From: TPA_inf: Saccharomyces
Lineage: Eukaryota
Reading direction: 5' to 3'
NCBI GenBank assembly: GCA_000146045.2
Contig: BK006938.2
Location: 1,440,001 to 1,504,000, forward strand
DNA length: 64,000 nt
The notes beneath the pieces are model-generated. The model worked only from the letters and a program-made list of their open reading frames with translations, searched no databases and was not told the origin of the DNA. Shown in pieces: positions 1 through 64,000 of this stretch (position 1 is the stretch's first letter; each line of letters begins with the position of its first letter). Position numbers and translations under genes: made by a program.

Positions 1-1150
1 GGAAAGCAGACTCAGCGATTATGTAGGGAAACTCAACAATTACATTTCTTGGATAATTTTTTAGCACTATAGTTCCTTTTATTATGTCGCCATGATGATT
101 TACCACTAAGGCCATCGCCCCACTATCGTATGATCCTCCTCCAGAACAAACTAAAAATTCACTCTGTTCATTGAAACTGGTTATTATAGGTTCTAAGTCT
201 TCGTCAGTCTCACTTATTCGAAATAATGGAATTACCTGTGACGACTTTAGATTTATAAGTTCGTAACTATTTAACTTCGAAACCATTAATGTTTCTTCGT
301 GCGCACAAGCTTTATCTATTAGTTTGAAATTAAAAGCTTTGGTAAGTACTAATGAATCTGCAGATATTTTGAGTAGTCTTACGCCTTCTGCGTGAAATGC
401 ATATATTCTATAAGCCTTCGAGCTTCGGGAAAAATTACAAATAACGACATCACTAATACCTTTAAGTCTAGTTGTGTTGGGCCTTGGTGCAAATTCTGGG
501 AGAATAAATAAAACTAGTTCGTTATCACATAATATTAGTGCGCCTTCTACTTTAGGTAAAAGAAGGATTTTGTCTATCTTCGAATTTGATTCTGCATCAA
601 ACTTTGTTTGCGACACAAGCATATAGTTTCCACGTTCAAGTTCAAAGTAATGTAAAAGATCACCTGTAGTTGTTCCCAAGAATATGTGGTTCTCATACGC
701 CTCACAACATGTGTATATCAAGTCAGATGGTACATTGTCTAATAGGGTAGAGATTGTAAAAGGACCTTCGCTTATTTTCAGTGGCAACCCTTTTTCCTGT
801 TCATCATTCGTGGAGGTTTTTTCATTTAAGCTTGTAATATCTGTATTTATGACATTATCTTCTGCGCTGCTAGGCTGACAGCTTTCTTGTGCTGTGTTTT
901 TATCAGTATGTGGACTGTCTTCGATTGGTCGACTCTCTTCCTGGGAAAATTTATCAGCTCGTACTGTTTCATTTGGGTTAGCATTATGTGTATTCGTCTC
1001 TTCACTTTCTGTTGCACGTAGACTATCATCTTCTGTTTTTTTTTTGTCATTTTCTCTTTCGTGAGGTGAGGATTCGCTATCTATATCGAGCTTTCCTTCA
1101 TTTTCCTTTACTTCTTTTCCTTTGTCATTATTCGTTTTCTTTTTTACCAT
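1..1150 (-). CDS. VPS3: N-terminal ~383 codons of a large vacuolar-sorting protein (VPS3-like, YDR495C); runs off the window start (partial)
   Basis: My own translation of the minus strand from the ATG at 1148-1150 is open all the way to position 1 (MVKKKTNNDKGKEVKENEGKLDIDSESS...). It is absent from the ORF track because there is no in-window stop. Its position directly upstream of PUF6 matches chrIV gene order. Confidence 0.55.
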   Translation of the reverse strand, partial: MVKKKTNNDKGKEVKENEGKLDIDSESSPHERENDKKKTEDDSLRATESEETNTHNANPNETVRADKFSQEESRPIEDSPHTDKNTAQESCQPSSAEDNVINTDITSLNEKTSTNDEQEKGLPLKISEGPFTISTLLDNVPSDLIYTCCEAYENHIFLGTTTGDLLHYFELERGNYMLVSQTKFDAESNSKIDKILLLPKVEGALILCDNELVLFILPEFAPRPNTTRLKGISDVVICNFSRSSKAYRIYAFHAEGVRLLKISADSLVLTKAFNFKLIDKACAHEETLMVSKLNSYELINLKSSQVIPLFRISETDEDLEPIITSFNEQSEFLVCSGGGSYDSGAMALVVNHHGDIIKGTIVLKNYPRNVIVEFPYIIAESAF

Positions 1151-1432
1151 GGTTCTATAATATTATGGTTGCAACCAAAAAAAGGTAGTCTCCTTGACTG
1201 TTATGATAGTTCTGATTCACTAATGTCGTTATAAAATAGTAAGTACATATGAATATTTCCAGTTAAACTTGCCTTTTTTTCCCATCGGAACGGTATCTTC
1301 AACAGATATTATGCGATGTAAGGAGTTTTTAGGAGACAATTATATATACCTGCACTTTCAATGAGATCAAGCTTTTTATTATTATTGTACAGATGCTTAT
1401 ATACCAAATATTGTGACTTTATCGTAGAAAAT

Positions 1433-3403
1433 TTATTTTAACAATTTAGCCAAAAGCTGAGAGCCTTTGTTACTTTCATCAGTGGTGATTTTACTCTGAA
1501 CTCCTCTCAAATCCTTCAAAAATGGTTTCCCTTCTTTTTGATCTTTTAACGTTTCATACAGTGCAACAATTGTAAATGAACTATCAGCGTTATTAATCCA
1601 TTCTAACAAGTTGGAGGAGTCAATAATTTCATCGTATAACTTTTCAGCAAATGGAACGCCTAAGCCTTGAACATTTTTTAATGGTATGACCTTTTTTTCT
1701 TTGTTATTCCATTTACCACCTTGAATTAGTGCCTTTAATAGTCTAGTAGAAAATGCTCTATGTATTGGGTGCTCTTCTTCGGTTATGTCACCCTTAAAAG
1801 TAGTTAAAATGTTGTTTAAGACCTGTTGATACTTTTCTTGGTCTTTTTCATTCAGCTGCGCGTACAACTCATCGTTTATTAGAACTTCGGCAATGAACTG
1901 ACAGCCTAGATTCTCTGTCAATATACTGGAATAATCTTTTGATATAGTGCTTAAAAACATGGGGGCGAATTTTGACAAAAGTTCGTGCCTTCTTTGTAAA
2001 GGATCCTTCTTAGAGGTGGCTTTGGACAGTTCAATGTATCTCAATAATTCATTCTTGACGATAGGTGAGAAATACTTACCGTCCAAACCTAATAGTATGT
2101 ATAACCAAGGCCTTCTACCAAACTTATCAATTATGAATTCTTGCAAATGTTCCTTAACAGTAGGACTGAAAGTCTTGAATACTAAAACTGTATCGTCAAC
2201 ACAGTTCAGAATTGTAATGAAGACAATATTACCGTACTCATTTTTGATCAATTTTTCGGCGTGGTTTTTCAAAGCCTTTAAAATTAACTTTCTTTCCTTG
2301 GCGTTAGCTCTAGCAACCAAAGTACAAGCAACGTCTGAACCTTCTGGAGTATGCACCAATTCAGCGAATTGTTCATGAAGCAATTCGATCATTTCAGATA
2401 TTTCCTTTTCGTTGGCTATTTTCACATATTCTCTCATAGCAGCATGTAGAATTTGAAAGCCGGTGGAACCCTTTTCTACTGATGCGGTAATGGTACCAAT
2501 CAAGTTTCTGGCGATAATATTCCTTTTTTCAATGCTACTTTCACAAACTTTCTCAATGGTCAAATCTTTGTGGGTTTCTCTAAATACAGCATATTCAGAG
2601 CCCCAAAACTCTTTAATCATTTGTTGTCTTTGTTCATGTGTGGCATAAAGAACAAATAAATCTTCAACAACGTAGGCACCCTCACGATGTCTCATTAATT
2701 TTCTCAAAGAACCGTGTAATTCATTTATTATAGTTTGCCTTGAACTTCTTGAACCATAATGCAGTAACTTAACCAATAGATACTTACCGTACGCAGATGT
2801 GGCTAGAACATAAAATTTTCCCTTTAAAGCATCGACAATTTGTTCACGACGATCTTTGGACGAATACTTGACTAAAGTTTGAACAATACGGGAAGCATCA
2901 TGCTTTAAGACAAGATCACTGATACAGTCCTTAGATAGCTCCCAGATTTCGTTGGAAAGTTTTTCACGAATCTGTTTTGGTAAAGGTGGGGTCTTCACAC
3001 GCAATCTTTCCCAGACGGATTTAATTTGTTGCACTTGGGTACCAGATTTTCTTTGCATTTTCCTTTCTTTTAGCAGTTTTCTTTGTTCAGTGTGATTTCC
3101 ATTTTCACCTCCTTCAGATTTGTCCTTTCCTTCTTTCTCTTCATTCTCATTTTCATGTTCCTCACTGTCATCGGAAATATCTAATTCGTCAGCTTCTTCT
3201 TCTGCTTCAGAGTCACTGGTACTTAAATCATCCAAATCATCATCATCTGATGAAGAGGATACAGCATCTTCCTTTTTGGATAGTTCTGATTCTTCATCAG
3301 ACGAATCAATAGAAATTCTAGGTTTTTTGGCTAATTTCTTTTCTGAATGACTAACTTCTTTAGCAGAACGTTTTCCGTTTGTCTTCTTGGTTAAAGGTGC
3401 CAT
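1433..3403 (-). CDS. PUF6: Pumilio-family RNA-binding protein Puf6 (656 aa)
   Basis: Track ORF of 656 aa. It has an acidic/Ser-rich N-terminus followed by PUF repeats. The ATG at 3401-3403 was checked. Confidence 0.9.
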   Translation of the reverse strand: MAPLTKKTNGKRSAKEVSHSEKKLAKKPRISIDSSDEESELSKKEDAVSSSSDDDDLDDLSTSDSEAEEEADELDISDDSEEHENENEEKEGKDKSEGGENGNHTEQRKLLKERKMQRKSGTQVQQIKSVWERLRVKTPPLPKQIREKLSNEIWELSKDCISDLVLKHDASRIVQTLVKYSSKDRREQIVDALKGKFYVLATSAYGKYLLVKLLHYGSRSSRQTIINELHGSLRKLMRHREGAYVVEDLFVLYATHEQRQQMIKEFWGSEYAVFRETHKDLTIEKVCESSIEKRNIIARNLIGTITASVEKGSTGFQILHAAMREYVKIANEKEISEMIELLHEQFAELVHTPEGSDVACTLVARANAKERKLILKALKNHAEKLIKNEYGNIVFITILNCVDDTVLVFKTFSPTVKEHLQEFIIDKFGRRPWLYILLGLDGKYFSPIVKNELLRYIELSKATSKKDPLQRRHELLSKFAPMFLSTISKDYSSILTENLGCQFIAEVLINDELYAQLNEKDQEKYQQVLNNILTTFKGDITEEEHPIHRAFSTRLLKALIQGGKWNNKEKKVIPLKNVQGLGVPFAEKLYDEIIDSSNLLEWINNADSSFTIVALYETLKDQKEGKPFLKDLRGVQSKITTDESNKGSQLLAKLLK

Positions 3404-3712
3404 TGTCAGTTAATTTGTTATTCCTGATTGTGCTTTATTTCAGTACTCTATAATAAAACGCTTTCACCTTCGAAATACTTTAGGTAGGCATCTCATCTCA
3501 TCCCAGCAAAAAAAATTTTCAGTATTTCTCTCAAGGTGAAAAAAAAAAAAGGTCTTCAATGCCGGGTTAGTTAATCTTCTATATATGCATACAACAATTA
3601 GTTCGACTTAAATACAATGAACTTTTTTCTATCTTGTAATTTATTTTTATTTATTTTCTACTATGTATTTGAATATTCAATTGCGTCTCCTTCCTTTTAC
3701 CTCGTGAAAGGA

Positions 3713-5467
3713 CTATATATCCTCTATAATCTCTTGAGTTGGTTCATATTTCAATTCATGAACTCTGGCAACTTGCTGTTTTCTCTTCTTGGCCAAAGCT
3801 TTCGAGGCTTTGATGTTGAACCCGTCCTTCAAAATAGTTTGTACCTCTTCTAACTCCAATCCCGATAATTCTGGATAACAGAAGTAGCAGAAAATGGTTG
3901 ATAAGCACGACAATCCCGCGAAAAAGGCAAATGTACCTGCAGGAGTGATATTCTGTAACATGGTCAAAAATGTGGATGCAATAACCAGTGAACCAGCCCA
4001 GTTTGTAGCAGTTGCATATGAAGTCCCAATACCTCTCACGTTTTGGGGGAATAGTTCCGATTGTTGCCATGGAACAGTACCGATACCAAGAGCGTAGAAC
4101 GCAGCAAATACGATAATAAATACGATGATCACAATACCCCAAGAGGAGAAACCGGAGGAAACCACCACAGCGACAGCGCCATCAAACTTAATACCTAGAA
4201 AATGGAAAGCAATAGAGCACACGACTAAAGCCATGGTCATGCCTGGTAATCCAATCAATAATATGGTTCTACGGCCTATTTTGTCAATGGAAAAAAAGGC
4301 AACTAAAGTGAAAATAAAATTGGTACCGGACACGATGATTGAAACAGCGGAAGAATTTTTGAAACCGACAGTTTCGAAGATGGTACCAGAGAAATACATC
4401 AACGAATTCCAACCGGTAAACTGTTGAATTGCTTGTAAACCACAACCAATGATCAAAGCCCTTAGATTAGATGGTACTGTGTGCAATTCTTTGATGGTAT
4501 TCCAGACTTTTTCAGGGACATTCTTACCAGGAATAGATTGATTCAAAGTAACAAGTTCTTCCACCTTACGTTCAATGATTTCCTCCGAAGTGTCAGTGTA
4601 ACTTCTCTTCAACACCTCAGTAGCCCTTGCCAAGTCGCCCTTCATAACGTAGTATCTTGGAGTGTCAGGTAAAAAGCACAGGCATGTGAATTGCACAGCA
4701 GTGGGAATTAGTGACAATCCAACAAGAATTCTCCAACCATTGTTGACGTAGTTTAACCCAGCACCGCAACCGTAAGCGACTAATTGACCACCAGTCAACC
4801 ATAAGGAATTGATGACAGTTAGTCTCCCTCTGATCATTTTGGGAGCAATTTCACTGATGAAAAGTGGCGCGATCAAGGAGCCGATACCGACACCGAAACC
4901 CATGATCAGTCTACCAACAGCCATTTGCCAGAATGTGTGTGCGGAGACCTGTAAGATTGCGCCAATGACAAACATCAGATTCGAACCCATTAAACAACGT
5001 TTCCTACCAAATATGTCAGCTGCAGTACCGGCGAAAATACTGGTAATCAAAGCTCCCAGAGAGGTAGCCGCAGTGACAATTTCCTTCTCCCCATAAGTAA
5101 GTACCTTGTGGTCCAGATCTGTGCCGATCGAGATCAGCGCACTGGATATATAACCAGTGTCGTAACCAAACATGAAACCGGATATGGATGCGACAAAAGT
5201 CAGAGTGATGATGAAGGGCGAAAGAGATTGGTTAAAAGTGATCATGACCGACGTGTCATCCTCGTCGTTCACGGGTTTAATTTGAATCCTATCTTCATCA
5301 TCGCTAGCGGGAGCCCTCTGTATTTCATGTGACTCAAGTGTAATTTTACCTCTCTTTGAAGGTGAGTCATGCTCACTGTTGAACTCTACACTATCAGCGT
5401 TGCCAACGGCATCACCAACATTTGATTGCGATGTCTTTGACGTGAGATATGGTATGTGTATTCCCAT
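3713..5467 (-). CDS. ITR1: myo-inositol transporter (MFS), 584 aa
   Basis: The track ORF is 633 aa, but its first 49 codons precede the first ATG ([14 protein letters not shown]...). MFS sugar-porter motifs are present (GRKR). Trimmed to the ATG at 5465-5467. Confidence 0.9.
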
Positions 5468-5678
5468 TTTAACACCCACTGCAGAAACAAAGAAAATGAA
5501 AGAGATGTATACAGTAGGACGACCAATAAATCTGAATAGCGCACCAAACTGAAAGAGAAGAATAGAGCAAACACCTGCCAAAGAAAAGCCCAAGTGTGAA
5601 AGGTCTTTTCTCAACTATGGCTTGATTCCTTTTATATTTTTTCCATTTTGCAACAGCGCGTTGAGCTTGGTCGAGCTT

Positions 5679-5689
5679 TTTTCACATGC
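5679..5689. promoter_or_regulatory. UASINO/ICRE (Ino2-Ino4 site) upstream of ITR1
   Basis: ttttcacatgc is the reverse complement of GCATGTGAAAA. It lies ~215 bp upstream of the ITR1 ATG. Confidence 0.55.
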
Positions 5690-5745
5690 GGTGGGGAAGG
5701 CGTATTTAGCGCAACCAGTGGGGGGTATAAGCTATACCTAACGCA

Positions 5746-5754
5746 TGTGAAGAG
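5746..5754. promoter_or_regulatory. second UASINO-like element (CATGTGAAG) upstream of ITR1
   Basis: gcatgtgaag, ~280 bp upstream of the ITR1 ATG. Confidence 0.45.
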
Positions 5755-5842
5755 AACAGAAACAATGGTGAGAGAAAATAAATGGAGAGGATGGAGAGAA
5801 CTAAGTATATGCGCTTATTATGTTATATAGATGTTAAAATTA

Positions 5843-6994
5843 TCATAGCTCATCATGTGAGACGATCCTGTCCACGGCCTCATCGACAGCCCGCTGGATA
5901 CTACTGACGGCTGATACAGATGCGAATGGTTCCACAGAGGTTGCTGAGGATGTAGTTGTAGTGGCTAGAATGGGTGCATTTAGCACAAGACTGGGTGCTT
6001 GAAGAGAGGACGAGGAGCCTGCATAGCTTTTAACTAGACCTAGGGTGACGAGTATACCCTTGAAAAACTTGAATAGCAGCCAGAGGCCGAGTTTAACAGG
6101 TAACTTGAAAATACGACGCCATAGAACCCACGAGACGCAGCATAGGAGGAACCCAAGTGATAAATAGACATCTCGTTTCTCTTGATGGGAGGCATTTTCC
6201 AGTACTTTGACCAAATCGGCAGTTTTCTTGAAGACGGTTTCGAATTGAGTGTACTTGTCATCGATTTGTGTTAAGGAATTGGTTTGGGCTCTCAATTCAT
6301 CCAAATTCAGGTCACTTTGTAAAATTCCGGACTGCAAAATTTGATTTCCTCTCACCAAGTTATTCGTCAGTTGTTTTGTTTTGCTCAAAAGCTTCTCTCT
6401 AGTGCTGGCTTTTTCCATCGATGTGGACGTTAAGCTTGACGATGACGACGTTCCTTGGTGAAGCTTGTCGTAATCCACAGCGTGAAATTTTATAGCGCGG
6501 TCTCTTTTCTCGTCGTTCCAAGCTAAGTCACGTTTGTGGTGTTGTCGTAGAATCTCTTTGACTTTCAGGCGGTAGCAATAGAACCAATCGACGAATTGCA
6601 ACACGAAATCCAGTTCTTCGACCAACTGAGCATATATGTCCTCGTTCATTTGTTTATCAAGCTTCACAATATGCAACTTATCGCATTGATCGTATCTAGG
6701 GCTTTTTTCCCACTGTAATTTTAATTCGGGGTATTTGTAGGTCATTTCCACAATACTACATTTCAGTACCGATTCGAAATCTGAAACTTTGCTCTCTATA
6801 ATATTCACCAAATCCTCAAATTCAATCTCTTCTTCTTCATCATTGTGTTCGTTGGCAATGGCTGCAAAACTGTCCTTATTATCATGCTTGCTTTCTCCGC
6901 TTTCTTTTCTGCGGGAGATTGCACTTAATTTTTGCAAATTATTTAATAATGCATCTTGCAAAACTTCCAGGTCCTGCAAAAATGTCACGACCAT
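5843..6994 (-). CDS. SEC20: ER v-SNARE-like tail-anchored protein Sec20 (383 aa)
   Basis: 383 aa with a C-terminal HDEL and a single TM segment. ATG at 6992-6994. Confidence 0.9.
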   Translation of the reverse strand: MVVTFLQDLEVLQDALLNNLQKLSAISRRKESGESKHDNKDSFAAIANEHNDEEEEIEFEDLVNIIESKVSDFESVLKCSIVEMTYKYPELKLQWEKSPRYDQCDKLHIVKLDKQMNEDIYAQLVEELDFVLQFVDWFYCYRLKVKEILRQHHKRDLAWNDEKRDRAIKFHAVDYDKLHQGTSSSSSLTSTSMEKASTREKLLSKTKQLTNNLVRGNQILQSGILQSDLNLDELRAQTNSLTQIDDKYTQFETVFKKTADLVKVLENASHQEKRDVYLSLGFLLCCVSWVLWRRIFKLPVKLGLWLLFKFFKGILVTLGLVKSYAGSSSSLQAPSLVLNAPILATTTTSSATSVEPFASVSAVSSIQRAVDEAVDRIVSHDEL

Positions 6995-7485
6995 AATCTT
7001 TAATGGCTTTATAGTTTGTTATGCGCCTTGGCAGCGTGATCCGATCTTACTTGTTAACTGTATATCAGGTATTTCTGTTGGCATTTTTACAACTGCGAAT
7101 GTATTTTTCATTATTTAGTAACAATTCTATTTACCCGGACAGCGTGTGCAGGTGATTTATTGATAAAGTCACTGGTAAAGACGTGCTTTCTTTAGTGTGG
7201 GATTAGATTTACCACTTGTTTTGAGATTAGGAAAATTCCAACGTTTGCTAAAGGTGCAAACGAAGCTGTTTTGTTGCTTTTCTTTTCTTTATGTAATTGT
7301 ATTTACCATGATCCTCTTTGGTGCGGCGCTAACAATAGAAAAAAATACACACACATTAGATTGGAATTAGAGCTTAAGTGGTACAAACTAGGGCTAATAA
7401 AGAGGTAACGGTCGGTTCTCTACTAAGGTTCGTATTGTGTGGCACCGATGTTAAGCACTTTTAAGCGGAATAACTCGAGTGGAAA

Positions 7486-7496
7486 TTTTATGTTTA
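7486..7496 (+). promoter_or_regulatory. 11/11 match to the ARS consensus sequence (WTTTAYRTTTW) in the SEC20-LCD1 intergenic region
   Basis: ttttatgttta. The flanks are AT-rich. Confidence 0.25.
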
Positions 7497-7829
7497 GTTA
7501 GGTTTTACCTTGAATTTTTTTAAAAAAAAAAGAGTCAGACAGGCTCGCTCTTTCCTACTAAATATTAGGAGCAAAGCAGTAAAAAGTCTCTGAATAAGGA
7601 TAGTAACCTGTAGTAACTCCAAAATTTATCTTACAAAGAGCTATTAGTATCTTGGTTCTTCTATTTTCTTCGATTATTGGTGATTTTTCCCGCCTCTAGC
7701 CAAATCCGAGCGTTCCATCGATTTTTTGGGGAAAACAGCACATGCAATAAAATAAAAAGCAAACAAATACGCGATAGTGCACGAAACGTCAACACAATCA
7801 TCAAACTCTTTTGCATATTTCTATTATAG

Positions 7830-10073
7830 ATGAGACGAGAAACGGTGGGTGAATTTTCTTCAGATGACGATGATGATATTCTTTTGGAATTAGGCACCAG
7901 GCCTCCAAGGTTTACTCAAATACCGCCATCATCAGCAGCATTACAAACACAAATTCCCACTACTTTGGAGGTTACAACGACCACATTAAACAATAAACAG
8001 AGTAAAAATGATAACCAACTGGTTAACCAACTGAATAAAGCTCAAGGTGAAGCAAGCATGCTTCGTGATAAAATAAACTTTTTGAACATTGAAAGGGAAA
8101 AGGAAAAGAATATTCAAGCCGTCAAAGTTAATGAATTGCAAGTCAAGCATCTTCAAGAGTTGGCTAAATTAAAACAAGAATTACAGAAACTGGAAGATGA
8201 GAAGAAGTTCTTACAGATGGAAGCGAGAGGAAAATCGAAAAGGGAAGTTATTACGAATGTAAAACCACCGTCAACAACATTATCAACAAACACAAACACT
8301 ATAACGCCAGATTCGTCCTCAGTTGCAATCGAAGCAAAACCTCAATCACCACAATCAAAAAAACGTAAGATAAGTGATAATTTACTGAAAAAAAATATGG
8401 TTCCCCTAAACCCAAATAGGATTATTCCCGATGAAACGAGTTTATTTCTAGAGTCAATATTACTTCATCAAATAATAGGCGCTGACCTGAGCACAATAGA
8501 AATATTAAATAGATTGAAGCTTGACTACATCACAGAGTTTAAATTTAAGAATTTCGTCATTGCTAAAGGAGCCCCCATAGGGAAGTCCATAGTTTCTCTA
8601 CTTTTGCGATGTAAAAAGACGTTGACCCTCGACAGGTTCATAGATACTTTGCTAGAGGATATAGCTGTTTTGATCAAGGAAATATCAGTTCATCCAAATG
8701 AATCGAAATTAGCTGTCCCATTTCTCGTTGCATTGATGTATCAGATTGTACAATTTCGTCCTAGTGCCACTCATAATTTAGCACTGAAGGATTGTTTTCT
8801 TTTTATTTGCGATTTAATAAGAATCTATCATCATGTATTGAAAGTACCGATACATGAATCAAATATGAATTTGCATGTAGAACCTCAGATTTTCCAATAT
8901 GAACTGATAGACTATTTGATAATTTCGTATTCCTTTGATCTCCTAGAAGGTATATTAAGGGTACTGCAGTCGCATCCTAAGCAAACTTATATGGAATTTT
9001 TTGATGAAAATATTCTAAAATCATTTGAATTTGTCTACAAACTAGCACTAACCATTTCATACAAGCCAATGGTAAATGTAATATTTAGTGCAGTCGAGGT
9101 CGTTAATATTATCACTAGTATAATATTAAATATGGACAATTCCTCAGATCTGAAATCCTTGATAAGCGGTAGTTGGTGGAGAGATTGTATTACAAGATTA
9201 TACGCTCTTTTGGAAAAGGAAATTAAGAGTGGCGACGTATATAATGAAAATGTGGATACTACAACTCTTCATATGTCGAAGTACCATGACTTTTTTGGGT
9301 TAATCCGAAATATAGGTGATAATGAATTGGGAGGATTGATATCAAAGCTGATTTATACTGACCGATTGCAAAGTGTCCCAAGGGTAATTTCTAAAGAGGA
9401 TATTGGGATGGATAGCGACAAATTCACTGCCCCTATAATAGGTTACAAGATGGAAAAATGGCTTTTGAAGTTAAAAGATGAAGTTTTAAATATTTTTGAA
9501 AATTTATTAATGATCTATGGAGACGATGCGACCATAGTAAATGGAGAAATGCTCATCCACTCCTCTAAATTCTTATCCAGGGAGCAAGCGTTAATGATAG
9601 AAAGGTACGTGGGACAAGACTCCCCGAACTTGGACCTCAGATGCCATCTTATTGAACATACTTTAACCATAATATATAGGCTATGGAAAGACCATTTCAA
9701 ACAATTGCGTGAAGAACAAATCAAGCAGGTAGAAAGCCAATTGATTATGTCACTATGGAGGTTTCTCGTATGCCAAACCGAAACTGTGACAGCAAACGAA
9801 AGAGAAATGAGAGATCATCGACACCTTGTAGATAGTTTGCATGATCTGACGATAAAGGATCAAGCCTCTTATTACGAAGATGCCTTTGAGGATTTACCAG
9901 AATATATCGAAGAAGAATTGAAGATGCAATTGAATAAAAGAACGGGGAGAATAATGCAAGTAAAGTACGATGAGAAATTTCAAGAAATGGCAAGAACTAT
10001 TCTTGAGTCAAAATCATTCGATCTAACCACACTAGAGGAGGCCGATTCATTATATATCTCAATGGGACTGTAA
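7830..10073 (+). CDS. LCD1: Mec1/ATR-interacting checkpoint protein Lcd1/Ddc2 (747 aa)
   Basis: 747-aa ORF starting MRRETVGEFSSDDDDD with an N-terminal coiled coil. ATG at 7830. Confidence 0.85.
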   Translation: MRRETVGEFSSDDDDDILLELGTRPPRFTQIPPSSAALQTQIPTTLEVTTTTLNNKQSKNDNQLVNQLNKAQGEASMLRDKINFLNIEREKEKNIQAVKVNELQVKHLQELAKLKQELQKLEDEKKFLQMEARGKSKREVITNVKPPSTTLSTNTNTITPDSSSVAIEAKPQSPQSKKRKISDNLLKKNMVPLNPNRIIPDETSLFLESILLHQIIGADLSTIEILNRLKLDYITEFKFKNFVIAKGAPIGKSIVSLLLRCKKTLTLDRFIDTLLEDIAVLIKEISVHPNESKLAVPFLVALMYQIVQFRPSATHNLALKDCFLFICDLIRIYHHVLKVPIHESNMNLHVEPQIFQYELIDYLIISYSFDLLEGILRVLQSHPKQTYMEFFDENILKSFEFVYKLALTISYKPMVNVIFSAVEVVNIITSIILNMDNSSDLKSLISGSWWRDCITRLYALLEKEIKSGDVYNENVDTTTLHMSKYHDFFGLIRNIGDNELGGLISKLIYTDRLQSVPRVISKEDIGMDSDKFTAPIIGYKMEKWLLKLKDEVLNIFENLLMIYGDDATIVNGEMLIHSSKFLSREQALMIERYVGQDSPNLDLRCHLIEHTLTIIYRLWKDHFKQLREEQIKQVESQLIMSLWRFLVCQTETVTANEREMRDHRHLVDSLHDLTIKDQASYYEDAFEDLPEYIEEELKMQLNKRTGRIMQVKYDEKFQEMARTILESKSFDLTTLEEADSLYISMGL

Positions 10074-10197
10074 GGCAACAATCAAAAGGGGAAAATGTCA
10101 ACGCTTTATAGAAACCTTGTAATGCTTAATATTAACTATATATAATTTATATTATTTTCGTTTTAGGAAAGAACAAAACTTATAGATAATATCAAAT

Positions 10198-10853
10198 TTA
10201 AGCAGAAGTAGCCTTAGCAGAACCGGTTTGGAAACCGTTCTTAAATCTTCTGGAGACATGCTTCAAATATCTCATTCTACCGGTACCAGTAGTGTGTCTT
10301 CTCTTTGCCTTGGCAGCCCAGTTGTGAGATCTAGTCTTAGCGGATGGGTAACCACAAGAGGAACAGGTCTTCTTTTGAACATGGAAAGAACGACGACCAC
10401 ATCTGTTACACAAGGTGTGAGATTTGTTGTGACGCTTACCGAATGAAGGAGTACCCTCTGTTTAAAATGAAAACATAAAAGTTAATTATCGTTAGTAAAA
10501 CTTTGAACTAAATAAACTCTACTGCTGGATTCAGAACAACTTCATTGGCGGTCTAGATGTGTGTTGCTGTCTTACACTATTTCTTCTCACCTTTTTGTAT
10601 TGACACTCAAATCTTTTTATTCGCTCTTTATGCATCCGTTATGTGCAATTTCTTATCATCAATGGCTCTGGCAACATTCATCATTCTATATTTTTAAATC
10701 TTTTGGCATAGTGAATAACGTAGGTCTTAGTTTACCTGGCCTCTCCTGGTGGAAAATTTTTTCAGTGCTTCTTTCTCATGTAATCCTCTAAATCAGACCG
10801 GATGTGATTGAACGTTGACTCATCAATTAATAATTCCTGTACATACTACCCAT
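10198..10853 (-). CDS. RPL37B: Ribosomal protein L37 (88 aa), spliced: exon1 10847..10853 (ATGGGTA), intron 10458..10846, exon2 10198..10457
   Basis: Exon 2 translates as [37 protein letters not shown]... (C4 zinc ribbon). The 5' splice site GTATGT directly follows ATGGGTA (plus strand acatactacccat at 10841-10853). Branch point TACTAAC lies at 10491-10497 on the minus strand, and the 3' splice site CAG at 10458-10460. The track shows only exon 2, with a TTG pseudo-start. Confidence 0.85.
10458..10846 (-). other. spliceosomal intron of RPL37B (389 nt) with canonical GUAUGU...UACUAAC...CAG
   Basis: All three signals were read directly from the sequence. Confidence 0.8.
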
Positions 10854-11120
10854 CTTTACTTATATATTCGTTTACCTCTTTGTTCTTTATCTACACATAG
10901 TAGTGCTTTTTGTTACCGCTTTCTATAGTAACCTATGCTTACTATTCCAGCCATGTTTCCAATCTCATCCTTCCCGCAAGTGGCAGGAAGATTCTCAGTG
11001 ATAATATTAGTGGTGTACGGAGTGCTTGAAGAAAAAAAAAACTGATATAGAACCCAAAAATGTTCGGCTTTTAAAATACAAATATGTACAGGTGTTAATG
11101 TCTAAATAATGATAATCCAA

Positions 11121-11145
11121 ACGCGATAATTTTTTTTTCGCGTTT
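11121..11145. promoter_or_regulatory. inverted pair of MCB-like ACGCG cores (aaacgcgataatttttttttcgcgttt) upstream of PLM2
   Basis: 7-bp inverted arms AAACGCG/CGCGTTT around a T9 spacer, ~220 bp upstream of the PLM2 ATG. CGCGAAA on the minus strand resembles an SCB. Confidence 0.4.
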
Positions 11146-11352
11146 GTTTTTGTTTCAGAAGAATAAGTAAACACTTCTGCCTCTCCCAAGAAAGTTTAAT
11201 TTCTCTCCTTATTTGCCGTTTCTATCGTTACTAGCAACGGGGAACAATATATAGAAGCGTTTTTTTTTTTGGTATACTATTTACACAATATTTGCCGATT
11301 TCATTAGTCTTTTCGCTAGAAGTTTCACGACAAAATCGTCACAATTTTGGTT

Positions 11353-12918
11353 ATGTCCCATCTCTTCCCACCATCATCACCAGTTGCTGGTAAACCTTTG
11401 GAAAGCCCACAAAAAGAACCTGGTAAGCTTGCTAATACTTCTGTATTGACCTTAGGAAGAAAACGGTATAATTACGAATTGGAAGAGTATCCTACTCCAG
11501 ACCCGTCGTCTAGCATCGGAAGACAATCTTCACCAGTGAAAGATATCACTTCACGTTTAAATGAGACCAAATCTGCCTTGTCATCTCCTTCAAAGCAAGA
11601 AAAGGTGCTTGCAGGCCCTATCGAGATTGAATTAGATGCATCGGATCCCTCACGTTTAGCCATCGGTAGGAAAAAATCAGTCTGCAACATTATTTTGCCA
11701 TGCAGAAAGAATATCTCTAGGCAGCACGCTTTTATTTCATACGCCGCCGACAGAAATGAAATAAAATTGGAATGTAATGGAACTAATGGGTTGTCCGTTC
11801 ACTTGCCTTACTCCATGCAGTTGCATTTGGTAAAACCCTTCCCAACAAGGAACTTTTATAAACTAGTGGCAGAAGAGCCTTTGACCTCGCAAAATACTAA
11901 ACAATCGCATGGAAAAACTCTTCAAAAGAACCAAAACTTCATCAGCTTTGTTTTGGCTAAAGGTGAAACTGTTACTTTCCCCTATATCCAAGGAAGTTTC
12001 ATAAATTTTACAGGCGTCACAGTCTGTCTTTCATTGAAAAAAGTAGCACCTTATCCTGGCGATGGCAACAATAACTTTGACGAAGAGAACTCGACAGAAA
12101 CGGAGGATGAGTTGTGTTTATTAACAACAACGAGCGATGATTTTTCTTGGCAAAAAGAAACACCTTCGATGAAATTTGTCCCAGTTGAGCATTCACCTCG
12201 TACAGAACAGATCTCAAAACCATTACTTATTGCATCTCCTGCTCTTGTGAAAAACTCCCCCATTAGTTATAGAACAACACCCCAAACATCTTTCGTTATT
12301 AATCAGCCATCAACTCCAAAGAAACTGAAGCGTAAATCAATTTCATTGAAAAATAACACTATACAAGAGACACCACTTCCTAAAGATAAAATAATTGGGA
12401 CATTAAGTGCCAGTACTAGGAGTGGTGGCATTAATGAAGAAGAATCTTTCGCAGCAGTTGCAAAAAAAACTAAAGAGCTGTCTTCTACAACCGCGATTGT
12501 ATCTCCTGCACAAAAACGTCTTAAGACTTCATTGAATATTATTCCCGAAATTTCTCGGTCGCTCTCAGAAAGAGGAATTCGGTTTGATGACCTAGTTCAT
12601 GTGCTATGTAATCATCTTGCATTTTCTAACCTTCAACAAACGCCTTTATCCCAATTGCAAAACATCAATTCCAACACTTCACAATTAAGCAAAGATGAAC
12701 TAAAAAAGGTCTTGGAGACTATTTCTTGCATTGGTATTATTGTGCGTGAAGGAAAAGATGCGTCTGGCAAGCCATTAGAAGACGAGTATTACTATGATGT
12801 TGAAAACGATGATAGCGACGAGAGAAAGATTTTGTATAATTCGTTAAAAGGCAGGAGCCGATTAAGGTCGTGCAGGAAGAAACATAAACAGTATTTCTGG
12901 AAGAGGCCGACCAAATAA
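11353..12918 (+). CDS. PLM2: FHA-domain protein Plm2 (521 aa), G1/S-regulated
   Basis: The track ORF begins at a TTG at 11347; the first ATG is at 11353 (MSHLFPPSSPVAGK). FHA-like region ICNIILPCRKNISRQHAFISY. Confidence 0.8.
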   Translation: MSHLFPPSSPVAGKPLESPQKEPGKLANTSVLTLGRKRYNYELEEYPTPDPSSSIGRQSSPVKDITSRLNETKSALSSPSKQEKVLAGPIEIELDASDPSRLAIGRKKSVCNIILPCRKNISRQHAFISYAADRNEIKLECNGTNGLSVHLPYSMQLHLVKPFPTRNFYKLVAEEPLTSQNTKQSHGKTLQKNQNFISFVLAKGETVTFPYIQGSFINFTGVTVCLSLKKVAPYPGDGNNNFDEENSTETEDELCLLTTTSDDFSWQKETPSMKFVPVEHSPRTEQISKPLLIASPALVKNSPISYRTTPQTSFVINQPSTPKKLKRKSISLKNNTIQETPLPKDKIIGTLSASTRSGGINEEESFAAVAKKTKELSSTTAIVSPAQKRLKTSLNIIPEISRSLSERGIRFDDLVHVLCNHLAFSNLQQTPLSQLQNINSNTSQLSKDELKKVLETISCIGIIVREGKDASGKPLEDEYYYDVENDDSDERKILYNSLKGRSRLRSCRKKHKQYFWKRPTK

Positions 12919-13309
12919 CCTCAAAGACATTCTATATTTCAACCTTATTTCCATAGCATAGTCATATTACCACGTGGAGCATCATGAAAAAAACTGGTAA
13001 AACTCGTCAAAAAGTTCTAAAAACATAAAGTAATATTTTCTATATATTTCCGTTGAAGGAGCTAATACATAATCCATACAAAATAGATCATTATGCCTAG
13101 ATGTTATTCTATTGGTGTTTGTCAAGTTTAAGAATGTTTAAAACTTTTCTATTGTATCATTTTCTAGTAATTACATGACTCGAGTTGAGCGAATCAAACG
13201 ATAAGGCATCGTCTTCTCAATATAGGGAGGTGATCGGGACCAGCCTAGCATAAAGAAAGGGATTGAAATAATTATAAAAATCAAAATAAAACATTTATTG
13301 TCTAAATGT

Positions 13310-14464
13310 TTAAAATTCCAATTTCTTTGGTTTTTCCCATGAGTACTCTTGATTAGTGAAGTGACCATAAGAAGCGGTTGGTAAGTAAATTGGTCTAGCC
13401 AAATCTAATTCCTTTACTAACACACCTGGTCTCAAGTCGAAGTTCTTCTTAATAATTTCAATGATTTCGTCATCTGATTTTGTAGCTGTACCATAGGTGT
13501 CCACATGTAAAGACAATGGTTCAGCAATACCAATAGCATATGAAAATTGGACTTGGACTCTCTTACACAAACCAGCGGCAACTAGAGACTTGGCAACCCA
13601 TCTAGCAGCGTAAGCAGCGGAACGATCGACCTTGGAATAGTCCTTACCGGAGAAGGCACCACCACCGACGGATGAGGCACCACCGTAAGCGTCGACAATA
13701 ATCTTTCTACCGGTCAAACCAGCGTCACCTTGAGGACCACCGATGACGAATCTACCGGATGGTTGGATGAAATATTTGGTATTTTCGTCTAACATATCCT
13801 TTGGTATGACCTTTTCAACAATATCTTTTTGAAGTTGAGTTCTCAAGTCAGCGGTGGAAATTTCATCAGCATGTTGAGCAGAAATAACAACGGTATCTAT
13901 CCTCTTTGGAACCCATCTACCATTGTCGTCTTCGTATTCGACAGTGACTTGAGTCTTTGTGTCTGGTCTCAACCATGGGAGAGAACCATCTCTTCTAGCA
14001 TCTGCCATAGCCATGTTCAATTTGTGAGCCAAAAGAATGGTCAATGGTAACCCTTCTGGAGTTTCGTCTGTAGCGTAACCAAACATTATACCTTGGTCAC
14101 CAGCACCTAAGTCTTCTAAGCTCTTTTCATAGTGCAGACCTTGAGCGATATCTGGAGATTGTTGTTCGATAGCTACTAAAACATTACATGTCTTGTAGTC
14201 GAAACCCTTGGCAGAATCGTCATAACCAATCTTCTTGATGGTATCTCTTACTATTTGTTGGTAGTCAAGTCTAGCTTTGGTGGTAATTTCACCGAAAACC
14301 ATAATCATACCAGTTTTGGCAGCTGTTTCACAGGCAACCTTGGAGAATGGATCTTGTTCTAAACAAGCGTCCAAAATAGCATCAGAAACTTGGTCACAAA
14401 TCTTGTCTGGGTGACCTTCACCGACGGATTCAGAGGTAAATAAGAAAGTTTTGCTCTTGGACAT
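13310..14464 (-). CDS. SAM2: S-adenosylmethionine synthetase (384 aa)
   Basis: [25 protein letters not shown]... and GGGAFSGKD motifs. The track ORF is over-extended by 31 codons; trimmed to the ATG at 14462-14464. Confidence 0.9.
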
Positions 14465-14755
14465 GATTATGTTTGTATATTGTCGTAAATACTGGATATA
14501 TTGAAGACAGTTATGTTTTTTAAACCTTTTAAAAAAAGAAAAAAGGGGCAGAAGCAAGATTCTCGAAAATACTTTGTAGAAAGGACAGATATAACCTCCT
14601 TCTTATACGCCTCAAGACGACAGATGACTACCAAAAAGAAATCAAGATCTCCTTGCATATGAAGATTTGACGTCGTTTACAAGAGCTATCTCAGAAATTT
14701 CATCGGTATTTTGGCTTCGGTTAATATCTGGCGTGGACCCATCGGTGGAAAAACG

Positions 14756-14764
14756 CCACAGTTT
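14756..14764. promoter_or_regulatory. Met31/Met32 site (AAACTGTGG, reverse orientation) in the SAM2 promoter
   Basis: ccacagttt on the plus strand, ~295 bp upstream of the SAM2 ATG and 18 bp from a CACGTG. Confidence 0.5.
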
Positions 14765-14781
14765 TCAAGCTCAATTATAGT

Positions 14782-14787
14782 CACGTG
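14782..14787. promoter_or_regulatory. Cbf1 E-box (TCACGTG) in the SAM2 promoter
   Basis: tcacgtgg at 14781-14788. Confidence 0.5.
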
Positions 14788-15041
14788 GGTAGAAATATTA
14801 CACTGCACCGCAAGAAAGTACGACCAGATGAATCACATGTGAAGATGTTAACAAGTTTACATACTTTTTGATCAGGTAAGCTATGCATAATGTCTTAGTT
14901 TTAGTTATGTAAAGAAATGCAAACTTTTAGTGCATATTTTATCTTATATAATAGAGCAAAGCTCGCCAGTGCTCCAGTTGTTACCTGAGAATGAAGCTTG
15001 ATCGGCTTTTATTCTTTCCTGATAGGACTCTGTAAGTGTTA

Positions 15042-15866
15042 CTAAACACTAACCGGTGAAGGAAGTATGTCTCTTTTCGCCAAGTTTGTAAATGTCCATT
15101 TCCAGCAACAATAAATGACTAAAAATGCTAGAACAGCTCCAGAGACAACATCGTACCAATGATGTCTGTGATCGATAACCCTTGAAACCATTACTACTAG
15201 AGCTAATAAAGGGCACCAAATGCAACTTCTTGTATTGCGTGTGGTGAAAACCCTTTGCCAAAGATATGTAAAGCCCATGGTACTGACTATGAAACTTGAA
15301 TGTCCGCTTGGAGTGCTTTTTAAGCCTTCGTATAGAATCCATTTGTTAGTCTGCTTGCAAATGTCCAAGCCAAAAACCAAAGAATCTGAATCACTCATCT
15401 TTTGGAGGTCAGGTATACATCTATCAACAAAGTCAGGCCTCAAGTTTCCTATAATCAACTTTAAGGCGCCTGTTAGGGCAGCATTTATGCTTATAATCAG
15501 CATCAGACATAGAATGCTAGTATGCATGAAGTGAAAATCGTTCGAGATTCCGTCCGGCCTCTCTCTTAGTCTCTTTACTCTATTCTTCTTCAGTAAGTCC
15601 TTGTCAAACATGCAGGTCCAGAAGACGACCATGTTACTCAGTCCAACACTCAAAATCAAACATTCTAGTGGGCCCACGAGTTCGTTAGGTACATAACGTT
15701 TTGATATACTGGGGTCATCAAGACTAAATTCGATGTTTTGGCCCCTAGGTACCAGGGATATCTCCGAATAGAGGAATAATATCGTACATAGACCAATTAT
15801 CATGTACTGAAAGTAGTATAGCTTAAAATACTCCTTATGTTTCTCATCCGCCATGACAGAGATCAT
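15042..15866 (-). CDS. LPP1: lipid phosphate phosphatase, PAP2 family (274 aa)
   Basis: PAP2 motifs KLIIGNLRPDF, PSGHSS and SRVIDHRHHWYDV; multiple TM segments. Confidence 0.85.
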   Translation of the reverse strand: MISVMADEKHKEYFKLYYFQYMIIGLCTILFLYSEISLVPRGQNIEFSLDDPSISKRYVPNELVGPLECLILSVGLSNMVVFWTCMFDKDLLKKNRVKRLRERPDGISNDFHFMHTSILCLMLIISINAALTGALKLIIGNLRPDFVDRCIPDLQKMSDSDSLVFGLDICKQTNKWILYEGLKSTPSGHSSFIVSTMGFTYLWQRVFTTRNTRSCIWCPLLALVVMVSRVIDHRHHWYDVVSGAVLAFLVIYCCWKWTFTNLAKRDILPSPVSV

Positions 15867-16310
15867 CCTTGGTAGAATATGACGAGTTTCCTTAGGCGTT
15901 GATGTAGGAGTTTCTCACTCTTGAAAGCAGTAAAATCACTTCAAAGAATGGCTTTCTTTCTTCCCTTAAAGACTATAAGTTGTCAGGTTTCACGTGGCAA
16001 CTACAAGAAAAAAAATTCTTACGCGTGAACCAAAACAAAAATTATCAACCAATACATGTCGACAAATAATGAATTAGAGCAATAGCCACGATAACAGACC
16101 TTGATTAAATGTAAACTACATATAAGTTTATAAGGGTTGGTTGATTCCATTATTTTTTGTTTTTTATATAAAGCCTATGAAAAATAAATGGAAGCGGCTG
16201 TTAGAATATAAAATAGAAGTTGAAACAACAAAAATGTAAGAAAGTTGCCAACAATAAATCTCAAACTTGAAAGTGTGGATCGAGGAATATGGACAATCTT
16301 TAAAAAATTT

Positions 16311-16694
16311 TTAGTCCCGTAGTTTTTCGAATTTTTCCTTACCAGTGACCATGAAACCATGATTGGGAGACGTATAAGTAATTTTTATCAAAGTTAAACA
16401 GAATAATGAACATTTTCTTCTATTTCTCCCTGTGAAGTTTTCATATAGAAAAAAACATAAGGGAAAGAAAATATTGATAATAGAAAGATAGTACCAAATT
16501 GAATTGGCAGGAAAATAGGTAAACAACGAACAGAAACGATAAAACAAAATAACATAAAAAAAGTAGACAAAAATAAAAACAAAAACAAAAACAAACAAAA
16601 ACAAAAACAATGAAAAAATGTTAACAAAATAATGGCAAATGGTTGTCTTTTCTTTTAGAAAATTTATAGTTACAACAAGGAAATAACAGATCAT
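16311..16694 (-). CDS. SPG3: small, extremely hydrophobic low-complexity protein (127 aa), stationary-phase gene SPG3
   Basis: 127-aa ORF rich in F/V/L repeats (FLFLFVFVFVFIFVYFF). It is encoded over an (AAAAAC)n microsatellite. Its ATG at 16692-16694 directly abuts the PSP1 stop codon. Confidence 0.55.
   Translation of the reverse strand: MICYFLVVTINFLKEKTTICHYFVNIFSLFLFLFVFVFVFIFVYFFYVILFYRFCSLFTYFPANSIWYYLSIINIFFPLCFFLYENFTGRNRRKCSLFCLTLIKITYTSPNHGFMVTGKEKFEKLRD
16575..16610. repeat. (AAAAAC)n hexanucleotide microsatellite inside SPG3 (encodes the FVFVFV stretch on the minus strand)
   Basis: aaaaacaaaaacaaaaacaaacaaaaacaaaaacaa. Confidence 0.85.
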
Positions 16695-19220
16695 TTAATG
16701 AAATAATTCGTGAACTAATTCTTCATACACAGCAATCTGAAAGTTGTCGAGTTCAATTTCGTTCAACGGAGGTGCAAAATTAACTCTGTTATTCCCCCTG
16801 TTCTGCGAAAACTCATTGACATTCATTAAATCTTCAGCATTGTAATTTTTTACTATGTTTTGATATAATTTCAGCTCTTTTTGTTGTTTATCATAATACT
16901 TAGAATCAATAGACAGATTATTCGGGATGGCACACAACCAAATTCTTGTCTTGTAATATTTGAACAGCTCTTTTATCAAGTCTCTAAAATCATTTCTCTC
17001 CTCACAAACGTAGTAAAACGTTAATTTCTTTCTATCAAATTGGAATTCTGCGTTTAAAATCTTGATATTCAATTTAGGCTTTGAATAAGTTGCAGCATTC
17101 GTAAAATTATTGGAAGAACTGTCATTTGTATTTTGAGATTTTGAATTATCATTTAACGCTTGTAATTTACTCTGAGCAATATGCAAGGCTTTTAATTCAT
17201 CTTCAAATTTATTGTGCAAATTCGTTGTTACCTCCCACGGGGTGGCAAAACGTAAGACTTGTTTAGATGGTATGATTAACTCAGTTAATTCAACAACATC
17301 ATACAATTTGGGATTTAATTTTTTCTTTTGCCCATTTTTTGAGTCAATCAACATTTGAATAAACTCATCATTGCGATAGTGCTGTGACTCACTTGTAATT
17401 AAAGAGTCAAAGTGAATTTTCTTTTTCAGAAAATTTATAAATAATGCTAAATTCAAATCGACAGAGGGCTCAACAACCAATACTAAATCCCTTCCACGGT
17501 CACCATCAATAATAACCAAGTCACCTCTCTTTAACAACAAATTGGTAGCTTGTGGAGTAGATAGTAGTTCAAGTTTCCCATTTTTCAAAGCAACCAGTAC
17601 CAATGGTGTATAAGGTAAAAAGGAGTTATTAGCATTCCTGCATGATAGTTCTGTTGTGAAAGAGCCCTTCCTCCTATTTTTATTGCCTCCATTATTGGAA
17701 ACAATTCCATTATTCGACTCTGGATCATTAACGTAATTCATGTTGCAACTTCTTAAAATGTCCAAGAAATTTAATAAAGATTGGTATGTATTACCTTCTT
17801 CATCGATTAAGCCCATGTTCTTCGCGTCGTAACTTTCATTAGAATCGTGCAACTTCAGCATTTTCTTAATATTATCTGTGAATTCAAAAACTGCAGAGCT
17901 AGCAAAATAGCCGCTGCCACAGTCGCTGTATAAATCGTGTAAGGTTTTGGACGAAGTCAAGTGTTTACCCTGAATTAAAACTAAACCATTGTCCAAAGAT
18001 ACATTTCCTTCATTGCTGTTCTCGTTCTGAAGGTTATGTGAGTTTGTAGAAGAAGGGACAGAACTGCTTCTTTGAAGTTGAACAAGCTGAACATCATCAA
18101 CACGTTCGCCATTGAAAGAAGTAGGTACATTAACGTTTCTTGGTTGTTGTGGTTGTTGTGGTTGTTGCTGTTGTTGTTGAAAAGTAGGAAGGGATGGATT
18201 GAAGCTCGCTACCGGTTGTGTATTCCGGCGAAACTGTTGCATTGGAACCATATTGTGACTGTTGTTGTTGTTATTACTATTGCTGATACTGGCATTATTA
18301 GGCTCGTTATCATAAGGATACGGAGGTTGTACACCATTTCCAAACTCGGGCACACCTTTGGCGGTCAAATGGGTTGAGTTCAAGTTGTCATAGTTGAATC
18401 TGCTATTGAAAAGATTGAAACCTTGAGCGTGTTGCTGCTGCACTTGGGATGTTTGCTTTTGCCGAGCGTCAGGCATTTGATGGTTGATTAGAGTATCTGA
18501 TATGTAGGAGGATCTCCTAATGGTAGACTCTGGATGAGATGGCTGTTGCCAATTAAATGATGGTACTTGTTGGTTGTTCATACTAGATGGGTTGCCAGCA
18601 CTGTGTGATGGGGCAGCAAAATTGCTGCCGCTATTGGAAGTAAAACCTATGTTTGTTTTATTCATTAAACGCATGTAGTCTGAATCCATCCGATTCCCCA
18701 TTAGGTCGTTTCCATTTGAATGAAATGAATTTCCATTAAATTGCGGGAACGACCGTTGTTGAGCTTGATAATTACCCATTTGAGTAGAGTTTAAATTATT
18801 GTTATTGGATGAAATGGGCGGTGCGGACATCGGCTCTGAATTAGACGAAGACATTTGAAAAGAGGTCAAATTACTGGAAGGGTGTTCTTGAATGAACCCG
18901 TTCTGGTGAGAAAACGGTTGCTGTTGTTGATTTGGCACTGGTGGCAAATACGGAAACCTACCCATAAAATCAATATCGTCAAAAGTCCTCCTGTTTTCCA
19001 TACCATTTCCCGCACTTTTTATTGAGTTTCTCAAATTATTCAGGCCAGCAAGCGGATCAACCGTATCACTTCCTGAATTATTGGAGTTATCATTCAGTTT
19101 ACGGGGTAAATCGGATAGCGATTTTCCGCTGTTATTCTTGAAAAGCAAGTCCTCATAGTAGTTCTTTAAATCCACATTGTCGGAAATGCTTGTTGTGCTA
19201 TTAACAGTTGGGAGGTCCAT
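16695..19220 (-). CDS. PSP1: Asn/Gln-rich protein Psp1 (841 aa)
   Basis: 841 aa, N/Q/S-rich, with a polyQ-P tract (QQQQQPQQPQQP). TAA stop at 16695-16697. Confidence 0.85.
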   Translation of the reverse strand: MDLPTVNSTTSISDNVDLKNYYEDLLFKNNSGKSLSDLPRKLNDNSNNSGSDTVDPLAGLNNLRNSIKSAGNGMENRRTFDDIDFMGRFPYLPPVPNQQQQPFSHQNGFIQEHPSSNLTSFQMSSSNSEPMSAPPISSNNNNLNSTQMGNYQAQQRSFPQFNGNSFHSNGNDLMGNRMDSDYMRLMNKTNIGFTSNSGSNFAAPSHSAGNPSSMNNQQVPSFNWQQPSHPESTIRRSSYISDTLINHQMPDARQKQTSQVQQQHAQGFNLFNSRFNYDNLNSTHLTAKGVPEFGNGVQPPYPYDNEPNNASISNSNNNNNSHNMVPMQQFRRNTQPVASFNPSLPTFQQQQQQPQQPQQPRNVNVPTSFNGERVDDVQLVQLQRSSSVPSSTNSHNLQNENSNEGNVSLDNGLVLIQGKHLTSSKTLHDLYSDCGSGYFASSAVFEFTDNIKKMLKLHDSNESYDAKNMGLIDEEGNTYQSLLNFLDILRSCNMNYVNDPESNNGIVSNNGGNKNRRKGSFTTELSCRNANNSFLPYTPLVLVALKNGKLELLSTPQATNLLLKRGDLVIIDGDRGRDLVLVVEPSVDLNLALFINFLKKKIHFDSLITSESQHYRNDEFIQMLIDSKNGQKKKLNPKLYDVVELTELIIPSKQVLRFATPWEVTTNLHNKFEDELKALHIAQSKLQALNDNSKSQNTNDSSSNNFTNAATYSKPKLNIKILNAEFQFDRKKLTFYYVCEERNDFRDLIKELFKYYKTRIWLCAIPNNLSIDSKYYDKQQKELKLYQNIVKNYNAEDLMNVNEFSQNRGNNRVNFAPPLNEIELDNFQIAVYEELVHELFH
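18133..18169 (-). repeat. CAA/CAG (plus CCA) trinucleotide tract encoding the polyQ/QP stretch in PSP1
   Basis: ttgttgtggttgttgtggttgttgctgttgttgttg on the plus strand. Confidence 0.8.
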
Positions 19221-19727
19221 TTTGCAACTGTATTTCTATTGAGCACTGTATCAGACACCGCTTTTTTTGATTTATCCTTCGTTTTTTTCTCTATAATTCT
19301 CTTGAGCCTTTCAATACACTTTATTCTTTTCTATATACGCTGTTTACTATATCAAAGAACACTCGAACTGATGCTATCTCTGTTTCTAACTGCCGAACCA
19401 ATGAAAAATACAGCTCTTAATTATCAGTGAATCCTTCTTCTTATCCTTTATTTATTTTTGTTTTGTTCCTTTAGCTAAAACACGGATCCGTAATGTTATC
19501 CAACACGATTAGGGGAAGGATTCGTCTCCAAAAAACCGTTATGACCCAATCCTATATGACCTACGGCAGTCAGAGAAATACAGGTTTTCGCACTCGGAGG
19601 CGATTGTCGCCAATGGAAAGCTAGCCGATACTTTTTCCGTCAGCTTTGCGGGTTTTCTTTTTTGCGGCCTTGTAAACGGCTGTGGGAAAAGCGAAAAAAA
19701 GCAATGAGTTGGGAGAAATGGATGTGA

Positions 19728-21554
19728 TTACATGAGCAACCAGTAGAAGATAGCATCAACCGCACACATGATTAGGATGTAGACGGCTATTACCTTGGAC
19801 TTATTTTGTTCAAGTGCGGCTGTATGGACAACAGTGTTAGGGTCAGGTTCCTTGGTAGGGTACGATAATACAGCTGTAGTTGCTTGTTTGGTACTGTCCT
19901 CGGTTGTTGTCGGAACCTCAAAGACAATGCCAAGCCCCTTCATCATGTGCCACTCCACATGACAATGTAAAAGCCATTTTCCGGGCATCTCGGTGTTAAT
20001 TCTCAAAACCGCGTAAGAATTTCCTGCAATGTTAATGCTATCCCTTACCATCGGTGCCTTTCCGGTTCGGGCCAGGTGACGTAAATCGTTCTGATAGCGG
20101 CTCCATGCCTTGCCCTCTTGTACGTCTTTGTGAAATGGGCCATCACCTTTATTGCCAAGAGATATTATCTGGAAGTGATGGCCATGCATATGCCATGGGT
20201 GTCTCATGTGGTCCAGTGAGTTGATTACAATATCATATGTTTCGTTGAATCCGAACCTTACCGGGTCTTTTACGTACTCGCTGAATGTCCGTTCGTTCAC
20301 CTTATACATCCCAGTCCCATACTTTTGTTTCGTGCTTTCATCTTTGTAATAAGCATAATCGAATTCGAAAACTGCAACAGGATCAGCCTTTGTGCGTAAC
20401 TTTTTATTCTCTTCTTGCGTTGGTTCTATGTCGCGATAAAGCTCGGCCTTAGTGAAACCAGGCAAGTGTTCGATGGAAACGTCATTGGGGTTCTTTGGTA
20501 GGTCCAAATGAGCGCCTTCTTTGTAAAACCACCACTGTTTTGTTATATAACCCATCATTTTGTTACAGCCATTAATCATACGAATAAAACTAGTGTCAGA
20601 CTTTAGTTTGACCAAAATTGTATATCTTTGTCCGACCGCTAAATTTATCGTTTGTACAATGAACGGTTTAATCATAATCCCGTCGGCTTCTAGAACAATT
20701 AATTGGAATCCATCAAGGTGAAAGACTTGAGTACCAGACATTCCTGAGTTTACGATTCTCAAAAGAAGATACTCGGTGTTAAATCCTATTTTGATAGTTT
20801 CACCGTCAGATGATTTTCCATTTATTAATGATCCATCAAATTTGGGATCTGTACCCCCGGTAGATGACAAAACCTTGTCGTTTAAAATGTCCAAATTCCA
20901 ATTGGTATACCAATCACTCAAAGTGATAATCCTTTCTTGAACTTCATAATCCGTCAATTCCTTCGTGTGTTTATCTTTTTTCATTGTAACAACACCGTCA
21001 TCTAGTGTCTCTATGTCTCTCACAGAATTAATAGTATTTGCCACATGATTATCATAATCATCGCATTCAACTATCAGAACACCTCTCATACCGTCACCGT
21101 ATTGTACTGATGAATGCGAATGGTACCAAAAAGTACCACAGGTTGATTGATCAATGGTAAAATTATACCAATAACTTTCTCCATATCCAATAGTGGGCTG
21201 TGTTAAACCTGGAATTCCATCAAATTCATTTGCTAAAGGTACCACCCCATGAAAATGTAAAGCTGTTGAACAGTAATCCTTCCAAACATCACTGTCTTTA
21301 CTAGCTTCTTCTTCTGAACATATCCAGTTAGTCAATTTCAAGTTAAGAGTGTCACCGGATTTAACTCGAATTTCTGGGCCAAATGTAGCGCTGTAGCCAT
21401 TTATGGAGATAACTCTTCTCTTATCAAGCGTGTATTCACTGCTCGCATTGAATTCTAAGACATGTATTTTGCCTTCCTTAGCGGCCATAATAAATTTTAA
21501 TAGTATTAAGAGTAGCATTGGCAACTGAACCGGCTTAAGGAGAATGACCTTCAT
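19728..21554 (-). CDS. GMC1: multicopper-oxidase-like meiotic protein Gmc1 (608 aa)
   Basis: Cupredoxin His motifs WYHSHSS, HPWHMHGHHF and HCHVEWHMMKG. The track ORF starts at a TTG (21582-84); the first ATG is at 21552-21554 (MKVILLKPVQ). Confidence 0.8.
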   Translation of the reverse strand: MKVILLKPVQLPMLLLILLKFIMAAKEGKIHVLEFNASSEYTLDKRRVISINGYSATFGPEIRVKSGDTLNLKLTNWICSEEEASKDSDVWKDYCSTALHFHGVVPLANEFDGIPGLTQPTIGYGESYWYNFTIDQSTCGTFWYHSHSSVQYGDGMRGVLIVECDDYDNHVANTINSVRDIETLDDGVVTMKKDKHTKELTDYEVQERIITLSDWYTNWNLDILNDKVLSSTGGTDPKFDGSLINGKSSDGETIKIGFNTEYLLLRIVNSGMSGTQVFHLDGFQLIVLEADGIMIKPFIVQTINLAVGQRYTILVKLKSDTSFIRMINGCNKMMGYITKQWWFYKEGAHLDLPKNPNDVSIEHLPGFTKAELYRDIEPTQEENKKLRTKADPVAVFEFDYAYYKDESTKQKYGTGMYKVNERTFSEYVKDPVRFGFNETYDIVINSLDHMRHPWHMHGHHFQIISLGNKGDGPFHKDVQEGKAWSRYQNDLRHLARTGKAPMVRDSINIAGNSYAVLRINTEMPGKWLLHCHVEWHMMKGLGIVFEVPTTTEDSTKQATTAVLSYPTKEPDPNTVVHTAALEQNKSKVIAVYILIMCAVDAIFYWLLM

Positions 21555-21714
21555 TCTAAACAAGTTGTCCACGGAGTTTTGCAATAATTACTTAATAACT
21601 TTGTTTAACCGCCCAGTATGTGCCACTTTATTAGCTTTGGCCTTAATGTGGACAGCTGAGATGAAGGTGGATCCTCTATGACTATCCCCGAAAAAAATGT
21701 AAACTAAAAAATAT

Positions 21715-21829
21715 TGGTTGCTAAGAGATTCGAACTCTTGCATCTTACGATACCTGAGTATTCCCACAGTTCACTGCGGTCAAGATTTTTTCTTGAATCA
21801 GGCGCCTTAGACCGCTCGGCCAAACAACC
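21715..21829 (-). tRNA. tL(CAA): tRNA-Leu(CAA) with a ~32-nt intron 3' of the anticodon
   Basis: Minus strand reads GGTTGTTTGGCCGAGCGGTCTAAGGCGCCTGATTCAAG[aaaaaatcttgaccgcagtgaactgtgggaatac]TCAGGTATCGTAAGATGCAAGAGTTCGAATCTCTTAGCAACCA. It has an A box, a B box (GTTCGAATC), a long variable arm and anticodon CAA. Confidence 0.9.
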
Positions 21830-21836
21830 ACTTATT

Positions 21837-22075
21837 TGTTGAAATTTTTGTATCATATGTTTGTATATATCATATCCCATTTTTTAAGAGAGTAACTTCT
21901 TGTCGGCCTCATTGTTCATAATTTGTAGCCAAGTTGTAGTGATAAATAATAATTTAGGCAGATATTCTTATATGCTTGAGTGGAACTTCTAGCATATTCA
22001 GTATACTTGATATTAAAGCCTTTAACAACAATTAATGTTCGGAAAATTAAACTGTTACATAATTTATGTTTAGCT
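21837..22075 (+). mobile_element. degenerate solo delta LTR (Ty1/Ty2 family) immediately 5' of the tRNA
   Basis: It starts with TGTTG. The 3' part (ttcttatatgcttgagtggaacttctagcatattcagtatacttgatattaaagcctttaacaacaattaatg) aligns with the canonical delta ...TCCTCGAGGAGAACTTCTAGTATATCTACATACCTAATATTAT...CAACAATT. The boundaries are approximate, and the middle is diverged or deleted. Confidence 0.5.
22063..22073 (+). promoter_or_regulatory. 11/11 ACS match next to the delta/tRNA locus
   Basis: atttatgttta. Confidence 0.2.
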
Positions 22076-22357
22076 CTTACTTTAATCCCAAAGAGGGCAA
22101 ATAGCTTTTAAATCTTCAACTACTATAACTATAACTACTTTTCTTTCATATATAGTTAGAAAAACAAACGGTTATACAAATAGTAATCAACACGATATTT
22201 TAAGGGTAAATATAATAGTACATAGAGTCCAGTACCTCCATTAGATTGTTATTTAAAGTATTAATACGGAGGGGAAAAAATAAGCAAAAATAATATGAGC
22301 GAAATATTATGGCAGAACAAAACGAAGGAGACAAAACATGATTGCATTACATTAGCA

Positions 22358-25300
22358 CTATTTTTGTAGAACGCCTTCCTTATTCAGGACGTTCTCAACT
22401 TCATTGACCAACTTTTTGACAGCTTTGAATGAACCAGAAACTTTCTTGAACTGCACAACGCTCATCTTACCTCTCGGATAAATATTAACCTCAAAGAGTG
22501 TTGAACGTAGTGAGAATATATTATCACTCGATAGTTTACCCGTTAAGGTCAGATTGTTGGGGTGCGATTTTATATTTTTTAAACCATACTGAGTCCAACC
22601 ACGCAACAGCTTCTCTAAACCATTAAACAATTGTTTTGCAGAAATCTTGGCATACAATTCCATTGTTTTGTCCGAAGATTTTGAGAATTTTCTAAAGAAG
22701 GAACCATTTCCAATTGCTGTATTTTTATCCTGCTTATGCTCTTTTAAGTGATCTTTTGAATGATCCTTTGCCTGCGAGCCAGCATTTTTTTCCCTAATTT
22801 TTTGCACAGATTTGTTCAATGGTGGCTCCATATCATCTACTACTTTCTCTCTTTTTTCTTGATCCTCTTCTTGTTTGTGTTGTTCTGGCTTTTTCTCTTC
22901 CTTTTCCTCATTTTCTTCTTCCTTTTCAGTATGTGAAGAAGAGCCTGATTCTGGTATCATCGATTTAATCTTTGGATGTGCCTGGTCACCCTCTTGGCTA
23001 TTCTGTTTACGCAATTCATTGTCACCATTAAGCGGAGGAAGGATCGGAAGATGTAAGTTATCAGTTTGTTTCGCTTCGTTCGATCCATTAAAACGATCTG
23101 CAAAGTTCAGCTTTAACGCGGATTTGTCTTTGATAGTGGAATCACCGACATCGTACAATCTCTCATCGTTCGAACTATTTCCTGTATATTCAGCTTCTTC
23201 GTTGACAGTTTCAAAAAGAAATTCTGAATCATCCGCACTTCTTGGTGTTGGAATTCTTTGGCTTTGTTGGTTATTGACATCAAGGTTACCGTTTTTCAAA
23301 ATATCAACCAAGTTGGTAAACGACTCCTTGGTAGAGTACATCGACAGGACAGATAGCCTTTTATTGGACTCACTAAAATGCCTTGATTTTCTAGTAAATT
23401 GTGGTACTCTAATTTCAGAGATCTTCCTCAACCTACCATCAGAGACGGGAGCAGTTGTTGCGGTACTATCCTTTAATTGAGATACGCCATTCCCATCCTT
23501 CGGGAGGATCAAAGATTCATATCCATCATTAGAATCTGACACCACTCGCTCCTCTGACAATCTTTGTGGTGCAATTATACTTGGATATTCCATTTTAGAC
23601 AATTTCAACTCTTTATCGATATTAAATGATGAACCCAAGAATTTTGATCTTCTGATAGTTTCTAAAATTTTCTTTTCTGTTGTAAGTCTTTCATTTTCTG
23701 TTCTCTTTGGTTCCACTGGACTTACTTCCTCAGTTGGACTGGAGAACATTATACCCGGATCAAGCCTTGACACAGGTCTAGTTTGTAAAGAAAAGTTGCG
23801 GCGACGGAGAATATTGTCAATATCAACCTCCAAATGATTGATATTTTTCTCTTCATTTTCCATAGGAGCAGAGATAGATCTAATATTACCATCCAGTTTT
23901 TCCTCTTTGTGTTTGGACAGCTCTTGCTCTAGATCACTTATATCAATTTCAATTTGCTTCTTGAGTTCCTCCTGTTTTCTTTTCAGATCTTCCTTTTCTA
24001 GTAATTTTCTTGCACGTTCTTTTTCTTCTTGTTTACGTCTTCTACGTTCCAGCTCTTCACGTGCTTTTGCTTCTCTCACTTTACGTTCTAGCTCTTCCTT
24101 CTCTTTCCTTATTTGTTCGTACTTTTCGTACTCAAAAATTTCATCTATCAAAGTTGCAAAATTTGAGCTCGTTCTCTTTGTTTCCTTCTCAATGTATTCC
24201 CAATCGTCATCCTCTGCCAATTTCGCATATGTTGACATTAATTTTGTTGTCACCGATTCACGTTTCATGCTTGGTATCAATGACATTCTCTTGATAGATC
24301 TAGAAGATCTTTTGTTCTTCTTGGTAGTAGAAAAGATAGAGGCTCTTTTTTGATTCTTTTCCACATTTATAACCGAAGCTCTTTTATTACGTGATGCTGG
24401 TGTTGGAGAAGATTGGTTAACGATTGTAGATAATTTCTTCTTTGAAGAGAAGTTTTTTGAAAGGCGTTTTGAAGAACCGGGTGTAGTTAGATTGCTGGAG
24501 GAGGCACTGGAGGCAGTGAATTTGTTGAAGGATATTGGCTTTTTACGAGAAGATGTTACACTAATTAAAGATTCTCTATTTCTTCTGCGTTGTGGAGTTG
24601 TCGATACTTTTTTAGATGGGGAAACAGAAACGCTACTAATTGACTGCCTCTTCTTAACTTGCTGTTGCTTAATAAGCTCTTTTTGAGTGTCACACTTAAA
24701 TCTATACAGTAGTGCATATAATGTCTTTTCTGCATTAGCGCCAGGTTCTCTTAGTTTTTCCTTAATTCCTTCAGGATCTCTTCCATGCCATAATATTACT
24801 AAATTTTGCAAAATCGTAGCGTCAATAGAAGAATTACTTTCTGATAATGGCGTGAGATATGTGTCTTCTCTTGGTAAGCCTCTAATACTTTTAGAATCTC
24901 TTATACTTGGATATTTTTGTAATAGCGGATGTTTGAGTATATCTCTGGTCTTGATTCTTCTTTCAGGATCAACGGTTAAGATTTTTCTAATCAAATCCTG
25001 AGCTTCACGCGAAATTTCATCATCAGAAGGCATTTCGAACTCACCTTTTTGAACTTTAAGTAATAGTGTTCTTATATTTCCATCTTCCTCGTCAAAGGGT
25101 AACCGACCAGTAAGAAGGGCGAATAGGATCACACCGCATGACCACACATCACTTGCGAAACCTTGATACGGTATACCAGATACAATTTCTGGTGCAGCAT
25201 AATGTGGTGATCCGCACGACGTCTCCAGTAGCTTTCCTTCAGTTTCCAAAGCAGCCATACCAAAATCTGCAATCTTGATGTTATATTTATGATCTAATAA

Positions 25301-25786
25301 TAGATTTTCCGGTTTTAGATCACGATGGACAATACCCAACGCATGACAGTACGACACACCAATAATAATTTGTCTAAAAAACCTGATAGCTTCATGCTCT
25401 GGCAGAGGACCTCTCTCAACCAATAAGTTGAACAACTCACCTTTCTCCGCGTATTCTAAAACAAGGTATAAATCTGTATTTGTTTCCCAGACATCATATA
25501 AACGTAACACATTTGGGTGGTTTAACAACTTCATAATGATTATTTCGCGTTCTATACCATATGGTAGAGCATCTGGGGTGGTGGAGCCAACAATCGAAGT
25601 ACCGCTGACATTACCGGTATTGAATACTGCTTTTGATATTACCTTAACTGCCGCCTCTTGTCCTGTGGATCCATTACGAGCAAGCTGGACTTTACCAGTG
25701 CTCCCTAGACCGAGAGTTTCACCTAGTTTCCATGGACCGATGGTATTATCCTTTATGGCAGGAATACTGTTACCATTGATTGCCAT
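22358..25786 (-). CDS. GIN4: septin-associated Nim1-family protein kinase Gin4 (1142 aa)
   Basis: N-terminal Ser/Thr kinase domain (HRDLKPENLLLD, DFG), a long charged coiled coil, and a C-terminal KA1-like tail. 1142 aa. Confidence 0.95.
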   Translation of the reverse strand: MAINGNSIPAIKDNTIGPWKLGETLGLGSTGKVQLARNGSTGQEAAVKVISKAVFNTGNVSGTSIVGSTTPDALPYGIEREIIIMKLLNHPNVLRLYDVWETNTDLYLVLEYAEKGELFNLLVERGPLPEHEAIRFFRQIIIGVSYCHALGIVHRDLKPENLLLDHKYNIKIADFGMAALETEGKLLETSCGSPHYAAPEIVSGIPYQGFASDVWSCGVILFALLTGRLPFDEEDGNIRTLLLKVQKGEFEMPSDDEISREAQDLIRKILTVDPERRIKTRDILKHPLLQKYPSIRDSKSIRGLPREDTYLTPLSESNSSIDATILQNLVILWHGRDPEGIKEKLREPGANAEKTLYALLYRFKCDTQKELIKQQQVKKRQSISSVSVSPSKKVSTTPQRRRNRESLISVTSSRKKPISFNKFTASSASSSNLTTPGSSKRLSKNFSSKKKLSTIVNQSSPTPASRNKRASVINVEKNQKRASIFSTTKKNKRSSRSIKRMSLIPSMKRESVTTKLMSTYAKLAEDDDWEYIEKETKRTSSNFATLIDEIFEYEKYEQIRKEKEELERKVREAKAREELERRRRKQEEKERARKLLEKEDLKRKQEELKKQIEIDISDLEQELSKHKEEKLDGNIRSISAPMENEEKNINHLEVDIDNILRRRNFSLQTRPVSRLDPGIMFSSPTEEVSPVEPKRTENERLTTEKKILETIRRSKFLGSSFNIDKELKLSKMEYPSIIAPQRLSEERVVSDSNDGYESLILPKDGNGVSQLKDSTATTAPVSDGRLRKISEIRVPQFTRKSRHFSESNKRLSVLSMYSTKESFTNLVDILKNGNLDVNNQQSQRIPTPRSADDSEFLFETVNEEAEYTGNSSNDERLYDVGDSTIKDKSALKLNFADRFNGSNEAKQTDNLHLPILPPLNGDNELRKQNSQEGDQAHPKIKSMIPESGSSSHTEKEEENEEKEEKKPEQHKQEEDQEKREKVVDDMEPPLNKSVQKIREKNAGSQAKDHSKDHLKEHKQDKNTAIGNGSFFRKFSKSSDKTMELYAKISAKQLFNGLEKLLRGWTQYGLKNIKSHPNNLTLTGKLSSDNIFSLRSTLFEVNIYPRGKMSVVQFKKVSGSFKAVKKLVNEVENVLNKEGVLQK

Positions 25787-26452
25787 TTTGAATGTTATTA
25801 TTGTATTGTGCTGCGAATATCTTTCTTGATCAAAGTGGGCAATTAATTATTCACAAGTCTGCTAAAGCCTTCGAGAATACTAATGGTGAGTACAGTTGAG
25901 ACGTTGTCGACAGAAGAGAAAGCAAAACAAAATAGAAAAGAAAATCAAGAAGAAATAAAAAATGTGTGCACTTCATTCAGTCGCTTTTAATTTAACATCA
26001 AAAGGAATCTATGGTGTGGCCGTTGATATTTCGCGATGGTATGCCGAAAAAGGAAATAACGCAGATTGCGCGTAGTAACGAATGGATTTGACGCGTTTCC
26101 TTCGATGAAAAGTGGGAAATAATAATAAAAAATTCTTGTCAGACGAAACTTGGCGCAAAACAAATGATTTCTTTACCTTGAATAACCCAGTTCTTCCAGT
26201 GAAGTGAAGTTCAAGTTAGTAATAGTAGGAATGCATTTATGTGATGACAATGATGTTTGCACAAAGTACATAGAATATTTAAAGAGTTAAATAGTATAAT
26301 GAAATAAGAAATACATGAATGAGGGGGACGGGAGAATGAAAGGAAAGAGATAAAACAGGAAGAGCGTGTAGGAAGGCTGGGATTTGAAATAATATGCTAA
26401 TTGAATTGTTTCTTCAAGTTTTTTTTTTTTTTTTTGAATCGTGATTTCTGCT

Positions 26453-28444
26453 TTAACACCAGAAATCAAGAACTCTTTTCCAGTATGGTCCGTTTCTTAA
26501 TCTCTCTTTATATTCTTCATCTTCTTGTTTTAATAATTCTTCATCAAAGATGTTTCTATGAGAAACTAAGTCTACTTTATCAGCGGGAATGAATAAACTC
26601 CAATCTTTTTTCCAAACTTTGTAAAAGATGTATAAAGCAATCCAGATTGGCATAGCCAAATAATTCTCAAAAAATGATTGGGCACTTAACTTACCTCCTC
26701 CACCAATTGGGGCAATGGCAACCCAAAATTGGGCGATTAAAGCTAACACCATCATAAGGACAGCGTAAGCCGACCCCCAGACACCGACTTGAGATTTATA
26801 ACCAACCTCTCCTAAGGACCTTCCTTGCACTTTCATAGCTCTTCTAAACCTAATGTGAGACAAACAAATGGTAATCCACGTGAATAATTGAGACAAACCG
26901 GAGATTGCTAACAACCAGGTGAAAACGTCCTCTTCCTTTTTAGATGAGGCACAGAATGCAATGACACCAAATAATGCACTGACAAGCATAGCAGCAGCAG
27001 GTCTACCTTCCCTATCGATGTAATCGAAACATTTGGGTGCATTACCTTGTTTGGCCAACGACATCAAAATACGAGAACTGGTATAGAAGGCACCGTTAGC
27101 AACGGAAAGAACAGACAACAGGATGACAGCGTTTATGAAATGAGGAACCACACGAACACCATGAGAGGAGACAGCGATGACGTAGGGCGACGCTTTAGTG
27201 GCTGAACCTGCGGCCCCTAGCAATTGATCTGAGGTGTAAGGTACAAGGAAACCAACTAACGTTAAAGACGCCAAGAACACAAACAGAATTCTATAAATCA
27301 TTTTCTTTGCCGCCGATGGAATAGCCTTTCTTGGATTGGATTGTTCACTGGCAGTCATAGCCAGCTGTTCACTCATACCAAAGGCGAACGCTGCTGTGAC
27401 AAATGTGGCAACGACACCTTTGAACCTCTGGATGGGTGTATCACCACGGAAGGCTCCGGGATCACGCCAATATTTGCTACCTATGTAACCATCGGTACCT
27501 GCACCACCACAATCAATAATAATGGCGAGAATGAAAAATCCAACTATCATCAGAATTTTACAACAATTGAAGAAGAAATCTGCCTCTGCATAACCCTTAG
27601 CTCCAAAAACGTTGATAACAACGATTAGTACGTAGAAGATAACAACGAAAACATCCGGGTTCACAGATGTCGTCCAATATTTGATAGTCATGGATGCAGT
27701 GACCAATTCTAGAGGACAAACACATAGCCATTGTAAGCAAAAAAGCCAAGCAACAGAAAAGCCAAGTGCAGGGTCGACCAAAAACAAAGGATATGTATTA
27801 AATCCACCAATCAAATCACTGTATATAACCGCTAATTCACCACAAGCTTGAATAATACAGTAAACACAACTACCCATAATAGCATAACCAATGATCAAAC
27901 CACCCGGACCTGCATTGTTCAAAACTTTGGAGTTACCGACCAGCAAACCAGTACCAATACCAGTCCCTAGGGACATCATCACCGTATGACGGGGCTTTAT
28001 ACTCTTTTTCAAATTTTCTTGTTTCTGTTCTTGTTCTTGTGGTGACTGTTTAATACCATCAACAGTGATGTATGAGCTCTTCCGATTCAACTCATTGTCC
28101 AATTGAGAGCTGGAATCTTTTGTGGATATAGGAGTAGTCCCATTAGAGTTGCTCGAGTCTGGGGAATTTGCATGCGAGCCTTCCGCTCTTCTAAACGAGT
28201 CAATGAACCTCCGTAAGTAAGATGCATGATGTTCACCTTCATATTCCATATTTTCAATGGTTTTTTCCACTGTTTTTTCAAAATATTCTACTTCATTTTC
28301 CGGTTCTATAGAGCCAATTTGTTTTTCCTTTGGTTGTATTTCCTTCATCTCGTAATGGGAAACATCGTCAAGGTCGTTACGATTCATATTCATATTAGAG
28401 CTTCCCTCATTATTCCGCCCATGGCGTCTATTACCAAGCGTCAT
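26453..28444 (-). CDS. GNP1: high-affinity glutamine permease, APC family (663 aa)
   Basis: 12-TM amino-acid permease. The track ORF adds 3 codons from a TTG; the first ATG is at 28442-28444 ([14 protein letters not shown]). Confidence 0.9.
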
Positions 28445-28901
28445 AATGTGCAATATTTGATATTATATAAGCTACTTGAGAAAGCGATAGTTTTTTTTTC
28501 TTACACAAAAAAAAAAAAACATAAAGCACCTATAACTCTCAACTTTGAAGAAGCACGAAAGGAATATGTTTAAATCAACAGAAATGTGAAAAAAATCGGT
28601 TATATATACAGAATCCGATTCTTTCTAACATCAAAGAGGTGGGGGAAGAAGGGACTCAAAAAAGAAACGACACTGCACAACCCGAGCCAAACTGACATAC
28701 GAACACTAAAACCGATTTCCGAAAAAAACTTCAAATTTACATTTCATTGTCCGTCTGCCATCGCATCATCGCCTTCATCTCTAAGAGTTGCCGTGCCTTT
28801 CCATCCGCTTTCTTTTCATGCGGCGTTATTCTTTTTTCCTATTTTTGATGGTCCCTGTGCCGTTTCTTTTTCATGTTCACCGGTTTTTGGCGCCGCATAC
28901 C

Positions 28902-28920
28902 GTACGGCGGGGCACTTTTG
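28902..28920. promoter_or_regulatory. GCCG-N9-CGGC dyad (candidate Stp1/Stp2 UASaa) in the GNP1/SMT3 divergent promoter
   Basis: gccgcataccgtacggcgg with the perfect palindrome CCGTACGG at its centre, ~460 bp upstream of the GNP1 ATG. A separate CACGTG lies at 29135-29140. Confidence 0.3.
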
Positions 28921-29297
28921 AAACGTTTTTGTGCATCCTGATGCCGTTTTCAAGGATCGCAAGCACGTCGCATAATACGGTAATGCCGAATTAAGGCTAC
29001 GTCGTCATAGTAGGTTAGTCATGCGCGTTGGAAAAAGAAATGACCAACGCGTTGATTACGTAGTCCCCAAGGAATAATGCTTTTGAAAGTGAAAAAAAAA
29101 AATAAAACTGAAAAAAGCCATGCTGTTTCCATCACGTGCATGTCACGTTTTTGCCGCCGAACTCTTTGATCATGTGATATGAATATGTTGGGTTACCCAG
29201 CTTTGCCAACACGCGCCGTCGGAAGGTGTTCAGGAAGCAGGAAAAGAGCAAAACACCAACAATCAAACAAACGAACACATTCTACTCTTTTAGTTGA

Positions 29298-29705
<408 letters not shown>

Positions 29706-30016
29706 GACTCTTAACAATGCCTAAAAAACGCCAACAAACCTCTCCCTTCCCCCCACCCACCAAAAAATACCATAGTAATGAAAAAACTAAATAATTCATA
29801 TTATATAACATAGTATTAATATATGTTCGACAAGAATAGTTTTGTCCACGCCTCTTTCCCAGCTGATGCGGAGGAAGTGCTTTTCGCCATGTTATTAACC
29901 AGTACGCTAGCTTTTGTTCTTAATTAAAGAAAAAAAACTATCTCCGTTAAATGAGCAAGTATTAAAGAAGCATTCTTTCACGACGTGCCACAGAGAACTT
30001 CCCGTCTTCATTCACC

Positions 30017-30418
30017 ATGAACAACAAGCTCATATATCGTTCGGTTAGATTTGCAACCCATAACAGCCAGCTTTTACTTCCACCTTTGGTTCTCTACAGA
30101 AGGATACTAAGGCAGCATAAGCTGCTACCTGGTCCCCAAAGGGAGATGGGTGACCAATACGTGCGAAACGAGTTCAAGTTGCACAAAGATATCGATAACC
30201 CGTTGCATATAGTCGGCTTTTTAGCTTCCTGGCAAGATTATCTCCACATGATTTCCAACGGTAAATGGAAAGATGCCACTTTATCTTCGGAAACCCTGGA
30301 GAAACTATCCCCTGAGCAAACAGTTCAACTGTATGAATTGATGAAGGAAACACAGAAACTTCACCAAGACAATGAAATAGAATCAAGTAAGGACGTGAAG
30401 CGGAACAACAAGGATTAG
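30017..30418 (+). CDS. SDH6: LYR-family succinate dehydrogenase assembly factor (133 aa)
   Basis: 133 aa starting [38 protein letters not shown] (LYR motif region). Position matches YDR511W. Confidence 0.8.
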
Positions 30419-30499
30419 TGTTCGTCTTTTTATTGCGCTTGTAAATAAGAAATCCATATACTATATAGTACACATGCTAAAAAAAAAAAGCTAAAAATC

Positions 30500-31448
<949 letters not shown>

Positions 31449-31547
31449 TTTAAATTACGCTAATATCCCCTTCATAATATTTACATATATATATCTTTTA
31501 TTATCTATATCTTAAATCACATATACCTACAAAACTTCTAGCTAGAT

Positions 31548-32999
31548 TCACACAAGAGTACTTTTGAAGGCTGCGCGTGCATTTTGAAACCAATGAGACC
31601 CGCTAAATTCCGTCTGAGGTACAAGATCCCTCGGCTTCTTTCTTCCCTTATCATCAACTTTCGGTTTGCTATTATTGGCATTCATCACACTTAGCACGTA
31701 CGACATTGGCAAAATTTTGGGTTCGTCCGCCTCACGCTTAAACCATTCTCTTATCCTATATCCCATTGTTTCTAAATCATCTGCCCCAATTTGCTTTCTA
31801 AAGTTATAATCTCCTAACTTCAGCATCAGGAGCAACGTGTAATATGCATCATTGCCTGCGTTATGTAAGAAGGCATGTGGCAAGTGAAAAAGCCTTAGTA
31901 GTTTACCTAAACTGCTACCCTTCTTGCCATAACACATGCTATAAATTTTCTCTGTGTCAAGCATCTTAACATGTTTTCTAACACCTTTGCTCTCCGTTGA
32001 GTCCTCCGGTTTGGTAAGTTCATTATCCAATTCAGGTACATGGACCCCAATTTTCTTCAGCCACTTAATATCCCCCGCTATAGCATGACCCACAAACGCT
32101 CTTTCCCAGGTTGTATCTTGGTCCGTCTCACATTTCATATAGAAATTAATCAACGACTGAATGAACTCTACACATTGTTCCAATGGTAATACAAGACTTT
32201 CTCCAAGTAAAAAGCAGTCTTTAAAGTCGCATACGAATTTCTTGTTTCTTAACGGTAACGCTTCAGCAACAATTAAATGATAACTTCTTATAATCGGCAT
32301 CAAGGAATAAATGTTTTCTCTTGGATCATATATGGCGATGCCAATCTCTGTAACAATGTCTGTATCAAATTCAAATGCCTCTACATCGATGGCAAAACAA
32401 ATTGTCTTGTTGGATGATAATAACTCAATAGTTTTACAGAGATACTTGAACTGAGACCCACCAGGTTCACAATTCATCACAGGTATATGTTCGTTTTTTA
32501 CGTCCTGTACATCTGCTAAATATTGCTTTCTTAGATTTTTCTCCACATCGTCTTTAGATGCATCAGGTATACACCCGTTTTTCTCTATCCATTTCTTGTC
32601 AATTTCTTCCAGCTTCTTATCCAGTAATTCTGAACTTTTCTCATAGATGGACCGATAGTTTGTTTCCAATGCCTTTAAATATTTTTGGATTTCACTACTT
32701 AACGCAATGTTAGGGGTATATGCAATTTCGTGCAGAGAATTAAAATGTTCAAACTCATTTATCCATGTCTTTTGTCTTCCTAGTTTATTCATCAACTTGC
32801 TACTTGAACTCTTATACAGTCCCACGCCCCCTCTTCTTGAAGGGACCATACCCCTAACTCTAGCTGCATTGCGGGTTGCCAGACTCCTGTTTAAACCTTG
32901 TGGTTGATGGTAATTGCGGACTGCTTTGGAGTTGAATCTATGCGTAACCATTTTGACTACCGCTTCGTATGCTTTCTTGCACTTTGTGGAGCTACTCAT
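31548..32999 (-). CDS. YDR514C: uncharacterised protein YDR514C (483 aa), GFD2 paralogue
   Basis: The track ORF of 492 aa starts at a TTG; the first ATG is at 32997-32999 (MSSSTKCKKAYE). Length and position match YDR514C. Confidence 0.7.
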   Translation of the reverse strand: MSSSTKCKKAYEAVVKMVTHRFNSKAVRNYHQPQGLNRSLATRNAARVRGMVPSRRGGVGLYKSSSSKLMNKLGRQKTWINEFEHFNSLHEIAYTPNIALSSEIQKYLKALETNYRSIYEKSSELLDKKLEEIDKKWIEKNGCIPDASKDDVEKNLRKQYLADVQDVKNEHIPVMNCEPGGSQFKYLCKTIELLSSNKTICFAIDVEAFEFDTDIVTEIGIAIYDPRENIYSLMPIIRSYHLIVAEALPLRNKKFVCDFKDCFLLGESLVLPLEQCVEFIQSLINFYMKCETDQDTTWERAFVGHAIAGDIKWLKKIGVHVPELDNELTKPEDSTESKGVRKHVKMLDTEKIYSMCYGKKGSSLGKLLRLFHLPHAFLHNAGNDAYYTLLLMLKLGDYNFRKQIGADDLETMGYRIREWFKREADEPKILPMSYVLSVMNANNSKPKVDDKGRKKPRDLVPQTEFSGSHWFQNARAAFKSTLV

Positions 33000-33428
33000 A
33001 CAATAGCTTATAATCTGTGTAGTCAAACTATATACTAGGCAAATTACTAGTAAATGCAGTATTCATATGTCCTCAAACCGTTTTTTGCAGTATGTTATTG
33101 ATCCATCGAATCAAAATTTTTCACCGCCAAGAGAAAAAAGATCTTACTATTTTGTGCTTATGAAAAAATTAGTAAAAGTAAAGCTGGAAGCACATACAAG
33201 CGCAGCTGAATCACAAAGGAAAATTGGCACATCCTTGGTTGACACTTGTCTATTTATTAAAAGGTTTTAAAAAGTAGTGTTCAGCAGTTCTATCATATTT
33301 TTTTATTTAAAAAAAAATACTGAGAGGAAGCGTATTGTTAAGACACAATTTAGGGTGGCGTTAAATAAACGAGAGAGCCCAAAAATATAACCAAGATAAA
33401 GAAAATCAATCATAAAGTGAATTCAAAA

Positions 33429-34772
33429 ATGTCATCGCAAAACCTCAATGATAATCCAAAAAATACATCCTCAGCAGCTGAAGATAAGAAGAAACAAACT
33501 TCATCCTTAAAGTTGGCACCAATACCAACCACATCGCCATGGAAATCATCTTCGCCAGATAGCAATACAGTAATTCCTGTAGAGGAACTAAGAGATATAT
33601 CAAAGACTGCAAAGCCAAGTAAAAATGGTTCGGGGTCAATTAAATTAACAAGCAATACCAAATGGACTCCAATTACGCCGTCTGTTATAATCTCAGGTTC
33701 CAAGGACACAAATTCAAAGTCAGGAAAGAACTCTAAAAATTCTAAGACTAATAAAAAAATGAAAAAGCGTGGCAAATATAATAACGATATCAATAAAAAG
33801 GACTTTAACGGTCAAACCAACAGTACATCGGAAATAAGTAACGTTTCCAATCTTGAATCCAAACCTTTAGATGCTAACGCTAAAGTAAACATACATTCAA
33901 GCTCAGGAGCAACTGCCAATGGGAATATAAAGAGGATAACAAACAACAACAATTCAACCAACGGTAGACAATCAAGAAATTATCAAAACAGGAATGGCAA
34001 AACAAGATACAACAACAATAGTAGACACAGTCAGGCGGCTAATAATGCCATCTCCTTCCCAAATAATTATCAGGCTAGACCTGAATATATTCCCAATGCC
34101 AGCCACTGGTTGAACAACAATTCAAGAAATAGCTATAAACAACTGTCATACTTCCGTCAACAGCAGTATTATAATAACATCAACTATCAACAACAATTGC
34201 AAACACCATATTATTACTCAATGGAACCTATTTTTAAATCTATCGAAAGTATCAAAAACCAAATTGAATTCTATTTTAGTGAAGAGAACTTGAAAACAGA
34301 TGAATTTTTAAGATCTAAATTCAAAAAAGCCAATGACGGATTTATCCCCATGAGTTTGATAGGGAAATTTTACCGTATGGTTAATTTATCTCTTGGTGGA
34401 GACCCAAATTTAATTTTGGCATCTATGAGAGAAGTTTTACAACATAAAGAAACAAACCATTTGGAAATTGCCCTTGGAAGCATAGAAGGTGCTCAGAAGA
34501 ACATGGCAGATGATTTCAATCCATTGGAAAACTATTTTATTAGGCGCGAAAATTGGGCTGAATACGCTATGGAAAGTAATTTTGATGAAAATGATGACGA
34601 AACTGAAAAATACAACATTGAGAAACTATTGGGACCGAACGATTTAGACAATTATTCTTATATGGGCTATCCAAACTTCTTTCCCAGTAATGAAAATGGG
34701 AAAAAGAGTCAGAGCTATGACCAAGGTGAAATTAGCAGGCAGTTTGAACAAAACTTACAAATAAATGATTAA
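33429..34772 (+). CDS. SLF1: La-motif RNA-binding protein Slf1 (447 aa)
   Basis: The track ORF starts at a GTG (33417); the first ATG is at 33429 ([15 protein letters not shown]). N/S-rich protein with a La-like region near the C-terminal third. Confidence 0.8.
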
Positions 34773-34973
34773 TTTTAGACAATATTTTTTTTTTTTTTTT
34801 TATTATGTATATAGTTAACATGTATAAAGTAATAGCAGATTCTCTCTAAAAATATAACATAACATTTCATTTCAATTCGTACTAAATAATTTTTTATATA
34901 ACAGATACATAAGATATTTATATAGAGGAAAACGAAAACAAACTAAAAATAAGCTGTTAAGAACAGATATGTT

Positions 34974-36476
34974 TTATGCCACCAGAGCACACAAAGCTGC
35001 GCCAACACCGGACCCATCTTTGGCTAGACGCAAATGTATCTTACGTTCACCCTCAGTGCCAATTGGACTTAATGCCAAAGCATGTCTCAGCATGGATCTG
35101 AATCCAGGATAGTATTCGATGACATAACCGTCAAAACCAATTTCTACCTCACCGTGATATCTTTTGTTCAAAGCGTTTGTCTTGATTAGGATGGCGGCAA
35201 TCGGAACGGCTGCTAGATATGCAGACCTTCTCGTAATGGAACGGACCAGATTTTGAATTGCTTTACGTTCTTCAAAAGTGGTCGGTAGCCTCAAACTCTG
35301 CAAAAACGACAATTCAGTTTCACGCAAGTTTGTCGAATCATCGATTTCAATCCTGGAAAGAACTTCACTGCACAATTGGAAAGGAGTCTTTAAACGGTGA
35401 GGTAATTGATCGTAATTACGATACTGTCCCAAGATTAAGCCCCTTGCATGCAAGTCCACCAGGATGTTCCTTAACAGCTCACCCAAGTACATGCCGGAAA
35501 TTCTTTTTTCAAATAGATGGTAACCTGGATTTGGAGAAAATTTTTGGTCAATATCGATGTCATACTTTGTAGCAGACAAATGTTTCAATTCATTGTCGAA
35601 AGAACCCCATTCGATGTTGATGCACATTTGGGTTTTTCCTTCATGCAGCAGTCTTGTTCTGAGCTCATCTGGTAGCTTCTTGATGTTTTCAATATCCTCC
35701 ATATAGCAACCGTTAGTACCAGTACCAAAGATACAACCAATGACAGGCTCGCTAATCTCACCAGCACTCGATGGACGAGAGCCTGAAGTGTAGCAGTGGG
35801 ATAGGAAAGTGCCAACCGTGTCGTTGGTCAAAGCTACCACATTAATCATAGAGAGCCCCTGAATGTCTAATTGCTCCTGGTATAACCTCACGACATCCTT
35901 GCCGACCGTGTCTTCAATCTTGAAGCTTTTGGTCCATCTGATTAAAGTACCGGAACTCAAAGAGGTTTGGTCAACGGGATATGAGAAGGTAAATCCCATT
36001 TTCAAAGGTTTTATGTTCTCCCCCGTGGACTTCAACAACTCAGGATGATGCTTCCTAACGAAGGCCCTTGTACGGCGACCCAGGTAGCTAAACAGCTCCT
36101 CGCTGGTGACATCCTTGTCATTTAGATATTCTTCCGGAATCTTAGACTTCAATTGCTGCATATCAAAGGTTCCGTCACCATTCAAAGTCACAGAACACAC
36201 TCTGAAGTGAGTCCCACCTAAATCTGCAGCCAGCAAAACACCACGTTCCGTCCCATTGGGCAAACTGGTTACATATGTAGGGATCATGGGTAGACCCTTG
36301 TCCACCGTCTTTTCTTCGCCTACAGAGGTGTTATTCAACCCCTTTTCCATACATTCAATGAAGTACGCTGTTAGTTCGTCCAACTTTGCTGCATCAACCT
36401 GCAATGAGGAGCAGATCTCAACCACTGCATCTTCCAATGCCTCAGCATTGACTTTATGTAAATTTTCAAATGACAT
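34974..36476 (-). CDS. EMI2: hexokinase-family (glucokinase-like) protein Emi2 (500 aa)
   Basis: Hexokinase signatures DLGGTHFRV and GTGTNGCYME. The track ORF is over-extended by 16 codons; ATG at 36474-36476 (MSFENLHKVN). Confidence 0.85.
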   Translation of the reverse strand: MSFENLHKVNAEALEDAVVEICSSLQVDAAKLDELTAYFIECMEKGLNNTSVGEEKTVDKGLPMIPTYVTSLPNGTERGVLLAADLGGTHFRVCSVTLNGDGTFDMQQLKSKIPEEYLNDKDVTSEELFSYLGRRTRAFVRKHHPELLKSTGENIKPLKMGFTFSYPVDQTSLSSGTLIRWTKSFKIEDTVGKDVVRLYQEQLDIQGLSMINVVALTNDTVGTFLSHCYTSGSRPSSAGEISEPVIGCIFGTGTNGCYMEDIENIKKLPDELRTRLLHEGKTQMCINIEWGSFDNELKHLSATKYDIDIDQKFSPNPGYHLFEKRISGMYLGELLRNILVDLHARGLILGQYRNYDQLPHRLKTPFQLCSEVLSRIEIDDSTNLRETELSFLQSLRLPTTFEERKAIQNLVRSITRRSAYLAAVPIAAILIKTNALNKRYHGEVEIGFDGYVIEYYPGFRSMLRHALALSPIGTEGERKIHLRLAKDGSGVGAALCALVA

Positions 36477-37238
36477 TACTGTGTATCTATGATTCGATTC
36501 TTGTACAATTCTTCCTTGATACACTGATATCTGTTTCTATTTAAACTTCCTATAAGTATGAGACGTACAAAAGAACACGAGACAAGATGAGATTTTACAC
36601 TTACACAGAATCGACTTTATATAATCCCGAATACATGTTTCCCCCCCCTGCATCGCAAGCATAATAGAATTCGACGACCCGATCTTCTTCCTCTGTCTTC
36701 CACACACACAAACACTAATTCACTCTCACTCTCTCACTTTCCCTTTCGACGACACACACAAAAAGACTTTCTGGATGCCCCGCGTTTTTTGTCACTTGAT
36801 TCTTCGAACAAAGACGCAGGCAACTACCCCTGAAGGGCCCACCCGAAAGTAGTTGCTACTGCTCGTTGCGGTGGCTGCCAGAGTGGCGACGTAGCGTTGC
36901 GTTGTGGCTAACATTGGTGAGACAACCCGATTAAATTACTTAATGGGCTCTCCCACCGCCTTTGCACCCAGTGACAGCCATTTTGAAGATAGCATCGGGC
37001 TGGCTTCCAAATAAAATCTAGGTCGTTTCTATTAAGTTCGTTTCGTTATTTTTCTGTCTTCGCGGCGGACACGCAAGCCGACGACGACGAGGTTTAGTTG
37101 CATTTTGGCTATCATAAAAGAAATGGGCTTGTCGCAACGGGATCAGGACCAAGAACAGGGGTGCTGAGACTACTACTGTAACTGCGACCGACACAGCGTG
37201 CGAAACTAGGGAAGTAAAAAGGTATAGGAAGAAGAACT

Positions 37239-38357
37239 ATGTTTAGAATAGCTAAAAACCTCGTACGGACTTTTGAGCAGAGCGTGCAAGATACCCTGGC
37301 ACTCTCGCAGGACTCGAGCAATCTGGACGCTTTCTTTCAGTCTATACCACCAAATTTGTTGTCTGCTCAGTTGGAATCACCCGTAGATGCGGTTTCTGAA
37401 GGTGTTAAGCACACCAACGTCAATGAAACGCTTTCCGGTCTCCGCATTGTTTGGGTGGACGAGATGCAGTTCCAACTGCAGTCCTTTTTCGACTATATAG
37501 TAGGTTTCAATGATGATCCGGTGCCGGTGGTCAGTAATCAACACGGATTTTCGTACCCAGATTACCGTCGTATCACATCCATCTTCAATGAACACTGTGG
37601 CCGAACTTTGAAGGTCAACATATGGTCAGCTAAAGGAGGCACGTTCAGAGACGAGTATATCAGCATTATATCGAAGGAGAGCGACGATTTGGACGATGTT
37701 TCTCTAAACCATGACGAGAGGAGGCCATCTAGTGGGGAAGCGCACCAGTTCCAAGCACTCGGGTTCAAAGTCCAATGGACGCCTTTGATAGCTTCCACTT
37801 TCACATACCATATCCTGAACGTGAACATCCCAGATGGACCCGCCCAATCGGCAGGGCTCATCCCAGATGAAGACTACATTATCGGCTGCCAAGATGGCCT
37901 GTTGGCCACGGGAGGGGAGACGCTTTTACAAGATATTGTTAGATCAAGAGCAAACTACGATCTGGTCCTTTATGTCTACAACAAAGTTTCTGACTGTGTG
38001 AGACCAATCACAGTTCATATAGGTCCCGACGGCAGGTTGGGTTGCAACGTTGGATACGGGTTTCTTCACAGGATTCCAACAGTAAAGCACTGTCCACAAC
38101 AAGCACAGCAGCAGGGGCAAGATGACAACCCTGTTCCTGTTCCTGTTCCAGTAGAATCTGAGACGGCTTTTGTGCCATCAGCATTCACAGCACCACCGGT
38201 GCCAACAAAGAAGAAATCAAAAAATAAAAAGGGTACCCAGCCATTGGCAATGGATGACTATTTTAATGAAGGCAGAGATAAGTCATCTACCGCTGCGAAG
38301 TCAGCAGAATCTGACATCCTCGCCCCACCACCACAAAAACAGTCATCCTCTGATTAA
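37239..38357 (+). CDS. GRH1: GRASP-family Golgi protein Grh1 (372 aa)
   Basis: 372 aa. The N-terminal tandem GRASP/PDZ region is followed by a Pro-rich tail (NPVPVPVPVE). Confidence 0.85.
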   Translation: MFRIAKNLVRTFEQSVQDTLALSQDSSNLDAFFQSIPPNLLSAQLESPVDAVSEGVKHTNVNETLSGLRIVWVDEMQFQLQSFFDYIVGFNDDPVPVVSNQHGFSYPDYRRITSIFNEHCGRTLKVNIWSAKGGTFRDEYISIISKESDDLDDVSLNHDERRPSSGEAHQFQALGFKVQWTPLIASTFTYHILNVNIPDGPAQSAGLIPDEDYIIGCQDGLLATGGETLLQDIVRSRANYDLVLYVYNKVSDCVRPITVHIGPDGRLGCNVGYGFLHRIPTVKHCPQQAQQQGQDDNPVPVPVPVESETAFVPSAFTAPPVPTKKKSKNKKGTQPLAMDDYFNEGRDKSSTAAKSAESDILAPPPQKQSSSD

Positions 38358-38607
38358 CTTTCCTGGTTAGTCTTTTGGTTTTGTTTCATAGCAAAATTAA
38401 ATATATATATATAAGCTTGCTTTCCCTTCAAAACACGTAAACGATAGTTGGCAATGTACGAAAAGTACCGAGACTTTTTTTCAAAGGCACGCGTGTCCTT
38501 TTTTGTTAAGACAATAGATATTTTAGCATTCAGAAAGTTTCAATTTCCAAGACTTGACGTTTCAATTATATGGCAATCTCCCAACAAGCACCCGCTCATA
38601 TAATACC

Positions 38608-40161
38608 ATGCAAGTGACCACAAGATTTATATCTGCGATAGTCTCGTTTTGCCTGTTTGCTTCTTTCACGTTGGCTGAAAACAGCGCAAGAGCTACGCCG
38701 GGATCAGATTTACTCGTTCTAACAGAGAAGAAATTTAAATCATTCATCGAATCTCATCCGTTAGTCCTCGTCGAGTTTTTTGCTCCATGGTGTTTGCATT
38801 CTCAGATCTTACGCCCTCACTTAGAAGAGGCCGCCTCTATTTTAAAGGAGCATAACGTCCCAGTTGTTCAAATTGATTGTGAGGCTAACAGTATGGTTTG
38901 CCTGCAACAAACTATAAATACCTACCCAACCTTGAAAATCTTTAAAAATGGTCGTATTTTTGATGGTCAAGTCTATCGCGGTGTCAAGATCACCGATGAA
39001 ATCACTCAGTACATGATTCAGCTATACGAGGCTTCTGTCATTTATTTAAATTCCGAAGATGAAATCCAACCATACTTGGAAAATGCAACTTTACCAGTAG
39101 TAATAAACAGAGGCTTGACAGGCTTGAATGAAACGTATCAAGAAGTCGCACTGGACCTTGCTGAGGATTACGTCTTTTTATCCCTTCTAGATTCAGAAGA
39201 TAAGTCATTATCAATCCACTTGCCAAACACTACAGAACCAATTCTGTTTGATGGAAATGTAGACTCTTTGGTCGGAAATTCCGTTGCTCTAACTCAGTGG
39301 TTAAAAGTGGTAATTTTACCTTACTTTACCGACATCGAACCTGATCTCTTCCCCAAGTACATTTCTAGCAATTTGCCGTTGGCTTACTTCTTTTATACTT
39401 CTGAGGAAGAATTGGAAGATTACACTGATCTTTTCACGCAGTTAGGTAAGGAAAATCGTGGCCAAATAAATTTCATTGCATTAAACTCTACAATGTTCCC
39501 ACACCACGTTAGATTCCTAAATATGAGAGAACAGTTCCCATTATTTGCTATCCATAATATGATCAATAATCTGAAATATGGTTTACCACAACTACCAGAA
39601 GAAGAGTACGCGAAATTAGAAAAACCACAACCACTAGACAGAGATATGATCGTTCAGTTGGTAAAAGATTACCGTGAAGGTACTGCCAAGCCAATTGTTA
39701 AGTCAGAAGAGATTCCAAAAGAACAAAAGTCCAATGTTTATAAAATAGTTGGGAAGACACATGACGACATTGTTCATGATGATGACAAGGATGTCCTTGT
39801 CAAATATTACGCGACATGGTGTATTCATAGTAAAAGGTTTGCGCCTATTTACGAAGAAATTGCAAATGTCTTAGCATCTGATGAATCTGTTCGCGATAAA
39901 ATCTTGATCGCCGAAGTAGATTCAGGGGCAAATGATATCTTAAGTTTTCCTGTGACAGGATATCCAACCATTGCTTTGTATCCTGCCGGAAATAACTCTA
40001 AGCCTATTATCTTCAATAAAATTAGAAATTTGGAAGATGTTTTCGAATTTATCAAGGAATCAGGTACACATCACATTGACGGCCAGGCAATTTATGATAA
40101 ATTGCACCAGGCCAAGGATTCTGAAGTGTCTACTGAAGATACCGTACATGATGAATTATAA
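38608..40161 (+). CDS. EUG1: ER protein-disulfide-isomerase homologue Eug1 (517 aa) with CxxS active sites
   Basis: Two thioredoxin domains with WCLHS and WCIHS, and a C-terminal HDEL. The track ORF starts at a TTG at 38554; the first ATG is at 38608. Confidence 0.9.
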   Translation: MQVTTRFISAIVSFCLFASFTLAENSARATPGSDLLVLTEKKFKSFIESHPLVLVEFFAPWCLHSQILRPHLEEAASILKEHNVPVVQIDCEANSMVCLQQTINTYPTLKIFKNGRIFDGQVYRGVKITDEITQYMIQLYEASVIYLNSEDEIQPYLENATLPVVINRGLTGLNETYQEVALDLAEDYVFLSLLDSEDKSLSIHLPNTTEPILFDGNVDSLVGNSVALTQWLKVVILPYFTDIEPDLFPKYISSNLPLAYFFYTSEEELEDYTDLFTQLGKENRGQINFIALNSTMFPHHVRFLNMREQFPLFAIHNMINNLKYGLPQLPEEEYAKLEKPQPLDRDMIVQLVKDYREGTAKPIVKSEEIPKEQKSNVYKIVGKTHDDIVHDDDKDVLVKYYATWCIHSKRFAPIYEEIANVLASDESVRDKILIAEVDSGANDILSFPVTGYPTIALYPAGNNSKPIIFNKIRNLEDVFEFIKESGTHHIDGQAIYDKLHQAKDSEVSTEDTVHDEL

Positions 40162-40424
40162 TCAATAAATAAAGCATATATAATGCACATTTTTAACATC
40201 TGATTACTCGCATCGTTTCTGGAAGAAAATAGCTAATATTCGTTATTTATGGCATCACGATTATTCTCACCAGTTACCCGTTTATGCTCTTGAAGAGATT
40301 TAGCATTACTGCCAGCGCATCTTCAAATACAGGTTTATATGAGACCCATTACTATAACCCTAAGAAGAGAAAAAGGAGTGCTTTCGTTTTCAATCACATT
40401 CTAGTTTACAGTAATTGAGTCTCG

Positions 40425-40832
40425 ATGATGTTTAATATTTACCTTTTCGTCACTTTTTTTTCCACCATTCTTGCAGGTTCCCTGTCAGATTTGGAAATCG
40501 GTATTATCAAGAGAATACCGGTAGAAGATTGCTTAATTAAGGCAATGCCAGGTGATAAAGTTAAGGTTCATTATACAGGATCTTTATTAGAATCGGGAAC
40601 TGTATTTGACTCAAGTTATTCAAGAGGCTCTCCTATCGCTTTTGAACTTGGCGTTGGCAGAGTAATTAAAGGTTGGGATCAAGGTGTTGCCGGCATGTGC
40701 GTTGGCGAAAAAAGAAAGCTGCAAATTCCAAGTTCTTTGGCCTACGGAGAAAGAGGTGTCCCAGGCGTCATTCCTCCAAGTGCTGATTTGGTGTTTGATG
40801 TCGAATTGGTAGACGTGAAATCAGCCGCCTAG
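40425..40832 (+). CDS. FPR2: FKBP-type peptidyl-prolyl isomerase, secretory (135 aa)
   Basis: Signal peptide plus FKBP domain (GDKVKVHYTGSLLESGTVFDSSYSRGSPIAFELGVGRVIKGWDQG). Confidence 0.9.
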   Translation: MMFNIYLFVTFFSTILAGSLSDLEIGIIKRIPVEDCLIKAMPGDKVKVHYTGSLLESGTVFDSSYSRGSPIAFELGVGRVIKGWDQGVAGMCVGEKRKLQIPSSLAYGERGVPGVIPPSADLVFDVELVDVKSAA

Positions 40833-41084
40833 GTAAATTGGCACTCAGGCACATATCTGCAACAAGATGCATGGAGTACGTATGTGGCAAACTTTTTTTT
40901 ATAGTTGAAAATATATCCATATGAGGATGCCAGCCATCATGTCAAGTTTCAATGTAATTATGGTTGTGTATATTATGTTTGCAGCAAAATAAAATAAAAG
41001 GGCTCTAACTACAATATATTAATATAAAGAAATGTTATTCAATCTAGTTTGGGTATGAATTTTTTCCCTCTTAATAAAAATAGT

Positions 41085-43403
41085 TTAAGTAGTTTGTTCA
41101 GTCTTCTTATCGCTGGTAAACATTTTTTGGGAATTTGGTTTTAAACTATCAAAAAAATCCTGAAAAAAGTCTTCAAAGGAATTGAATTGGTCGACGTCAG
41201 GAATCATGAAGTGACTACTGGACAAGTTCTCGTGCAAAGTACCAACATTAGTAGGCGAAGTAGCGGGTTTCGCGGCGTGCAGATTTCCTGCTCCTGTGTA
41301 GTTATTAGCATTAGTCGACATTTTATCATTATCACTATTCTCTTTTGACAAACTGCCAAAATTAATACGAGTCTTACTAGTATCAATTATAGATTTTATG
41401 ATTTTTCCAACGTTATCAGTAGCCTCATTCATTTTTTCCCCTATAGTGCTCAAATGCCAGTACACTTTTGTACAAAGACTCAAAACGCGTTGACGTTCAG
41501 AAGAATCGAACCAATAAAGATAGTCACAAAGAGTTAAACAGGCGTAGACTAGTTGATGACAAGTAAAAATCGGAGCACCCCTTATTAACGTTGGCGGTAG
41601 TCTCAAAAACCCATTCAACAGCGAAAATGAATGTTCTTTCATCGTATTAAGAATTAGTTTCAAAAACCTTTGGTTGCTTTTTAGCGTGGAAGAAAATTCT
41701 GTGATAAAAGTGCGACATATCATGATATGATAAAAATCAAATGTGAACAATAGCACGCCCGCGCCATCCTTTGCTAAAAGCTCTTCCCAATTTTTCAGCC
41801 AATAATTTAGCTCTGGAAAAACAAAGATAAAAGTATCTGCGTTACCTCCATATCTGTCATTGTTAAAGTCATCCAAACACTGCGCAAAATAATTTTTAAG
41901 GTTTATAAAGATGCCATTTACGATGTCACCTAAATTTATCTCACTGATTTTAATGTCATCACCAAAATTCGCCTGAGGAAATTTCGCCACAAGTTTATTA
42001 AACTCTTTAAGCATATCATCCTGTTCCCTAATATCGCCGTAACTAATGGAATATTCTAAATAGCAGGCAGTTAGTGAATTTAGTATTCTTAGATGATAAA
42101 GATCTTCGGGATTATACACTTCTTTTACCAAAACCCTATCCTTTATCTGATAAAAATCTATTACATGTAACAAGCTATTGAGCGCAAAATTGCTTAGTAC
42201 CAGAGAATTAAACTTCAGTTGCCTATATCTCTTTGCCTTTCGCGAAATATGGAACATACAGCAATATAAAATAGCCTCAATATCAAACGCTGTTAACTTT
42301 TCAAACATGGTTAACGTATTAGTGAGTAATCTCTCCACTAAAGGATACAATATTTCTTGTTCTGCAGCGTATTTATCGTTGTCAGCAAAACTCATAGCGA
42401 TAATAGTAAAAACACTTGTAATAAATAGGTGTGAGTGGGCATATTCCACGTCTATCTCTTTTCTCCCACCTGGAATTATCCAGAAATGGGATCTCACCAG
42501 AAATTCTTTTGCAAGCTTATGGCATAATTCCTGATTATTCTCATAAAAATGGAGAAAGTTCACTCTTGCAACAGCATATGGCCTTTGCTGTCCAGCTAGC
42601 TTCGCAGCTTTAGATGTAGCCTTCGATGGAAATAGCCTCTCATCAATATCATGTAGCAATTTTAAAGGAGATTCCTTCAACTTAAATCCATTTAAGAAAA
42701 GATTTTCTTTTCTATATTCCCCTGTTTTCCTTATCGTCTCTGAGCCCGAAGTTAGACGACTATCGTACGTCTTATTTGAGCTGAAATCCACGTTCTGAAT
42801 ATCATCTCCAGGGCCTTTGATATCGCTGTTATAAGACATCTTTGCTGTGGTGATTATCAAGTCCATTTTCTGGTGTAAAGATTTTATGTGCTCTTCTAAA
42901 GATGAAAGCCTTTTATCGATCATGTAATTATCAAAATTGACCGTTCCATTCTTTTCAAAACTACTTTGGCTTTCGTTGGGAGAGTCCGCATTCAAATGAG
43001 AGAAAGAACCAAGGTTGTGATTAATTGAGTTGATCTTCTTTAGTAGACCATCCTCACGTAAAGTATTCAAAATTTCATTGTCTTTATTCCTGGCTAAGGA
43101 GCAATCAAGCTGCAGAACGTTACATCTGTAACATTTTCCAATGAAAGGTTCAAAATCGCACCTTGTCTTCACTCTCCTGCAAGTATCACAACTAAATGTT
43201 TTTCTTTTCTTTCTAGGTTTTTTGTTGCCATTATTCTTAGGACTGTTCGTTTCACTGCGCTCTTTGGCTCTTGCACTATCCTCTGGGTGGTTTATTATGG
43301 ATCTGATACTATTTCGCACCTTTCCAGAAGCAGAATTATATCCAGCAGTCATCGGTAAACCATCTGGTCTGGGGCTTACTGAGGCATTTGAGTTTATATC
43401 CAT
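41085..43403 (-). CDS. URC2: Zn2Cys6 binuclear-cluster transcription factor (772 aa)
   Basis: CDTCRRVKTRCDFEPFIGKCYRCNVLQLDC, followed by a fungal transcription-factor middle-homology region. Confidence 0.8.
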   Translation of the reverse strand: MDINSNASVSPRPDGLPMTAGYNSASGKVRNSIRSIINHPEDSARAKERSETNSPKNNGNKKPRKKRKTFSCDTCRRVKTRCDFEPFIGKCYRCNVLQLDCSLARNKDNEILNTLREDGLLKKINSINHNLGSFSHLNADSPNESQSSFEKNGTVNFDNYMIDKRLSSLEEHIKSLHQKMDLIITTAKMSYNSDIKGPGDDIQNVDFSSNKTYDSRLTSGSETIRKTGEYRKENLFLNGFKLKESPLKLLHDIDERLFPSKATSKAAKLAGQQRPYAVARVNFLHFYENNQELCHKLAKEFLVRSHFWIIPGGRKEIDVEYAHSHLFITSVFTIIAMSFADNDKYAAEQEILYPLVERLLTNTLTMFEKLTAFDIEAILYCCMFHISRKAKRYRQLKFNSLVLSNFALNSLLHVIDFYQIKDRVLVKEVYNPEDLYHLRILNSLTACYLEYSISYGDIREQDDMLKEFNKLVAKFPQANFGDDIKISEINLGDIVNGIFINLKNYFAQCLDDFNNDRYGGNADTFIFVFPELNYWLKNWEELLAKDGAGVLLFTFDFYHIMICRTFITEFSSTLKSNQRFLKLILNTMKEHSFSLLNGFLRLPPTLIRGAPIFTCHQLVYACLTLCDYLYWFDSSERQRVLSLCTKVYWHLSTIGEKMNEATDNVGKIIKSIIDTSKTRINFGSLSKENSDNDKMSTNANNYTGAGNLHAAKPATSPTNVGTLHENLSSSHFMIPDVDQFNSFEDFFQDFFDSLKPNSQKMFTSDKKTEQTT

Positions 43404-43794
43404 TTTTTTCCCTGATGTTCAGCAAACCGAAAGAAATATAAAATACAACTGGGAAAGATGTTTTAATGGTGAGTAAGCAAAATGTGAGTGGTTTTAACCC
43501 TAAGGAAGAACCGTATCAAAACACTATTTTTCAATTAAATCATCTACCTAATGAGCTCATTTTGTTAAGATGATCTACCATAATAATTATTCAAAAACTG
43601 TCAAAATTAAAAGGAGGGTAACAGTTTCAATAGTTTAACCAGTTTTGGTAATGCCTGAAATAACATAAAAAGCTGATGCTAAGTGGGCTACGCTATGCTC
43701 CAGGTGAAGATAATCAGAACACTACATCTCTACTGCAAATTTATATCTCATAAGAACTAAATAAAATGGCTAGTATTTAAGTTAATCTTCTAAC

Positions 43795-45303
43795 CTAAAA
43801 AATTATCGAGAACAATACCGTGAAAACTGCATAAACTGACATTTTGAAAGCATCAATAAAAATGTTCTTCGGAGCACTGTTTTCCATCTTCTTTGAACTT
43901 CCTTGACTTTTTGCACCATTTTTTCCTTTTTCTTTCTTTCCATTATCATTGTCAGTTTCCTGCTTTCCTAGTACATTCCCCTCTTCATCAACATTCAGCA
44001 TTTTACTTTTCATACCAGATGTGCATTCGATTTTACCGCCTCTTATGATCGAACGACCGGCTTTTGGTGATGTAAATTCTTCACAGTTTAATTCCTCAGA
44101 TGAACTTTTGATATAAGCGCTACCTTTTACTAACTTTAGCTCTGGGAGGTCAATTTTATCAAAGCTACCTTCAAAATATATTGCACCGCCAATTTGCCTC
44201 AACTTGGGGAAGAAATCAATTTTGGCAAGCTCTGTATTGTTAGCAATCATTAGACCCCCTTGAATATCGGTGGCATTCGAAAAGTTTAGCTTTTTCAGAT
44301 TTTTATTATCTATTAACCCCAACGTTCCTTGAACTTTTGCCAAAAGTGGTAGTTCCAAGCTTGAAAATTGATTCTCGATGAACTCTAGAGAACTGTTCAC
44401 AGAGGAAAGTTTAGCTAGTTTAATTTCTGAAACGTCCTTAATGGTCATATTTTCAACCGTGTGTAAGTTGCTCAAATCAAGTTCCAGCTCTTTGGCATTA
44501 GAGTGGACGGTTAGTTGTTTAGTAACACTTTCTAAACTTGCGAATAAATTTTCTAAAAACCTGTTATTGTTGATATTGAAAATATCCACTTTCTTGACGT
44601 TATTGAAGTAATCGATGGAGGTTAATGCAGTATCAGATATGATAATATTTTTGATCTTTTTAATATTTCCGTTAATGACAACACTACTTAGAATAGGCAA
44701 AACTCTCCAATCAACGGTTTCAACTTCTTTTAAAGCGGGAAAGTCTAATGATACAAAGGAAGTTAGGCTATCCAATTCCAACTTTCCCAAAGACTCTAAA
44801 TTATAACCCTGGATTCTAAAAATGTGTTTGTTATTCTTGATAATAAGATCTCCCTCTATCTCTCTTATTAACCCTAGATCAATAAGAGATCCGCTGTAGT
44901 TACTTGATATTTCAATGTTTCCTACCACTTTCCAACATTTAGCTTGCAGTTCAATCAAATTTCCAGCATTCTCAATATGATACAAGCCTTTTTTACAGTC
45001 TTCATCTACTTGTGTTTGTTTTGTTGGAGAAATCACCTCAAAATCAGTTTGTTCCTTTTTAGGGATCGTTGCATTAGTGTTAACCAACATAATGTTGTGA
45101 TCTAGAATATTCGGTCCACCATTAGGTTCAACTGCAGCGGATGATTTAATTAACTGCAGAAACAAGAATAAAAATCTTAAGATTGTGTTCAACTGGTTCA
45201 ACATGCTATCCTTTTCTTTTTTTGTAGAAACTTTGGTTTCTTTATTGACTATTTGAATAACAGAAATACTAGTGAAGAATGTTTGTGTTTTCCAAATTGG
45301 CAT
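43795..45303 (-). CDS. SPS2: sporulation-specific GPI-anchored wall protein, Ecm33/Sps2 family (502 aa)
   Basis: Signal peptide, leucine-rich repeat-like body and a C-terminal hydrophobic GPI signal. Confidence 0.8.
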   Translation of the reverse strand: MPIWKTQTFFTSISVIQIVNKETKVSTKKEKDSMLNQLNTILRFLFLFLQLIKSSAAVEPNGGPNILDHNIMLVNTNATIPKKEQTDFEVISPTKQTQVDEDCKKGLYHIENAGNLIELQAKCWKVVGNIEISSNYSGSLIDLGLIREIEGDLIIKNNKHIFRIQGYNLESLGKLELDSLTSFVSLDFPALKEVETVDWRVLPILSSVVINGNIKKIKNIIISDTALTSIDYFNNVKKVDIFNINNNRFLENLFASLESVTKQLTVHSNAKELELDLSNLHTVENMTIKDVSEIKLAKLSSVNSSLEFIENQFSSLELPLLAKVQGTLGLIDNKNLKKLNFSNATDIQGGLMIANNTELAKIDFFPKLRQIGGAIYFEGSFDKIDLPELKLVKGSAYIKSSSEELNCEEFTSPKAGRSIIRGGKIECTSGMKSKMLNVDEEGNVLGKQETDNDNGKKEKGKNGAKSQGSSKKMENSAPKNIFIDAFKMSVYAVFTVLFSIIF

Positions 45304-45325
45304 TTTCTTTTATAGTCTAAGTAAT

Positions 45326-45334
45326 GCCACAAAA
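45326..45334. promoter_or_regulatory. middle sporulation element (MSE, GNCRCAAAW) in the SPS2 promoter
   Basis: gccacaaaa matches GNCRCAAAW at 9/9 positions. It lies 23 bp upstream of the SPS2 ATG. Confidence 0.4.
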
Positions 45335-45565
45335 TATTTTTTTTGAGACGCATCAATGACGGGACAGTAAAGACATAAACGCTCGATCAGAAAAAAAGAA
45401 TCGAAAAAAAAAGGGAGAAATAAGCAGGTAAATAATCAAAAACACATGACTTTTTACTGTTTGTTATATAATTCAATATATCCATCCTTCATTTATTGAA
45501 GATGAAAGAGAATGGAAAACAAAAACTCATGCATATACACACATTATATATATATATCTATTTTT

Positions 45566-47038
45566 TTAAACGAATCCTTTCTTTATTGCTTCAATTCTTA
45601 GTGAGATCTCTTCTATAAAAACCTCATTAAATCCAGGAACGTTTGCCTCAGTTTTAATGAATTGCTTTAACATTTCATTTACGTATTTTCTTGTTTCATC
45701 GTCGCGCGCACGATCATACATTCTGTTGAGAATATGAGATACAATGTTTTTCAAGTAGTCAAACTTTTCTATCTTCAACGCCTGAATATCGTTCTTTTTA
45801 TGCTTCTTATTATGATTAGAGAGAGGAACTATTTCGGTCTCTGCTTGAGCATTTGGGCAGCCTGAATCTATATCCATTCCTGAATCAAGCTCGAAAACTG
45901 GTTGCGTACATTTTCTAAATGATGAAGAACTTGGGTTGGTTATCGGCGTTACAGTTTGCCCATGAAGTAAATAAGGACTTTCCATATTTAAAGATGATGT
46001 TGGAGAGTCTTGTGTAATGGGAGATAATTCCTCTTTGGAAATTTGTGTTGTGCTTAGTCTTGTCGATTCAAAATTCCAAAATTCCTTTCCCCTCACTGTG
46101 TTGCTGTTTTTATACAAGCGATTTTGAAGAGGGTATTTGGGAACTTTTGTATATCTCTCCTGAACCTTTTTCTGTTTAATTAGATCAACATCACTTTTCA
46201 AGTTCGTTATGGTGATATTCTTAACAAATTCAAATGATAACAAGTTATATGCCGATGGCCGATCAGCAGGTGTTTTAACAAGACAACCAGCTACGAAATC
46301 CTTTGCTGCATCCGAAAAGGGACCTTGTAATTTTGGAGGCTTCCTTTTTGGTAAGTTAGTCATAACTTTCATAGGATCATATTTAGATAATGGGGGTAAG
46401 CCCTTGAGTAACTCATAGGTGGTGATACCCAAGGACCATATATCTGCTTTCTCATTATACCCATCAACTTCGCAGCAAACAACTTCCGGAGCCATCCAAT
46501 ACGGCGTTCCTACAAAAGTGTCCCTTTTCAAAGTGGAACGAATGTGGCCACTTACTCCGAAATCACCCAACTTAACCATACCTTCTTCATTTAGTAAAAT
46601 ATTAGCTGCTTTGATATCACGATGAATTTTCCTTTGCTCATGCAGGTATTTCAAACCCAAGGTGACTTCATGAATAATGAAGGAAACTTTTTCTTCAGGC
46701 AAACCGTTGACGTAACTTCGCTTCAGTAAATCTGAACATGATCCACCGCCGCAATATTCCATGACAATCCACATAGAGACATCTTCTAACATTGTTGCAA
46801 TATAGTTTGTAATAAGAGGAGATTTCAATTCCGCCAGAAAAAAAATTTCCTGTGCTAACAGTTCAATGTCTTCGTCGGAATGCTCCAGGTTGACCACCTT
46901 AATTGCCACAATTTCTTGCGTAACTCTATCCACTGCTTTATACACATCACCAAAGTTACCTCTGCCAATACATGATTGGATGGAATATAGCTTCGATGGA
47001 GGGGTTCTTGACCTAATTGATATTTCTTTGCTTTCCAT
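45566..47038 (-). CDS. SPS1: STE20-family sporulation kinase (490 aa)
   Basis: N-terminal kinase domain (GRGNFGDVYKA, HRDIKAANILL, DFG). Confidence 0.9.
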   Translation of the reverse strand: MESKEISIRSRTPPSKLYSIQSCIGRGNFGDVYKAVDRVTQEIVAIKVVNLEHSDEDIELLAQEIFFLAELKSPLITNYIATMLEDVSMWIVMEYCGGGSCSDLLKRSYVNGLPEEKVSFIIHEVTLGLKYLHEQRKIHRDIKAANILLNEEGMVKLGDFGVSGHIRSTLKRDTFVGTPYWMAPEVVCCEVDGYNEKADIWSLGITTYELLKGLPPLSKYDPMKVMTNLPKRKPPKLQGPFSDAAKDFVAGCLVKTPADRPSAYNLLSFEFVKNITITNLKSDVDLIKQKKVQERYTKVPKYPLQNRLYKNSNTVRGKEFWNFESTRLSTTQISKEELSPITQDSPTSSLNMESPYLLHGQTVTPITNPSSSSFRKCTQPVFELDSGMDIDSGCPNAQAETEIVPLSNHNKKHKKNDIQALKIEKFDYLKNIVSHILNRMYDRARDDETRKYVNEMLKQFIKTEANVPGFNEVFIEEISLRIEAIKKGFV

Positions 47039-47400
47039 TTTGTGCTATTTTCTTTTGTTGTTTAGTAAATGAATTAGCTAGTAAAAAAACTAAATTTAAA
47101 AAGCAAATGCTGGTTTGCTTTCTTTTGAGAAATGTTTGCTAAGACAACTGACTAGCCAGGTGTTCACTAAATCGATAATATTGAAAATGGCAAAATAAGA
47201 AAAAAAAAGAAGAGAATTAGCTGGCTTTTTTTGGATAGGAAATATTAAATGAAGCAGTTGGAACCAAGATAATAAACAAAAACAGTATATTAAGTGACTC
47301 TTTAGTATATATCTGAACTAACAAGTAAAATATCGATGTTAGAAATGGTTACAATAGAAGAAAGTAGTGTCATTCTTTCGCGTCAAAAAAAAAAAATGGA

Positions 47401-47409
47401 ATTTGTGTC
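47401..47409. promoter_or_regulatory. MSE (GACACAAAT on the minus strand) in the SPS1 promoter
   Basis: Plus strand atttgtgtc, ~365 bp upstream of the SPS1 ATG. Confidence 0.4.
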
Positions 47410-47541
47410 TTTTTCGTTTTTATGTGTCATTTTTTTTTATCCCTGATGCCGCATTGTTCCGAACCTGGGACAGCTCCGAAATATAACTTGAGGAAAAAGT
47501 ATTAGAAAAGGGAAAAAAATACAGTTAAATTATCATATATG

Positions 47542-48990
47542 TTATTTTTTGTCCTTTTTGGCCAATTTTAAAGACTTATGCATTGTTAATAAGTTTGTTG
47601 GGGACATCAAATTTTGAGAAGACTTAGGAATGGAGCTCAAACTCCACCTTTTACTTGCTGAGGCACTTCTTTCAGGTATGTTAACTCTCAAATCGTGTTT
47701 CTTATTGTAGGACGAAGCTGAATCTACATTTGAATGCATATTTAAATGCGGCCCTGATCTTGGACGAGAAGTATTTACAGCTTGGAATGTTCCGTACATC
47801 TCCAACTTAGTTTCCCAATATTCTAAAACCTTTGGAGACCAATTCGTAGTAATCTTCGGTAAATTATCTATATGAATACCATTGCACAATAAAAATTCTG
47901 TAATAAAAAAAATGGGCGTTCCATCAACAATTTCATAGTGCTTTAGGGAATATTGAAAAATGGAAGAATGGTTTAGATCATTCTGCTCTTTTTCGCTTGC
48001 CGTCAATTCTCTTAGGGAATATTTACTTTGGGCGATGGCTCTTTGCATCATGAAAACACTATCTAAATGGATAGCTTTAATTAAAGACTTCAAAGAAGCC
48101 TCTCTGCCTTGGTTGCTGTCGATAACAAACTTTTTAAATTGATACTTATCAATAATGAATTTGGATCTTTCCGAGTCATCAGAATTTGCAGTTATTTTTT
48201 TAACTGGAAAGTTCCTGAGATTGCTTTCATAAATGGCATTAACATTACTATTGGAAACATTATTTTGTAAAAGATGCATCAACTCTAACGAGGTGAAATT
48301 ATCCAGCGTTAAAGATCTAATTTTGGAGATATGTGAACCCAGAGATCGATGAACGCCCGAACATTTGATACACAATATACACAATAAATTGATTGACACC
48401 CATTCTACTGTTGCGGTGCTACCGCAGTCACAACACTTCAAATTAGATTTATCAATTTTGCGCACGATTGATAGCAGTTCGTCTCTATTGGAGGCTCCCG
48501 CATTAGCAAAAGAGAAATGCTGTGTATGCTGTTTGGAGGAATCTGTTTTTGTAGGAATACGGTTATTACTATTACTGTTGCTACTGCTACTATGAATGGG
48601 ATGAGTTTGATGATTGATGTGATGAGAATGCGTAGATTTGTGTTGGCTCCCACTAAGACGGGTTGATAAATATGTAAATGACAGTTGGGGTGAACGAAAT
48701 GGAAATCCTGATGGTAAAGAAGGAGGTATTTGTAGTAATATCAATGATTCTTTCGCGGCCATTAATAAAGCGATGCTTTTTAAAATAACACAATATACCT
48801 CAAAACCTCGATCATCCTCGCAGCGGTTCGTTTGAAATTTACATCGAAGAGATTTAAGAAGAATATTAGTTAACTTTAACGCGTTGTTGCACCATGATGG
48901 ATACTGTGCTTTTGATGCTGTTCTTGCTACTGTTCCTTTACTGAACAAAGGCACAACATTTTTGTTGATATCAGTAGTATAAAAATCCAT
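47542..48990 (-). CDS. AGE1: ArfGAP-domain protein Age1 (482 aa)
   Basis: ArfGAP C4 zinc finger CCDCGSTATVEWVSINLLCILCIKCSGVHRSLG. Confidence 0.8.
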   Translation of the reverse strand: MDFYTTDINKNVVPLFSKGTVARTASKAQYPSWCNNALKLTNILLKSLRCKFQTNRCEDDRGFEVYCVILKSIALLMAAKESLILLQIPPSLPSGFPFRSPQLSFTYLSTRLSGSQHKSTHSHHINHQTHPIHSSSSNSNSNNRIPTKTDSSKQHTQHFSFANAGASNRDELLSIVRKIDKSNLKCCDCGSTATVEWVSINLLCILCIKCSGVHRSLGSHISKIRSLTLDNFTSLELMHLLQNNVSNSNVNAIYESNLRNFPVKKITANSDDSERSKFIIDKYQFKKFVIDSNQGREASLKSLIKAIHLDSVFMMQRAIAQSKYSLRELTASEKEQNDLNHSSIFQYSLKHYEIVDGTPIFFITEFLLCNGIHIDNLPKITTNWSPKVLEYWETKLEMYGTFQAVNTSRPRSGPHLNMHSNVDSASSYNKKHDLRVNIPERSASASKRWSLSSIPKSSQNLMSPTNLLTMHKSLKLAKKDKK

Positions 48991-49597
48991 TATTGATGGA
49001 ACATCCAGAAAAATGTATTCAAAATGACTGGTACAGCTACCTTAACCACTCTGCCTCAATGTGATTTTTATCCTCTTTTTCGCTCAAATTTTTACTTTTC
49101 TTCTCTCTTCGTCAAGTACTATTATAACGACAGCGATAGGAAAAAAAACCAACATCGGACGAGAATAAATAATACTTTAGCGTTCAAAATGACATTCCTT
49201 TAAAATTCGATATGAAATTTTCCGCGATTAATTCGCCGAGAATACGACAAAAAAAAAGATAAACATCAGAAAATTCTATTATTAGATTAGATTTTATATT
49301 AGATAATGAATTAATACAGGTAATAATTATAGAGAGGAAATAAAAATAAACAGATAAGTTATTTACATCTTCTAACTAATATTCCATTACAAGTGAACGA
49401 ACATGAAAAGATCATATAAAACCCTTCCAACATATTTTTTTTCCTTCTTTGGTCCCTTCAAGGAAAGAGCGGTCTTTCTTCTTGTTCTATAATAATATTA
49501 TTAAAAAAGCACATAAAAACTTGATTGTGTAGCGATAATAAAAAAATTTTTTCGATATTATAGGAGTATAATGTCTCTAAACTCAAAATTAAAGAAC

Positions 49598-49798
49598 TTA
49601 GAATAAGAAAGCGACACCGGCAGCGACGGCAGCACCGAAGACACCAGCACCCAAAGCGTTGGAAGCAGCAGCACCAGTGGAGATCTTGGTGCTGGTGGTG
49701 TTGGAACCGTTGGTACGGTTGGAACCATTGGTAGAAACGTTAGCAGCTTGGACAGCGGCAACAGTAGCGAAGGCAGCGACGATGGTCTTGAATTGCAT
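49598..49798 (-). CDS. YDR524C-B: 66-aa predicted secreted/GPI-like mini-protein (YDR524C-B)
   Basis: [18 protein letters not shown] signal peptide, an NxS/T-rich core, and a hydrophobic C-terminus ([17 protein letters not shown]) preceded by small residues (omega-site-like). Confidence 0.6.
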
Positions 49799-50051
49799 TG
49801 TTTTGTTGATGATTAGTGTTGATTGAAACTTATGTTTAATGATGATTTTCCTCTAAAATCAAAAACAATATTAACTAATAAAGTAAATAATACAGTAGGA
49901 GAAGATGGAAAAGAAAATCAAGAATTTCTCGAGTTCCTTATATATGAGGAGAAAAGCCAGGAAAACCACCGCGATGACACACAGCACCATATCTCATGTA
50001 ACAAACGTGAAAAAAGCGATGATTTTTTTTCTGCTTTCTTTTTCTCATTTC

Positions 50052-50460
50052 TCAAGCGGATATTCCGCTTGCAAAAAGAAAAGGCGTGGCTCTGGTCTTC
50101 GCTATTTTGGAAATAAACTTTGGCGTCCTACGCCCAGAAGCGGCCAAAGCGGCCAATCACGCCCGAAGACGGGACCGCACGGCTCCCAACGAGTCGTTTT
50201 TTTGGAACTGAAAAAGGCCCAACGTTGGGCCTAGGCCCTTACCGCGCCCATTTCGGAAACTGCATTACTTTTTCGGGACGTATTCTCGGGAAATAAGCAG
50301 GTCCAGATCCGCGTAGCATGAATGGGGCGCCAAAACAGTCGCGGGTAACGAAAGAGCGCAACCACGCGTATATTCCGGGCCGGTGAGGGGCAACGCGCAT
50401 TGTCCCGGGGCGATATAATCCATGTACCGGAACCCGCACTTTTTCGACTTTCTTTCCCCT
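50052..50460. other. CpG-rich, ~55-60% GC island with nested perfect palindromes between YDR524C-B and SNA2
   Basis: More than 30 CpGs in ~330 bp, in a genome of about 38% GC. Contains the palindromes caagcggatattccgcttg (50052-50070), ggcccaacgttgggcc (50215-50230) and gggcctaggccc (50226-50237), plus a Reb1 site cgggtaa (50341-50347), an MCB acgcgt, a CCAAT box and CCCGGGG. Confidence 0.6.
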
Positions 50461-50595
50461 TTTCCTGTCTCCTATTGTGCGAGAAAGGTTTGATTGACAA
50501 GAGATCTTTACTGATCGATCTTAGTTAGTCCTCGAATAAGCATTTTGCAAGTACCAGTCATCGTATTAGAGAACATACAACTTTAGAATTACACT

Positions 50596-50835
50596 ATGCA
50601 CGCCCGCGACTGGTTTTTAGTTTTTATTGCAATTTTCATTCCTCCCTTAGCAGTCTGGCTAAAAAGAGGTTTTTTTACCAAGGATCTGCTCATTAACTTT
50701 CTGTTATTTTTACTAGGGTTTTTCCCTGGTCTGATCCATGCTTTGTACGTGATCAGCTGTCATCCATATGAGGAGAACGAGGCCCGGTACTCACACCTCT
50801 CCTCCTCGGATGATAACTATGGTAGTTTAGCATGA
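50596..50835 (+). CDS. SNA2: Pmp3/UPF0057-family small membrane proteolipid (79 aa)
   Basis: MHARDWFLVFIAIFIPPLAVWLKRGFFTKDLLINFLLFLLGFFPGLIHALYVI with two TM helices. Confidence 0.8.
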   Translation: MHARDWFLVFIAIFIPPLAVWLKRGFFTKDLLINFLLFLLGFFPGLIHALYVISCHPYEENEARYSHLSSSDDNYGSLA

Positions 50836-51093
50836 GTGACTCTTTCTACGTTATCCTCCTCCGCAGAATTTCGTAATAAGTGATGTGTGGCTCTTTTGCT
50901 ACCCTTTTTTTTTCATTTCTTTCTTTTTTTTCTATTTTATTTTTTCTTTTTCATTTTTCGGTACTTCTATGTACCTGAAATGAATAATAATGTAATGGCA
51001 AGCCATCTCATCGCTGTCGGCTAAGTAAATCTATAGTTTAATATATTCATTTTCCCTCATTCAAAGAAGATAAATCACTCTGCCACCATCGTA

Positions 51094-52413
51094 ATGGACT
51101 TACTGGGCGATATAGTGGAGAAAGATACATCTGACTCTGTTGAAAGTAATGACAATGGCACTCTTAGTACCAACAACTGTGGAACGGGATTTCCCGAGTT
51201 GTACAAACCCAAGAAAATATCATCTTGGAAGGAAAGACTAAGAGAAAAAAGAGCCCAAAAGAAAAAAACTAGTGGCAAGGATGCTGAAAAGCAACAAACG
51301 AGTACAGACGCCCCACTATCCGAGGCAAAATCTATCCATAATGAAAATATTAAAGTTCTGCAGGGAATGAGTGATGAACAAATCGTGCAAGAACGTGAGG
51401 ATCTGTATAACTCTTTAGATCCCAAACTGATTGCCAAGCTATTGAAAAACATAAATAAAAGAGCGAAGGACGAAAACAACACTCCATTATTTGCAGAAAT
51501 AGAAGGCGCTTCTGGTACCTGGGTAGGTGGCAACAAGCAAGGCATATACGATCTACCACCGTTAGACGATGAAGATGTAGACGTTGCCTTAGAAATTAGG
51601 CCTATGTTAGGCAAAGATGCAAAACATGTTCAATTTGAAGAAGCAGGAAAAGAAAAAGACGTGGAAGAAGAAGCAAAAACTAATGATGACGTCGATGATA
51701 TCGCACCCTTAGATTTCCAGATGGCACAATGCATTGATCATATGAAAAATGAAGAGCTATTCAAAGACGTTCATTTTATCAAAGAGGAGAGCCAAAATGA
51801 AATCAATTTAGAGAAACTTGATATAAATGATCCTAATTTCAACGATAAATTACACGAAAAATACTTCCCTGATTTGCCCAAAGAGGTCGACAAATTAAAA
51901 TGGATGCAACCGGTTCAGCAAAAAACAGACAAGAATTACATCATTGAAGACGTATCTGAATGTAGGTTTGACTTTAATGGCGACCTTGTTCCACCCACAA
52001 GACAAATAGACTCTACCATTCACTCAGGGTTGCACCATCACAGCGACTCGCCTGAACTCGCCGGTTACACCATAGTGGAGTTAGAACATTTAGCAAGATC
52101 CACTTTTCCTTCTCAAAGGTGCATTGCTATACAAACTTTGGGGAGAATACTTTATAAGCTAGGCCAAAAAAGCTACTACCAGCTAGTGCCAGAAATAGAT
52201 GCAGACACATACAAGGAAGACGGAAGCATATCGAACGTTATGGATAAGATCTATTCCATGTTTTGGGACTTGATTAAAGACGGAAAAGTCATCGAATCCT
52301 TAGAAATCTCCTCTGATGAGAAATTCACTAGAAATTTGTCAGTCAGAAATTATGCTATTGATGCACTTTGGTTATGGAAACAAGGCGGTGGGGACTTCCG
52401 AACCAAGAAATAG
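51094..52413 (+). CDS. RBA50: RNA polymerase II-associated protein Rba50 (439 aa)
   Basis: 439-aa acidic protein. Position and length match YDR527W. Confidence 0.75.
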   Translation: MDLLGDIVEKDTSDSVESNDNGTLSTNNCGTGFPELYKPKKISSWKERLREKRAQKKKTSGKDAEKQQTSTDAPLSEAKSIHNENIKVLQGMSDEQIVQEREDLYNSLDPKLIAKLLKNINKRAKDENNTPLFAEIEGASGTWVGGNKQGIYDLPPLDDEDVDVALEIRPMLGKDAKHVQFEEAGKEKDVEEEAKTNDDVDDIAPLDFQMAQCIDHMKNEELFKDVHFIKEESQNEINLEKLDINDPNFNDKLHEKYFPDLPKEVDKLKWMQPVQQKTDKNYIIEDVSECRFDFNGDLVPPTRQIDSTIHSGLHHHSDSPELAGYTIVELEHLARSTFPSQRCIAIQTLGRILYKLGQKSYYQLVPEIDADTYKEDGSISNVMDKIYSMFWDLIKDGKVIESLEISSDEKFTRNLSVRNYAIDALWLWKQGGGDFRTKK

Positions 52414-52474
52414 ATAGAGAAAAAAATAATAGTACATACAGGTGCGCCGACCAGCGCCTATTCATAAAAACAAG

Positions 52475-53024
52475 AATAATGTGTCTCTTTGAGTCATGTT
52501 CCTTAGCTTCTTTTTTAAAAAAACTGTCTCAGGTATTTTCGCTTCTTTGATCTCCCAATCTCCATATCCCAACCACGTTCATATACCTCAAGCCGATTTC
52601 AACCAAACTTGAACGAAAAACTCAGACAGGTCTGGTAAAATATCTGCAATGAAGTACGCACAACTCAATTGGTATTAATTAATATAGAACATATTAAATG
52701 TAGAGGAGAGAAAATTAAATTACATGGGAAACCAATCTTGAAGGTCCAATAAAGTGAGATGTGCATGGATGAATTATCCATGCAAAAGCAAAAACGAAAA
52801 AGTCGCAACCTCAATCATGCCTTTTCTCTCCAAATAACTTTTAGAACAAAAGTCAAATATAGGAAAGGGAAAATATCATTCTCCAAAGCAAACATTAAGT
52901 CACTGATCAACAGAGAACAATGGTTTATCTTTGCACATTGACACATTCATCGAGGGTTTCAAAGCACTTAAAAAGAGCATGATTCAGTTCAAAAAAATGA
53001 TCCTCGACAAACTTAAGTTGTGCA
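52475..53024 (-). ncRNA. SNR84: candidate H/ACA box snoRNA (snR84 by recollection) in the ORF-free RBA50-HLR1 gap
   Basis: A 2.2-kb gap with no ORF longer than 60 aa. In minus-strand sense the sequence ends GAGACACAUUA at 52477-52487, that is ACA followed by 3 nt. A TATA-like tttatatgg lies just upstream (minus sense) of 53024. The identity and exact ends come from memory of the chrIV annotation and were not verified by folding. Confidence 0.35.
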
Positions 53025-54585
53025 ATTCACATCAGCATATCCATATAAAGCTTATAGTGTGATGATGAGTACTCTCATTAACTAGCTCTGTTATTCAAAC
53101 TTTAAACTTCGGATACTTGACTGCTCTCTTCGTTTGTAAGTAGCTTGATTGTAGTTACATCGTCGTTCTCATCGCATCTTTTTTTATTAGTTATGAAAAA
53201 TTTTTCACTTTTCACCTAGTTAGGATACCCGGCTGGATTCTTTTGTACTAACCTCTATGGATTTCGTGGTCCTCTCATGTCACGTCAAAATTTCAGATCA
53301 TATGTCAGGGTAACATTTATGCACTCGGAGATTGTCAAACTTATTGACGCAAGCATTTACTATTTTTCCGCACAAGCACCATGTGTGATAACATGCAGAT
53401 CGCCCATCTGAGCAGTAATATCTAGTCATTATATAGTCTATCAAATGTTATACTTCCAGAATTTTTCGCCTCGGCCCAAACATGTACATTTTCTTGGTGG
53501 CTTTTTTATTCTGGCTTTCTTTTCCTCTAACGTTCAACATGGTTGAAAATGCTCTCAAGTCAAATAATAAAACACAATCATAAGAATTCAAAGATGTGCA
53601 TGAGAACTCTTAACAATACATATTTTTACTGAAACACTTTGGTTAGCATCTTGTGATTACTTTATTTATATAACCTAGTCGCCCCTCCCCTGTCTGTACT
53701 GTTCTTGCAGGTAAATTCAGGAAATAATACATCCTCCACGACTACAACATGTGCAAGTACTATCCATAATAGGTGTAATCATAGAGAAGCAGTCCTAAGG
53801 AAATAAAATCAAAGAAATTAGGTAAAGGTTGGGTATTGATAGATGAAAATGTTTTTGCAAGTTAAAAAGGAAAATATGCACATTCTCTTATAACCAAATT
53901 CGTCTGACATCGATATATCTTTTCATATAAAGTTCTTCCCCTTTACCATTCACTCCATGATGTCGTACCTGTTACACTACAGTGCCTGCTTGATTGCGCA
54001 TTCATAATGGCTGTACACCGTTTACCCAATGCATTCTCGTCTGCAAAGAGAAGGATATACATCTTTTTCTGGTAATAACATGTACCGATTAGGAAATTAA
54101 GACCCTGCTTTCACGCGTGCTCCTACCATTTCCGGTAATAAAAGTTCGGGTAAGATTTCTTTTCCAAACGAGCTTACGTGTCGCATCGACAAATATGGCG
54201 AGTGCTCTTATATAAGTAGGCAACATCTAAAAAGAATGGACATCTTTTTTTTCAGTGTGAAGACGTTATCGTGTGAGTATTAATAAAGAGTTGTAATTTG
54301 ATAATAAGATAACCAAGGAGTAAATATATAAAGTTCACCACTGCTCTGTTATCTCTTTTTTATAGAGTTCGGAAATCCTCACAGATTATAACCAACTAAT
54401 CGTCATTCATTTCAAAAAAAAAAAAAAAGGAAGAATTAGAGCTCTTCCACAATAGTGGCTATTCCAGGCATAATTTCAAATCAAGTGGCAATTTTACGCT
54501 CCTCATTCATTTTCCTGTATTATACTTTAATTATTCTTATTTCGCTTTTTTTCTCAAGGTGACCTGTTGTATCACGTTAGCTGAA

Positions 54586-55857
54586 ATGGAAAACTTATGC
54601 CCTCCACCTCCTTCCCAAATGAAGGATTTTTCCACTCCTCCAAGAAACAGGCATCGTCACAAAAGATCCTTTGCTATATCTGGAGATTTTGAATTCTTAA
54701 AACAACCTGCCTCTGCGCCTGTTTTGCCTTCTGCGTACGACTCACCTACCTTCGAAAATACACCAAGAAGAGTAAGCGGTATGAGCGTAACAATGCCTGA
54801 TGAATCTCAAAATGAATCAGCATTACTAAACTCACCAAGCCCAAGGTTTTTTATTAGCGAAGCATCCACATATTCATCACCAATTAAAGGAGTGCCGGAC
54901 GCTATCATTAATTTGGATGATGTGCTCATTAATAAACCAAAAATGTGTAGATCACATCGCAAAACCAAATCAGTACCAGTAAAATTGGACGAATTTTATT
55001 CCTCCCATAAATGTAGCTCAGTACCAGAATTAACTATAAATGAAGAAATAGATGAAGATGACACCAACCCTCAGTTGCTGGAGCCCGTAAAACCATTATC
55101 ATCAACTTCTCTATCTACTGATATGAATGAAGATAAAAAAATGACACTAAAAAATGCCAGGAGCCATAACTCGTTAAAAATTCAGGCACAAAAGCAAAGG
55201 TACTACAACTCAGCAAGGTATCTGCCTTTGAATAGTGAGGACCGAGCAACAGATCCACAAATTTTAACGAAGCAAAGCTCTGTTACGTCTTTATTTTCTT
55301 CTAGGTCAATTACACCTGTATCTTGTAACATTAACAATGCGGGTAGAATCAATGCAATCAGTGGTAATTATCTAGATGACGTCCTTTATGACCTTGACAC
55401 CCCTGCCACAACTCTAATTCAGGATATTGATAACCTTCAAACTAGTATCAACGAAAGGGTTAGGTTGTCACCACAATCCTCGTCGATAAAAAAGTATTTT
55501 TCCAAAGATGGAAAATCTGTTAGCAGCTTCAATTTCCAGTCTCAGGAGTGCGATATGGTATCTTTTACTGAGGATTTTGCCCATGTAACATCATTGTCTT
55601 CTTCTATTCTTGACTCTGAGAAACAAACAGACGACGAAGAAGAAGAGAGTATTCCGGAAGAAATACTACGAGGAGAACCCCTCCACGTATACAACGAAAC
55701 TAGTGGATCTGATAAAAGTGTCATTTTGCCGACGAAACAAAAATCTGCTCCCATTAACAAGGATAGTAAGCACAGTTCAACTCAGTATGAAGAAAAATCT
55801 TTTAAGAAGAATAGAAAGTTCAAAATTTTCGCCAAGTTATTCTGCACTAGGAAATAG
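54586..55857 (+). CDS. HLR1: Ser-rich protein Hlr1 (423 aa), LRE1 paralogue
   Basis: The track ORF starts at a GTG (54559); the first ATG is at 54586 ([15 protein letters not shown]). Length matches 423 aa. Confidence 0.75.
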
Positions 55858-56164
55858 TAGAATAAATTTAAGATATATAGACCACTCGATACCCCATCAC
55901 CTGCATAATTATAGAAAAAATAAATACTAATAGATACCCGATTTATAACACTAGACATTACAATATACGAATTTCATAATAAAATTTTAAGTTCAGACTA
56001 TAGATAAATAAATAATATGAAGTAAACGTTTCAAGCAAACGCTTATATATATATAGAGAGATAATAAAGGATATGATTTAGTCTCTGTCCCTTCTTTCAA
56101 ATGAATATTTAATGCCTTTTTTTTTTCGGGTTGTGTGTTCGTGGTGATTTTTTTATTCTTCTTT

Positions 56165-56548
56165 TCATTTGGAGACCTCTATGTTGTCTAACTCGTCCTT
56201 CTCCTTAGCTGCAGCTTCAGCTTCTAATATGTATGGCAACAGGTAAGGAACATCCTCTTGGGCTTTGATCCATTCGTTTCTTGGCAGTAAATGATGAGTC
56301 AACTCGGTTTGATGAGCCCTGATTATTCTATATGCTCTGGCATAAGATTCATCTTCAGGGAGTCTTCTTAAAGCGGTCTGCATGATGGGATTTTCCTCTG
56401 CAATTAAGTCGTCAAATTTGAGCCCTAACTTCTTGTAACCTGCGAGGTTAATGAACTGATTGGCAACTGGAACACATAACTTGGAGAGGACGGGTGACTT
56501 CAAAATATAGTCACCAATTCTCGCAATAGACGTAAAAGACTGTGGCAT
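56165..56548 (-). CDS. QCR7: cytochrome bc1 complex subunit 7 (127 aa)
   Basis: [54 protein letters not shown]... Confidence 0.9.
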
Positions 56549-56722
56549 TTTGTTCTTTCTGGAACGTTTAATTACAGTTACTAATATTCTGATAAATTGT
56601 CCAACAACAACCTTTACTGCTATTTTTCCAAGCTTTTACATCTCTTCCCTTTTATTACTGCTCTATGAAAGTAAATTGTCAGGCCCCCCGCCGGGGTGAC
56701 CCGATAAAAAGCGCGTCGCTCC

Positions 56723-56730
56723 TGATTGGT
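56723..56730. promoter_or_regulatory. HAP2/3/4/5 CCAAT-type site (TGATTGGT) in the QCR7 promoter
   Basis: Exact TNATTGGT, ~175 bp upstream of the QCR7 ATG. A GC-rich block ccccccgccgggg sits 30 bp away. Confidence 0.5.
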
Positions 56731-56790
56731 CAAAACAAGATCACAGCGCAGTTACACATCTATAGACAATGTACATATGGCTAATAGACC

Positions 56791-57768
56791 TTAATAGTGA
56801 TACTCTGTTGGTTTTTGGCCTGCTGTGTTGGGGAAACCGCATTGCAGTAACGACTTGTCCACAAGATGAGGATCTTCAGTGAGGTTCTCTAGTTTTTCTC
56901 TGTCTTTAACGAGGATCATACCACAGTACCCCGTGGAGTTAATGTTTAACATCAATGGCGGTCCACTCTTGGCATGCGATCTTGGAACTACACAGATCCA
57001 TTTCTTGGTCAGTAGCACATTGTATGACTTGGTCAACTCCGGAGACTCATTGGTCCAATCTTGGAAAAATGTAAGTGCTCTCTGCATCAAAGATACGTAA
57101 CACATAGCAAGAAGATCTTCGTCCACTTGATCAGACGATTCCGGCAGCGGCAAGACGAAATGAGCAAAGGAAACCTTATCATCTTGTAATGGCTCTGCGT
57201 TGAAGGTGGGCAAGAAATGATCCTTTCCGTTGCACAATACGTCCTGAAAAGGTATAAATTTTTCAGGCATTTGCATGATCTGCAAGTGTTTGTGATCTTG
57301 TGAGGAACCGCTATGAGGTCCACAATTATAAAAGACCAGATACCTTTCACAAGTGACATCATCGTCCTTGTCTCCTTGGAGAGAACAGAGCACATTATAA
57401 GCAGTCATCAAGTCACTTGGCGTCAAAGCAGATCTCTGGTCTTTAAACTCGCTTGTCACTAGGAGACTATGTTCAGGGACCACAGGAAATTTGTTGAGTA
57501 GCAGCTTATATTCTCCGTCACCATTTAGATCTTCAGTCACCACTAGTTCTTCGTCGGGATTGGCGAACGGGTCCTCCGCCTTTGAATCGCTATTCTTGTT
57601 AGCGTCTGGCTTAAGTGCCAAAGATGGAGCAAATGTCACCCAATATTGTGTCGTCGTTTGAGGATCTTTCAACTTCTTGGATTCTGCATGCGTTACTTTC
57701 AGATGCCCATTCTTTTTGGCTGCAACGAACTTATCGTGGATTTTCTGTTTCAAATTCTCTTCAATCAT
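56791..57768 (-). CDS. APA2: Ap4A phosphorylase II / ATP adenylyltransferase (325 aa)
   Basis: The track ORF of 346 aa starts at a TTG; the first ATG is at 57766-57768 (MIEENLKQKIHDKF). Apa1/2-family similarity. Confidence 0.85.
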   Translation of the reverse strand: MIEENLKQKIHDKFVAAKKNGHLKVTHAESKKLKDPQTTTQYWVTFAPSLALKPDANKNSDSKAEDPFANPDEELVVTEDLNGDGEYKLLLNKFPVVPEHSLLVTSEFKDQRSALTPSDLMTAYNVLCSLQGDKDDDVTCERYLVFYNCGPHSGSSQDHKHLQIMQMPEKFIPFQDVLCNGKDHFLPTFNAEPLQDDKVSFAHFVLPLPESSDQVDEDLLAMCYVSLMQRALTFFQDWTNESPELTKSYNVLLTKKWICVVPRSHAKSGPPLMLNINSTGYCGMILVKDREKLENLTEDPHLVDKSLLQCGFPNTAGQKPTEYHY

Positions 57769-58231
57769 CTTTGTCTTCCTATTTTCTCTGACCCAGGGGC
57801 TCGGTTGCCTTTTAATTTTATTATATTTCAATAGTTCAACACATTTTCGAAACAGGCAAAAGCTTTACACGTGACGTTGGTATGATCGAGTATTATTCAT
57901 ATGGTCGTTCATGATTGCGTATTTACGACAGTATCTCAAAAAGTTTCACTCAAATGCGGAGAACTATCCGCGATCTACGCATTGAGCTCCTTTAGTTTGT
58001 AATTGCCGGGACCGATTTTTTTTTTTTTACTTCTGACTGTTCCACTTAGGAATCTTACATGACGTTAAACGACTAGCGCAGTTCCCCCAATATCGGCCGA
58101 AATTTTATTTCACCAACATAACGATGAGTAAAAAGAACTTATGTTTCTGAACAGATTGATCATTAAAACTAAAAAACTACCAGAATAAAGAAATTTATAG
58201 TTCCAATTGAGTGCATGCGAAAAGAATCGCA

Positions 58232-59335
58232 ATGCCGCGAATTACTCAAGAGATATCTTACAATTGCGATTATGGCGACAATACTTTCAACCTTGCTATT
58301 GATATAGGAGGCACTCTGGCTAAAGTAGTCTTCTCGCCTATACACAGTAACAGGCTGATGTTCTACACCATTGAAACAGAGAAAATTGACAAGTTCATGG
58401 AACTTCTGCATTCTATTATCAAAGAACATAACAATGGATGCTATAGAATGACTCATATAATTGCCACTGGTGGTGGCGCCTTCAAGTTTTATGATTTGTT
58501 GTATGAAAATTTTCCTCAAATAAAAGGTATATCGAGGTTCGAAGAAATGGAAGGCTTAATTCACGGTTTAGACTTTTTCATTCATGAGATTCCCGATGAA
58601 GTTTTCACTTACAACGATCAAGATGGCGAAAGGATAATACCCACCAGTTCCGGCACCATGGACTCAAAGGCTATCTACCCATACCTTCTAGTCAATATAG
58701 GGTCGGGTGTCTCAATATTAAAAGTCACCGAACCAAACAATTTTAGTAGAGTAGGCGGTTCTTCACTGGGAGGAGGAACTCTTTGGGGCCTATTATCACT
58801 AATTACTGGCGCTCAAACTTATGATCAGATGCTCGATTGGGCACAAGAGGGTGACAATTCTAGCGTTGATATGCTAGTTGGAGATATTTATGGAACAGAC
58901 TATAATAAAATTGGTCTAAAGTCGTCAGCTATTGCAAGTTCATTTGGTAAAGTTTTCCAAAATAGAATGACATCTAACAAATCTTTGGAAAACAACGAAA
59001 ATAAATTATATTCCTCACATGAGTCTATTGAGAAAAACAATGGACAAATGTTTAAGAATCCTGATATTTGTAAAAGTCTTCTATTCGCCATCTCCAACAA
59101 TATTGGGCAAATAGCTTATTTGCAAGCTAAAATCAATAATATACAGAATATATACTTTGGCGGATCTTATACCAGAGGACATTTGACTACCATGAACACT
59201 TTGAGCTACGCTATTAATTTTTGGTCACAAGGATCAAAGCAAGCGTTTTTTCTCAAACATGAAGGCTATTTGGGTGCAATGGGTGCTTTCCTAAGCGCGT
59301 CTCGTCATTCATCTACTAAGAAAACAAGTACGTAG
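58232..59335 (+). CDS. CAB1: pantothenate kinase (367 aa)
   Basis: Fumble/PanK-II motifs (IDIGGTLAKVV, ATGGGAFKF, GGSSLGGGTLWGL). The track start at 58211 is a GTG; the first ATG is at 58232. Confidence 0.85.
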   Translation: MPRITQEISYNCDYGDNTFNLAIDIGGTLAKVVFSPIHSNRLMFYTIETEKIDKFMELLHSIIKEHNNGCYRMTHIIATGGGAFKFYDLLYENFPQIKGISRFEEMEGLIHGLDFFIHEIPDEVFTYNDQDGERIIPTSSGTMDSKAIYPYLLVNIGSGVSILKVTEPNNFSRVGGSSLGGGTLWGLLSLITGAQTYDQMLDWAQEGDNSSVDMLVGDIYGTDYNKIGLKSSAIASSFGKVFQNRMTSNKSLENNENKLYSSHESIEKNNGQMFKNPDICKSLLFAISNNIGQIAYLQAKINNIQNIYFGGSYTRGHLTTMNTLSYAINFWSQGSKQAFFLKHEGYLGAMGAFLSASRHSSTKKTST

Positions 59336-59395
59336 ATAGATTTCACTTTTTTTTTGGCTAGTAATATTACATACATCTTTATCTAGATAATTAAT

Positions 59396-60553
59396 TTATT
59401 CGTTTGTTAGCTCGCTTATAATGTCATCCATTACCTCAAAGATTTGCACCTTAGTATTATTTCTGTACTTATTGTTAAATTTACTGCTCGCTTCAATGTC
59501 TGTGACTATATTGCCACCCGCTTTTTGTAAAATAGTAATGTCTTTTATCATTGGCCTTTTTAAATCGCTTAAAGATATGGCAATTATATATTGCATATCC
59601 TTTATTTCAAATTGTACTTTTCCAAGCTGGGTAAAGATTTCAAAATTTAATATAGTCGTCTTTGACCCTTTGAGTAAAAAGTGCTTTTCCCAAAATTTTG
59701 TTAGCAAATTAATTGACTGACATAATTCTGATTCATTGGCCATTAAATGTCCAGAATCCTCTTTTTTTGATTGCTCTCCTTTTCGTATTATTTGATTTTT
59801 AACTTCATGCATTTCCTTGAGCTCTTTCGTTAACCTTTGATTTTGCTTCTGCAAAAATAGTAGTTTTTGCCAATTCGTGTATGTCTCTTCCACAAAATCA
59901 TCTGAATCACTTGAATTTAATATCGTATCTTTTTCTCCCATCATATTCTTATCTTCTTTGTTTGTTAAATTTTTTAGTTCATTGAGCGAATCCCAACAAT
60001 TTTCAATATCACCAGTGGCTTCCAGATACAACTCATTTATTAAATCTTGCCTTTCTGCAAAGTTGTGACCGGTCTCTTGGATTTCAGCTTTGATTTGTTC
60101 TATTTTGCTTTCTTGAACATTCGAAATTTCTTCCTTTAAATCATTAACTCTTTCATTAAGTTTTACAAATTGGGGGTCTTTTTCGGAATCTAACTGCAAA
60201 GGTTTCGTCGAGGACAAAGTAAACCTGAAGAAATAGTCCAATGTCTCCTGTTCCAAGTAAGTCAACTTAAGTAACTCCATTAGTTTATTGAACTCCTTGA
60301 TTTTTGCACTCAGAATTTTTGGATTTACAAAGACCTCCTTTCCCTCTACGTCTAAGCTCTCATCGTTCCTAAGAGGATTCACAAACTTGTTCTCTTCATT
60401 TATTGCCAGAATGCTGGAAGTAATTTCGTGCAATGTATTTTTGAGCCTTAGTTCTTGGTTATTTAGCACTTCTTCGCTGCTCACAGCAATAGAATCCTCA
60501 ATATCCGTTAACACGGTCTCATAGTCCTTTATGCTCGCACTCCCTGTATCCAT
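59396..60553 (-). CDS. KRE28: coiled-coil kinetochore protein Kre28 (385 aa)
   Basis: 385 aa, predicted coiled coil throughout. Position matches YDR532C. Confidence 0.75.
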
Positions 60554-61446
60554 TTCTTCACTAATTTTGTTTTAAAGCTAGTCTATATGTTTTTTTCTAT
60601 TGGTTGAAGTTTTTTTGATGCTGCTCATTCTCCTTGTGTTTATAAATAATGAGTTACGCGATCTTCACTTTTTTTACATGTGCTTATATTTAACTGCCTA
60701 GTTCCCAAGCGATGGCATTAAAGACAGCCAAATGCTAATTTCTGGTTGAATAACCTAATACGTATGCCCTAAATTATTTTTCCTTTTTAATCTGGAAGAT
60801 ATTGTTTATCCGGATGATATAACGTTCAATTTAATTGATGGGCATTACTAAATATTTTCAATATGACCAATTCGTGTCGACATTCTGCCATAATTAACCT
60901 GAGAAAAAAACATTTTTCGTGATCATTTAGCAAGAAACCGCAAGGAACAGCTCACTAAGATGCAAATAACCATTAGATAACTGAAACACACCTACAATGT
61001 CCCACATGAATAAACCCTTTAGGAAGCATCGGCAGCTGACAGAAATACCAAAATGAAAAAAAAAAAATTTAGAAAGTTTTATGTATAGTTTTACATATTG
61101 CATAGATGATTTGCAGCGTAACGACGCTAATGCTTTCTTCTCCATTCTCATTGATATTAACGTTGGCTAGATAAATGCTGTGCAACGGAGTGGCTGAAAA
61201 ATAAATTGTAGCACCTTGTTGGAGACCAAATGTAGTCTTCACTATTAACCTCTAGCTAAAGCAGATAAAAGATAAAGATTATAAACTTTGGTTATTGGAA
61301 GACCCATCTCAGACATGTGTTTCCCCAATATCCAAATATTTCAACGTATTAACAATGAGGTACATCCCTCGTACTCAATAACGCCTCCTAAAGTTCCTTA
61401 CATCTATATAGTAGTACAAAGGAAATTCTAATTATCAACCTTTGGC

Positions 61447-62160
61447 TCAGTTTTTTAAAGCGTCGATGGATCTTACGGCAGTGGAGTGCGCAGAAGCAGG
61501 ATTCACACCTGTTACCAGTCTTCCGTCAGTAATAGAGTAATCATCCCAGGGCCCAACCGGAGCTAAATACTTAGCGCCATATTTTTTAGCAACATCTTCA
61601 ACGGTTGCCAAATTCTTGGCTTTCAAAATACTATCAACACCCAAAATGGTTTCACCAACATCAGTAAAACCGGTGATAGATTTACCTTCGATCAATGGTC
61701 TTCCTGTTTTTTTGTCTGTTAACCCATCAAAAATAGCAGGACCGTGACAAACAGCTGCGACAACACCACCGTTAGCATAAATTTCGGAAGCAATGTCCTG
61801 CAAGTCTTTAGCCTTAGGATAGTCAAATAAGGTACCGTGGCCTGCAGATGCAAAAAAAATTTGGTAATCATCGGCATTCACCTCTTTTGGTGTCTTAATT
61901 TTAGCCAATGTCTTGTTGAAATCTGAGTCTTTATTTTTAAAATCCGTTTCGTCTTGACCATTTAGAAAATCTTTGGCTAAGGAATGCTCATCCCAACCAA
62001 ATTTTCCGGTTTCAGATACAAAATCGACTTCAAAACCTTCTTTTCGGAATGTGTTGAAGGGATGTAAGGCTTCTACAACAAAAACACCGGTCTTGGCGCC
62101 GTCACTGTAGAATACATCGTTATATGAGGTAAGAGCGAGTAAAACTTTTTTTGGGGCCAT
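61447..62160 (-). CDS. HSP31: DJ-1/PfpI-family glyoxalase/chaperone Hsp31 (237 aa)
   Basis: Active-site region [10 protein letters not shown]. 237 aa. Confidence 0.9.
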
Positions 62161-63313
62161 TATAAATTTGTTTGAGTTTTATCTGTGTAATTAGCCAGTG
62201 GGAAGTACTTAAAAATGCCGTTAATAAAATTTAGCGGATGATAAAGAAATGAATGGTTCTCCTTATGGCTGTTTATATATCTGATTTAAAGGGTAACGGA
62301 AACCGGAAGCAATAATGGAACCGTGAAGCCATCCCTTGAAAAAATTTTCCATTTCTTTCATGAAGACTATGTACATGCCCCTTATGCCAAGCTTTTTGAT
62401 TTTCAGGCTAGGAATGAGTAACGTTAATTCTCTGTATACATTCGCCCAGATTTCTTTACGGGATTTATGGATCCGTCAGAACAAAAAGCCGCCTCCCATG
62501 GATATCCTGCGTATTAGTCAGCATTATTTCTTTTATTCCGTAGCAGCTAAAAAATCTCCTAGAAAGAACGATCCTATCTGTCGCAACGGTACGTCGTGAT
62601 TTTTTTATGGGCTTATTCTTCCGAAAGTGTTCATTAAAGCATTTGGTGCATGTTTAATGTTCTATTTTTAATACACGTAGTAAACTTCGTGTTTTCTTCT
62701 CTCTGACCTAAATTATTACAGCCATATATAACTTTTTTTTTTAAATTCGGATAACTGGCACAGTACCAAAAGCTAAAATTTCTCACAAAAACATAATTAT
62801 ATGACAAACTGAACTACTCATTGCTACAGGTAATTTCAATAAAATGCGCTCAATGAAGTTGTGAATTTGCTTGCTTGTCTTTCTCGACCTTCTTTCAGTA
62901 TTATACTCCATTTGAATCTGATCACAAACACGAAAGTTCATTTCTTGTTTTGAACTATAAAATCATCATGTCATTTTTTAACTTTTATTTTCCTTGGCGT
63001 CAGATAAAACAAATACCCACTCTCACCTTTTAAAAAGCAAGAAATAAATAAAATGGTTATTTTTGAAAAGTCATATTTAACAAGTGAAATAGACATTGTT
63101 TTTAGATTATTTTAATCAACACCTGATATTTTCTTGATATAATATTACATACTGGTACATTCTTATAGACAGCCAGTGTCACGCAGACAAATAACATTGC
63201 GGACATAAGCTTTATCAACTATGATGAAATACTTAATTCACAATGCCATTTTGAAAAGTAAGACCACGGAGAGATCAGAAAGGTTGATTCTGCGCATCTG
63301 TCGTTAGCAGAAA

Positions 63314-64000
63314 TTACAAAAAGATAACGGCAGCGAGCGCAGCGCCCATCAGACCCGTACCAGCGGCGATAGAATCAGCCGCACCCGTGTAATTCACGAT
63401 TTGAGGAGTTGTGGACGACTTACCGTTAGTGAAAATACCAGCGGTAGTGGTTTGAACTCTTGTAATAGAGGATACCATTTTTGTGCTTGCAGAAGAACTT
63501 GATGACCAATTGTTACTTTCATGGGTACGAACAGATTGGGCATCCCTAGAAGAACTCTCTGTGTAAGCTTGCCCAATTCTAGTAGGAGTAACAATAGTAG
63601 CGCTTGACTCAGAGGAGGTGGTAGTAGATGCTACAACTGCAGACGTGGATTTAGAATTAGAGGAATTTTCAGTAGTAGTAGAAGAAAAAGTTGGCACAAC
63701 AGAAGAGGTTTTTGCAGCAGAAGAAGTCTCAATAGGAGAAGAAGCCTGGACAGAAGATGAAAGAGAAGTCTGAGTAGGAGATAAGCTTTTAACAGAAGTG
63801 GTCTCGATAGTAGAGGAAGAAGAAGAAGTCTCAACAGCAGAAGTCTCAACAGCAGAAGAAATCTCAACAGCAGAGGAAGTCTCAACGGCAGAGGAAGTCT
63901 CAGCAGCAGAGGAAGTCTCAGCAGCAGAAGAAGTCTCAACAGCAGAGGAAGTCTCAACAGCAGAGGAAGTCTCAACAGCAGAGGAAGTCTCAGCAGCAGA
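63314..64000 (-). CDS. FIT1: C-terminal part of the GPI-anchored siderophore-iron mannoprotein Fit1 (partial; continues beyond the window end)
   Basis: S/T-rich frame containing 6-aa repeats (AVETSS) and a C-terminal GPI signal ...NYTGAADSIAAGTGLMGAALAAVIFL. The frame stays open to 64000. Confidence 0.8.
   Translation of the reverse strand, partial: SAAETSSAVETSSAVETSSAVETSSAAETSSAAETSSAVETSSAVEISSAVETSAVETSSSSSTIETTSVKSLSPTQTSLSSSVQASSPIETSSAAKTSSVVPTFSSTTTENSSNSKSTSAVVASTTTSSESSATIVTPTRIGQAYTESSSRDAQSVRTHESNNWSSSSSASTKMVSSITRVQTTTAGIFTNGKSSTTPQIVNYTGAADSIAAGTGLMGAALAAVIFL
63810..64000 (-). repeat. 18-bp tandem repeats (gaggaagtctcaacagca-like, 10 or more copies) encoding SSAVET units inside FIT1
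   Basis: Direct visual periodicity of 18 bp, with minor variants (agaagaagtctc, gaggaagtctcagcagca). Confidence 0.85.

Follow-up and report, generated by a model that had tools for sequence, protein, structure and literature searches.

The GC- and CpG-rich island upstream of SNA2 in S. cerevisiae (positions 50052-50460) is probably the GC-rich core of a conserved Pol II control region common to YDR524C-B on the minus strand and SNA2 on the plus strand. All coordinates are positions in the analyzed stretch of 64,000 nt of contig BK006938.2, which is referred to as the window. The genes around the island are AGE1 (ArfGap), YDR524C-B, SNA2 (Pmp3), RBA50 and snR84. YDR524C-B, the left gene of the divergent pair, has its coding sequence at 49598-49798 on the minus strand with the ATG at 49798, and SNA2 (Pmp3 family), the right gene, at 50596-50835 on the plus strand with the ATG at 50596. 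The island lies between these divergent genes together with candidate core promoter elements that face outward. Read as a conserved shared promoter, the island itself would be ordinary, namely the compositional extreme of a described yeast class. The analysis also removes a false lead, as it speaks against a hidden structured RNA, against foreign DNA and against a conserved function of the palindromes found in this region. A literature search on YDR525W, YDR524C-B, SNA2, the composition of DCG1 and Spo11 at the locus found nothing describing the island.

Composition, conservation and coding potential

The sequence-only reading had called attention to a block of about 57% GC with more than 30 CpGs, and such a block is present. 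The 409 bp of the island have a GC content of 54.5%, 40 CpGs and a CpG observed/expected ratio of 1.32, compared to 37.6% GC and a ratio of 0.81 for the entire 64 kb. The island ranks top of the window, since only 2 of 6360 sliding 409-bp segments match its GC content or CpG count and both overlap it. Relative to segments mostly outside long ORFs its z scores are about 4.0 for GC and about 5.0 for CpG. The next best non-ORF segments reach a GC content of 0.506 (36.7-37.2 kb) and 33 CpGs (28.6-29.0 kb), respectively. As these come fairly near, a compositional comparison of the kind that had been proposed, made within the 64 kb, shows the island as the extreme of a tail in both GC and CpG and not as a lone outlier.

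The island fits the formal criteria for vertebrate CpG islands (>200 bp, GC >50%, CpG observed/expected >0.6). Budding yeast is not known to methylate cytosine, and unlike vertebrate CpG islands the yeast island has no methylation-driven CpG loss to escape. The likeness is therefore purely numerical, all the more so because the background ratio is already 0.81.

Closer to home, a class of GC-rich divergent promoters with fortuitous ORFs has been described in Saccharomyces and Lachancea (bioRxiv 10.1101/119768), and the island looks like an extreme member of this class. Like the promoters of Vakirlis et al. (bioRxiv 10.1101/119768), it is located between divergent genes, has a GC content far above that of ordinary intergenic DNA and contains ORFs that are fortuitous and poorly conserved (API2 and those of S. 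mikatae and S. kudriavzevii discussed below). It differs from them in its extreme composition (54.5% GC and 40 CpGs in 409 bp) and in being unusually conserved over its whole length. Two milder GC-rich examples are present in the same 64 kb, at 36.7-37.2 kb and 28.6-29.0 kb.

Conservation was assessed in an alignment of five species, S. cerevisiae, S. paradoxus, S. mikatae, S. kudriavzevii and S. arboricola. The island makes up the SNA2-proximal two thirds of a conserved non-coding block of 585 bp (49916-50500), which comprises the region between two TATA elements and both of these elements. The invariant fraction is 0.56-0.58 in this block, 0.30-0.31 in the flanking 5'UTR-side DNA, 0.36 at SNA2 third codon positions and 0.87 in the YDR524C-B coding sequence; the block is conserved at the level of the neighbouring RBA50 coding sequence. 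It contains 18 invariant blocks of 6-19 bp between variable bases and indels of 1-10 bp, and the island part of the alignment has 32 gap columns. The block is conserved in short motif-sized pieces, non-coding and tolerant of indels, as for a Pol II bidirectional promoter/UAS region. What counts against a promoter is that conservation is rather even over about 550 bp, exceeding typical yeast promoters. The orthologous island is found at the same syntenic site in all five species, with a GC content of 0.53-0.56 and 28-40 CpGs. An nhmmer profile of the block matched in Saccharomyces only and gave no significant match at the loci of K. africana, N. dairenensis, N. glabratus, T. globosa, Z. mrakii and L. 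thermotolerans. Blastn against plasmid and phage collections found no similarity to the island.

Two overlapping dubious ORFs had been noted across the island and both exist. YDR525W/API2 (109 aa) is located at 49905-50234 on the plus strand and an ORF of 89 aa at 50231-50500 on the minus strand. Their presence, the ORFs of 100 and 115 aa called at the API2 position in the S. mikatae and S. kudriavzevii assemblies, and a composition unlike that of the surrounding DNA could be taken to mean that the island encodes a protein, either API2 or the antisense 89-aa product, or that it is non-yeast DNA. We consider this hardly credible. Neither ORF shows coding signals: codon periodicity is absent from the five-species alignment (invariance of 0.56-0.59 in all three phases), the block alignment contains non-triplet indels, and API2 is split into pieces of at most 65 aa in S. 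paradoxus and S. arboricola. Those called in S. mikatae and S. kudriavzevii can be aligned to API2 only with frame changes (38-41% identity). Furthermore, Pfam gave no match for the 109-aa or the 89-aa ORF, nor in any of the six frames of the block. The coding reading was rejected on the phase-flat conservation, the ORFs broken in sister species and the negative Pfam result. Both ORFs are read as fortuitous products of GC-rich DNA that is poor in stops. The suggestion of a non-yeast compositional origin fares no better, as the island occurs in synteny and with a similarly high GC content in five Saccharomyces species and has no plasmid, phage or Pfam match. Horizontal acquisition likewise finds no support, as the distribution among these five species is not patchy and the plasmid and phage collections gave no match.

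Candidate promoter elements

The two TATA elements face outward with about 470 bp between them, and the 5'UTR-like DNA beyond each of them is poorly conserved. The putative TATA box for YDR524C-B (TATATAAG, 49937-49944, minus strand) is located about 140 bp upstream of its ATG, and all five species share TTATATA at 49938-49944. The TATA-like element that would serve SNA2 (GGGCGATATAAT, 50408-50419, plus strand) lies about 180 bp upstream of its ATG. Here, GGGCGATATAA is invariant in the five species and GATATAAT at 50412-50419 of the plus strand is conserved. Similar sequences are found upstream of SNA2 in L. thermotolerans (GGCGATATATA) and K. africana (CCTATAAAT).

All motif strings quoted in the sequence-only reading were located at their given positions. 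Reb1 binds TTACCCG, and a predicted Reb1 core site (TTACCCGC, 50341-50348, minus strand) matches this consensus, with CGGGTAA at 50342 on the plus strand; none of the five species deviates from GCGGGTAA at 50341-50348. In K. africana, CGGGTAACGA is present 107 bp upstream of SNA2 and is followed by CCGGGG and then by TATA. An MluI/MCB-type ACGCGT (50364-50369) is kept in four of the five species and reads ACGCGG in S. arboricola; SNA2 is among the genes tabulated as changed in msa1 msa2 mutants (PMC4894574). CCCGGGG starts at 50404. The sequence AGGGGCAACGCGC (50386-50398, plus strand) contains AGGGG and CGCGC, which we take to be putative STRE-like and Rsc3-type sites, respectively. AGGGGCA is invariant in the five species and AACGCGCAT is kept in four of them.

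Further away from SNA2, a CCAAT box (GGCCAATCA, 50151-50159, plus strand) is kept in four species and reads GGCCGATCA in S. kudriavzevii, where CCAATCA, kept in the other four, is lost. The SfiI-like string GGCCAAAGCGGCCAATCACGCC is present at 50142, and its GGCC-N5-GGCC pattern is not conserved across species. The longest invariant block of the alignment comprises 19 bp (AAAAGAAAAGGCGTGGCTC, 50074-50092, plus strand). A metagenome scan with this 19-mer yielded two S. cerevisiae contigs (99.7-99.9% identical), seven chance matches and no new species. A second block of 27 bp (TAAGCAGGTCCAGATCCGCGTAGCATG, 50294-50320, plus strand) shows agreement of at least four of the five species throughout. 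We know of no factor that matches the 19- and 27-bp blocks, which counts against a promoter.

If the island is the core of a shared promoter region, it would act through a series of short sites bound by proteins. Its end next to SNA2 (about 50340-50420) would be the SNA2 core promoter, in which the Reb1 site, the CGCGC/ACGCGT/AGGGG-type sites and the CCCGGGG-TATA element would hold open a GC-rich stretch that otherwise favours nucleosomes and would fix the start site. Upstream sites that either gene could use would be provided by the distal part (about 50052-50340), i.e. CGG-N5-CCG, the 19-bp AAAAGAAAAGGCGTGGCTC, CCAATCA and AAGCAGGTCCAGATCCG. Every factor assignment is a matter of consensus matches. 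The analysis shows the conservation, architecture, synteny and composition of the block and its lack of coding and RNA-structure signals; which factors would bind it, that its chromatin would be open and why its GC content stays high are inferred. GC-rich DNA usually favours nucleosomes, and an open hub is therefore not the default expectation.

The island shares with Reb1/RSC-type general regulatory factor promoters an invariant TTACCCG about 70 bp upstream of the TATA-like element and a CGCGC near to it, and the order of Reb1 site and then TATA is also found upstream of K. africana SNA2. However, such promoters are usually AT-rich with poly(dA:dT) flanks, whereas the predicted sites of the island lie in a long GC-rich stretch. 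The same motif pair is present in another promoter of the same 64 kb (ACGCGT at 54113 and CGGGTAA at 54147). The regulatory hub that had been suggested is borne out in outline: the TATA elements face outward, conservation is about twice that of the flanks, the Reb1 core is invariant, and the MCB-type site and CCAATCA are kept in four of five species. The palindromes do not belong to the conserved elements.

Palindromes and RNA structure

The three dyads that had been described are all present at the positions given for them. Dyad A (CAAGCGGATATTCCGCTTG, 50053-50071) has 8-bp arms and a 3-nt loop and contains CGG-N5-CCG. Palindrome B (16 bp, GGCCCAACGTTGGGCC, from 50216) overlaps palindrome C (12 bp, GGGCCTAGGCCC, from 50227), and together they span 50216-50238. 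Palindrome B is the sole 16-bp palindrome in the 64 kb. Shuffling the island 5000 times produced a palindrome of 16 bp in 0.5% of cases, a stem of 8 bp with a loop of 3 nt in 0.7% and a palindrome of 12 bp in 10%, and never all of them together.

In the five-species alignment, which had been proposed as a check of the palindromes, dyad A is perfect in S. cerevisiae and S. arboricola and has one or two mismatches in the other three species. Its right arm (TCCGCTTG) does not vary, and all five species keep CGG-N5-CCG. An S. cerevisiae metagenome contig carries G>T at 50059, which breaks dyad A and destroys its CGG half-site; this single contig was counted against a promoter function. Palindrome B is perfect in S. 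cerevisiae only and down to 2 of 8 Watson-Crick pairs in S. arboricola, and just two species, S. cerevisiae and S. paradoxus, have a perfect palindrome C. Within B and C, AGGCCC (50233-50238) alone is invariant. No compensatory changes were found in dyads A, B and C across the five species, and each substitution elsewhere breaks or weakens a pair. The calculated energy of the DNA hairpin is -8.6 kcal/mol in S. cerevisiae versus -4.1 kcal/mol in S. arboricola, where the sequence folds differently. With pairs broken or weakened in other species and with no compensatory change, the alignment does not bear out the idea of palindromes as functional elements. Judging from the sequence comparison, the perfect palindromes most likely arose incidentally in S. 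cerevisiae, as refinements of GGCCC/GGGCC repeats that are partly conserved.

The palindromes had also raised the possibility of a structured non-coding RNA from the island, or of a regulatory transcript with hairpins that matter. In a single-sequence fold the plus strand indeed gave z = -2.9, with none of 100 shuffles as stable, and the three dyads are improbable by chance in S. cerevisiae. In addition, RT-PCR on oligo-dT cDNA has been reported to yield a product over 49919-50123 (PMC1181813), the one piece of evidence for a transcript, which would be polyadenylated. A portion of the block is thus transcribed, and the block may have a role through transcription. Nevertheless, a functional RNA structure is very unlikely. 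At E<=10, a cmscan of 47000-54000 against Rfam found snR84 alone, apart from a chance 18-bit match at 49868-50040, and ARAGORN found no tRNA, in line with the earlier statement that the island is not tRNA-like. The minus strand gave z = -0.46, and a T-run at 50197-50203 is not conserved. RNAalifold on windows of the island in five species gave z values of -0.01 to -3.2 and SCI values of 0.56-0.70, which resemble the coding control (z of +1.3 to -4.9) and are far from the structured windows of snR84 (z to -11, SCI to 0.94). The alignment-based analysis did not uphold the plus-strand signal, which was dismissed. With Rfam and tRNA searches negative, RNAalifold values in the range of the coding control and no covariation, the earlier proposal of a structured RNA finds no backing. 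The snR84 gene of the same 64 kb provides a comparison, as it too is a conserved non-coding stretch of a few hundred bases. It differs from the island in an Rfam score of 535 bits and in the z and SCI values just given, against no match, z of -3.2 or weaker and SCI of at most 0.70 for the island.

The ancestral DCG1 locus

In T. globosa, Z. mrakii, L. thermotolerans and E. cymbalariae, DCG1 is located between the YDR524C-B-like gene and SNA2/RBA50, and locus-tag adjacency places it likewise in eight Lachancea species. The island thus occupies the ancestral locus of DCG1, where this gene resided before its move to the DAL cluster. Assembly of the DAL cluster through gene relocation after the whole-genome duplication (WGD) has been described (PMC4629796, which summarizes Wong and Wolfe 2005). 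Compared with other vacated loci of DAL-cluster genes, the island sits exactly where non-WGD yeasts have one of the moved genes, but no sequence similarity ties it to DCG1. The literature searched made no mention of remnants or of the composition of the vacated DCG1 site.

It could be argued that the island goes back to the former DCG1 copy, which stayed behind when the gene was copied into the DAL cluster and decayed, part of it being kept for regulatory elements in or next to it. Syntenic slot and strand context match exactly, and so does the composition, with GC 0.545 and a CpG observed/expected ratio of 1.32 in the island compared to 0.50-0.67 and 0.88-1.32 in DCG1 at the old slot. Where DCG1 remains, the called coordinates leave a DCG1-SNA2 spacer of just 38-188 bp, so that SNA2 control sequences may extend into DCG1. 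Still, we regard such a descent as improbable. A profile of 32 DCG1 sequences gave only scattered, inconsistent matches in six frames of the five islands (E >=1.7), whereas positive controls in hmmsearch reached 1e-99 to 4e-104. Tblastn with the T. globosa protein, blastn with word size 7, nhmmer in both directions and six-frame Pfam searches were all negative. The relocation is older than the Saccharomyces-Kazachstania split, and a neutral relic should therefore be gone. Moreover, the slot of N. dairenensis has no comparable island, and that of K. africana shows only a bump of about 200 bp (GC 0.49-0.52) just upstream of SNA2.

At the old site in non-WGD yeasts, no gene of the locus is richer in GC than DCG1 (GC 0.50-0.67, GC3 0.53-0.88), compared to GC 0.35 and GC3 0.34 for the relocated S. 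cerevisiae gene. The slot was GC-rich already when DCG1 occupied it, so that the unusual composition did not originate in Saccharomyces; the sequence-only reading had missed that the GC anomaly is an old property of the slot. In T. globosa and L. thermotolerans its GC3 is 0.86-0.88 versus 0.57 for the neighbouring RBA50. The GARP/FYMINK ratio of the DCG1 proteins is 1.1-2.8 at the old site versus 0.41-0.57 in relocated copies. Tentatively, we suggest that the slot between the YDR524C-B and SNA2 orthologues has been GC-rich since before the WGD, whatever its content, although this is doubtful. In non-WGD yeasts, pressure on the slot may raise DCG1 to a GC3 of 0.86-0.88 and skew its amino acids; after leaving, DCG1 may have fallen to 35% GC, the vacated slot remaining a non-coding island of 55% GC. 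The cause of such a GC identity could be a very stable recombination hotspot or another local bias; alternatively, the vacated gene may have been recycled into a promoter. If true, a lasting GC identity of the slot would amount to a natural relocation experiment in which local base composition is set by position, and a clean one, with DCG1 GC-rich at the slot in non-WGD yeasts and AT-rich once relocated in Saccharomyces, and the slot still GC-rich. It could help to separate position effects such as recombination-linked bias from gene-intrinsic causes of composition and would also show the fate of a site that is vacated when a metabolic cluster forms.

The same data can be used to argue that the island is for the most part a side effect of GC-biased conversion at a long-lived meiotic hotspot, most of its length having no sequence-specific function. 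The GC excess tracks the slot and not the gene, as seen from the GC3 values of DCG1 and RBA50, and the old-site DCG1 proteins are richer in GC-encoded amino acids. Yeast hotspots are described as promoter-located, GC-rich and evolutionarily stable (bioRxiv 10.1101/119768, citing Lam and Keeney 2015), which fits the island, and promoters of the class of Vakirlis et al. are often recombination hotspots. G/C sites are also preferentially kept in the island (0.60 invariant versus 0.53 for A/T sites), which is the opposite of all other tested regions except for the intergenic stretch upstream of AGE1 (0.40 versus 0.38). The same preference also speaks for selection on a control region. A literature search yielded no paper linking the locus to Spo11 maps.

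We nonetheless consider a hotspot by-product unlikely. A/T and G/C positions are both conserved well above neutral levels in discrete blocks, which conversion bias alone does not predict. Furthermore, the AT-to-GC excess expected from biased conversion is not seen, which also sets the island apart from the class of Vakirlis et al. Polarization of substitutions by parsimony in five taxa, a crude and biased method with small counts, gave 35 S>W changes at 213 sites (0.16) and 27 W>S changes at 177 sites (0.15), with neutral comparators at 0.19-0.25 and 0.17-0.28, respectively. As both per-site rates are at or below those of the neutral comparators, purifying selection fits the island.

Setting and composition of the island

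The window lies on the right arm of S. cerevisiae chromosome IV, and its genes were named from open reading frames (ORFs) and homology. The island (50052-50460) is located inside a 797-bp spacer with YDR524C-B (49598-49798, minus strand) and SNA2 of the Pmp3 family (50596-50835, plus strand) diverging on either side; AGE1 (47542-48990, minus), RBA50 (51094-52413, plus) and snR84 (52490-53026, minus; Rfam, 535 bits) are further neighbours. Expression of YDR524C-B is broad and repressed by heat (PMC3161974), an oligo-dT RT-PCR product spans 49919-50123 (PMC1181813), and a yml081w mutant showed lower H3K18 acetylation at the 'YDR525W promoter' (PMC2713269).

All motif and dyad strings quoted in the sequence-only reading were recovered at their positions, and the CpG-rich GC island it described stands, with 40 CpGs and a GC content measured here as 54.5%. 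Its CpG observed/expected ratio is 1.32, as compared to 0.81 (and 37.6% GC) for the whole 64-kb window. In a scan of the 64 kb the island was the highest 409-bp window for both GC and CpG count, with z values of about 4 (GC) and 5 (CpG) against windows mostly outside long ORFs. Further GC- or CpG-rich spacers are found 5' of the 372-aa ORF at 37239 (GC up to 0.50, 29 CpGs) and at 28.6-29.0 kb (33 CpGs). Thus, the island is the extreme of a tail and not a lone feature. The former spacer (36700-37238, GC about 0.50, 29 CpGs per 409 bp) has divergent ORFs on both sides (34974-36524, minus; 37239-38357, plus) and is a milder member of the same class; the latter, an upstream spacer (28586-29060, GC 0.45, 33 CpGs per 409 bp), has the top CpG observed/expected ratio of the window (1.5-1.6).

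Conservation, coding capacity and RNA structure

RBA50 proteins led to the orthologous regions in S. paradoxus, S. mikatae, S. arboricola and S. kudriavzevii, which were then aligned. Between 0.56 and 0.58 of the positions in the block 49916-50500, which contains the island, are invariant over the five species. This equals the level of RBA50 coding sequence in the 13-kb alignment and is far above that of unconstrained spacers at 53.1-53.9 kb (0.16-0.27); the stretches adjoining each start codon reach 0.30-0.31 and SNA2 third codon positions 0.36. All five species carry an orthologous island with 53-56% GC and 28-40 CpGs, arguing that it is maintained and not foreign. Its G/C sites are conserved at 0.60 versus 0.53 for A/T sites; elsewhere A/T sites are conserved above G/C sites, except in the AGE1-upstream spacer (0.40 G/C, 0.38 A/T).

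The block shows no codon periodicity (invariance 0.56-0.59 across the three phases), 32 gap columns fall within the island alignment, and no Pfam domain was found in the island ORFs or in six frames. The API2 ORF (YDR525W, 49905-50234, plus) is interrupted in two species, S. paradoxus and S. arboricola, and ORF calls from S. mikatae and S. kudriavzevii align to it only if the frame is changed. A protein-coding island was rejected on account of the missing periodicity, the split ORF and the lack of domains. The non-yeast compositional origin proposed earlier was abandoned in view of the five-species orthologues and the absence of matches to the plasmid and phage collections searched. We consider a coding or foreign island extremely improbable; it is maintained, non-coding DNA.

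The three dyads seen by the sequence-only reading are present and jointly unexpected (0 of 5000 island shuffles), and the 16-bp palindrome B occurs once within the 64-kb window, but they are not conserved across species. Dyad A (50053-50071) has no mismatch in S. cerevisiae or S. arboricola but 1-2 mismatches in the other three species. Among the overlapping palindromes B and C (50216-50238), B is perfect in S. cerevisiae alone, with 2 of 8 Watson-Crick pairs left in S. arboricola; for C, S. paradoxus is the only other species with a perfect copy. The hairpin that B/C can form as DNA weakens from -8.6 kcal/mol in S. cerevisiae to -4.1 kcal/mol in S. arboricola. Over 1238 positions, an S. cerevisiae metagenome contig shows 4 differences from the window; one, G>T at 50059, falls in the CGG half-site of dyad A, and another is C>T at 50249. 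The conserved features are sub-strings (TCCGCTTG, CGG-N5-CCG, AGGCCC) rather than the palindromes themselves.

The structured non-coding RNA suggested before was likewise rejected. As a single sequence, the S. cerevisiae plus strand folds somewhat better than its shuffles (z -2.9; the minus strand does not), but no Rfam or tRNA match was found in the island, dyads A, B and C show no compensatory change across the five species, and 120-nt alignment windows over the island gave z -0.01 to -3.2 and structure conservation indices of 0.56-0.70, which is also where the RBA50 coding control falls. Structured windows of the snR84 control reached z -11 and an index of 0.94. A structured RNA is therefore very unlikely.

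Two other observations concern the flanking genes. The AT-rich 3'UTR side of YDR524C-B (49300-49597) is 0.92 invariant over the five species, more than every coding region of the 13-kb alignment; this gene is mentioned in a preprint on Mrn1/Nab6 3'UTR targets. RBA50 proteins labelled in the database as S. cerevisiae YJM248/YJM107x (P0006, P0007) are just 85% identical to the window copy and equally near S. paradoxus, which suggests that some strains may carry an S. paradoxus introgression at this chromosome end.

Anatomy of a probable promoter

Some 140 bp separate the YDR524C-B ATG from a conserved consensus TATA box, TATATAAG (49937-49944, minus strand), and some 180 bp separate the SNA2 ATG from a conserved GGGCGATATAAT (50408-50419). 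Outward of both, conservation falls in a 5'UTR-like manner. The region between them holds invariant blocks of 6-19 bp: ATGACACACA, TCCGCTTG, AAAAGAAAAGGCGTGGCTC, ACTTTGGCGT, AGACGGG, GGAACTG, AAGCAGGTC/AGATCCG, CCAAAAC, AGGGGCA and GCGGGTAA, a Reb1 core by consensus. When blocks with agreement in at least four of the five species are included, a PAC-like GCGATGA is added; MCB, CGCGC and CCAATCA are each present in four species as well. Upstream of K. africana SNA2 (L005, about 5495-5535), the string GCCGGGTAACGACATCTCCGGGGCCCTATAAAT contains a Reb1 core, CCGGGG and TATA in the Saccharomyces order with shorter spacing, and probably represents a deep promoter footprint; L. thermotolerans has GGCGATATATA ahead of SNA2. 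These parallels indicate that the part of the island next to SNA2 is an old core promoter of that gene. Factors on the rest of the island are putative, assigned by consensus site.

This anatomy points to a promoter common to YDR524C-B and SNA2, and we regard the island as probably the GC-rich core of this conserved bidirectional promoter. The regulatory region proposed earlier is retained in outline for its TATA elements and invariant Reb1 core, not for its palindromes. Fortuitous ORFs are a feature of GC-rich divergent yeast promoters as a class (bioRxiv 10.1101/119768); the island likewise lies between divergent genes but is extreme, and adds an extreme example to a class already described. 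Another conserved promoter stretch, 54000-54200 (0.68 invariant), holds the same motif pair as the island, ACGCGT at 54113 and CGGGTAA at 54147.

History and composition of the slot

T. globosa, Z. mrakii, L. thermotolerans and E. cymbalariae carry a gene for an Asp/Glu racemase, identified as Dcg1p by database search, exactly between a YDR524C-B-like gene and SNA2/RBA50, on the same strand as SNA2. Judged by locus tags, DCG1 is two genes away from RBA50 in 8 Lachancea species, and in E. cymbalariae the tags of the two are adjacent. The Saccharomyces and K. naganishii genes are on a different chromosome; that of S. cerevisiae belongs to the DAL cluster, where it is flanked by DAL7 and DAL2. 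The cluster itself formed after the whole-genome duplication, through relocation of genes (PMC4629796; PMC3419248). The island thus sits on the vacated DCG1 site. This position would suit descent from the old DCG1 copy, but profile HMM (six frames), tblastn, blastn and nhmmer searches detected no DCG1 similarity in it, and we hold such descent to be rather unlikely. In the Logan contig of Z. mrakii (L009, 4290-5402) the gene caller fragmented DCG1; one frame aligns to the DCG1 profile over its full length (E 1e-99), which shows the gene to be intact in that contig.

At its old site DCG1 is the top GC gene of each of the four 13-kb loci, with GC and GC3 of 0.65 and 0.86 in T. globosa, 0.53 and 0.58 in Z. 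mrakii, 0.67 and 0.88 in L. thermotolerans, and 0.50 and 0.53 in E. cymbalariae; GC3 of the neighbouring RBA50 is 0.41-0.57. After relocation, S. cerevisiae DCG1 (L011, 4001-4735) has a GC of 0.35 and a GC3 of 0.34, the minimum of the DAL cluster. At the protein level there was a marked move from Gly/Ala/Arg/Pro to Phe/Tyr/Met/Ile/Asn/Lys; the GARP/FYMINK ratio is 1.1-2.8 for copies at the old site, against 0.41-0.57 for those that moved. The GC excess over the surroundings is +17 points for the island and +18 for DCG1 in T. globosa and L. thermotolerans. It thus follows the slot and not the gene, suggesting that some local force keeps the slot GC-rich, either selection on GC-rich sites or GC-biased conversion at a stable promoter hotspot; this slot composition is the sole part possibly of interest to specialists.

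Such conversion is a known property of GC-rich divergent yeast promoters, which also give rise to fortuitous ORFs (bioRxiv 10.1101/119768), and like the slot-bound GC excess it would fit an island that is mainly a hotspot by-product. However, a crude polarised count gave no excess of AT-to-GC changes (27 versus 35 GC-to-AT), so that we find this origin possible but unlikely. By the same crude count both rates are at or below those of neutral comparators, which leans towards purifying selection on the island.
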